Positions 1 through 44,632 of a stretch of DNA of 44,632 nt are shown here, piece by piece. Numbering within the stretch: position 1 is the stretch's first letter; every line of letters begins with the position of its first letter. The stretch is from Pelomyxa schiedti (Eukaryota > Protista > Evosea). The notes under the pieces are model-generated. The model was given only the letters and a program-made list of their open reading frames with translations, had not been told where the DNA came from and made no database searches. The stretch covers positions 1-44,632 of the forward strand of contig JAHLWZ010000928.1 in NCBI GenBank assembly GCA_020536535.1, in the 5' to 3' direction. A program made the translations under genes and the position numbers.

Positions 1-244
1 CGTCGCCGTCGTCGGCCCACGCTCTCAGGCAATCAGTTGCCAGCTGTGTGCTCGTCGCAGTCGACGCAGCGAGGGATTGCATCTCGGCTCTCCCTTCTCC
101 TTGCTGCTGATGTTGTACTCGCACTGTGCCGGCATCGTCACTGCTTTCGTCGGTCATCATCATCGTTTCCCAAAATTCATTTACAGGGCTCTGTGGTCTC
201 TGTAACAATTGACGGGAAGAGTGAGAAAATCTGAATGTTAGTCC

Positions 245-905
245 TCACAGTTGTTCGCTTGCAGGTTCCCGTGGTCCTACTACTGCTAAGTACGCAGCGT
301 GACCACTCTGAGGACCAACTATGCGATTCAGTCTCCTTTTTTTTTGTAGTTTGCCAACTTTTAACAGACTGTGTGGCGAGGTGTGATGGATTCCCTGCGC
401 CACAGACTGTTTCAAAGCCAGTAGCACAGTTGGTGCTCTTCGTTTCGGCTGAAGTTGCAGTCGGCCTTGGAAAGCTTGAGTGTCCTCATTATCTCTTGAC
501 CTCTTTCTTTACAGAATCACTGTGTGGAAAGCTTTGGACTGGCGATACAGTCATCAACCAACTCAAACTTTGTCAGCTTCCTCACCAGAATCTTTTTTCT
601 CTGCGTGCATCCACAGCAACAGTGGACGATGCCAACCACTTCACAACACTCATGTGGCCCTGATTCAGAGCAACCTGGAAAGGCTGGACCAACTCCCATT
701 TCTCACTTCCAGCACCAAACCTCAACATCACCCCCTTGACAACATCCAGGTTTCCTCCCCTACAAGCTTCAGACAACAGGCTTCCAGCAAGTCACTGTCA
801 TTCACGGGCCATGTCACTGAACACCTCCTCCAATGAGAGATCCATTCATCACAGAACCCAGTATTAGCAGCAGCATCAACACTGCCAGCAACAAGTTCCC
901 ATGCC
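245..905 (-). pseudogene. Degraded ankyrin-like repeat gene
   Basis: Fragments in different frames: ...WPVNDSDLLEAC / LSEACRGGNLDVVKGVMLRFG...PFQVALNQGHMSVVKWLAS / ELVDDCIASPKLSTQ*FCKERGQEIMRTLKLSKADC. ACRGGNLDVVK and ALNQGHMSVVKWL are ankyrin-type helix pairs. Frameshifts and stops are not explained by GT-AG introns. Boundaries approximate. Confidence 0.4.
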
Positions 906-1242
906 ATTCCAAAGTCACCCCCGAAATGAATTCACAATGTAAATCATCATTGCAATTAATTCAAACAAAAACGAACATTGACTTAGGGAAGACAAAAGTC
1001 ACTCCAGCACATGGTCCTCGGCCATGTAGTCGTCCCCAGACAGCCTCCGGTGATGTACAGGTTCGGTTTTGTTAGAGCCTAAGCTCAGGATACAGAAAGT
1101 ATCCTCTCTCTTTAAGAGATTAGAGATTTAAAAATATCGGGATGCAGATTGATGTGTGCCGGGAGACCTGACTCATCCCTTAAAAGCATACCCAACCGCA
1201 GTTCAAAAAACAAAACCAAGCCAACAAACAAGGGGCCGTGCC

Positions 1243-3369
1243 ATGGGAGACATTGGTAAATCCAGAAACCAAGAACACCAAGATCGTTCCCATCATCATC
1301 AGGAACCCACTAGCCGCAGCGTGATCGCGACCGCCCCCGCAAGATCCCGTAAGTCATCGCCTTCTCATCCCCAATGTTGGTGGCGGCCTTACCTTTCCCT
1401 GGGCGCCATCGAAGCCCGCCGTCGCGATCGCCGTCGCCGCACCTCCGCACCGCGACGACAAATCCTTCATTGCACCACGTCGCCAGCCCCGGCTCCTGCG
1501 TCGACGGCAGATGGCGTCGATCCCTTTATTTGTGATATTGACGTTTTGCCTGTGGCCGAGGAGGGAGCTGCAACGACTGAATCTACTACGCCGACGCCAA
1601 CGCGCACAGCGAGTACTGGAGATGGCCGGGATGAAATTGATGTTGTTGTGGGGCCGACGGCACCTGAATCGACGCGCACGACTACTACGTCAATTCCCGC
1701 AACTACGACTGGCGAAGCTGGAGGTGACGTGGAAATGAACGCGAAAACGGCATCGGAGCCGGCTCCGCAATATCTGGTGCAATCTTTGGTGGTGGAGGAG
1801 GAGAAGCCAGATTATGGGACTGAGGTGCCGCGTATGGTGTACTACCCCAAGTTCACGACTATTATCCACCGGAACCACCCAGATGACGTTTACTTTCCCA
1901 AGAGCATCAAGGTCCGTGAGTTCCTGAGTGCAAGTCATCAGTTCCTTGCTCTACTTATGTACGGGAGGCGTTCTACTTCTACTTCTACTTCTACTCCTAC
2001 TCCTACTTCTACTTCTACTTCTGTGACGTCATCACCAGCAACTGCGACTGAGGGGTGCGGTGTGCCAGCGCCATTATCATTCCCATCTAGTGGCATGAAT
2101 TTGGTGGCGAAACTGGTGTGGGAATACGCTTGTGTTGGAATGACAAGGAGATACTGCATCAAGGTGCCGGAGCGATGCAAAGCCGGTGCTGTTATGATCA
2201 CGTTTGGGCTGTCACCACTTGTTATGGGATTGACTGAGGGACCGAGGCGGTGGAACGGAGACAAGTGGATGCACCGCTTACTAGCACTCAACGAGAGCAG
2301 GGCCCTGATTGAATTCGGCACTCTTGACGACACCTGCTGGTTCAAAGTTGGGAGCATCACAGCCGGCGGTGATACTGCTCGTAGTTCTGCTGTTTTCCGT
2401 GCCGCTTCTCTTATTTGTAGTTCTGACGGTGATGATTATTGCTATGGTGATGCGCCTGGTGCGGCGTGTGAATCCAAGAAGGTCAAAAGGTTTATGCCCT
2501 CAGAGGATGGAATTTCCTTGGCTACTCAGAATAGAAAGTGGGCCGTGTTCTGTTCGGCGGATGGAGTGCTTACCATCGTGGACCTAGTTGGCCAACACTA
2601 TGACAAACAACAGAGCAACAGTATGGGCGAAGATTTAGACTCTGACCTATACTGTGTACGTGTTCCTGTTTCCCCGCCAGTGCCTGGCATGCGCTGCCGT
2701 GGATTGTTCCTCAGCAAAACAGAGCCGGATGCCGCTACACTTGCATTCCTCGAAAAACATCCGGTTGATGACAGCTGCATATTCGTTGCAGTGGACCTGG
2801 AGAAGACGTTTTCACTAAGGGTGTTTACTGTTTCTACATCAAGTAGCCCGCAGGTGTCTGGCGGTAACTGGGGGGCTTACGAGGTAACAGCTACTAAAGC
2901 CACAGGAGAACTATGTTTTATCTTTGGCAATACTCCTGATGTGGTGAATGGTGCTGATGCTGTTGAAGAACGCAGCGGTGGGAGTAACGACTTGAACAAC
3001 GCGAAATGCTTGATATTGAATCATGACGGTGCCGTGACACCTCTGAGCAAGTCACTGTTCTGTGTCTCCAAGCCGAACGGTTCATACTCAATCTGGGACT
3101 GCAACAACCTCACGAAGCCCGTTTGTTCAGAAGGCTCCAATCTACTGTCATCAGAGTTCGCGCGAGTTCGCGTTGTTGCAGAGAGCGGACTGCTATTTCA
3201 CGTCTACAAGGGACTCCACACCCAACATCTCATTCAGGTTACTTTTCCGTCATCCAACAGCTGTCAGCAACAAATTCCTGTTCTTTCTCTGGCACTCACC
3301 TTCTATGATGAAGCGGACGAATTCCGCCCTTTCTTTGAGGGAACTGCCTGCTGTTCATTCTTCTTGTAG
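1243..3369 (+). CDS. Intronless protein of a lineage-specific family (N-terminal helical motif plus predicted beta-rich C-terminal domain); paralogue of 30808 and 32386
   Basis: Single long ORF (track starts at GTG 1156, first ATG 1243). Shares QFLALLM, VAKLVWEY, VMITFGLSPL, NRKW, VAVDLEKTF, LSKSLFCVS and SIWDCNNLTKP blocks with the other two. Confidence 0.8.
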   Translation: MGDIGKSRNQEHQDRSHHHQEPTSRSVIATAPARSRKSSPSHPQCWWRPYLSLGAIEARRRDRRRRTSAPRRQILHCTTSPAPAPASTADGVDPFICDIDVLPVAEEGAATTESTTPTPTRTASTGDGRDEIDVVVGPTAPESTRTTTTSIPATTTGEAGGDVEMNAKTASEPAPQYLVQSLVVEEEKPDYGTEVPRMVYYPKFTTIIHRNHPDDVYFPKSIKVREFLSASHQFLALLMYGRRSTSTSTSTPTPTSTSTSVTSSPATATEGCGVPAPLSFPSSGMNLVAKLVWEYACVGMTRRYCIKVPERCKAGAVMITFGLSPLVMGLTEGPRRWNGDKWMHRLLALNESRALIEFGTLDDTCWFKVGSITAGGDTARSSAVFRAASLICSSDGDDYCYGDAPGAACESKKVKRFMPSEDGISLATQNRKWAVFCSADGVLTIVDLVGQHYDKQQSNSMGEDLDSDLYCVRVPVSPPVPGMRCRGLFLSKTEPDAATLAFLEKHPVDDSCIFVAVDLEKTFSLRVFTVSTSSSPQVSGGNWGAYEVTATKATGELCFIFGNTPDVVNGADAVEERSGGSNDLNNAKCLILNHDGAVTPLSKSLFCVSKPNGSYSIWDCNNLTKPVCSEGSNLLSSEFARVRVVAESGLLFHVYKGLHTQHLIQVTFPSSNSCQQQIPVLSLALTFYDEADEFRPFFEGTACCSFFL
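1972..2022 (+). repeat. (TCTACT)n hexamer microsatellite encoding STSTSTPTPTSTSTS
   Basis: Directly visible tandem repeat with a few T>C variants, inside the 1243-3369 ORF. Confidence 0.9.
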
Positions 3370-3511
3370 TTGGAAAAATAAAACTGCTTGTTGAAATGGA
3401 AATATTTTTTTGTCTAGACATTAATTCCACAACGAAAAATTGTTTTTTTCCTCTAGGCAATTCCTATGGCCTGTGCTCAAAGTGAAAAAAGTGGTTGAAA
3501 GAAGGGAGACG

Positions 3512-6500
3512 TTACTTGGTGCCCTCTTCTTTCTTCTGAGCACTGCGGGATTCAGGCCATGGATCCTTTGTGAAACTCCGCCAGCAGCTCTGACAAGTCC
3601 CGTGCTGCTCAATTTTCCTATCATGCATAATAGGGGTTTTCCGCATGTTGTTGAACTGGAATATCTCCTGGCAGTAATCGCACTCGTACTCGGTTGTGTC
3701 CGTATCCTCTGGGTCAGCCTCCTCCTCCTTGGCCGATTCTTCCCCGTCGGATTCCTCCGATTCTGAGTGCTTGGCTTTTTCAGCTTCGCCGTCAGCTTCG
3801 GGGTTCTCCTCTTTGATGAAGTCGGGAATTGCAAACGCGGAGTTGTCGTCGTCGATGTTGACTTCTCCGGGTTGTGCCAGCTTCATTATCTTGTTCTTCT
3901 CGCATAGTGTAGCTTCTTTCTTCAGTCTTGCGGACCGGGCTTCTGCCATTTGTGCCATGTGAGCGCGCTTGGTTTTTAGGTAGTGGTGCCATTGCTTGGT
4001 CAAGTTTTCGTGTGCAAGTACCCAGTTTATTTTCACTTTAGTGTCAGCGAAATGCGGCTCCTCTTCATTGACAATCAAGGTCTCTATTTGTGGTTCAGGT
4101 AGACTGGTCTTGATTTCTGATTTCTGGGGAGATGCACTAGGTTTCTCGGTCTTTTCACTCTCCGGTTCCGCAGGTTTTTCAATCTTTGCTTTAGGTGCTG
4201 GTTTTTTTGTCTCTTCTTCTTCTTCTTCCTCCTCCACTTCCTCTTCAACTTCCTCCTCCTCTTCTTCCTCTTCCTCTTCCTCTTCCTCCTCTACTTCCTC
4301 ATATTCGACTTCTTCACCGTCTTCTCCCTCTTCCCCTTCTTCAACTTCTACAATTTCCACCTCTTCTTCCACTTCTTCCACTTCTTCTACTTCTTCTTCT
4401 ACTTCCTCCTCTGCCTCTTCTGCTTTCTGCACGTCGGCTGGGTTTACTCGTTTCTTGTATTTCCGCCTGGCAATAGCTAAAGCCATTTCCAACTGGTTAA
4501 GTTTACTTTCCCCAGTGATAATGTTCCTCTGTCGTCTGCTAAGGAAGTCAACCCTTGGATCCACAAGCTTGAAATAGCTTTAGTTCATTTGTTTTTGATT
4601 TGCTTTGAAAAATACCCAAGGAAGGGCAGGCATTATAAGCTTGAAGAGTCTGCAAAAAGCCAGACTTTCTTGTCTTGCCGTTTCAATTTGAAGGCTCATT
4701 TGTAAATTTCTCTTTTTTGAAGAGAGACGTACAAAATCCTACAAAATTGTTAGGTATTAAAGATGTGATGAAAGAAAAACTTTAGCAAGCCTAAACGCTT
4801 CCAATACTAATCGGTCATAGGTCTGTGACCCAAGCCAAACATATAATGTGTTCCAGGCATCCACAAATGCAACTCGTCGTTCATCAAGATCTGCAGATGT
4901 GGGATTTGCTGTTGTGACCTCCGCCATCTGAATGAGAACTGAGTGAGTGTGAATAAAAATGCTAAGCATTTTACCTGCAAAATGTGTGACTCAAACCACA
5001 CGTGAATAATGCGTATGGGATAGGAGCCTATGTTGCGCATAGTTGGCTCAATCAGGTCCACACCACCGAGTCGCTCCCAGAACTCTAAGTAGAAAAAGCC
5101 CTCTTCAAAAACAATAGAATTCCGCCCGTTCTTAATGTGTGAATGAAGAAGTATTTTGAGGTTGGTAATACCTCTAACTTTCGAGAAACTCTTATTGCAG
5201 CCATTCGGGAAATGTGGGGACAGTTCTTTCCCATCCACAAAAACAAAGTTTTGGGAGTAACTAATGCAAAGCAGTCACGACTGTCAAGCAAATCTGCTCG
5301 CTAGAAGATTTTTTGAGTGTAAAACGCACATAAGATAGGACGTTATATACCACGTCTATTTCAACTGCCCTCACTATTGTCCCGCGCATGTAGATGTGAT
5401 ATAACCTTGTAAGTTTGGGTGGATCATCAAACTCTCCCTGTTGTTGGTTAGAGTTAGTTCCCTGTAAACTGTGATGATGAATCTACCTTGTGGATTACGA
5501 TCACATCCTTAAAGTGATGCATAAATCGCTCAGGCTCCTTCAACATATGAACACGTTCCTAAACGAAGTTAAGGTACTACTTAATCCTAAAATGAAGAGA
5601 AATAATAACTTGAATGAGCTGTCCTGGAGAAATATCAATTAACTTGGCGGATAAAATTGGAGCTAACTCCAATAAAAATGAAGGATACCAGAGATGGGAG
5701 CACTCTTGTCCTTCCCTAAAAAAAAAGGAGGCAAGATTAGGAAGAGTGAAAAGTAAAGGGGTTAGAACCAGAAGAATATGGTTGTACACCAGGAATCCCG
5801 TTCATAGTCCCATGCGCGATTTATTATTATATAACAGTTGCCGCTGTAGAATTGTCCGAAATCCAGGGGTTTCAGTTTCATGAAGGACAAGTCAAGTCCT
5901 ATCATCACACATACCTTTTTGATTCCTTAGGAGCGAAAAAAAACGAATTCACATACATCCAAATCGCTGAATTCCTGTCCAGCCGGCAAGTCTCCACTGG
6001 CATCCCTGATTTCCAACGGAACACCGGGTGAGGGTGGCATGCCTGTGACTAGTGCTATCACTGATGGTACTTCGGTGACTAATCTCATTCCTGTGTTTTG
6101 GTTTTTACTTCCTGTTAGTGGGAAGGTTGGGGAATTTGCAAGTTTGAGAACCGCTGATAGCCGCCTTGATGTTTGGTCGTTGAACCAGAAAAGGAAGAGA
6201 TTTGTGTCTTTCAAAGCGTGAAGGTTTCGTAGTTACAGTTGCAAGTGATCCTATACTACTTGAGGTGTCTGGAGGCCCTGGCTCTGCTGCTTCTGGTCTT
6301 GGCTGGTCACTGATAATCGCGGCAGATTGCACTGGTTTGTGTACTGGGCCTTCACGGGCCTTTCCACCATATATGGTCAATGCCCAGTCAATAAAGTGGC
6401 ATTTGAACTCCCAGGACTCGGCACCTTCAAGCTCAACTGGATGGAGTGTTATTCCTTCTCGAGCACCGAATTTCTTGAGTTTTGATCAGAAAGAATTCAA

Positions 6501-8861
6501 AAAAGGAAGGCATTTGTGACTAATTACCTTGCCCAATCCCACGGTCTTGTTCCTCATCAAATGGGGAGTTTTTTGTCCAATCCAGACATATACATCAGGG
6601 TTGCAAAATAAAATGTAGCTCTTATCGTCTCGTAGAAGTGATAATCGCATGGGCTGACCTTGACATACTTTTGTGGGGGTATAACTACCTTCTTTTGCAA
6701 CGATCCTAGTAGAAACGTGAGAACCAATAGGGCTGTTGCTGCTTAGCATACGTAAAGAGAGTACCAAAGAGCCTGTTTAAACGATCTTGATCAGTTTCTT
6801 CCTCCTCTTCTTCCTCCTCCTCCCCTTCTGCCCCTTCCTCATCCTTTCCTTCCTCCCCTTCCCCTTCCTCCCCCTCCTCATCCTCAGCCTCCGCCTCCGC
6901 CTCACTCTCGGCATCCTCTTCATCCCCCTCTTCCTCATTTTCCGGTTTCTTCTCAACAACAGTTGCTGAATCTACAGTTGGGGTAGGTTTTGCAGTCTCT
7001 TTCATCATATCAGGTTTTTTCGAGGTCTTTGGGGTTTCTTCTTCCTCTCCTTCCTCTTCCTCTTCCACCTCCACTTCTTCCACTTCTTCAATTTCTTCCA
7101 CTTCCTCTACTTCTTCTACCTCTTCCACCTCCTCGACTTCCTCTTCCACTTCTTCCTCATCCTCATCTCCCTTAGACTTGGGGGCACCTACTTTCTCTTT
7201 TCCTTTCTCCTCTGCCTTGGCATGCTCTGCTTCTTTACCATCACCTTCCTCCCCGTCTTCTCCTTCCTCCCCCTCTTCTCCTTCTTCTCCTTCTTCACCC
7301 TCTTCTCCTTCTTCCTCATCTTCATCATCTTCCTGATTGTTTGAATAGGCGTGAGACATGGGGAAAAATACTAAACATTTACCTCTCCAAAAGCTCTCTC
7401 TTTGATTTTCTGGCAAATCACTTTGTCTGGGAGCTTTTCTTTCAGTCCAAGAAACGCAAAAAACTTGTGGAACTCAGGATCACACTCTAAGTGCCTTTGA
7501 GCTTGAGATCGAATTTTAGCCATTACACACTGGTGATAATTGTCGACCCATAATGCTTGTAGGCTCTTGCAGCATGTGCAGCATACAAGCATCGGCTGAT
7601 GTGGAAAGGATCGACTTGATCTGACCACCATGCATAAAGCTGCTTCCCAACTGCGTCATCAAGAATGTAAGTATCATCGAGTGTAAGGGCTGCCATCTTG
7701 GGTTTGGCCTAAGAGAGGGGATAAGCAAGGAAAAAGTAAGTCAGTTGTGTTACCCTGCAAAAAGAATAAATCTTTCGGCCCATATAAACGAAACGGTGAA
7801 GGGCGAGCTTTATTGGAGGCACTTCCTCCCAATGCTTTAAAAGTGGTTCCGTGCCTGATCCATCCTCATATTCCAGTGGATATGTTTATGGTATGTTAAG
7901 GATCGCAGTTCAGTTAAAGGATTATTAAAGTTTTTCCAAATTCAGGATATGCAATCTTCACCCTCTTCAAAAGCCTTGAGAAAGTGGGCAGACTCCGCAC
8001 CTTCTTCCTGTACTGTGGTAAGTTCATGTGCAACGGGAATGGAAAAAACTCACCTCACGAATCATTTTAGCATGGTTACCCAGGCACATTTTAAGTGCAC
8101 AGGCGTGAATTGCAAGAAAAGCTTGCTTTTCCTTACCAAATATGTAAAAAAAAAGTAAGGGACAGATAATACGCACAAGGGATGCCTTTTTACCAACCCA
8201 GTAGTACAACAAAATTGTTCCAGCATCTTTTCCAGGCTGGAACCCAAACATTAGGCATTACCATGTGTTGCAAAGCAAAGCACTACCATTAGAATAAGGT
8301 ATGCATCTCCAGAACAAAATTTCCCACGTTCATCATCCTCCAGCCTTCTCACACCATTTTTCTCTATTTGCCAAATTCGAATTTCTGATATGTCAGATAT
8401 ATTCCTTGAAATAAGAGTAAGACAAAGACTGAAGCAAAAATAACTATTGGGAAAAACCTACCTATCAGTATTCGATGACATTTCAAAAAGGTCTTCAAAG
8501 TGCAGTTTGTCAGTCTTTTGATTTAACGTGAGTATATTGAGCAAGTCAGCTTTTTCTGTGGCTTGCAGCAATTCAGCCGATTGTCCAATCTAAAATGATG
8601 GGAACAAACAAACGTCAGTCAACCAGTACACACCCCAAGGAAGCAAATTATGGGTCGTGGTGAGGGGAGGCGGCAACAAAAAAAACAAAACAAAAAAAAC
8701 CCATAAGTGAATGTACACACGTAATTGGACGCTCCGCCTTTTGTCAAGGCACCCAACAGGAAATTGGCTGCGTTGTCCTGCTCCGAGTGGTCCTTCTTCT
8801 TGTTCTTTTTGGCATCCTTTCGTTTCGGCCGTGCAATGTTGGTGAACTTGAGTGCCTTCAT
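3512..8861 (-). CDS. Gelsolin/villin-family actin-binding protein: six gelsolin repeats, Glu-rich inserts, C-terminal CxxC...CxxC tail; multi-exon
   Basis: Spliced translation gives G1 IRIWQIEKNGVRRLEDDERGKFCSGDAYLIL...LLYYWVGKKAS, G2 LTLDDTYILDDAVGKQLYAWW...ECDPEFHKFF, G3 LRDDKSYILFCNPDVYVWIGQKT, G4 DFGQFYSGNCYII...TIFFW, G5 LDSRDCFALVTPKTLFLWMGKNC and G6 DLDERRVAFVDAWNTLYVWLGSQ. ATG at 8861, last exon ends at the stop at 3512. Confidence 0.85.
4205..4425 (-). repeat. Glu-rich low-complexity (GAA/GAG)n coding tract
   Basis: Encodes EEEVEEEVEEVEE...EEGEEGEDGEE within the last exon of the gelsolin-like gene. Confidence 0.9.
6797..7335 (-). repeat. Glu/Gly-rich low-complexity coding tract
   Basis: Encodes (EEG)n and (EEV)n runs between gelsolin repeats 2 and 3. 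Confidence 0.9.
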
Positions 8862-9267
8862 CGGTTACTTAATTCCAAACTTCCAACAGGTGAGAGTCGA
8901 GGATCCTTTCGGCCGCGACACTACGACGAAAAATTTTGCTGTTTCGTTTCGGAGACCAATGAAGGAGCATTTCAGAAGAAAACGGAACCAGAACCTCACC
9001 TGCTCGAAATTATCCAAGCAGTCAAGCAGGGAACTACTGCCAAATGGTCGTTGGAAGTCAGGTAGACTTTGGGAATTGAAAAAAAATTCAAAGTAAAAAA
9101 AAATGGTCCCTGGGCGTGGTGGAGACTGGTTTCGTATTTCCATGCTTTATAAGTAGATCTCTCTTTGTCTGGGTGGCTATATCGTATAGCGTTGTCATCT
9201 TCAAGTGCCATTGTAACAACAGCAAACGCAAACTCGCATCAGTATCGCAAGATCTGCAACATCAACA

Positions 9268-9894
9268 ATGCGTGGCTTCACTGTTGTGGCGTTTCTCGTG
9301 GTGGCTTCATTGGCGTGTGCTTGGGCCGACGGCGACAAGAAGAAATGGAGTATCACTCTGCGCAACGTTGTTGGCGACAAGGACGAGGAGTGCGACACGC
9401 TTCTTGCATCTGTCACGTTCCAGTTTGACGAGGACTACATTGACTGGGAAAGGCCCGACGACTACGAAGATGATAGGCAACATGGAGACCACAAGGAAGA
9501 GTGGGAAGGCCGCGGCGACCACAATGACCAAGAGGAGTGGAAAGAGAAGTGGCGCGAAGATGACGAGGAACAAGCGGAGATCAAGTGCGGCTGCGAGCAC
9601 AAGTTCGAGCCGAAGATGCCTTGGGATGGTGTGTGTTTTGGCTGGCATTTTGCGTACTGTTTTTCTATTTGCTAACAGTATGTTCCACAGGAAAGAAGTC
9701 GTGCAAGGGCAAAGTGAAGGTTGTTAATGCACACGATGAATACTTTGAACAAGAGATTGAGGTATCATAATAACGTTGCATCCACTGGTTTGCTAACTTT
9801 GTTTCAGGATCCTGAGGAGTACAAGTACGAGGTTCACAGGCGCGTTTTCCCTGACAACCAACACTCCATTTTCCTCCGTGGCTTTATGCATTGA
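9268..9894 (+). CDS. Small secreted acidic protein of unknown function (3 exons)
   Basis: Signal peptide MRGFTVVAFLVVASLACAWA. Two GT-AG introns give ...KMPWD/GKKSCKGKVKVVNAHDEYFEQEIE/DPEEYKYEVHRRVFPDNQHSIFLRGFMH*, stop at 9892-9894. Confidence 0.7.
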
Positions 9895-9994
9895 GTGCAA
9901 GTTGTTCAACACCACAGACCAAATAAAACAAACTTTTTTCATTGTTACCTTTGTGGTACCTTCCTTAGGGAGAAAAGTTCATTAAATTCACTTG

Positions 9995-12093
9995 ATGGAC
10001 GAAACGGCACAAGGTGCCGTTGCAGCTCCCACAATGTCTTCTAACTGCACCCCCGCAACGGCAATGATAAGTTGCAGCTCTCATCCTTTGACGGGAGCTG
10101 TGGGACTCGACGTGGGTGTGTCGGTTGTTGGTCACGGCGATCTGTCGGCCAATGTCGGTGCGGCTGGCATCCCACCATCCAGTCTCGATGCGTTCCAGTC
10201 ATTCTCTGCCCACATCAAGAGCATCGTCGCAGTGCGCACCAGCCTACTTTTTTCTGTGGTGTCTGTTTTGGTCTGGGGGAAACGAATTATGGGGCAACTA
10301 ACGCACTAGACCAGGGACGTGAGATTCCCTGTGTTGACTATCTCAAGTTGCAAGTTGCTCTTGCCAATTTGTGGATGAAACTTTACCCCAACAATTGGGA
10401 ATACATTGATGATGTTATGAAGAATACTGCGGAGTTCCTTGCAGCCGTCAAGGACCCGTTCGTGCCTCATTCCATCCGCCTTTCCACCAAGTTTTCGTTT
10501 TCAGGCAAGAATTCCAACAGGAGCTGTGTGTGAATAAGATCACCAAATTGCTTTCTCTCCCAGTTGCCACATGTCGTGATATTCGGCAGGTAATTTTATC
10601 TCCTAAAAAAACCCTAAAGGCGTGATGAATGTTGTATGATTTCAACAATGAAAGGTCCTTGGACTTCAACATTTCAATGCTGTTTGTTCACACTTGCAAT
10701 TTGAACAACGCAAAGCCATTCATGTCAGCGTGCTTCGTGCTGTGCTGAGGTCATCAACGTGCATCATTAGAACAACTCAACAAGTTGGTACCTTACTGTC
10801 ATTTATCCCAACTCTTCTGATGAGTGACCCGAATGTTGACAATGAATCACACAACAAGGTTTTTAATTGCCCCTGTGAGTTGCCTTTGTTCATTTCTTCT
10901 CAAAAAGGAGCTCTTTTACGAGGAACAAAATCTTGTGGCAGCAACAATTCACATGTTTCAAAATGATGACCCAGAGATCCTTCTTGGCGTATGAACCCTA
11001 CAGGGAATTTATTCTTAAGGTTCCGCAAGATGTATCTCTGTGCACGAAAACTCTTTGGCCAATGGGACTCTGGACGATTTTCCTTCACTCTCCCACCCCT
11101 CATTTTCTCTGTTTTCAATATGCTTACCACTTTGAAGCAGACAAATGAGGTACGTAATGTAACACAGTGGAACCCATTAAATCAGCTCCACACAGGAGAG
11201 TTTCCAGAAGCTGCACAGGCGGCTGTTTGATTTTGAGAATCAAACGATCAAGGAACTCGGCACAAGGGGTTTTGTTGAACTTGCCCTCAAATTAAACTTG
11301 CAGGGGGCCCAAGTTGCTGCTGTGTGTAAGCAGGAGGCTTGTGTTTATGAATTCTGTTGCCAAGTATCTTTTCGCGAAGCCTTTTAGAGGGATTTTTGCA
11401 AGAGAACAAACTGAGCATCAATAGGCTTTCATTCTCTATGAGGAGGAGGTTACCAACAGTTCACAGCAAATAAAATTCGTTACACTTTTTGTCGGAACCT
11501 TGCACTCGATCCAATTTGAGCCAGAAAACAAGGAGATCCTTGCAGCCAAGGTCAATTTTACCCTCCCATGATAGCTGCTGTGCATTAACCGGCGTTTTCA
11601 CCTCAACAGATGGCTAGGTATTCCCTGAAGCTTCTTAAGAAACGCGATCAAGTCAGTGCGCTTTGCATTGTGTCACATCTCTTTGGGGGCAAAAACCAAA
11701 CAGATGGAGAAAACCGAACTGTTGAATGTCTCCAGAAGGCGCTTAGGATTGCTGATTCTCTGCCGGCAAGTTTGGAACTCCCAAAACACAACAAAACGCA
11801 CCACACAGACACTAACATCCCAAAAATAGCCGATGATGAACACGCCACTTCAAGTGGAGATTCTGAACTGGTACATGTACTTCTTCAAGAAGCACCATGA
11901 TTTAGTACCAGATCTCATTCAGAGGGTGAATGGGCTGATTGGTCTCATCAGTGCCACCATCACAACGCTCGAGCCAGATATCGCTGATTGTGCCGAGATT
12001 CAAACCACAATCAAGTTCTTCCAGAACACACTGGCATCAATAAAGCTGACGACACAGAGTTACTCAGGGGACTACACAATACACATCCCATAA
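9995..12093 (+). CDS. VPS35: Vps35 (retromer) homologue, C-terminal ~60% only; multi-exon
   Basis: Colinear Vps35 blocks: GIPPSSLDAFQSFS..., LKLQVALANLWMKLYPNNWEYIDDVM, ARKLFGQWDSGRFSFTLPPLIF, AFILYEEEVTNS, SLKLLKKRDQVSALCIVSHLF...RTVECLQKALRIAD, VEILNWYMYFF...IKFFQNTLASIK. Confidence 0.85.
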
Positions 12094-12699
12094 CTCGTTC
12101 CAAGGCCAATTACCACAAGTAAATTTGGTTCCAAGAGAACTTTGACAACAAACTTTTTTTGGAACAAGTGTTTTGGTAGGCGACTAAAAGCGGAAAGTCT
12201 AGACACCACGATTAAGAAAACAAGCTGGGAATTAGCATTTTGGAGCTAATGGAGTCCAATTGAGGTTCACATTGCTGAAAGATACTTCCAGTTGCCTGCT
12301 GAGAGTGGGGGTGGTCTGCCAGCAGTGTGGCTTTCTGTTTGTCAGCTGCTTTAGCTGCAACAGAACTCTGTGCCTCTTGGGTGGAGGGCCTCCTCTGTGG
12401 TGGAGAACTAGTGCAAGCTGTTGAATTTCACTGGCCCCCAACCAGACGGACCCTACTGTACTGTTGGCAACACTTTGCTTTACCCCTGATGATCTGACTT
12501 ATATCTGTAACAAGTGAATTGTGGGTGGTCACAGGATGCACTGTGACAGAAAGAACAGTGTTCAACAATGTACTCCCCTTATTTACTTGGAGATAGGCAC
12601 CAGAATAGCTCTAACCAAGGAGGATTGGTTCATTGGGTCAAAAGGGAAGCTCCCTGTCACAAACAGGTTAAATTCTTTTTCTCTGCTATCAGAGCATAC

Positions 12700-13829
12700 T
12701 CCATGGCGTTGGGCACCCAGCACAAGGCGGCGGACTATAATTACTAATACTATCACGAAGCACAATACGGAAACAAGCAGTGCTGTAACGTACAACTTTG
12801 TGTGGAGCTGGCAGTTAAATCAGGAATGTAAGGCATGAATTAGTAACACATACCGACTTAGTCATTGCTTCCAGAAATTGTTTCTGTGCAGATTCCTGGA
12901 GTTGAGGTTAGGTGGTAAGTCGCAGTGAGGTTTGGGTGAGAGACTACAACTTGGGTGTTGCGTGGAAGCAATACGAACAGTGCTGTACCGGTGGCAAAAC
13001 TTGTGATTGCCGTTATAGACACGAAGTACTCATCTGGATTGAGTGAAGAGGAGTCAACATCAAACGCAATCTTGTTGATGCCGTCTTTTCTATTGGACTC
13101 GACAACAGTGGTGGTTGCTTGTATCCCGACAAAGTCACGAGGATTTCCCTTCTCAGAGTATGATGATGGGTGTATCGAAAGCGTGACTGCACTGCCCACA
13201 TTGAGATTTGTAATGGCTATGATTTCGAATGCGTCACCAACGCGGTTTCTATCTCCAATTTCCAGAATCCTAATGACCGGCACCTCAACCAAGAATAGAA
13301 GCTTTGTGTACAAATCATCCACATATGGACTATTCAGAGCCCGAAGTAAAGATATCATGGCTTCTTCCGCGGTGCCATCATTAAATCCCACAAGTCCGCC
13401 TTTGGTTTCCTCGTCGAATTGCCCATTGAGTCCCGCATATTGCACGACAATCGCATATTTACCAGCGGTGGCACTCTCAGGTACCTGCAACCGAAAGCTG
13501 AAAGACACACCGTCGCCATGCATCTCAATGTTCCTCTCGACTTGGCGGTAGATGGCCCCAGGCCTGCATCTAAACACAAACACAGCAATTCTGCATGCAT
13601 GCAATGGCATTTGTTGGTGCGAATCTATCCTCCCAGTAATCCAGATACCTTGGCCCTGGACAACAGTGGGTTGGTTAATCGTCGCCGTCACGTACTCGTT
13701 TGGTCGAGCATCCACAGCCCCCGTGAAACCACGAAAAGAAGGAGGAGACCCTGCTGGACTACAGGTGACTAATAACACGGCAACCAACGCCGCGACGTGG
13801 GGCAGAAGGCCTCTGGATTTTCGCAACAT
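12700..13829 (-). CDS. Secreted/type-I membrane protein built from a Methanomicrobiales S-layer-glycoprotein-like domain, spliced to a TM exon (3' end may extend to about 12200)
   Basis: ATG 13829, signal peptide, intronless exon to 12975 containing YVTATINQPTVVQG, GKYAIVVQY, LLRALNSPYVDDLYTKLLFLVEVPVIRI, GDAFEIIAITNLNVG, GINKIAFDVDSSSLNPDEYFV and ATGTALF. Predicted introns 12974-12896 (GTATTG...CTAAC...CCAG) and 12853-12808 (GTATGT...GCCAG) keep phase 0 and join exons 12895-12854 (ESAQKQFLEAMTKS) and 12807-12700 (TM YVTALLVSVLCFVIVLVIIV followed by RR). Confidence 0.75.
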
Positions 13830-14136
13830 TTATTCTCTGAGAGATGTTTTGGGTGAGTGAATTTGGATGCTGTGAGAATGATTGGGAGCGGACTGTCTGA
13901 AGTAGGTGGCTGAGGACAATCCGTGGGACTGCTCAGGATCTGTAAGACGAACTCTTATAGATGCCGAAAGCGAACGACCGTTCTCTCTTATTTCTAATCC
14001 TTTAGGATAGTTCTAAACGGTGTGTATGGTGATGTCACGGCGACTGTTGAGAGAACTACAGCCAATTTGATCCAGTTTGGGTGACCCAAACTCAGCCTGA
14101 TTTAGGTCGGGGTGTGGGTTCTGAAACGGTGATCAG
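13830..14136. promoter_or_regulatory. Probable bidirectional promoter
   Basis: About 300 nt between the divergent ATGs at 13829 (-) and 14137 (+). Inferred from geometry only. Confidence 0.45.
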
Positions 14137-17100
14137 ATGTTCACCACAGTTTCGGCTGCTTCTTCTCATAACCAGGCACGAAGAACTTTTCACGAGTCTT
14201 CTCAAGTGATGGCATCCGCAACGTCAGGTGCAGCGTCAGTCATTTCAAGAGTCACTGATGTACCACCGGTGTCGCAGCCGCAACCAGGGGTGTCACTCGT
14301 ATGCGGCCCACAATTCCCTCCGAGGACGATTCCCGCGTTCAGTGCACCGCTGGGACTGGCCGTTGCAAAAGTAGTCGCCGAGAACGCCAACTCGGACTTT
14401 GTGGTGTTTGCCAACAAGAGGATGACGTTCGCAGAAACGAAACGTTGCGTGTTGTAATTGTGGGTTGTGGGTCCGTCTTTTTTTGTATTGAACCTGTGGA
14501 ACCTTGATTTCATTTTATTTGTTTGAATTGTTGACTTAATGTTCATTAGAATTGATGGACAAAATTACTGTGGCTTTGCTGGCCAAAATGGGATTATCCA
14601 AGGGGGACCCTGTAGCCACTTTTCTTCCAAATGTACCTGAGAACCCAGCTATTCTACTTGCCACCATTTGTGCTTCCCTTATTTTCTCGCCATTGAATCC
14701 TGGGTACATGGCTGAACAGGTTTCATTATATATTGCCTCCGTTGGTGTTCAGTCCCTCTCAGGTGATAGCCTATGTGAGTCGAATCAAACCAAAAATTAT
14801 TTTCGCACATAGCAGTAACGCTGGAAGGATTCGTGACGTTGTTGATCCTGTTATACCTATTGTTGTTCTAGGCACAACGCTTCCAGATGGTCCTTATGGT
14901 CTGTTATAGCTTAACTTTAATAGTTTTCTCAAGGTCCAAATGTCCTGTCATTTGATTCTCTTATTGGTAACTTGCCGCAAGTTGAGCCGGGCTTCATAAT
15001 GAAGGTGCACCAATCGGCCTCACCAAATGATGTTGTAGCTTATGCCTCAACTGGTGGTTCAACCTCCGGTCCTAAGGTATGTCATCGTACAAAGGATATC
15101 TTGAAAACCTGAAATTTAGTTGTGCATCTGGACCCTGAACGTTATACGTCATTCAATTATTGTAAGCTTTCAGGGCAAGGCACGTATAATGCTGCCTCTT
15201 CCCTTCTATGCTAGTACTGGCACTTTGACGCAACTGTTCACATTTTTTTGTGGTGGGACTCTTGTTTGCACGGAGACATTCGACTTGCACGAATGGCTTG
15301 AACTAGCATCACGGGAGCATTGCAATTCACTGACTGTAGCCCCAAGCCTTCTCCTAGAACTTCTCGCAGGAGATTACTCGTATGATCTCAGCAATGTGAA
15401 ATATGTGATTAGTACTGGCGCCTCTGCTTCTCAAGACATGCTTTCTCGTGCCCAAAAGAAATTCGATCTTGCCGCAGCTTTCTCTGTCTACGGAATGACA
15501 GAAACAGCTGGCAGAGTAGCTCGCTCAATTGTGCCATTCCAAGTTTGGCCATATATGAAAGTAAGAATTGCTGACACAACAAGTGGGACTGTTGTTGCCA
15601 CTGGCTTGTCTGGAGAGATACAAGTGCAAGGGCCAACTGTATTTGCAGGTTATCTCGGGGAACCAGAATTAACTGCAAGGGCTTTTACAAGTGATGGGTG
15701 GCTAAAGACTGGTGATATAGGCCACTTTGATGATAAGATGTTTTTGCACATCACAGGAAGAATCAAGGAAATGATCAACAGAGGTGGAATGAAAGTATGG
15801 CCTGCTGGTATATGAGCCTCTTTCTCAAATCGAAATTTATTAACCTTCCATTTCTGAAAAGATCTTGAAGCCGTGTTGGCTACACATCCAGGCATACAAG
15901 AAGCTGCAGTTATTGGGATCCCTGATATCCTCATGGGGGAATCTGTCGTTGCATTTGTCATTCGCAACCCTCTCCATACCCCTCCTGTGACCGTGCATGA
16001 TGTTAGAAACTTTATGGCGGCACAAGTTGTTGCGTTCTGTGTGCCACAGTACGTGTTCTTTGTTGAATCTTTTGAAAGAAACTCGGCTGGGAAAACCTAC
16101 AAACCAGCCCTTTGTTCCATGGCACCGAAGCTGGTGGAGGACTACTGGACTAGCGTCAACGTGGCACCTGACCTGACACCTTCTGAGTGATCACATCCTC
16201 TACTGTTTGCCAGTTTTAACTTATCCTCATAGACCACTCGCCAAGGAAATAGCCAATATTTGGCACCTTGGAATAGGGATACCTGTTCATGCAATTAGTA
16301 TTGATAGCAACTTTTTTGAGCTGGGAGGGAACAGTATAGTGGCAGGGAGGACACATGCCGTTATACGTAAGGAGTTTCCTGAGACCCCTGGGAACATACT
16401 TGTTCTATGTCCCACGATTAGGCAAATTATGAGGTTTGGGAATCAGTTCATTACTGGTAAATAACCTTGAATCCTCAGGTACCTCGAATCAAAGGACACA
16501 AGTGGAGATAATACTAACTGGACAGTAGAATCTGCTCTTGAAACAACTACTGTAGCCGCTACTTTACCCCCACCAGCCCCTCCAGTGTCAACAACTTCAC
16601 GTGTATTTCTTACGGGATCGAATGGCTTCCTTGGCGTGCATGTTCTTCATGCTATTCTCTCTTACATGCCCAACGTAAGAGTAGTATGTGGGATCAGGGC
16701 TGCCAACAAAGGGGAAGCATATCATAAATTGGAGAGTGCCTTTTCTCTCAACAAATCTCTGGATCCATCACTTTTATCACGTGTGGAGGTTATTGTAATT
16801 GACTTGTCCCTCCCATTACTGGGGCTCACACCAGAAGAGCTTGGGACACTCTCCAATAGTATTGATGGTGTGTTCCATTGCGCAGCAGCAGTCTCATGGG
16901 TCACACCGTACCGAGTTTTATCAAGACATAATATCTTCGGAACAAAGCAGGTTGCATTACGCAACCAATATAGATTAATCTAATTCATTGCGCAGATCCT
17001 CTATCTGGCCAGCCTATCATCTAAAGGTCCACTTCCAGTCCATTTCGTTAGTACCTATGAGGTGCGTCTTGATCACGATGAGAATGCATCTCTTGGGGAG

Positions 17101-18026
17101 GTACCCCCTGAGATTCCAATTCCGTACTACATCACATGCGATTTCTTTTTATTTTTTAACCAGTAGAAGATATATTCAGTCTAAATGGGTGTCCGAAAAG
17201 CTGGTCAAAGAAGCTGGGCAACGCGGTGTTCCTTTTGTTATCTATCGGCCAGGAGCTGTTTCTGGTATGGTGAAGTCCTCCTTTCTTTTCACTAATGATT
17301 GTGTAGGTCACTCAGTGAGTGGAGTTACCAACTCTGACGATTTCTACATGAGATTTCTCAAGGGTTGTATCGAATTGGGAGGTGCTCCTGAATCTGGAAC
17401 ATTCTTCCCATTGTGCCCTGTTGACCAAGTTTCTAAGAGCCATAAAACACCAAAACTGTAACCAAAATCGCAGGTCGCCAAGACCATAGTTGATATCATG
17501 TTTGAACCCACATCAACTGGGAAGACTTTCAACATCACGCCTTCAGAAGACACACCTTACTCCTTGCTGTGGGACGTTGCCCGTGAAGCTGGCTATCAAA
17601 TAAGGTAACGAATTGCCATTTTCTCTAAATTGTTAAAGGTACATACAAGACATTTTTTTGACTGGTTTTTTTTTTTTTTTGCACAGGTCACTGAGGCCAC
17701 AAGAATGGGGCACTCTGCTGGCATCCGCCGGTCCCACCAATAGCATGTCGGCCCTATCGTTCCTATTCCAAAGACCCAAGGAAGCAACCGCAACAACCAA
17801 ACCCACCAAATGCCCCCGCTCCAACCTGGATTCCTTGCTCCCGCCATCACCAGAGCACAACATGACACCCTCTCGCGAGTGCATTCGCCGGTACATTCAG
17901 GTTGCAATACAAGCGGGATTCCTGCCCCCAGTTCCCTCAGAATCAGCATCATCAACACAACAGGAAACAACAACAAGTAACAACCAAACAACAACATTAT
18001 TCTCTAGAACACATGTGTGGTTTTGA
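14137..18026 (+). CDS. NRPS-like A-T-R enzyme (carboxylic-acid-reductase-like: adenylation, phosphopantetheine carrier, thioester reductase); multi-exon
   Basis: A domain: FLPNVPE...PLNPGY, YASTGGSTSGPK, YGMTET, GEIQVQGPTVFAGY, DGWLKTGDIG...GRIKEMINRGG, RNSAGK. T domain: DSNFFELGGNSIV. R domain: VFLTGSNGFLG, FHCAAAVSW, YIQSKWVSEKL, IYRPG. Confidence 0.9.
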
Positions 18027-18126
18027 GTGAAAAAAAAGCCAAAAGTTTTTAGTTATTTTTTACTGGTTTTTTTCTTTTGTTTTACATTACACATTAGAGA
18101 TGGATAGTAGTTTGTGGGTGGGTAGT

Positions 18127-19514
18127 TTACAGATTTGAGAAGCGTGCAAGGCACACGACTAAGCCCAAAGATTCCAGGTCTAAGTTGAAAACGTTCTTTG
18201 GGTTTTGATTCCTCAAGTAGTCGGAATAGCGCTGGTTTCCCTTCTCTGCATGATCGGCTGTTGAGTACGCTGATACAACAACCTTACAGCGTGGGGTTGT
18301 TTCTTTGGAGATCCGGAATACACTCGGTAGGCTCGGTAGTTCCACTGTCTTGAGACTCAGCAACCCAGTTGGGTTAGAAACCAAGCTAGAATAGTGTGTA
18401 TGGTTTAATGCCCCCATATCAGCAGTGAATTGCGGGGCAAAGGATACAAGTCGTACAACTACGGTAATGCCTACAAGCAAGTAAGAGTTGCAGCTTGGTC
18501 TGAAGAGGTGCGTTACCAGAGCTGATAAAAGAAGAGTCATTTATGAGCTGGATCCCGGAATTGCATTGACTTTGTTGTGTGCAGTAACCAAAATTGTTGC
18601 AACTAGTAAGTTGCTGTGAAGGGGTTGTTGCATTTGGTGGGAGAACGTCTGGGGAGGTAATAGCCGGCGGCTGCAATGGCTCTTCAGCTCCTTCGGGGCA
18701 TCTTTCTTGGGGTTGATTTGACGAGTTCAAGAAGGAAGCAACTTCCAACTCCACAAGTTGCCTTGCTTCTAAATAATTGGTGAGACAATCAAATTCTTCT
18801 ATTTAAAAGAGTGGTGATTACTGTGCTCTGGCAAAGCCCTGGACATAATCTCAAATGGACTGCTAACAACAATCTCATTGTTGAATTGTGCCACAAGACA
18901 TGCAGAGGGAACGCACAAATGAACCCTGAAATGTGGTCATGAATCATGGTTTAAGGAAAATTGACAAGTATAACCTTGATGACGTGCAAATTCCCTTCAC
19001 CTCGAATTTATACTGCTCTATAGAATCCCCTACGAGAATGGGGCATCTCATAGTAGCAGTTACTTTGACAGCTGATCTTCGTGATGGACAACAAGCTTCA
19101 CACGTGACCTCTGAGAGAATAATGCGGTTGATATGTCGTAGTTGAAAGGCAGGGAAATGAACCTCGCAAAGTTTGCCAGGAGCAACATCGAGAGTTTATG
19201 CATGCACTGCATATTTGTTCATGTGTAAGATTGTTTTGCAACCTCCATTTTTGTCTCACAACCAGGATCATCTACAGAGTGTTTATCACGTGTGACAGTG
19301 TGACACTAAAACGCACACGCAAGAGGTCAAAAGGGAGGAAGAAAAAAAAAAGAAATAAAGGAAAAAGGGATCGTACAACTGAAACTGTGCGGGAAGAAAT
19401 ACGTGGCGGTATTGATAGTAAGGCCACAACCGATTGGTTTTTGTTGTCTCGCAACGTTCTTATGGCGCAACTACTAACACCACTCGCACTCACAGCAGCA
19501 CGACCCACCCGCAT
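18127..19514 (-). CDS. CudA-like amoebozoan transcription factor; multi-exon, 5' structure unresolved
   Basis: Spliced RIILSEVTCEACCPSRRSAVKV...PILVGDSIEQYKFEVKGICTSSR/VHLCVPSACLVAQFNNEIVVSSPFEIMSR resembles the CudA core (CxxC, CSSSRLHL, PFxLxSR). A TAA at 19196-19198 precedes this frame, so the upstream exon junction is uncertain. Confidence 0.5.
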
Positions 19515-19817
19515 CTCGCGATTTAATTTGTTTTATGGTTTAGCCTGTCAATTTCGTGTTTATTTTGGCAGTATTCCCCTGCTGCTTTGTTGTGGTGTTG
19601 AGCAACACCACGAGGTTTGATATTCGTTGGTTTTTATTTTTGTTTTTTGCCTTCGCCTTACTTTGATTAGGTGAATAGTCATTAGGAGAAACATCCCACG
19701 TGATGAACTCCACGGCCGATCTTTCCATAGAAATCACTGTTCGATCTGGATTTATGGATTTCCTTGGGATTGCTGGGTAACTGCGCGTAAAGGCAAGCGA
19801 AAAAGATGCCAAAGACC

Positions 19818-22800
19818 TCACAGAAGACCGAAGTTTGGCTCCTCGTCGTCGCCGAACAGGATGTCAACGTAGTTGTTTGCTTCATCCGGCAGTGAGTCGG
19901 CGTCTGTTCTCTGATTCGGCTTCGTCACTCCGGCGTGTGTTGTGGTTGTTGAAGTTGTTGCATCTGCTTCTAGGGATGATGTTGATGTTGCGTGGGCCCC
20001 GGGAAGCTGCTGTTGGGGCGGTGGGGGATTGCGGGGTGATGTCGTCCTTCTGACTTTTGGTTCATCGTGATGCGGTGCTGCTGCTTCTTCTTCATCGTCA
20101 TTGGTTGGGAGTGGAGGGCTCCTTTTTGTGCCGGCAAGTTCCGGCTCGCGTGCATTTTCGTCGCCGCTGCTTATTGATTCAGAGTCGTCGGCCTTTGGTT
20201 CCTCGTCGTATTGTTGCTGGTCATGTGGCGAATTAGAAGGTGCTGTCTCTTCATTAAGGTCGAGTGTATCATCACCATCATCATTCTCCTCATCAGAGGG
20301 CAATGTATGACTTGAGCTTGTAGTAGTGTTATTTATGACGGTTGCAGCTCCTGTTTGTTCCTCTTCTTCCACGGCTTCTGCTTCTGCTATATCTTCCTCT
20401 TCATCGCGGGGGTCATTCCCCTCATCGTCAGTATTGCTTTGTGCCGGAATCGAGTTGTTAAGGGCGATCTTATTACTTGCCGCTGAACCCGCTGGGCTCC
20501 TTGGGAATAGCATCTCTAATTGGTCAAAATACAGAATCTCGTCTCCAAGTTTGCGCACAGCCGACTTGTTGTGAGTAATGTGTTGCCAGGTAGAATTTCC
20601 ACTGAGAGTTTGTAAGTGACCAACAATTATCAGGTGATTCCTTGCACGTGTAATCGCAACGTTGAGTCTTCGGGCAGATTCTGTGAACCCCAGTTTGGTT
20701 GTCCGGACACTTGTTAGTATTATCAGATCTATGAGTGGATGAGAAGAAAAGATCAATTTGAATTTCCTGAAACCTTTTTCAGCACCTTGAAAGGCGTCAA
20801 CAGTTGATACCTGGGTATGGTTTAATGCAATTTATTTCTTAATTTAATATTAGTACCTGAATGAGATCGTAATCGTAAGGTTTGGTAGAGCCATTCCTTG
20901 TTGGTGAGTCTTGTGTTACGCTGTTCACGATGTGCGCGGAGTCTTGTGCTGTACTGTGAGTGGATAAAGATGCTAGTTGTTCAAAAATTCTATCTGCTTG
21001 TGCCTTATCTTTTCAATCGTGTTACAATCGCTTAGATTTGAATAACAAACATAATGCAATAATGCCAATTGATTCTGGTGGCACATCATTTTTAGCGAGC
21101 ATTCGTACAATGTGAACTATAATAGTGGCTTGTATTTGGTAAGTGATGCACATCACAAACAACATAATATACTCTCGTATTTGTTTTGGAAGCTTCCAGA
21201 TTTATCCATTTGTTCCTGCAGGTGGGTTTACCTTCCAATAAAACAGTAGCAAGAGACAGAAGGAATACCGCTCCTCTGTCAGCATTGACAACAAGTAAAG
21301 GGGGAAGGCCTTCAACAAGAGGAGGTCTATCATTGCAGGTTATCCCATCAACGAGCTGGCCATGATAAAAAAGCTCACTGGCTATTCCTGACAGCCATGG
21401 GTGACACTAAAAAGATTAGTTCGGAAATGTTAGAATATTCTACTCTGTATTGTGCCCGGAGCATTATAGGTGTGACCCCTGCATGGGTCATTCGAGTAAA
21501 CAGTGTCTTCGAAAGACCAGCTTAAGGTTATGTATTAAAAGCTTTTTCCTTGTTGAGAAGTGATACAATCATCAGAGGAGTTTCCAAAATTCGATAGTAA
21601 TACAGGCGATAGCTGCATTGGATCTCCAACTGCTATCTGATAATTTTCTTAAAAAGAATTTCCTGTATCTCCCTACCAATTTCTGGCATCCAAAACGTGA
21701 CATGGGTAATAAACTAAGTGGTTCCACCTTGATACGAAGTTGGTCAACTGAACTTTTTGTGGTCACACACCAATTGACTTGACTCATCAAGAATGACAAT
21801 TTCGAATTGCATATTATCAAGTACTTTGAAAGGACAAGCAGCACATGTGGCACCTTGCTCATTTAGTCAGAGAGCCAATGTAATTCTACCCACCAACGAC
21901 ATGAACAGATTTCAGGAGGTCTTGTTTCACTTTATGCCGCAAATTTTTAAGTTCTCTATCAACCTTAACTCAATGTTATTGTTGACTGCCTCAAATAGAA
22001 CATGTTACGCACAGCTTCTTTTTCTGCTCTACTGATGTGGGATTCTTTCTTCCTTTCTTCTAAACGGCGTCTTGCTTGGTTCTCGTCACCGCCAGTAGCT
22101 TCACTGTGTAGGGAATATGGAAGTATCTCCCGAGCAATCTTTTTCACATTCCCAACACGGATGAAATCGGTAAAGTCAAGCTGTAGTAGCGCCCCCATCA
22201 CTCTGTCAACTGTCCCATTAAGTTTACGCAGTGATAATAGTATAGCAGAACCAGCAGTGTTGGTGGATGCGGCTATTAAGAGATGACTATCGGCTCCTTT
22301 AGTGTGTTCGAGTATTTGATTCATGAAAACGACAATCACCTGGAGCAGGAGGGAAGTGCATGGAGAAAATTTGAATAGAGATACATACAGCAATAAGGAA
22401 GCTCTAGATAGCGAGTGAGAAGTTTGGAAACTAGACTGGTCATGCGTGTTACCTTTCCAGCACCAAATACTCCATGGACTAATATACAGGGATTGCTGCA
22501 TCGACCTTCACCAAACCATGAAGTGCATTCCATCAGTACCCTTTAAAAAAATAAACATCTGTGATGAATGGGGGACTATAACCTAGTTTGGTCCTCATTT
22601 AGGTTATACTTTATAGCTGTCTCCTTGGCAAGGGCCAAAATCTCTGTGGTGGAGAGATCCACGTGTATTGGTTCTGTGTCTTTGGAGGATAACGGTGCGA
22701 CAGGATGTGTACCGAGAAGCCTATTGATTATTGGTGGCGGACTGGTGGTTAATTTGTGAAGAGTTTCTACAAATAAAGCATTAGTAACCACAGAAATTAT

Positions 22801-25230
22801 TTGGAGTACCAAGCATTGCCATCTCCGTCGAAGTATTCATGGCATGTATTGCATGCACTAAAAGGCACATAACGGTAAGTGCGCTACAAGGTATGTATAT
22901 AATGAACCAGTGGTGCCAAGCTTTAGTAAGCCCTGGGAGTTTTCATCTAGCAACTTGATCTGGGAATACTTGTTAAAGAGTCCCTTGGTGAAAGGTAGAA
23001 GTAGCACCTCTAGGTGTCCAGCATTTGTGGGCCCGTGGAAAGCGCTTTTTGCAAGGAACGTCTGAGCACTTATAAATGACGGAGAGGTGGATATAATCCA
23101 AATGTCATCTGCCGTAGGTTGGCTTGTAAATTTGGAGTAGCAGTCAAACCTTTCATATATGCAGATGCAGGCTCCAGGTTTTTCAAAGTCAGAAAAAGGG
23201 ATTTTTTGGCTGGAGTGATGTTATTACGATGTTTGGCAAATTTGCCACCTCTCTTATGTTCAGTGGAAGTGGATGTAGTTCTGGCATTTTGTTAGAACTT
23301 CACATGATGGTAAGGGCAACTTGGAAACTAATTCCACGTTGAAGTAGACATGGACCCCCTGCTGCCTGAAGAGAACCTGACTCTCATAAGAGGGAGTTAT
23401 CTCTGGATGCTTCAACAGCACAGAAGCTGATGTTCCACCCTTAGGCGGTTCCAGCCAACGCCAACAGCCTTAAATTTTTTATTGTTACAAGTCAATACGC
23501 ACTGATTACAGACCTTTTGGGCATTTGTAGAATAGTCTCCCTTTATTTGGTCCATCTTTGTTGACTGTGTAGAGTTTCTCACCATGCGGGCAACCTTTCC
23601 CTAAATGGGGCATTGAAAGTTAATGTCAGATCGCTCATATTCATTTACCCTTATTTGCTAGGCTTGGAGCAACCAGATCGCATGCAGAGTAAAACCTTTA
23701 GAAGGTTTACAATACACCTTGTTAAATGACTTACTTCTCTGCAATTTGTTTCATCAGAAGTGCGAGTTCCATAACTAAGGCTTGTGAAAAACCTGAAAAC
23801 AATATGAGGAGACACATGGTAGAGAATCTATGAAACATTTCGAGTATTGAGAAGCGGAGTTAAATGTATCAGGAATTTCAATGCTAACTGTGGACTTCTG
23901 TCTGGATTCTTCAAGAGTTGGGAATCGTAACCCTGAAGTGCTGTTATGACTGTGAGCTTGAGGTTTTCTTTTTTTGCATAAAAATCATTCCAGACTTGAT
24001 GGGAGGCTCTTTTGAGAAGGGTGTCTGAAAGCTTCTGTTTTCATGAGGCTTGGGCGATGTCAAGGAGGAAGATTTTACAAAGGGTAGTGCAAATTTGTTT
24101 GTGGATTGCTGTGTGACTTTTGTTTGTGTTGGGATCGTGCCTGATGTGCAACGCTGACCACAATTTGTTGGTGCTGGTAAAACAACAGGGGGATTGGTGT
24201 TTGTTTTGGTGGCCTTTTCCCCCTTGAGCAGGGAGAGAATATCAGAGACTGCAAAAAAGAAAACCCTTACCAAGCTGGTAGAAGGTAAGGAAATAACCTG
24301 AACGGTGGTTCTCTATTGTCTTTATTGGAGTAATAGGGTCATTTACATCACTTGTATTTTCGAAATCTGCACTAAGGGGTGCAACTGGCAACTGTTGCTC
24401 GGTGGGAATATGTTGTGACAGGTTGGGAGCAGGATGTTTTGCCGGAGGGTTAAACTGATTGCTTGCACTGGATGAAGACGCTTTTGTGTTGAGTGTGGAA
24501 GTCTTTAGAGTTGTTTGTGTTTTTGTTGTGACTCGAGATGTACTGGAGGTTTCAGGTGCATTCATTGAGGCGGGAGCTTTGTCAGTGCGAAATGGTGTTT
24601 TAAACTGTGAACATTATGGGTAGGAATCAAAAAACCAACATACACACAGGAACTTTATACAAAGAGGAAACTTTAGGAAGCTGTGCTGCTACATAACTGA
24701 GTTAGAGATTTTTTTGCAAAAATAACAGACGTAAGGTTGGCACAGATTTGGTTGAACAGCTTGTAATAGTGGAAGCAGCAGTGGGCAAAGTGGGTTGTGG
24801 TGCTGTTGTAAACACTTCTTCATCAATTGAGACAACCCACCGTTCAAGTGTAATTTCTCCACCAACCTCCACAGGGCGGGACATGAATTCGCTGTAAAAT
24901 AGTAAAGAATCATAGAATATTGTGAGGTTAAATATTTCTAGCCATATCAATTAAAAAATGAATTTAACAAGGAAAAACAGCAGTAAGAATAAAGAAACAT
25001 TTGAGTCCCAATTTGACCCACCTGTCCAACACTGTGCCCTGTTGTCGTAAGTCAAAATTAATAAGGGAGCAAGGGAGGGGCTATGTTACGTTGAAATCTC
25101 GCAGAGTGACTTTCTTGTTGTCTGGATTAAATACAAGTGTGCCATCCATGTACTTTCTTTGTTTGATGGGTTTGGCATATGTCACGTTAAATCGCCTGAC
25201 ATTCGTCGCCACGCTGGCAGGCTTCGACAT
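19818..25230 (-). CDS. ZGRF1: ZGRF1-like superfamily-1 helicase (DUF2439 N-terminus, GRF-type motif, UPF1-like helicase); multi-exon
   Basis: MSKP...RFNVTYAKPIKQRKYMDGTL (DUF2439-like), DGPNKGRLFYKCPK (GRF), DDIWIIS...SAFHGP, ILVHGVFGAGK (Walker A), FIRVGNVKKIAREILPYSLH, VSTVDAFQGAEK and RRLNVAITRARNHLIIVG, then an acidic tail. Confidence 0.85.
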
Positions 25231-25514
25231 CCAGCAGGCAAAACAACACGAAATTAAATCTCTTACTCTACAGGTGATTGGTGCTGTGTATTCTCCGCAA
25301 CACAACACCTCCTTGCCCTGCTGGAACTCCCGCAGCATTCTTCTCAGTGAGTCCTCACAGGGAGATTGAGAATCTGCAATCATCTCAAAGGAATGGGCAA
25401 TTACAGCAATTCGCTTCTCGTGTTTATTGTGTGTACGGTAGTTGCCTGCTCGGCCGTGTGAGTCGGTTTTTGTTTTTTTTCCCCTCTGTTGGAGTAAGAG
25501 GCACGGCAAGACAA
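25231..25514. promoter_or_regulatory. Probable bidirectional promoter
   Basis: About 285 nt between the divergent predicted starts of the helicase and the HECT ligase. Confidence 0.4.
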
Positions 25515-28245
25515 ATGTTATTTCCTGGTGAAACACAAAGACGTGGCCCGCAGGCCACGAGATCCACTTTAACGCGGGCGGAACTGCTGGAGCGTGCACA
25601 GGTATCGCTTGTAACTCACACTCACACGATCTACGAGATTTTTCTATCGCTGTTGTCATTCCTAACTTGAGAAACAGAGGGAGAGGGAACAGCGAGAAAC
25701 GCAAAGAATGAAGGCGACCTTGGCTTTATCGATTGAAGCATGTGCACGAGCGTGTGTCCCTCTTTCTCGATTTTCTTTCTCTGACCGCGAGGATCTATCT
25801 CTCATACAGGAAATTATCCAGGATAAAAGTCCAAAGAAATGTGTTGGCAGGTGTGAATTTTTGTTCACTCAAACTCAGTTTTGTCTCACGCAGTACTTTG
25901 AAAAGACTTTGATTGTGTGGCATCAGCATCTTCACCACCAACCACAAAGGAAGCCATGGAAGAATTGCTATGCAAGCTGCTATTTGGTCTGAAGTCAACA
26001 GTGTTTGGCTCTCACACATATCCACTCTCACCGAGGAACGCTCTCCGCGTGATTTCATTAGCAAGGCTACTGGCCTTGTGCTTCAAAAGGAAGGGTAATA
26101 TTTCCCTCCTCAGCAACAAGCACCGTATCTCAAGTGAGTGCATCCTTCAGACACAGAAAATGCATTGCTATTGATGACATCTTCTGAGTTGAACGACTCC
26201 TCTTTTTTTCGTCATTTCCGCTGGTTTACTCTGTTATGTAGCAGGGTTCTTCCAGAAGTAGCGTATGTCCCTTGAATTTTTACTGCATTCAAGCAGCCCA
26301 TTAAAAGTTGTCACTTTTTAACATTCATTAGCCTTTCAGCTACAGAACCTGTTATCAAGCTCCCTTTGTGGATTATTGAGTTTTGTACTATTCCACACAA
26401 TGTGAGCAAACTGCTTCTCGAGATTTCTTCCCCACACGACACTGAGTTGCGGGACATTAATCAGAATGATTGTACCGAACCTTGCAACACTCATTTCAAT
26501 GCAATGACCATAGAACCTGGGCACAGTGCATCTTTGAGTCTTAGCTGCAGTGATAACGTCATAGCAAAAGCACAAACAATATGCTCTGATTTGTCACTGT
26601 TTCTCATAGAAAAAGGCCTTTTAGTTGACATGCGCTTGTATTATGCCGCACTTGTGAGTGATGAAAGCCTCCCTAAGCACGCCCCTGTACTGATGCCTTG
26701 TGTTATCAGGTTTCCACTGGAAGCTCGAATACTGCACATTCTGTCTCATCAAGAATTGTAAATATTGTGGCCAGATTGATTTTGGAGGATTGGTCACCTC
26801 CGGCCGTAAAACAAACTGCCTCCTCTAACTTTTTTTGGTCCTTTTTTGCAATGATTAAGGTGTGATCCTTTTTTCGTACTTAAATACCTAAAATACTTCA
26901 GTTAGATTCCCTTCCACCTTCAGTTCAACCTGTTGTCATATCTTGTGTAATGAATTCCTGGGAGTTGATTGTAGCTTCAGCTCAGCAGTCTAATCTTCTC
27001 CACGAAAATGTAGTCCTGCTTCTTATTGACCTGCATATCTTACAAAAACAGGTTAGCCCTTCAAGCAGTGCCAATTTTTTGGTGGAGAATTTGATACGTA
27101 TTGTACCAGAAGTTGTTGTAAAATTCAGTTACAGGGCAATCAACTTCATGCCATTTCTGTTGCAACGCATCCCAGATTCAGGTATGATAAAGGAGAGAGT
27201 TTTCTCAGTTTTCTCATCTAATGTAAGGGAATCAAACTCTGCCATCTGCGTTGGCCAATGCCATCAAAGAGAAGTGGGATCAATCTGTCATCATCCAAAT
27301 AGCTCATCTTGTTGATGGGGTATTTAATTTGAGTTTTAAGTAGTTCTAATCCCAAATATACGAACAGTATGATGAAAATTCTCCCATTCCCGCTGCGTTG
27401 TATGACATTTGTAGACTATTTTGCCTTTTGACAGATTCCAGGTGAGCTTCCTCCCCTCATTGTCTTGTAAATTCATCGACTTTAGTGAGCTTACTGGGTT
27501 TCAAAACACATTCTTAAATGCCTTGGCAACATCAACCAAATTGCCATGCCTACTGTGGTCCATCATACGTGAATCAAACTATATAGCAAATTTGTTTCGT
27601 CAATACACCGGAAGAAGTAAGAGGAAGGGGATTGTGGTAATGAATTTTGACCTGTCCAACAGTTTCCAATAATAACCTCAGAGTTGTTCATCTTTGGCTT
27701 AAACTCTATTCATGGGTGAGATAACTTCATTCAATGAGCCACTGCTCTGACTGTTTTATCCCTTGTCAAGGTACTAAGGATAATTGACGATGAAGAGTTC
27801 TCCAAAGATAAACTAGTGAGACAAGAAGAAGTTCCTCACTTAGTCACAGCATTGAAAGTATGCCTGACAGCCACTGCACATACTTCTCTCAAAAACAAAA
27901 ATATTCTTAAAAAGAATGCTGCATGCTTGTTGTACTCCGCAGATAAACTTTATTTACACCTAGAAGAACTCAAAGGGCCCATCACTGTTGTACTAAGGCA
28001 ACTTTATGACCGGAAGTATGCCTACTCTTGCAGTATTCTTGTTATTTACACAATTTTGCAAAAGTTGCCGGCTGAAATTCTGTGACCCACAACTATGGGA
28101 GGCTCCATCTGGGCTTTCATTCAGTCCCAACATTCTCTCCACAATTCCGTTTGTGCTTCCTTTCAATAGAAGAGTCAAGCTTTTTGAAGACACTTTAGAG
28201 GAGGAAAAAGCCTCAAGGTGGCTTTTCTTCAAATTTTCTTTCTTT

Positions 28246-28287
<42 letters not shown>

Positions 28288-30045
28288 CTTTTTTTTTTTT
28301 TCACCTCCCAAAAAAAGTGGAAGAGCCCATCCAGAAAATACCCGTCACGTGGTGATAAGAAGAAATTACCTTGTGGATGATGCTTTTTCAAACTTGAATC
28401 CCCTTGGTAGTTACTTTTCTTTTTATTCAGTAGTAAGTAAAAGTTTATTACAGGTCCTCTCCTGAAAGGCCTGATTAGGATAGAGTATATAAATGAGAAT
28501 GGCCTTCCCGAGGTTTTTTCACCCCAAAGACATTGCACCACACCAACTTCACAACCGATTCCAATAAATAAACAAGTTTCCCTTGTGTAACAATGGTCTT
28601 AGGCAGGAATCGACGGTGGAGGTCTCACGAAAGATTTTCTGACCAAGTAATATATTTCACCAAATTTATGTCCCATTTAATGAGCACGCAAAACCATCAG
28701 ATTAGCGTCAGCAGCATTTGACCCAAGATACGGCTTGTTTCAAGTATAAAAAACCTTTTATTCCTTTCCTGGTTTTGACTCCTACAAGGCAAGTTGTGTG
28801 GATAGAGCTCTGTACCCGAGTACTATTGAGCAATCAGGTGCTTTTGACCCTGTTTAACACTCCAACTTAACTCCAGCAGAATCCAGGCTCAATCACTTCA
28901 AGTTCCTTGGGCGAATTCTTGGCAAATGTTTGTACGAAAGAATTTTGATAGATTTACCAATATCCAAATTTTTCCTTGCTAAAATCCTGGGCAAAGAGCA
29001 TTTCGGTACTTTTTTAATGGCATCCATTGTTTCTAAAACTTGTTTTTCCACAAAGGGTCACCACTGAATGATTTATCACTTGTGGATCAACAGTTTTATA
29101 AAAACCTGAAGTCTCTGAAGTACATAAGTGATGTGGAGTCTCTAAACCTTAACTTCGTTGTGGTTGAAAACAGTTTAAATGGTAAGAGCCTGCCTCTGAC
29201 TTGCACAACAAAACGTTATTCACTCACGAAATTAAAATTAAATTTGTAGATGTAGATGAATGTAAAATAACAGAACTCGTTCCCAATGGAACGAATATGA
29301 TTGTGACAAACGAGAACAAAGAGCGATATGTATGTGTGATGCCACCCAGATTAGACTGTCTCATTCTCTTCCCCAGATACATCTTCTTGCGGATTATATT
29401 GTAAACTTACGAATAAAGAAAGAATCAGCAGCTTTTCTTGCTGGCCTCAATGACTTGATTCACCCTGGTAAAAATAATGATTTTGTATGAAATAGGAATT
29501 GATCTCAACACAAACATCAATACCACCAAGAGTGGCTCTACCTGTTTAATGAAGAGGAACTGCAACTTCTTATCAGTGGATCACCACTTGGCATTGACAT
29601 TCTTGATTGGAGATCACATACCAAGGCAATTTTGTGTAATTTCCTCAGTTTAAAACTTACTCCTTGGCAGTATGCCGGTGTGTACCACGACTCCCATCCG
29701 GTCATAAACTGGTTTTGGGAGTGCGTGGCCTCAATGGGACCAAAGGAGCAAGCTGATCTTCTCACTTTCTCAACAGGCTGCCCGCGGGTTTGTATAAAAT
29801 CCCGTTCATTCCTGCACGCCCCCTAACATTACCATTTCCAGCCACCACTGCTTGGGTTCGGGCACCTTCAACCGTCGTATTGCATACAGTCCACAGTGAG
29901 CACCGGAATGGAGGCGGACATACATCTTCCCACAGCCTCCACGTGCATGAACTTACTGAAACTGCCGCAGTTCTCCAGCCCCGACACCCTGAAACAAAAA
30001 GTACTGTATGCCGTGCAAGCTGGCGCTGGTTTTGAGCTCAGCTGA
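25515..30045 (+). CDS. UBE3B/UBE3C-like HECT E3 ubiquitin ligase with degenerate N-terminal IQ-like motif; multi-exon
   Basis: N-terminus MLFPGETQRR...AELLERAQ/REREQRETQRMKATLALSIEACAR. HECT: GIDGGGLTKDF, FKFLGRILGKCLYERILID, ELVPNG, FNEEELQLLISG, VINWFWE...LLTFSTGCPR, LPTASTCMNLLKLP...AGFELS* (catalytic Cys present). Confidence 0.9.
28234..28301 (+). repeat. Poly-T tract in a HECT-gene intron
   Basis: Pure T run 28248-28287 plus flanking T runs. Confidence 0.9.
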
Positions 30046-30460
30046 GAAGCTCAAGAACACACAGGGAAGCCGCAGTTCATCAAACAAACAGCCAACTGGT
30101 TAGATAAGCACAAAACGGCGTATGATCGATTTTCAGGCGGGTGATCTTTTTTTGAGTCCTCTGTGATTGTCCTTTTTCCAAAATACGAATTATTTTGTCC
30201 TCTTAACTTTCTTTGGTGTTGATTTGCCTGGTAGTGGTGTGGTTCTTTGAAGGGCCAATGAGAGGAAAAACTCAAGTTTTCTTGAGAAAGTTAAACAGAG
30301 TTGAGTCTACAATTACGAATGAATCACATTTCAAAACGTTCAAATCATGGAGAACCCAGTCTTGTGGACAAGCCACACTAGTCCAGAATTCCCTTATTTG
30401 GACCAGCCGGGCTAGTCATTCTTTCTCCCGCGGCCGAGGCACCGTGCAATGCTGAGCTAA

Positions 30461-30810
30461 GCCACATTAAGAGAGTTTCTTGTAGTTGCACTTTTTCTTC
30501 TTTATTCTCAAACCGCGCCTCCAGTCCCCAACAGTGAAGTTCAGTGCCTGGCCAATCCTGTTGGACTCCAATCCACGAAAGCAGCCAAGTGGCTCATCAA
30601 CCAACACGTCACACTTGTCAACAACGCAATTCTATTCAAGCTTATAACGCGGGGTCAAGGGAACTGTGCAGAGTGGTACATCAACAAGTTCCACATGAGG
30701 CACCTTCTTCATCGCTCTTTCTCACATCGCACCTGGTTAAAGAGAGGTTCCTTCCACTGGTGTGTAAATAATTGCCATGAAGGGGTTCCCATTTCTACTG
30801 ACCACAGATG
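30461..30810 (+). pseudogene. Relic of an ankyrin-like/helical repeat gene
   Basis: Open frame without an upstream ATG: STKAAKWLINQHVTLVNNAILFKLITRGQGNCAEWYINKF. The preceding sequence in the same frame contains stops. Confidence 0.3.
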
Positions 30811-32160
30811 ACATCTTGCACGCCATCATTTCTTCAACTCCTGAATCTCGTAGCGAGGAAAATGATGAGTGTCACAGCACAGTCACAATTCATGGCTCTG
30901 TTGATGGCATCGCACCCTCGTTGCGGTGCGAATTCTACTATGTTTCTGTACTCATCATCACGAAACTTGGTTGTTTGCGACACCACCATCACCACATCGA
31001 CGGTTTCGCCATCTCCCGAGACGACCACGACAGTTCTTGTTGGCAAGGGGAACCGCGATTATGGGATGGAGCGTGGTTTCGTGGTGTCGGTTGCGCGCGT
31101 TGTGTGGTCCTACGTCATCGAATTTGGGCCCGTGGTGAAAATCATTGCGACTGCCCGAGGATCGAACTTCCACGTGTGCGTGTCACCTCTGCTCATGTCA
31201 TTGATCAGGCCGCCGGAATTCCCAGACTACGTGAATGGGGTATGGCTGGATCCCAACAGGATTCTAGTGACGAAAACCAAGTACTCCGAAGAGTGTGGAT
31301 TGGTGCATGAGGTTCGCATCAAAAGCCTCACGCCCAAGTCGAAGGTGTGCCTGTTGAGGCAAACGAGGGACTCTGTCCAGTGGTGTGCAAACAAAAAGTG
31401 GATTGTGCTGCATGGAAAAAGTTCTGGTGATACCAGTGGGTCTGATGTGACCATCCTGGCAACTCCCAAACCAGGGCAGCATCATGAAACCACCGCTGTG
31501 ACAGTGCCGATTGGTGGTTCTCTGATGAATAGAGGCCGTCCCGCTGGTGTCAGGATGTGGTTTGGGCTGTTCGATCTCAAGGTTTTTTTTATGGCCCTTA
31601 CTTGGGTGCACCATGAAAGGGATGCAATGTGGTTGGTGGTAGATGTTGAGAAGACCTATTCATCACAGAGCCTCTGTGTTATATCTTCAACAACATGGGA
31701 ATTTACTGGTGATTATCTTGACAAAGCCTTTACACTCAAATTACGAGAAGGGGCGTTGTGCATGATCTTCCTGGCCAATTTCTATTTTACCAACGATGCT
31801 GTCTATCGAGTCATGGAAAAGTCTGGAAACTGGGAGAAACTAAGGACAAAGATCCCGGCGCATTACTCTCTTTTAGTATCACAGCTCAACCAGTCCCTGT
31901 TCTGTATTTCCACAACCTCTGCAAGTTCTTTTTCTGAAATCTGGGACTGCAACAACCTGGCAGACCCAATCAAGGTAATCACTTTCGGTGATGATGGAGT
32001 CACTGGAATAGTTGGCGCAACAGCCTGCGGGTTTCTGATACAGTTACACGGATCCTATTTAAGAATGATTGATGCTTCCTCAGGCTGTTGTGTTCTCCAA
32101 ATGACACAGGACAGCGAGTATGAACTAAGGTTCTATGGAGTTTCTTCTGTTGCAGATTAG
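30808..32160 (+). CDS. Intronless protein of the HPRCG-motif family (450 aa)
   Basis: Uninterrupted ORF with QFMALLMASHPRCG, VARVVWSYV, VSPLLMSL, NKKW, VVDVEKTYSS, VSQLNQSLFCIS and EIWDCNNLADP. Confidence 0.85.
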   Translation: MTSCTPSFLQLLNLVARKMMSVTAQSQFMALLMASHPRCGANSTMFLYSSSRNLVVCDTTITTSTVSPSPETTTTVLVGKGNRDYGMERGFVVSVARVVWSYVIEFGPVVKIIATARGSNFHVCVSPLLMSLIRPPEFPDYVNGVWLDPNRILVTKTKYSEECGLVHEVRIKSLTPKSKVCLLRQTRDSVQWCANKKWIVLHGKSSGDTSGSDVTILATPKPGQHHETTAVTVPIGGSLMNRGRPAGVRMWFGLFDLKVFFMALTWVHHERDAMWLVVDVEKTYSSQSLCVISSTTWEFTGDYLDKAFTLKLREGALCMIFLANFYFTNDAVYRVMEKSGNWEKLRTKIPAHYSLLVSQLNQSLFCISTTSASSFSEIWDCNNLADPIKVITFGDDGVTGIVGATACGFLIQLHGSYLRMIDASSGCCVLQMTQDSEYELRFYGVSSVAD

Positions 32161-32385
32161 TTAACTAATTCTACTTTCAAAGATTTGTGTTGTTAACACC
32201 CGTTCTTGGCGGGAGGGAGCTCGCGTCTGCCAATAACGGATGAAAGGCGATTGTGGGTGGTTTCGTTTTGTGTTCCATGACCCAGATCGATGTCGTTGTT
32301 GTGGCGATGGTGTTGGGGGGTGAAGCTCGGCTAACTCACACTGTGGTCCCACGAGTGCAAAATGATCTGATATCTATATGCTAGA

Positions 32386-33765
32386 ATGATCTTCATTAGA
32401 ATTTTAATATCTTTTCAGAACGTTGGGAGCTCCAACAACAATTGCGCTCGGCAACAGGCAAGCAGCTGCTCGAGCACCACGGCACCACGCCGTGCGAGTC
32501 GTAACGGTGACTGGCACCGCGAGCAAGCCCCCACCACGAGGGACCAAGTTGGGGCAATGGCCGCGGGGTGCCACCCGAGGTGCGGCGCGCGGTGCGCCCT
32601 GCTGGCAATGGATTGTGGGACTACGGCTGGTGGCGATTGCCGCTGTTGGGCGCCGGTGGCGAGGCTGGTGTGGCGTTGGATCTGGGACAACTCGAGGTTC
32701 CACTGTGTATCGTGGGAGGTGAAGTGGATGCTGGGGCGCGAGTGCCAGAAAGTGATGATCACGTTCGGTGTCTCGCCGCTGCTGACGCTGACGCACGAAA
32801 TGAGGTGGTGGGCGGGGGGAAAGAGGGAGGCGCTTCTTGGCGCGAACCAGGACTACTTGGTGCGGGAGAGAAGGCCACGCGGTCCCAAACCGACTGCCTT
32901 AATCCTCGAGGACAGGGCCACTGGTCATAAGGTCCGGTTGGGCAGGTTCAAGGATGGAGTGACGAACGGGAAATGGTTGGTGGCGTGTGAAGAGACCAGT
33001 ACGAATATGGTTGTTTTTAAGCTTCCGAGGAAGAACCAAATGGCCGCGACATCTTCAACAACAATCAAGAATCCGACCGTTGTGCCGGTGGACACTGTGG
33101 GGTATAAAACTGATTTTTGGATTCCTGAATTTCGGAGTATCCATGAAGATTACGTTGTGCTTTGCTGCTATGAGAAATCACGCTGCCATGAGAATCCCAC
33201 TACTTATGGATTTCTTTTGGTCAATCTTGCTTCAACATGTGCATCAAAGAAGCTGGTGGTGTTGAGTTCAAATGTTTTCAGACTGAAGGATTGGCCTCCC
33301 AACCTTGATGACTTCCAACCATTAGGTGCCTCCTATTTTTCTGTGCACAAAGAAACCATCTCACATGCTTTAGTCAGCTTGCAAGCACCTACCTTTTACG
33401 CCATTGATTTCATCACTGTGGAACAGGGTTCTGGCAACAAATTCCAACCAACATTCCAAGGGTGCACAGCTCCACACCGTGTGTCACAGCTGAACTGGTC
33501 ACAGTTCTGTGCCTTCAGGGATAACACCGATTCATACGAAGTGTGGGATGTCAGGGATGCAATGAAGCCAGTGAGGACACAGAAATTACTGAGTGGTTTC
33601 ATCCATCACGCTTTTGTTGGAGGAGGTTTGCTGTTCCAAATGAGTGAATCCCTCGATGAGATGCACGTGACTGAGGAGTCCTCTGGTGATCACGTCGTCA
33701 CCTTCGGCCTTTTTGCACCAATAGGGTTCTTCTGGTTCCACTTTTCCTTCCCTCTCAGCTCCTGA
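32386..33765 (+). CDS. Intronless protein of the HPRCG-motif family (up to 459 aa), tandem paralogue
   Basis: Uninterrupted ORF with QVGAMAAGCHPRCG, VARLVWRWIW, VMITFGVSPLL, NGKW, LVNLASTCAS, VSQLNWSQFCAF, EVWDVRDAMKP and GGGLLFQM. True start may lie downstream. Confidence 0.85.
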   Translation: MIFIRILISFQNVGSSNNNCARQQASSCSSTTAPRRASRNGDWHREQAPTTRDQVGAMAAGCHPRCGARCALLAMDCGTTAGGDCRCWAPVARLVWRWIWDNSRFHCVSWEVKWMLGRECQKVMITFGVSPLLTLTHEMRWWAGGKREALLGANQDYLVRERRPRGPKPTALILEDRATGHKVRLGRFKDGVTNGKWLVACEETSTNMVVFKLPRKNQMAATSSTTIKNPTVVPVDTVGYKTDFWIPEFRSIHEDYVVLCCYEKSRCHENPTTYGFLLVNLASTCASKKLVVLSSNVFRLKDWPPNLDDFQPLGASYFSVHKETISHALVSLQAPTFYAIDFITVEQGSGNKFQPTFQGCTAPHRVSQLNWSQFCAFRDNTDSYEVWDVRDAMKPVRTQKLLSGFIHHAFVGGGLLFQMSESLDEMHVTEESSGDHVVTFGLFAPIGFFWFHFSFPLSS

Positions 33766-33872
33766 ATACACGCAAAAAAGCAAGCGAAGCGACCTCCCCT
33801 TTGGGCTCAAAAAAAAAAACCAAGAACATCCGTGGAATCAATCCACTTTTTGCCCAAAAACCAACCAAGTCG

Positions 33873-36424
33873 ATGTCTTCCGCCGCAGCCGAGTCGTCGT
33901 GCCCAACATCCGCCGCCACGGCGCCGCAGGGCTCCCGCACGCTGACGACGTTCTCCGTAGAGACGGCGGACAGCATGCTGGCGGAGGGCCGCCCGGTGCT
34001 CAGGCTGCTCCCCCACGCGGACAACATCAAGGCGATGCGCGACGCGTCCCCGCGCGAGGGCGTCTCGCGCACCGTGGCCCTCTACGGCTCCACGCACTGC
34101 GGCAAGAGCTCGATCGTGAGCTCCCTGCTCGGCTACCCCCCTTACAAGGTGCATCTCCAGTCCTCGTCTTTGGCTGCAGTTGCATCTGCTTCAGCTTCAG
34201 CTTCAGCTGATTCGGGTTTGGGGACTCCGGGAAGTGGCGGGGGTAGTAGTAGTGGGGGCGGCGGCGGAGGGGAAATTATGGTTCCTGTGTTGCCGACTGT
34301 GGCGTCTGAGGACGAGGAGGATTTTGCGCCGACTTCGGCGAACTCGAGGTACTATGATGATGTGGCTGAGGGAATAAGGTATTTGGACGTGGAGGGTTCT
34401 TCTGGGGCTCAGAGGCTGCCAAAGGACGAGACCTTGCTTTCACTTGATGTAAGGTTCATCACACTCCAGCGCTTTCGGCCCAGTTTTTCTAACTTTGGAT
34501 TCTGTAATTTTTGGATGCGGGATTGCGCTAGAATCTTCCACCGGATTATTTTGAAGTGAGGAGGGCTTCTGTGAAGGAGCACATGCCACGCCTGGCTTAT
34601 TCTTGCTGTGATGTTCTGATTTTCATCAGCCAAGATGATTTTTCTAACCACGATGCTTACGTGAAAGAGGTAACCCTCAGACATATGTTTTGATTCCGTT
34701 AACGAAAAATAAATGGTACTCTGTTGCATTCAGGTCTTGGACGCAGCTTTGGTAGCAGCTTCCAAGGATGTGCATGAAGTAATCAAGCCATCTTGCATCC
34801 TGATCCAAAATAAAGCGCCTCGAAGAAAGTGCAATGCATCCATTGAAGCACTGACTGAAACATTTTTCCGTGATTTGGATCCGGAAAGATCTTTACTTCA
34901 AGTGAGAGTCTTTGTGTGAATGGTAATGCCTAACATCATATCTCATTACTAGGTTTATCGTGAAGTTAAATGCATGAGATTACCTGACTGGGATAATTCA
35001 GAATTCTTTGAAGAGAAGATTCTTACATTGAAAGTATGGTTGTCAATTACCTCCTGTTCCAAGGTCAATTCTATTTAGGGCCTTCTGAAATCCATGCTTG
35101 ATGAGCAAATTCGTGTTAGAAAAGAAACTGGGCTACAATACAGCTTTTACACATGGTCAATCCTGTTTTCCATCATCTTGGACAGATTCTTGTCTGCTAA
35201 GGGATTGTGGATTTCTTCTCTGCTGCAAGAGGTGTTGAATTTCTCTTCCCCCGAGCCTGTTAGAGACGCGTATCTCTTTATGTGTCAATAAACACCTACT
35301 GACCCAAATTTTTCTAGCATTTCCTTTTATAACAGAGTCCACTTGCGAGACTTCCATCAAAAAATGCTGGCGTCTTTGAGGATGATGGCGTGCTGGTGCG
35401 CCTGGGAAACTACCCGTAAGGCGATTAATGATGATTTCAGGCAAAATCTTTGGAACCCTCGGGTTTGGTTTTTACCCTTTAGTGCACTATTTCTTACTTC
35501 AACAGCAAGTTGAACTCCGCAGGAACACATTATCGAAAATGTGTGTTTTGTTTCTTGCTGAAATGGATTGGAATCGACCTTGTGGGGCAACATGCATTCA
35601 CGAAGGCAGTGAAATACAATGGTTTGTTGTGCTTAAATTCTTTCAGTGCAATTTACTTTTATATTGTAGTCTCCAGTCAAGGCGGACTCACTCTCAGGGT
35701 CACTCGAATGACACAGTTGTGGCACATCAAAGTAATGTCTCTTTATGTACAACCCCCACTCACCTCTGGCAGGCAACCGTGTAAAGCGCTTCTTGCAACG
35801 AGTTTTTAGCGAACCTAAGCCTGTTAAATGGCCTGGCGCATATGTACCCGTAGAGATGGATTCTGAAACTCTTACCCGAGAATTCTTCTTGGTTTATGAC
35901 AAACTTGACAAAGTGAGAAACACCTCCCTCATCAAATATATTTACTCACAACTCTCACAACTCCTCAGGCCGTGATTCCTGAGGAAAAGATACTTCTGGC
36001 AGCAGTTGAAGTGATACAAGGAAGCTGTCATCTCGAAGGGGAATTCATTGGCTTCACCTTCCCCACCTACGCTTGTTGCATTTGCATGAAGAATGACGCA
36101 GTTGTTAGCATACCTTGCCTTCACACGTTCTGCAGTAACTGCATTGCCATGTTCAGACACAAGTGAGCTTCTCACCTCCATTATTTATAAGAAGATACTT
36201 GTACAATTCTTTTAATGTTAAGGTATATAACGCCTACAAATAAATGGCTAGTGTCAATTAATTACCAGTGATACTACAAACACCTACCTAACTTTATCCA
36301 TAGTGAAGAGCCCCTGACTGGGAGCTGCCCAACAGTTCTTGGTATTTACAGAGAGAACATCAGACCCTCGTTTTGTCCCGTGTGCCTTGCACCGGGTTCT
36401 AACCTCCCTATCAGCACATGCTGA
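33873..36424 (+). CDS. GBP/atlastin-like P-loop GTPase with C-terminal RING finger; multi-exon
   Basis: VALYGSTHCGKSSI (G1), PTSAN (G2), YLDVEG (G3), LAYSCCDVLIFI, KPSCILIQNK. RING: CCICMKNDAVVSIPCLHTFCSNC; a predicted intron from 36163 leads to an exon supplying CPVC, stop at 36422-36424. Confidence 0.7.
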
Positions 36425-36654
36425 AATCACAGAGGGAAAAATTAAAAAAATGCAACACCTCTCGTCACAAGGAAAACGATAACCATTTTTGTATAACAAA
36501 AGAAATTATTTCTGCGTAGAAACGCCCTTCAGGGTTGTAACAAGAAATAGCGTGCAGAAAAGTGTTTTGTTTGTCAATGCACCCTGGTGAGGGGGCGCAA
36601 AGTAGGTGACATTTGAATGCAGGTTTGTTAAAAAGACAAGGGACAACAACTGTT

Positions 36655-37200
36655 TCAGCGCCTGCCCTTCTTGATTTCCTGAATTTTGACGCCTAGGATG
36701 GTGAAATTAGGGTTTGCGGTTTTGTGTTGTTTGGTTTGTTATTGATGGAGAAAATGGAATGAATGGATACTAGCAAATTTATAAAAACAAATGTGAGGGG
36801 AATTTTACTTGGGGGGAGTGCTTGTCTGACCTTGGCTACTTTATCGGGCTCGAAAACGCGGAGGGTGTAGAGATAACGGCGGCAGCGAACCTTGAACTTG
36901 ACGAATCCGGTTTTCTTGGATTTCTTTATTTTCACGACTGGTGTTGTAGATGTGTGTCAGTAAATTGGTACCAAGTGTTAGCGTATTACGCGGCTAAGCC
37001 TCCACAGATATAAAAAAAAGGTACAAACCTTTCGCATCTTTGCGTCTCGTGATGAGCAGAAACTCTTTGATCTGCTTAACTTCCTTGGGCTACAAAACAA
37101 AGAAAAAAACACGTGAGAAAGACGATCGTAAACTACGGGCAACGAGAGTGCGTAACGAGGGGAAAAAAAAACGAAGCACGGGGCGACAAGGTGGTACCAT
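36655..37200 (-). CDS. RPL38: 60S ribosomal protein L38 (eL38), 4 exons
   Basis: ATG-only first exon (37198-37200), then [20 protein letters not shown] / [42 protein letters not shown] / [12 protein letters not shown]. Confidence 0.95.
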
Positions 37201-37531
37201 TTGTGTGTGAAAACCGAGATCTCAACAACAGGGGCGACAAAGACAAGACACCTTGCACAGGAGCGAAATTGTTTTTTGATTATCCGCGACTCTGAAAAAA
37301 ACAAACAACACTGATGCGTAAGGCTTTGCAACTGCATTTTTCTAATTGCAATCTAATCCCTTCACCTTCTCCGAAAGGTGATCGTCTTGTCTTGAAATTC
37401 AACAGCTTCCTGACGCCTCAACGACCACGTAATAGAACCAGCATACCCATATCTTGCTAGTGACGTTTTTCTGAGTCTGCAAGTACATGTTCCAAGGGGA
37501 GACTTTAACAAGTTTCGTTAAATTCCGACGA

Positions 37532-39552
37532 ATGTCCTCTGGCTGTACAAACGTGACAGCGACATCGAGCACGGCGGGAGACCCGCCCGTCGACCCCAGT
37601 GCCGACCTCGGTGCTGAAGAGCAACAACGGTTGCTCGCCCTGGCGCATGCGTTTGTGGGCGTCGCCGAGGGGTCGTGCTTCAGCCCCACCCCCAAAATGC
37701 TCGAGTGTCGGCGCGCCCTCGTCGTGGCCCTGGATGNNNNNNNNNNNNNNNNNNNNNNNNNNNNNNNNNNNNNNNNNNNNNNNNNNNNNNNNNNNNNNNN
37801 NNNNNNNNNNNNNNNNNNNNNNNNNNNNNNNNNNNNGAAGAGCAACAACGGTTGCTCGCCCTGGCGCATGCGTTTGTGGGCGTCGCCGAGGGGTCGTGCT
37901 TCAGCCCCACCCCCAAAATGCTCGAGTGTCGGCGCGCCCTCGTCGTGGCCCTGGATGCGGTCGGCAACGCCTACATCAGGAAGCACCAAAGCGCCTCACC
38001 TGCTTCTGCTTCTGGTTCTGGTTCTGCTTCGGCGTCGCCAGTGGTGTATGTCGAGGGATTGGGAGTAATTATGGGAGGGGTTGGGATGTTGCATTGGTGG
38101 TTTGGGCCTGCGGGTTTTTTTTTTTTTTTTGAACTCTGAAGTTTTCTAACTCGTGGGTTTTTTTTTTTAAAGCAACCGAGGGGATTTTGGCAAGAAAACT
38201 GTTGTAATAAGTGATTTGCATTTGAAGCCAAATTCGTATTGTGATAGGCATCCTGCTGATACTGACAGTGTGTACAAGTCTCACACAAAATTAAACATCT
38301 GGAACCTTGACAGTTTTAAATAATTAGGGTAAGGGCAACTACTGTTGCACTTCCTTTCTCCCTCTAGAGAATTATGGCATGATGTTGATACACTCGTTCT
38401 TCTTGGAGACATCATTGATTCTTGGTGCTCAGAGGAGAAAATCGACCTGCCAACACAGGCCAAGGAAGTATTTTCCAGATGGGTTTCCGAACAAGGTGCT
38501 TCCCTTTCAATTTACCTTTTTTGTTTAAAAAAAAAAAAGCTCAGTTTTTCAAGTTCCTAAGTGGGCTTCATAATATGGGTATTAGAATAGTTTATGTCCG
38601 TGGAAACCATGACTGTGAAGTCACAGAAACCATCCTACGTGATCTTTTTCCATTCATGGACTTTCGAAGTACAATCTCCTTTAAACTGATTCCTCCCTTT
38701 AATTCCCTTTTTTCATTAGCCGAATTTCAATATCAGTCTATAAAATTTGTGCATGGTAATGACATGGACGCATTCAACTGCATGTACCCAAATTCCATGA
38801 AGCTACCCATAGGTAATCATTCAACGAAGCCGCATGCATGATTCTGACTTCCTTAGGTTATTACCTCACCAGAGCAAAGGCATCCTTGGAGTGTGAGGAA
38901 TATTCTCCTGCGTGCTGCCTCTCTCCATATACTATTATCGGTCTTTTCATCTTGTAAGCATCATGGGTTTTTAACACCTACTTATCCATCTTTCTGTAGG
39001 TTACATTGCAAACCTATTTCCGATATAGTTTGGAGAACTACAGTTTTACTCCTGCTCCTGCAAATATGGTGGGCCGGCTGGAAAGGCACAGTGGATGGCT
39101 TATCAATACCCCAGGTATTACGTACTGTATCACTCTTTTCGTGGCTTAGTTCATCCACAGATTATGGAAGAATACAAAGACCTTCCTTGCTCTATGGAAG
39201 ACTTTCCGCAACGGTTTATTGCTGCCGCTATCAATGATTTGTCAATTATTTGTCTTGCCAGTGATGGAGTGAGCAGGTTAGCCTAATTTTACCACAGCTA
39301 AACCTTCCCATTTAGACCACCATTTGTGGCCACACACATGAAGCAACCACGAAAGAAGTAGGCTCTAGAAGGTACTTTAACACCGGTTACTGGTCCAAGG
39401 ACCAAGGTACATTTGTTACCATCACACCCACTCCAGTTGGCATGGATGTTGAGCTTTTCCGTTTTGAATCCCAAGAAAGAACCACCCAAACCCACCACAG
39501 CCACATTCCAACCAGCAATGGGAGAACCCAAGAATCGCTAGATAACCCCTAG
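37532..39552 (+). CDS. Calcineurin-like metallophosphoesterase, LpxH/YbbF-like; multi-exon, crosses an assembly gap
   Basis: All five motifs in order: VVISDLHL, LVLLGDIIDSW, YVRGNHD, KFVHGNDMD, ICGHTH...YFNTGYW. Confidence 0.8.
37616..37957. other. Assembly gap (100 N, 37737-37836) flanked by an identical 121-nt duplication
   Basis: 37616-37736 is identical to 37837-37957; typical of overlapping contig ends. Confidence 0.9.
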
Positions 39553-39714
39553 AATTCTCCCTATTTAAACACAAAAAGCCAACACCCCAAACACAGCCAC
39601 ACGCCGTGGGTGCACTACAAAAACAACAACATCAAGGGTTGATTGTTGTTGATCCTGTGCTAATGCGGAAGCCGGCAAAATTTCTGAGCTGTCAAAAAGT
39701 TTTCCTAAAATTAA

Positions 39715-41579
<1,865 letters not shown>

Positions 41580-41700
41580 ACCGACCAAAACACTCACGGC
41601 ACCCTCCCAACAAAACAACACCCCTTTTTCCTGTCGTATCTTTTTAGGGAGAATCACCAAAAGTGAAAAAAGAATTAGAAAAAACAAGTAGGGAGGAGAA

Positions 41701-43552
41701 ATGATGATGGTAGCAGAGGACGACGAGTCAGCACCTGGCACCGCGCCGTACTCGGGCGTAGCGACCACCACCACCACGCTGACGGCCACTTCTCCCCTCG
41801 TTTATCGCGCGGCAAGTGATCCTTCCTCTTCTTCCTCGTCATCGTCGTCGTCATCGTTCCCACCACCATCCCCGTCGTCGTCGTCGTCTGCGGCAGCATC
41901 GTCGTCCTCGGCGGGGACTATGCTGCCAGCGCCGGCAGGGTTCGGGGCTGGGGGCGGCAGGCGGCGCGGGGGCGCGGCGGGGGCGGTGTCGCGGCTGTGC
42001 TGCTGCTGCGCGGCGGTGGGGAACGCGGGGAGGCTGTGCTCGCGGTCCGGGCAGGCCATCGGGTGGTTCGCGAGGCACGCGACGACGGACAAGAACACGA
42101 GGGCCATGAGCACGTTCGTGTGCCTGCTGTTCATGCTGGTCGTCGTGCAGCTGTTGTTTGGGATACAGACAAATAGTCTTGGTGTGCGTGCATGTGTATG
42201 TGTATGTGTATGTGGGCATGGGTATCCTATATTGTATTCTATTGGGTGAGGCCTTATTCCTCCCCTTTTTTTAGTTTTTTTTTTATTCTTTTTGTGTTTG
42301 AATTGTTTAAAGTTATTGTTGACTCTGAATTAGGAGTTCTTTCACAAGCTATGCATGGCATCATTGACATAATAAGTATTCTTATCACTATAATTGCTGT
42401 TCTTCTTGGCAAACATGTACCGACTTATCGTTTTTCCTATGGGTAGAGTTATTCTGACATTGTTGTGTACTGACATTAATTGTACAAGATTTCAACGATT
42501 TGAAGTGCTTTCTAGTTTTGGGAATTCTATTTTCCTACTCTTCTTACTCTTTTTCATTATCGTGGAGGCAATAGAACGAATTTGCTTTCCACTACAAATT
42601 CATGTGTACGTGCACCTTTTTTTAAATTTAGTGTTACAGCACCATTTTATATCTAAACTAACTTTCACTTCGCGAAATCATAATGTCAGTCACGAGCAAG
42701 TTATTTGGACTATGGTAGTCAGTTTATGTGTCGATGTTGTTGGAGCTTTCCTTTTTCACAAACAAGTTCGAAATCTGAATCTGTCAGTGAAAGGTTATGA
42801 CAAAGGTTCTTTTAATACCTTACTAAAGGTTTTTTTCAGGAATCAATACCAAGAGAGAACCACTGATTGGGTACCAGATGGCATCACATGAAGATACTTT
42901 CCTACTGGTGTTCTTCCACGCACTGGGGCATGCATTTAGAAATGCGGGGATAATCCTTTCCTATGTGATGGCTACCACATGGTTCCTCTTCCCACTTAAC
43001 ACTTGTGTGCCTATTTGTCTTGTCACCCCTCACAAAATTCATGAAGCTCTCCCCACATAGGGGCTGGCAGCTTGCGGATCCCTTAATGTCCCTGTTCATC
43101 AGCCTGATACTCGTTGTTACAACAATACCCGTTGTTATTAAACATGGCAAGTTACTGCTTCAGATAACACCCTCCACTATTTACCCAAAAATATATGACG
43201 CAACTCAAGCGGTATGCACTTCCTTAATAATACACATCTGACAATACCACAGGCAAGCATGGTAGAAGGAGTACTCGAAATTCGTAATGAACACTTTTGG
43301 ACTTTATCACCTGGAATATATGTTGGCAGCTTGTGTGTCAGAGTGAGGAGTGATGCCTCCGAGGAAAAGATAAGGCAGCAAATACGCGGGCTTTACCAAA
43401 ACTGGCTCACACACCTGACTATTGAAATCGACAAGGATGTATGGGAAAGTATAGGCGGGGGAGCAGTAGGAGAACAACGGCACCACCGGGTCTTTAGACA
43501 AGGTGGACCAATTGTTGGTGTCACTAGTAGTATTGGCCCAGGGCACTTGTAA
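41701..43552 (+). CDS. Cation diffusion facilitator (SLC30/ZnT, ZnT6/Zrg17/MTP5-like); multi-exon
   Basis: TNSLG/VLSQAMHGIID, FSYG/FQRFEVLSSFGNSIFL, GWQLADPLMSLFIS...LLLQITP, and C-terminal domain VEGVLEIRNEHFWTLSPGIYVGSLCVRV...THLTIEI. Confidence 0.88.
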
Positions 43553-43858
43553 CAACCCACCAATTTTGCATTTCCACAACCAAAAGCAATCAATACAAAG
43601 TGCATTCATACAATAAATATGTTCATAACAAGAACAAACTTTTTCTATGCCTTGGTTTTTTCCCTTGTTCCTCCTGAACAATTTCATTTCCAGCAGTGCA
43701 CCACGTTTTGAGCCAAAGATGATGTCCCACCATCACCATCAAATGAACACGAAAGCGAAAAGGCGAAAACAAGTAAAGATCTTAACCCTGTGATCGAAAA
43801 ATTTCCAACCACAAGAAGAGACGAAAACCCGCGTGGCAAAGACAGAGAAACAGACGGA

Positions 43859-44632
43859 ATGGACAGCGGGGGTATACAGAGGACCCCGAAGACACGGGGG
43901 CTCACTGGGAAACAGGTCACGATTGCAACTGCGGTGTGCTCGTCAGTGTTTGGGTGTCTGTTGGCTGCTGTGGCAGTTTGGGGGTGGCTGGAGTTTTCAA
44001 GGGGAATTGACATGACTCTGGGAGCTGTGTGTTACACTTTGGAGAGGGGTATGCAGGGGTGAAAACAACCACTTGGGAATAAGAATTGCTGGGGCAGAAG
44101 CGGAGTACTAGAATTTTGAGCAAGATATTCAGGACTGAAGCTCTGTTGGAATTACCTAACAACACACTTAGAGGTTGGAAGATTAGATAAGGTCGATGGG
44201 ACTTCATATCAAGCTAGATGGAGAGTGGATATCAACCTTGATGGAGCCTTGTGGGTATAATTTTATCCCTCAAACTTATGTAAGCTTAATTGTGGCTCCA
44301 GATGGGAATCAAAGACCGCACTGTACAGTACAAATAGTGGTGTAGCAACAGATAACAACACTGAAGCTCAACTTCAACTTGAGCAGTACAATCTTCTCAC
44401 AAACTACAACTGCTGCTTCAATCCAAAAAAAGGTTGCATTCACTTCACTCATACCATACGCAATTTGAAATCCAAACTTCCAACAAACTTCTTCCTGCAC
44501 AGTTGTAGATTACCCACCAAGCCGGAGTGACTGGGACATGGAGCAGTACAGCTACTTCCAGTGCTCCAAAAAACTCGATCCGCGGTCCACTGATTTCCTC
44601 ATTGGTCTCATCAGCACTGTGATATGCCTCAC
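43859..44632 (+). CDS. Predicted two-TM membrane protein with a Cys-containing loop (partial, runs off the window)
   Basis: TM1 VTIATAVCSSVFGCLLAAVAVWGWL; loop exons ...YQARWRVDINL..., ...AQLQLEQYNLLTNYNCCFNPK; then FQCSKKLDPRSTDFLIGLISTVICL entering TM2. Confidence 0.5.

What the first reader, a model, noticed from the sequence alone, without database searches (positions are those of the whole stretch)
12975..13829. Methanogen S-layer-like domain encoded in an amoeba nuclear gene: candidate archaeal symbiont-to-host transfer
Seen: an intronless exon of about 285 codons between two intron-rich eukaryotic genes. Knowledge: its blocks (YVTATINQPTVVQGQGIWITG; GKYAIVVQYAGLNGQFD; AEEAMISLLRALNSPYVDDLYTKLLFLVEVPVIRILEIGDRNRVGDAFEIIAITNL; KIAFDVDSSSLNPDEYFV; ATGTALF) follow, in order, the consensus I recall for the C-terminal domains of the Methanomicrobiales S-layer glycoprotein (MEMAR_RS02690-type; ...AINxPNVDDTYTKLQFLVEEPxIxIDPIGDxxVGDKFTITGTTNL...SFDVDxSTFKPDEYIV...ATGTALFNV). 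I know no eukaryotic members. Pelomyxa carries a Methanoregula-related endosymbiont. Inference: the host took the surface-lattice gene of a methanogen and may display it in the secretory pathway or symbiont vacuole, for tethering, lattice co-assembly, mimicry or self-recognition of symbionts.
Basis: partly seen in the sequence, partly recalled or inferred. Interest (0 to 1): 0.95.

Follow-up and report, generated by a model that had tools for sequence, protein, structure and literature searches.

The report
Archaeal S-layer module gene in amoeba
The anaerobic amoeba Pelomyxa schiedti carries, between ordinary nuclear genes, a gene for a small surface protein that came from methanogenic archaea of the order that includes its own obligate symbiont; it is unreported, but the exact donor and its function are still open.

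Summary
The 323-codon ORF (12858-13829, minus strand) matches NCBIfam S_layer_MEMAR at E=7e-39, covering only profile positions 508-782 of 819. The window is P. schiedti contig JAHLWZ010000928.1, and the gene is annotated Pelo_14302 (hypothetical, 350 aa). It lies between multi-exon Vps35 and a carboxylate-reductase-like gene. Its GC3 is host-like and the model has three short GT-AG introns. It is at most about 42% identical to any archaeal protein and about 32% to the symbiont's own S-layer protein, so it is not a chimera. All named relatives are Methanomicrobiales, mostly Methanoregula.

The interpretation needs revising in three ways:
- **Donor gene:** Methanomicrobiales also have short paralogues with the same build (signal peptide, two Ig-like domains, plain TM helix). 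Trees, signature residues and a shared loop deletion favour such a paralogue over a truncated lattice gene.
- **Donor lineage:** AU tests reject neither a symbiont-clade origin nor a position outside Methanoregulaceae.
- **Topology:** the protein is secretory, while the methanogens are published as lying free in the cytosol, not in vacuoles.

The most likely product is a domesticated type I surface protein. A role in docking onto S-layers is speculative. No transcript evidence was available.

The parts
12630..13829 (-). Whole annotated gene Pelo_14302 (KAH3744296.1), 350 aa, four exons
   Evidence: P0001 is 100% identical to the ORF up to ...LLPRNTQ. Rebuilding the exons reproduces P0001 exactly.
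12951..13829 (-). Exon 1, 293 codons: signal peptide plus the two-domain S-layer-type module
   Evidence: GC is 49.1% and GC3 49.5%.
13746..13829 (-). Signal-peptide-like N-terminus (aa 1-28): a basic n-region, a hydrophobic core and a small-residue c-region (PAGS)
   Evidence: Read from the sequence. Kyte-Doolittle windows starting at residues 5-9 exceed 1.7. No dedicated signal-peptide predictor was available.
13395..13697 (-). Ig-like beta-sandwich domain 1 (aa 45-145)
   Evidence: AlphaFold2 model, strands E18-103 of the modelled segment, pLDDT 60-92. It matches HMM positions from 508 onward.
12951..13394 (-). Helical linker plus Ig-like beta-sandwich domain 2 (aa 146-293), the best conserved part
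   Evidence: pLDDT is 84-95. The tblastx HSPs pile up at 12.9-13.4 kb. The best DNA match to any archaeal locus, about 75% over 110 nt, lies here.
12896..12950 (-). Intron 1 (55 nt, GT...CTAAC...CAG, GC 51%); the least secure intron
   Evidence: Its in-frame read-through aligns without gaps to the archaeal Thr/Val/Pro-rich linker, so it looks like relic linker coding sequence.
12854..12895 (-). Exon 2 (14 codons, stalk)
12808..12853 (-). Intron 2 (46 nt, GTATGT...TTAAC...CAG, GC 37%)
12700..12807 (-). Exon 3: a 21-residue transmembrane helix (aa 312-332) followed by RR and a short tail
   Evidence: The Kyte-Doolittle peak is 3.35. The PGF-CTERM HMM gives no hit here, while a Methanoregula control tail scores 5e-08.
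12654..12699 (-). Intron 3 (46 nt, GTATGC...TTAAC...CAG, GC 37%)
12630..12653 (-). Exon 4 (last 7 codons and the stop)
10064..12093 (+). Flanking host gene: Vps35 (retromer, eukaryote-specific), multi-exon
   Evidence: Pfam PF03635 matches on three separate exon ORFs. Gene range.
14209..18026 (+). Flanking host gene: AMP-binding / PP-binding / NAD_binding_4 (carboxylate-reductase-like), multi-exon

Best explanation
Pelo_14302 is a real nuclear gene of Pelomyxa schiedti, acquired by lateral transfer from a methanogen of the order Methanomicrobiales, most probably a member of Methanoregulaceae.

Shown here:
- It is homologous to the anchor-proximal two-domain module of the S_layer_MEMAR family.
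- It sits between eukaryotic genes.
- Its base composition is host-like.
- It is strongly diverged from every sampled archaeal copy, including the symbiont's.

Inferred, about 55% likely: the donor gene was not the roughly 900-aa lattice protein. It was one of the short archaeal paralogues that already have a signal peptide, the two Ig-like domains, a linker and a plain C-terminal transmembrane helix. Such a gene needs no archaeosortase, so it could work unchanged in a eukaryotic ER.

Inferred from sequence and the annotated model: the product enters the secretory pathway and is a type I membrane protein. Its two Ig-like domains face the outside or an organelle lumen, and an 18-residue tail faces the cytosol. 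Two or three introns were gained in the former linker and anchor region.

Speculative, about 20-25% likely: by position, this module corresponds to the domains that make contacts between hexamers in the Haloferax csg lattice. The amoeba protein may therefore act as a surface or phagosomal adhesin that docks onto methanogen S-layers when cells are taken up. If not, it is a generic Ig-like surface or coat protein.
For: Homology:
- NF041431 matches at E=7e-39.
- 25 columns are invariant across 77 aligned sequences including Pelomyxa.
- The AlphaFold2 model has pLDDT 81.6 and shows two beta-sandwiches. Its top PDB match is the Haloferax S-layer protein 7PTP at E 1.6e-9 and TMq 0.50.

Donor order:
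- All 80 best genome loci are Methanomicrobiales, mostly Methanoregula.

Nuclear residence:
- The contig is JAHLWZ010000928.1, and the gene is flanked by Vps35 and other multi-exon genes.
- GC3 is 49.5%, against 38-60% for host exons and 59-66% for archaeal genes.
- The host genome is 46.5% GC and the symbiont 54.8%.
- Archaeal similarity is confined to 12.8-13.7 kb.
- The best DNA match to any archaeal locus is about 75% over 110 nt.

Short-paralogue origin:
- P0079/P0159 (a Methanoregula MAG, in prokaryotic context L081), P0137 (archaeal context L084), P0035, P0081 and P0165 share the architecture.
- Pelomyxa + P0035 + P0137 form a clade at 90/89 in the careful tree.
- Pelomyxa and P0035 are collinear from domain 1 to the TM helix at E 5e-28, and both have the shortened loop.
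- Pelomyxa keeps 65 of 119 conserved columns. Short paralogues keep 48-87 and long proteins 92-119.
- It shares up to 9 derived residues with short paralogues and at most 3 with any long protein.

Topology:
- Signal-peptide and TM hydropathy peaks are present, and there is no PGF-CTERM.

Lattice analogy:
- In csg, D4-D6 make the inter-hexamer contacts, and a helical insert in the penultimate domain forms the trimeric junction (PMC8640222).
Against: - No transcript or read-level evidence could be examined. The introns rest on the deposited Augustus/PASA/EVM model and on canonical signals.
- Intron 1 has coding-like GC, and its read-through resembles the archaeal linker. The true product might be the unspliced, anchorless 323-aa protein.
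- The short-paralogue grouping involves long branches. It drops to SH-aLRT 67 without P0137.
- The AU test does not reject a symbiont-clade origin (p 0.33).
- P0035's organism is unknown.
- Only 6.8 kb of the symbiont genome was seen, so a short paralogue in the symbiont itself could not be checked.
- Only 55% of the family's conserved columns are kept, so compatibility with any present-day lattice is doubtful.
- Resident methanogens are cytosolic, which separates them from a secretory ectodomain.
- Only a single genome carries the gene, so no dN/dS could be computed.
Confidence: 0.8

Rival explanations
1. The main S-layer lattice gene of the present symbiont lineage (Ca. Methanoregula pelomyxae) was transferred and truncated to its C-terminal third. 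It now acts on the symbionts through tethering, co-assembly or mimicry in a symbiont compartment.
For: - In a tree of long proteins only, Pelomyxa attaches next to L071 (the symbiont) and L001, with a 90/92 branch separating these three from the other rows.
- AU tests do not reject Pelomyxa + L071 (p 0.43) or Pelomyxa + L071 + L001 (p 0.33).
- The motif VEVPVIRI is shared with Methanoregula long proteins.
- The host depends obligately on this methanogen (PMC10579272).
Against: - Pelomyxa is only about 32% identical to the symbiont's protein.
- Once short paralogues are included, the best trees place Pelomyxa with them, outside a starred clade that holds all the long Methanoregula proteins.
- Holding Pelomyxa with the symbiont clade costs 9.3 lnL units.
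- Architecture, length, the Q-x-x-G-x-N signature and the loop deletion all match the short class.
- The symbionts are free in the cytosol, not in vacuoles.
Confidence: 0.15
2. The gene is transcribed without removal of 'intron 1'. The product is then the 323-aa ORF: a soluble, secreted two-Ig-domain protein with a relic linker tail and no membrane anchor.
For: - Intron 1 has 51% GC, against 37% for introns 2 and 3, and a weak 5' site (GTTGTA).
- Its in-frame translation aligns without gaps to archaeal T/V/P linkers.
- The read-through adds about 3 bits to the HMM score (133.9 against 131).
Against: - The deposited model, built with transcript-aware tools, splices this intron.
- The intron has a CTAAC branch-like motif 12 nt before its AG.
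- Splicing yields a clean TM helix plus RR, at the position where the archaeal anchor sits.
- Otherwise two well-formed introns would lie in a 3' UTR.
Confidence: 0.2
3. The gene is a decaying, non-functional relic of an old transfer that is merely annotated as a gene.
For: - The branch is very long, and only 65 of 119 conserved columns are retained.
- No orthologue was found in any other eukaryote, and no close relative in metagenomes.
- No expression data were found.
Against: - A 293-codon frame has stayed open despite about 60% amino-acid divergence.
- All 25 family-invariant columns are kept.
- The model folds confidently into two intact sandwiches.
- The signal peptide and anchor are intact.
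- Its divergence is within the range of functional-looking archaeal short paralogues.
Confidence: 0.08
4. The region is an assembly chimera or contamination. Symbiont or environmental archaeal DNA was joined into a host contig during MDA and SPAdes single-cell assembly.
For: The assembly came from MDA-amplified single cells that contain abundant Methanoregula. MDA is known to make chimeras (plus general knowledge).
Against: - It would need two precise junctions inside a 44.6-kb host contig.
- There is no DNA-level identity to the symbiont's locus or to any of about 80 archaeal loci beyond about 75% over 110 nt.
- Protein identity is at most 42%.
- No archaeal flanking sequence is present.
- GC and GC3 are host-like.
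- The N-terminal two thirds of an S-layer gene are absent, and a start codon and signal peptide sit directly on the module.
- The 3' end has a canonical intron structure.
Confidence: 0.02

Closest known systems
MEMAR_RS02690-family S-layer glycoprotein of Methanomicrobiales (NCBIfam NF041431), for example the symbiont's own copy in CP121470 (L071)
   Same: The last two Ig-like domains are homologous (profile 508-782, E=7e-39), with 25 invariant columns shared. The module sits directly before a linker and a membrane anchor.
   Different: Pelomyxa lacks the N-terminal 500 or so residues (profile 1-507) and the PGF-CTERM archaeosortase signal. It scores 131-134 bits against a 600-bit cut-off, while the symbiont's protein scores 986. 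It keeps only 55% of the highly conserved columns, has a deleted inter-domain loop, has no N-X-S/T sequon, is encoded in a eukaryotic nucleus, and has introns.
Unnamed short paralogues of Methanomicrobiales with a signal peptide, two domains and a TM helix (P0079/MCX6683032.1 from Methanoregula sp.; P0137; P0081; P0165; P0035)
   Same: Same length class (320-420 aa). Same order of parts: signal peptide, two domains, linker, plain TM helix with a basic tail. Gly in the Q-x-x-G-x-N motif. A similar degree of divergence from the lattice proteins. Pelomyxa and P0035 both have a shortened loop. They group together in the best trees (90/89).
   Different: Pairwise identity is only 24-34%. The grouping is not statistically secure. 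The archaeal ones are intronless genes in compact prokaryotic neighbourhoods. Their function is also unknown.
Haloferax volcanii S-layer glycoprotein csg (PDB 7PTP; PMC8640222)
   Same: It is the top structural match, with tandem Ig-like sandwiches in an archaeal surface protein. By position, the Pelomyxa module corresponds to the anchor-proximal domains, which in csg mediate contacts between hexamers.
   Different: Sequence identity is 14% and there is no profile-level sequence match. The equivalence to particular csg domains (D5-D6) is an analogy by position, not an alignment result.
Prokaryote-to-eukaryote lateral gene transfers in anaerobic protists (for example NIF and hydrogenosomal enzymes of Archamoebae)
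   Same: A single prokaryotic gene is embedded among host genes, with ameliorated composition and acquired introns.
   Different: Known cases are overwhelmingly metabolic enzymes from bacteria. This one is a structural cell-surface module from an archaeon, in the family that contains the host's obligate endosymbiont.

Membership tests
NF041431 S_layer_MEMAR (equivalog) | Whole-protein score above the curated cut-off of 600 bits | tested here: not met
   133.9 bits for the ORF and 131 bits for the spliced protein. The symbiont's protein scores 986.4.
NF041431 S_layer_MEMAR (equivalog) | N-terminal two thirds of the protein (profile positions 1-507) | tested here: not met
   The match starts at profile position 508, directly after the signal peptide. 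No archaeal-like sequence lies upstream of 13.7 kb.
NF041431 S_layer_MEMAR (equivalog) | C-terminal two-domain module (profile positions about 508-782) | tested here: met
   E=7e-39, alignments A1 and A2, and a two-sandwich model.
NF041431 S_layer_MEMAR (equivalog) | PGF-CTERM archaeosortase sorting signal | tested here: not met
   TIGR04126 gives no hit at E<=10 on residues 285-350. Control tails score 5e-08 and 4.9e-06.
NF041431 S_layer_MEMAR (equivalog) | Forms the cell's two-dimensional surface lattice | not testable with these tools
   This needs microscopy or biochemistry. The absence of the N-terminal domains makes autonomous lattice formation unlikely (inference).
Short signal peptide / two-domain / TM paralogues of Methanomicrobiales | Architecture and length: signal peptide directly on the module, a linker, a plain TM helix, 320-420 aa | tested here: met
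Short signal peptide / two-domain / TM paralogues of Methanomicrobiales | Phylogenetic grouping with short paralogues rather than lattice proteins | tested here: inconclusive
   Support is 90/89 with P0035 + P0137 and 67 without P0137. The AU test does not reject the alternative (p 0.33).
Short signal peptide / two-domain / TM paralogues of Methanomicrobiales | Signature states: Gly in Q-x-x-G-x-N where lattice proteins have QHPMQN, and a reduced inter-domain loop | tested here: met
   See the alignment block. Not every short paralogue has the signature; P0079 and P0165 have the long-type motif.
Bona fide prokaryote-to-eukaryote LGT | Physically embedded between eukaryote-specific genes on one contig | tested here: met
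   Vps35 lies on one side. A multi-exon reductase-like gene and a ZGRF1-like helicase lie on the other.
Bona fide prokaryote-to-eukaryote LGT | Host-like composition and no DNA-level identity to a co-sequenced prokaryote | tested here: met
Bona fide prokaryote-to-eukaryote LGT | Spliceosomal introns confirmed by transcripts | not testable with these tools
   The deposited model has three canonical GT-AG introns of 46-55 nt. No RNA-seq reads were accessible, and nothing was found in the papers or their supplements.
Bona fide prokaryote-to-eukaryote LGT | Homologues restricted to one prokaryotic group, with no vertical eukaryotic family | tested here: met
   All named relatives are Methanomicrobiales. 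Only one eukaryotic protein appears among the hits.
Endosymbiont-to-host gene transfer (EGT-like) | Donor is the resident symbiont's lineage | tested here: inconclusive
   AU p is 0.43 and 0.33 for the symbiont groupings and 0.58 for placement outside Methanoregulaceae.
Endosymbiont-to-host gene transfer (EGT-like) | Product is delivered to, or acts on, the symbiont | not testable with these tools
   The predicted secretory topology set against cytosolic methanogens (PMC10579272) argues against steady-state contact.

The most novel reading that the evidence does not exclude
The amoeba uses a protein domesticated from a methanogen's own envelope toolkit as a host-encoded receptor. Its ectodomain docks onto the inter-hexamer interfaces of Methanoregula S-layers at the plasma membrane or phagosome. 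This would let the host recognise, capture or spare its obligate hydrogen-scavenging partner. It would be the first molecular partner-recognition device known in any methanogen-protist symbiosis.
Probability: 0.15. Interest if true: 0.9.

Novelty: new variant of a known kind. Interest (0 to 1): 0.62.

Why it matters
Methanogen-protist symbioses are widespread and ecologically important, yet no host gene of methanogen origin, and no molecule that mediates partner contact, has been described for them. This is a verifiable case of an archaeal cell-envelope module fixed in the nucleus of an amoeba that dies without its methanogen.

Even if the donor was prey rather than the symbiont, three points stand:
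- It is the first eukaryotic member of this S-layer family.
- It is an unusual non-metabolic transfer from an archaeon to a eukaryote.
- It shows how an archaeal surface protein with a signal peptide and a plain TM helix can slot directly into the eukaryotic secretory pathway, with possible intron formation in its former linker.

It also gives an immediately testable candidate for host-methanogen recognition. Finally, it draws attention to an unstudied class of short S-layer-module paralogues in Methanomicrobiales.

Tried and rejected
- **Pfam on the ORF:** only a sub-threshold Big_3 hit.
- **PDB by sequence:** nothing with the single protein or with the family profile.
- **PGF-CTERM in the spliced tail:** absent. 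The idea that the TM exon descends from the archaeal anchor therefore rests only on its position and the RR motif, with no detectable similarity.
- **Resolving the donor by phylogeny:** three trees and three AU tests. None rejects either the symbiont clade or a position outside Methanoregulaceae.
- **P0035's genome:** no DNA is held for its contig. P0035 is itself an orphan, and a metagenome scan found nothing.
- **Orthologues in JGI metagenomes:** none.
- **Archaeal-virus copies of the module in IMG/VR:** none.
- **Profile search with the short-paralogue alignment:** no new named members.
- **Mentions of the gene, S-layer or LGT in the two Pelomyxa papers, their supplements and the wider library:** none.
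- **Benchmarking intron signals on a Vps35 intron by eye:** I could not reconcile the reading frames, so I dropped that comparison. Only the gene-range-minus-CDS totals (515 nt for Vps35, 641 nt for the reductase-like gene) indicate that host introns are short.
- **N-glycosylation sequons:** zero in Pelomyxa, but also zero in P0002 and P0035, so this is uninformative.
Full report
**1. The observation**

An in-frame TAA directly precedes the ATG at 13829.

Pfam gives nothing above threshold, and no PDB sequence matches. NCBIfam NF041431, the 'MEMAR_RS02690 family S-layer glycoprotein', matches at E=7e-39 (133.9 bits). ORF residues 45-311 align to profile positions 508-782 of 819.

An exhaustive HMMER search of 1.84 billion representative proteins found 274 relatives at E<=1e-3 and 95 at E<=1e-10. 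Most are 800-1100 aa long, with the match near their C-terminus.

**2. Where the window comes from, and the gene model**

The window is the 44,632-bp contig JAHLWZ010000928.1 of the Pelomyxa schiedti assembly GCA_020536535.1. The gene is annotated as hypothetical protein Pelo_14302 (KAH3744296.1, 350 aa).

The deposited protein equals the ORF up to ...LLPRNTQ and then continues through three short GT-AG introns. Rebuilding the exons reproduces it exactly:

| Part | Coordinates | Notes |
|---|---|---|
| Exon 1 | 13829-12951 | 293 codons |
| Intron 1 | 12950-12896 | 55 nt |
| Exon 2 | 12895-12854 | 14 codons |
| Intron 2 | 12853-12808 | 46 nt |
| Exon 3 | 12807-12700 | TM helix |
| Intron 3 | 12699-12654 | 46 nt |
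| Exon 4 | 12653-12630 | last 7 codons and stop |

The product has these parts:
- a signal-peptide-like N-terminus (aa 1-28);
- the two-domain module (aa 45-293);
- a short stalk;
- a 21-residue hydrophobic helix (aa 312-332; Kyte-Doolittle peak 3.35);
- RR and an 18-residue tail.

That is the build of a type I membrane protein.

**3. It is embedded in host DNA and is not an artefact**

- Upstream on the other strand lies a multi-exon Vps35 gene (retromer, eukaryote-specific). Downstream lies a multi-exon AMP-binding/PP-binding/NAD_binding_4 gene, and then a ZGRF1-like helicase.
- tblastx of 8-19 kb against all fetched archaeal loci puts essentially all HSPs at 12.8-13.7 kb. No archaeal neighbour genes or upstream S-layer domains came along.
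- GC is 49.1% and GC3 49.5%. That is inside the range of host exons on the contig (GC3 38-60%) and below the archaeal genes (GC3 59-66%).
- The host genome is 46.5% GC and the symbiont 54.8%.
- The best nucleotide match to any of about 80 archaeal loci is about 75% over 110 nt, in the most conserved peptide stretch.
- The assembly was made from MDA-amplified single cells, so chimeras are a fair worry. A chimera would need two junctions. It would also carry near-identical symbiont DNA, which is not the case.

**4. Who the relatives are**

A scan of one genome per species (GTDB r232) found 259 relatives. The best 80 are all Methanomicrobiales, overwhelmingly Methanoregula/Methanoregulaceae MAGs, plus a few Methanomicrobiaceae. 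Two short contigs binned elsewhere nest among Methanoregula and are evidently mis-binned.

Locus L071 is CP121470, the chromosome of Ca. Methanoregula pelomyxae. This is the amoeba's own obligate methanogen (accession from PMC10579272). Its gene is a complete family member (986 bits, PGF-CTERM present) but is only about 32% identical to Pelo_14302.

**5. Donor resolution**

- **Long proteins only** (77 rows, LG+C20 PMSF). Pelomyxa has a saturated branch. It attaches beside L001 and the symbiont's L071, with a 90/92 branch setting these three apart. The AU test accepts Pelomyxa + L071 (p 0.43). It equally accepts Pelomyxa placed with the Methanomicrobiaceae-like clade, outside Methanoregulaceae (p 0.58; that tree is even 1.9 lnL units better).
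- **Short paralogues.** Methanomicrobiales also encode short proteins of 320-420 aa with the same build as Pelo_14302: a signal peptide, the two domains, a linker and a plain C-terminal TM helix that is not PGF-CTERM.
  - P0079/P0159 is from a Methanoregula MAG. Its near-identical cluster-mate P0157 lies in a compact prokaryotic neighbourhood (L081).
  - P0137 lies beside archaeal ribosomal, RNase P and proteasome genes (L084).
  - The others are P0081, P0165 and P0035.
- **Trees with the short proteins included.** Pelomyxa groups with P0035 and P0137, at SH-aLRT 90 in a 134-row quick tree and 90/89 in a 70-row careful tree. It falls outside a starred clade that holds all the long Methanoregula proteins, including the symbiont's. 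Without P0137, the Pelomyxa + P0035 pair persists but only weakly (67). Forcing Pelomyxa into the symbiont clade costs 9.3 lnL units but is not rejected (p 0.33).
- **Evidence independent of the trees** points the same way.
  - Pelomyxa and P0035 are collinear from domain 1 to the TM helix (E 5e-28), and both lack most of the inter-domain loop.
  - Pelomyxa has Gly in the Q-x-x-G-x-N motif, like most short paralogues, where the lattice proteins have QHPMQN.
  - It keeps 65 of the 119 columns that are at least 90% conserved in the lattice proteins. Short paralogues keep 48-87 and lattice proteins 92-119.
  - It shares up to 9 derived residues with short paralogues and at most 3 with any lattice protein.

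My reading is that the donor order is secure and the family is probably Methanoregulaceae. A short paralogue is more likely as the donor gene than a truncated lattice gene, at about 55% against 15-20%. The symbiont lineage as donor remains possible but is not demonstrated. Whether CP121470 itself has such a short paralogue could not be checked, because only 6.8 kb of that genome was retrievable.

**6. Structure**

AlphaFold2 with the 77-row alignment gave mean pLDDT 81.6 and pTM 0.73. The model has two beta-sandwich domains joined by a helical segment.

The best PDB match is the Haloferax volcanii S-layer glycoprotein csg (7PTP_A, E 1.6e-9, TMq 0.50). All other matches are generic tandem Ig domains with TMq 0.2-0.3.

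In csg, the anchor-proximal domains D4-D6 make the contacts between hexamers. A helical insertion in the penultimate domain forms the trimeric junction, and D1-D2 form the pore hub (PMC8640222). By position only, the Pelomyxa module corresponds to the junction and anchor-proximal part. It lacks anything that could form a hub, so it should not build a lattice on its own. It might still bind one. That is inference.

**7. The 3' end**

The PGF-CTERM model finds nothing in the Pelomyxa tail, while control tails score 5e-08 and 4.9e-06.

Introns 2 and 3 look like ordinary introns: 37% GC, GTATGT/GTATGC at the 5' end and TTAAC...CAG at the 3' end. Intron 1 differs:
- It is 51% GC and starts GTTGTA.
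- Read in the exon-1 frame, it aligns without gaps to the archaeal Thr/Val/Pro-rich linker.

The TM exon begins 143 nt after the end of the module. That is about where the archaeal anchor would lie, but in a different frame. Either part of the old linker was turned into an intron, or intron 1 is not spliced and the product is a soluble 323-aa secreted protein. I give the second option about 20%. Only RNA-seq can decide.

**8. Function**

- **Shown:** an intact 293-codon frame despite about 60% amino-acid divergence; all 25 family-invariant columns kept; and a confidently folded ectodomain.
- **Inferred:** secretory targeting and a type I topology.

PMC10579272 reports that the methanogens lie free in the cytosol, enriched around the nuclei. 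Only the clostridial symbiont sits in vesicles.

Contact could occur only outside the cell or in a phagosome. This is why I favour, weakly, a role in recognition or uptake over co-assembly. A generic surface-coat role is the default alternative.

**9. Novelty**

Neither Pelomyxa paper, nor their supplements, nor the wider library mentions this gene, an S-layer-type gene in a eukaryote, or a methanogen-to-host transfer of this kind.

No second eukaryotic member appeared in any search, although most metagenomic hits are unnamed. Lateral transfer into anaerobic protists is a known phenomenon. An archaeal envelope module from the family that contains the host's obligate symbiont is a new variant of it.

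**10. Verdict**

Interest is substantial but tempered. The donor is unresolved, there is no expression evidence, only one genome carries the gene, and the predicted topology does not fit the symbionts' location.

Noticed in passing
P0035 (ENA sample ERZ27247916, 1778-bp contig; no locus DNA): This is an orphan 323-aa protein with the same build as Pelo_14302: a signal peptide, two domains, a Ser/Thr-rich linker and a TM helix. It also has the shortened inter-domain loop. It is Pelomyxa's nearest neighbour by topology, but its organism is unknown. It could be an archaeal short paralogue or a copy in another host.
   Followed up: partly
L081:6001-7047, L084:5001-6263; proteins P0079, P0081, P0137, P0165, P0106, P0110, P0115, P0133, P0156: Methanomicrobiales encode an undescribed class of short proteins that carry only the anchor-proximal two-domain module of the S-layer protein. 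Some have plain TM anchors, some lipobox-like N-termini (LSGC/AGC), and some no anchor at all. Their role is unknown; they might be accessory proteins of the S-layer.
   Followed up: partly
L014 (JALOBQ010000131.1, binned as Omnitrophota) and L047 (DAONFE010000099.1, binned as Cryosericum): Two short contigs in bacterial MAGs carry Methanoregula-type S-layer genes that nest inside Methanoregula clades with strong support. These are most likely mis-binned contigs.
   Followed up: partly
L040/L055 (OY970361.1), L053/L059 (OY969564.1), L001/L056 (CAXXCP01), L067:1138 and L067:4120: Several Methanoregulaceae genomes hold two full-length S-layer paralogues at distant sites. One Methanomicrobium MAG has two copies in tandem.
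   Followed up: no
window 14209-18026 (+): The neighbouring gene encodes a 1058-aa AMP-binding / PP-binding / NAD_binding_4 protein. This is a carboxylate-reductase or aminoadipate-reductase-like architecture, split into many exons. Its origin (vertical or an older bacterial transfer) was not examined.
   Followed up: no
window 1156-3369 (+), 30808-32160 (+), 32386-33765 (+): These are unusually long uninterrupted ORFs (737, 450 and 459 aa) with no Pfam match. Their GC is somewhat raised (0.49-0.53), in a genome that averages about 7.5 introns per gene. They may be orphan or lineage-specific genes.
   Followed up: partly
window 12896-12950 (-): The sequence annotated as intron 1 still reads, in the frame of exon 1, like the archaeal Thr/Val/Pro-rich linker. 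This is a possible example of coding sequence turned into an intron after a transfer.
   Followed up: partly

Follow-up and report, generated by a model that had tools for sequence, protein, structure and literature searches.

The window analysed here is a stretch of 44,632 nucleotides of the genome of Pelomyxa schiedti (contig JAHLWZ010000928.1 of assembly GCA_020536535.1), and it carries on its minus strand Pelo_14302, an expressed and spliced gene of this amoeba which stands in GenBank as a hypothetical protein of 350 amino acids (KAH3744296.1, labelled P0001 in what follows). The protein is encoded by four exons, each of which, when translated singly, is exactly identical to its part of P0001 (Table 1), and the public protein was used for all analyses of the whole product. 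If left unspliced, the same strand holds an open reading frame of 323 codons, running from the ATG at 13829 to a TAA at 12860-12858, that is, to the very stop at 12858 which had been described in a preceding reading of the sequence alone (the sequence-only reading). The first exon contains a predicted signal peptide, two S-layer Ig-like domains and a connector, LPRNTQ, while the remainder of the coding sequence is divided among three very small exons. Both genes flanking Pelo_14302 likewise have spliceosomal introns that are supported by RNA.

Table 1. Features of Pelo_14302 and their positions in the window.
Feature	Positions	Strand	Description and basis
Exon 1	13829-12951	-	879 nt, intron-free, residues 1-293; ends ...GTALFVLLPRNTQ; open reading frame and identity to P0001
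Predicted signal peptide	13829-13752	-	about residues 1-26: basic MLRKSRG, hydrophobic run, LVTC/SPAG
First beta-sandwich domain	13694-13437	-	residues 46-131, equivalent to D5; AF2 pLDDT 80-94; archaeal HMM matches 45-142; NF041431 from 508
Helix and second beta-sandwich (D6-like)	13373-12969	-	residues 153-287; AF2; HMM domain 122.8 bits
GTATTG, donor of the sequence-only reading	12974-12969	-	unused; inside codons of the last beta-strand
Intron A	12950-12896	-	55 nt, phase 0, GTTGTA...CTAAC...CCAG; X1 record 3 joins 12951 to 12895; P0001 reads NTQ/ESAQ across the junction
Exon 2	12895-12854	-	42 nt, ESAQKQFLEAMTKS, start of stalk helix; RNA and P0001; AF2 helix from residue 297
Intron B	12853-12808	-	46 nt, phase 0, GTATGT...CCAG; joint 12807/12854 in X1 and X3
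Exon 3	12807-12700	-	108 nt, LHTKLYVTALLVSVLCFVIVLVIIVRRLVLGAQRHG, P0001 residues 308-343
Intron C	12699-12654	-	46 nt, phase 0, GTATGC...CAG; joint 12652/12699 (cut +1) in X1; P0001 reads RHG/GASLLTQ across the junction
Exon 4, coding part	12653-12630	-	GASLLTQ (12653-12633) and stop TGA (12632-12630); translation and P0001
Probable 3' UTR	12629-12139	-	about 490 nt, poly(A) site near 12139; X2 record 6, X1 record 2

The exon structure was examined with contigs from three single-cell RNA-seq runs (X1 to X3) and from one DNA run, aligned to positions 11400-15400. Of these, record 3 of X1 aligns to approximately 12602-12652, 12699-12807, 12854-12878 and 12950-13510. Its joints at 12652/12699 and 12807/12854 each skip 46 nt, with the CT..AC borders on the plus strand that correspond to GT..AG on the minus strand. 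At the third joint there are 19 letters between the two aligned sides, 16 of which are plus-strand 12879-12894, the next letter being an ambiguous base that fits both 12895 and 12950. The remaining three of the 19 read GCT on the plus strand and fall between 12878 and 12879; they form an insertion in frame that adds one Ala and is probably an allele. Since the letters read as exon 2 (12854-12895) joined to 12951, intron A extends from 12950 to 12896. All three introns are therefore of the spliceosomal GT-AG kind, with their exon-exon junctions present in RNA contigs, and each has a YTRAY motif 11-18 nt upstream of its AG; in intron A the CTAAC lies 12 nt upstream of the acceptor CCAG, whose last letter is 12896.

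In this regard, the sequence-only reading fared unevenly. The elements that it named are all present in the DNA (a GTATTG at 12974 after ...GTALF, a CTAAC...CCAG, a 46-nt GTATGT...CCAG intron and the stop of the unspliced frame), and spliced joints are found in RNA where it had asked for them: at the acceptor 12896 in X1, across the intron 12853-12808 (phase 0) in both X1 and X3, and from the donor 12699 in X1, where the intron is 12699-12654, with the transcript running on past 12807. Its first donor, by contrast, has to be moved. The GTATTG at 12974 is used neither in the RNA contigs nor in the GenBank model, the true donor being the GTTGTA at 12950, 24 nt downstream, such that intron A is 55 nt and not 79 nt long. 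Through this donor exon 1 gains the eight residues VLLPRNTQ, and P0001 correspondingly carries GTALFVLLPRNTQESAQ rather than GTALFESAQ.

Towards the 3' end, record 6 of X2 spans 12139-12568, preceded by 24 loose T, which mark the polyadenylated end of a transcript from the minus strand, and record 2 of X1 spans 12196-12566. The segment from 12629 to 12139 is a probable 3' UTR continuous with the coding part, with 12568-12602 bridged by no single contig. At the other end, RNA covers exon 1 over 12950-13510 (X1 record 3), and the start codon and signal peptide (13511-13829) rest on the open reading frame and the GenBank model, the RNA contigs reaching as far as 13510; the contig ends at 13510 and 13033 carry letters of the template-switch oligo. 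The DNA contig has a depth of 50 over the gene as compared with 53 and 71 in the two flanks. This DNA contig also has an 'opposite strands' joint at 12332/12399, for which no inverted repeat that would account for it was found.

The N-terminus, a predicted signal peptide, has a basic n-region and a hydrophobic run, with a Kyte-Doolittle maximum (19-residue window) of 1.98 at residues 8-26; residues 1-36 have pLDDT values below 50 in the AF2 model. An archaeal origin of this predicted signal peptide was considered and set aside, its similarity to archaeal N-termini being no better than that of shuffled sequences (p 0.89). The proposal that a host signal peptide had been added as a grafted exon finds no support either, as signal peptide and domain lie in one and the same exon.

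Beyond the signal peptide, the AF2 model (mean pLDDT 80) consists of two beta-sandwiches, residues 46-131 and 173-287, and one long helix, residues 297-342. Residues 45-311 of the unspliced reading frame match the NCBIfam family NF041431 (MEMAR_RS02690 S-layer glycoprotein) with an E-value of 7e-39, at a score of 133.9 bits against a curated cut-off of 600 and over only positions 508-782 of the 819 in the profile. There are only 44 residues ahead of the homologous part, and domains D1-D4, including DUF3821, are absent; in Pfam no family matches the protein at E-values up to 1, bar a chance match to Big_3. An exhaustive protein search gave 274 hits, the nearest of which, the protein itself aside, are 31-47% identical. 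A genome scan likewise gave 80 loci, nearly all of them in Methanoregula or Methanoregulaceae, with 44-52% identity over residues 154-288 (tblastn). Among solved structures the best match, which is also the top Foldseek match overall, is the S-layer protein of Haloferax volcanii (7ptp_A, E 6.5e-10, query-normalised TM-score 0.45). In the homologue from Methanospirillum hungatei six Ig-like domains are followed by a proline-rich spacer of about 50 amino acids and a PGF-CTERM segment (PMC11641113). Taken together, the domains of exon 1 are homologous to the last two, membrane-proximal domains of S-layer glycoproteins of the Methanoregula type.

Ca. Methanoregula pelomyxae is an obligate methanogen symbiont of P. 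schiedti (PMC10579272), and its S-layer protein (CP121470.1) is 42-44% identical to the amoeba protein. The present symbiont as closest relative was rejected on these values, since other Methanoregula reach up to 52%.

The archaeal similarity ends close to, though not at, the boundary of exon 1. The sequence-only reading had placed its end at GTALF, that is at F285, whereas in tblastn the matches reach as far as residue 139 of the query P0001:150-350, which is L288, and the HMM alignment of exon 1 also stops at 288. The last strand of the second domain (TGTALFVL, residues 280-287 in the AF2 model) extends past F285 as well, and the exon boundary at Q293 lies 5-6 residues beyond the end of the fold. 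As for glycosylation, the mature ectodomain is without an N-X-S/T sequon, and the only one (NLT) occurs in the read-through of intron A.

What follows the domains is of a different character. Exon 3 reads, in order, LHTK, a transmembrane helix of 21 residues (LYVTALLVSVLCFVIVLVIIV, 12795-12733), RR (12732-12727) and LVLGAQRHG. The helix has a Kyte-Doolittle mean of 3.35 over 19 residues and is followed by RR...R.H, with 16 residues in all after it, and in the AF2 model residues 321-340 are helical with pLDDT values of 87-93. Hence the added peptide ESAQKQFLEAMTKS, the transmembrane helix and the pair of arginines are all as the sequence-only reading had described them, and they are indeed supplied by small spliced exons.

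That reading had also stated that the archaeal relatives end in a Thr/Pro spacer and a PGF-CTERM anchor, and this is borne out by 76 of the 80 archaeal loci (mean spacer length 39 amino acids), the other four being cut off or frameshifted. In the amoeba tail the anchor is absent, again as had been claimed: the PGF-CTERM model TIGR04126 matches neither exon 3 nor P0001:280-350 at E-values up to 10, has no match in the read-through peptide either, and matches two archaeal tails with E-values of 1e-7 and 8e-11. The archaeosortase model TIGR04125, positive in the Haloferax and Methanosarcina controls, has no match in the amoeba assembly, which is incomplete (52.4 Mb in 5337 contigs). Moreover, an HMM built from 68 archaeal tails gives exon 3 a score of -0.8 bits, a value equalled or exceeded by 371 of 500 shuffles of the core. 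A PGF-CTERM relic was sought by running the same 68-tail HMM over the three minus-strand frames of 12400-12990 and was discarded at a best score of 3.5 bits, TIGR04126 being negative. The spliced tail adds 2.9 bits to the match with the full-length family HMM and the read-through of intron A adds 5.4 bits. A relic of the Thr/Pro spacer in this frame-0 read-through was also considered and not accepted (p 0.08-0.10; the other introns are equal to it in some frame).

The source of the tail exons was sought within the host. When searched against the entire assembly as DNA and as protein, these exons gave only their own locus, and a host donor gene was rejected on this ground. It follows that no donor is known for a 'grafting' of exons, the term used in the sequence-only reading, as the assembly holds neither a host gene nor a second copy from which the tail could have come. 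All three introns lie at or after base 879 of a coding sequence of 1053 bases, the first 879 nt being free of introns. A gene of P. schiedti has 7.43 introns on average (PMC8887013). If introns were gained uniformly, all three would fall within the last 174 nt with a probability of, by our own arithmetic, about 0.005.

In a comparison with the S-layer glycoproteins of Methanomicrobiales (NF041431; Mhun_2263; 800-1030 amino acids in Methanoregula), residues 45-288 of the amoeba protein are homologous to D5-D6 (PMC11641113), and the orientation is the same, with the domains outside and a C-terminal anchor after a spacer. The amoeba protein, however, has only about 250 of the roughly 820 profile positions and is without D1-D4, DUF3821, the proline-rich spacer and PGF-CTERM, and its gene has spliceosomal introns and a eukaryotic host. 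The likeness to the PGF-CTERM/archaeosortase A system (TIGR04126, TIGR04125; Haloferax volcanii, PDB 7ptp) consists in a C-terminal hydrophobic helix followed by Arg-Arg and in a similar domain fold. In that system, according to Haft 2012 and Abdul Halim 2015 as cited in PMC11641113, the PGF-CTERM segment is cut by archaeosortase and a lipid is put in its place. The amoeba protein differs in that it lacks the PGF motif and has 16 residues after the helix instead of one to three. With no PGF motif, no match to the model and no archaeosortase, the helix must persist as a membrane span.

A closer resemblance in layout is seen in a group of short archaeal paralogues (P0029, MCX6683032.1 of Methanoregula sp., P0075, P0159 and P0100), which are similar to the amoeba protein in size (290-400 amino acids) and in the order of their parts, and several of which have a plain transmembrane helix with basic residues, as in the amoeba. 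They differ from it in being uninterrupted prokaryotic reading frames with Thr/Pro/Ser-rich spacers, at 29-37% identity, and they form no supported grouping with it. Among genes of Archamoebae that derive from prokaryotes, those of the NIF Fe-S system (PMC8887013) are likewise nuclear, with introns and a targeting compatible with a eukaryote. In Pelo_14302, unlike in these, the source is an archaeal cell-envelope protein and not a metabolic enzyme, and the nearest relatives lie in the genus of the symbiont.

From these observations we consider it probable that Pelo_14302 is a nuclear gene for a type I membrane protein whose tail was made in the amoeba lineage. The tail would not have come with the archaeal gene, and would instead have arisen in the amoeba by 3' extension of the gene into host or formerly non-coding sequence. 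The protein is predicted to reside in a membrane with its domains facing the lumen or the outside. In mechanistic terms, the predicted signal peptide would take the protein into the ER, such that the two S-layer domains become lumenal or outer, after which the helix of exon 3 would stop transfer and the basic end of 16 residues would remain cytosolic. The three mini-exons, joined by way of introns of 55, 46 and 46 nt, would on this account supply a helical stalk, the 21-residue transmembrane helix with its RR, and the cytosolic end, respectively. Anchoring would fall to the transmembrane helix, because the PGF-CTERM/archaeosortase route is impossible here.

The question of what the donor looked like admits other answers. 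It is possible, though unlikely in our estimate, that the whole frame including its tail came from a short archaeal paralogue of the P0029 type, with signal peptide, two domains, Ser/Thr spacer, transmembrane helix and basic residues, and that the introns were later inserted or made from the spacer; in that event there was no grafting, nor did anything take the place of a PGF-CTERM. Short forms are known in Methanoregula, including the endosymbiont (reading frames of 293-414 amino acids; MCX6683032.1), and the amoeba layout of signal peptide, two domains, spacer, transmembrane helix and basic residues matches the short paralogues exactly. P0029 itself (323 amino acids) aligns to P0001 from residue 46 through the transmembrane helix, and among the 177 tails tested its own scores highest (44 by Smith-Waterman, the runner-up reaching 35; zone-shuffle p 0.025), with 10 of 21 identities and an E-value of 4e-4 in BLASTP for that single comparison. 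The value of 0.025, however, precedes correction for the 177 comparisons, the similarity is weak, and transmembrane helices often give such matches. In an AU test a clade of the amoeba with P0029 is not rejected (p 0.685), the constrained tree surpassing the quick free tree by 13.5 log-likelihood units, but both sequences sit on long branches (2.7 and 1.9), and the careful tree leaves the amoeba in a polytomy and outside the Methanoregula short-TM clade with support of 100/100. The transfer of one complete gene would require fewer events than a fragment with two fusions; the clustering of the introns at or after base 879 of 1053, on the other hand, counts against an inherited tail, as does the frame-0 read-through, which shows no relic of a Thr/Pro spacer at the p-values given above. 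P0029 sits on a compact contig of 1778 nt from the metagenome sample ERZ27247916. Word-based protein searches added no closer short forms.

Rather improbable, in turn, is a donor that ended at the domain edge without any C-terminal anchor (the lipobox type of P0100, or forms ending in ...FNLE), to which the tail would be a pure addition with nothing replaced. Fourteen of 179 relatives do stop only a few residues from the domain, and the end of P0100 (FFVLLPKNSENSSH) can be set beside the LFVLLPRNTQ/ESAQ of the amoeba, in a BLASTP alignment that reaches both ends, but this match at VLLP.N is a post-hoc one to a single sequence, and the identity between P0100 and the amoeba protein is only 29%. 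The signal peptide of the amoeba contains LVTC, which resembles a lipobox, with SPAG directly after it. Whereas a quick tree of 46 rows placed the amoeba with P0100, P0127 and P0150 (SH-aLRT 88), the careful tree excludes it from the clade of these three (96/92), and it is to PGF-anchored S-layer proteins that the amoeba lies nearest, both by path and in identity (43% over 227 columns). In the careful tree the amoeba sits on a branch of 2.7 changes per site within a polytomy, shut out only of the P0100 and Methanoregula short-TM clades. An assignment of donor type from the four trees was given up, the quick trees pairing the amoeba with differing long-branch partners. PGF-CTERM may thus never have been present in the donor, since the short paralogues have a plain transmembrane anchor, a lipobox or none, and the trees do not fix the donor type. 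Had the donor lacked an anchor, the tail of the amoeba protein would also be new. The splicing proposed in the sequence-only reading, in which the donor at 12974 joins GTALF directly to ESAQ, keeps the frame, as GTATTG is in phase 0 there, and it could exist as a minor isoform given that contigs drop rare variants; it is nevertheless very improbable, because the sole RNA contig across intron A uses 12950, the GenBank protein contains VLLPRNTQ, and the last beta-strand would be cut. Finally, it is scarcely credible that the region is a chimera of the assembly, a contaminant from archaea or a dead pseudogene. The methanogen does live in the same cells (PMC10579272) and the amoeba branch is very long, but against this stand the three spliceosomal introns and the poly(A) end in RNA, a DNA contig depth like that of the flanks, the spliced neighbour genes, a frame open over 350 codons, a symbiont protein of only 42-44% identity and a GC3 near that of the host.

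The splicing of intron A would act as the switch that brings the anchor into frame, while its retention would lead to the stop at 12858 and an anchor-less product. Such RNA does exist, for in record 10 of X3 intron B is spliced out and 12854-13033 is unbroken, that is, intron A is retained. In this form the stop precedes the next junction by 5 nt and the last one by 113 nt. The suggestion of the sequence-only reading that there are secreted as well as anchored isoforms therefore stands as far as an RNA without the anchor frame is concerned; the intron-A-retained RNA may be unfinished or degraded RNA and not the source of a secreted protein. There is a slim chance that the host makes anchored and soluble forms by means of the 55-nt intron and that these act on the S-layer lattice of the symbiont or on its assembly, for instance where host membranes meet symbionts. 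Were this true, the S-layer module would be a tool of the host with which to recognise or control its archaeal symbiont.

Eukaryotes rarely acquire genes from archaea, and in the present case the captured piece is part of the envelope of the type of methanogen on which the amoeba depends. The exon structure is already known, being in GenBank under the name of a hypothetical protein, and neither the archaeal S-layer nature of the protein nor the change of anchor is mentioned in the P. schiedti papers PMC8887013 and PMC10579272; in the literature searched there was no paper linking Pelomyxa with an S-layer protein. As a phenomenon, it is a fresh example of a gene from a prokaryote that has been given introns and an anchor compatible with eukaryotes, and the noteworthy part is its source, an envelope module of the symbiont's genus. 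The gene illustrates one way in which a eukaryote can put a surface module of prokaryotes to use, namely through a plain membrane helix that depends on splicing, with no lipid anchor of the sortase type, and it offers a concrete protein with which to study the dealings of a protist with archaeal endosymbionts. As regards the age of the event, exon 1 has a GC3 of 0.50, near the 0.37-0.48 of host reading frames, and it is for this reason that either the transfer is not recent or the gene has been rapidly reshaped.

The predicted signal peptide of Pelo_14302 ends in LVTC and is followed by SPAGSPPS, an arrangement that resembles a prokaryotic lipobox with a flexible tether. In this regard it can be compared with the short archaeal S-layer paralogues P0100, P0127 and P0150, which likewise have a lipobox and a tether. 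There is no sequence similarity in support of a common origin.

Features of Pelo_14302 and its neighbour (forward-strand positions)
Feature	Position	Strand	Remarks
Predicted signal peptide of Pelo_14302	13752-13829	-	end LVTC, then SPAGSPPS
Intron of the Vps35-like neighbour gene	11766-11829	+	64 nt, RNA-supported

The symbiont Ca. Methanoregula pelomyxae (CP121470.1) has three S-layer-type loci (L087, L090 and L092), comprising one PGF-anchored S-layer protein of 944 aa and two short paralogues, of which the first is an ORF of 399 aa with a plain TM tail and the second an ORF of 293 aa that terminates at the domain edge. Two further loci, L018 (JALOBQ010000131.1) and L062 (DAONFE010000099.1), lie on short contigs assigned to Omnitrophota and Cryosericum bacterial bins; their products are Methanoregula-type S-layer proteins with PGF-CTERM, nested within Methanoregula sequences in the tree, and both are probably mis-binned archaeal contigs.

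Within exon 2 of Pelo_14302, the contig from the single-cell RNA-seq run X1 has an insertion of three letters between 12878 and 12879, plus-strand GCT, that lengthens the peptide by one Ala (QKQ-A-FLE). Neither the genome nor the GenBank protein has it, nor does the RNA contig from X3. This insertion is probably an in-frame allele. At the 5' end of the gene and in the region upstream, a separate 640-nt contig of the P. schiedti assembly (C4192, locus L002) duplicates 13628-14277 at 95.4% identity, apart from indels, and contigs from the DNA run X4 carry matching variants, with 1 nt missing at 13847 and 9 nt missing at 13904. L002 looks like a second allele left unmerged.

In the probable 3' UTR, one X4 DNA contig has an 'opposite strands' joint at 12332-12399, a span in which no inverted repeat was found, and short stretches are inserted at 12385-12399 in a variant contig. 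Further downstream, Pelo_14302 (-) and the Vps35-like gene (+) form a convergent pair (12082-12139), with ~55 nt between their 3' ends: RNA contigs of the Vps35-like gene extend to 12082, while Pelo_14302 has its poly(A) site near 12139. The 64-nt intron of the Vps35-like gene listed above has GC..AG ends (GCAAGT...ATAG), a class that makes up 1.59% of introns in P. schiedti (PMC8887013).
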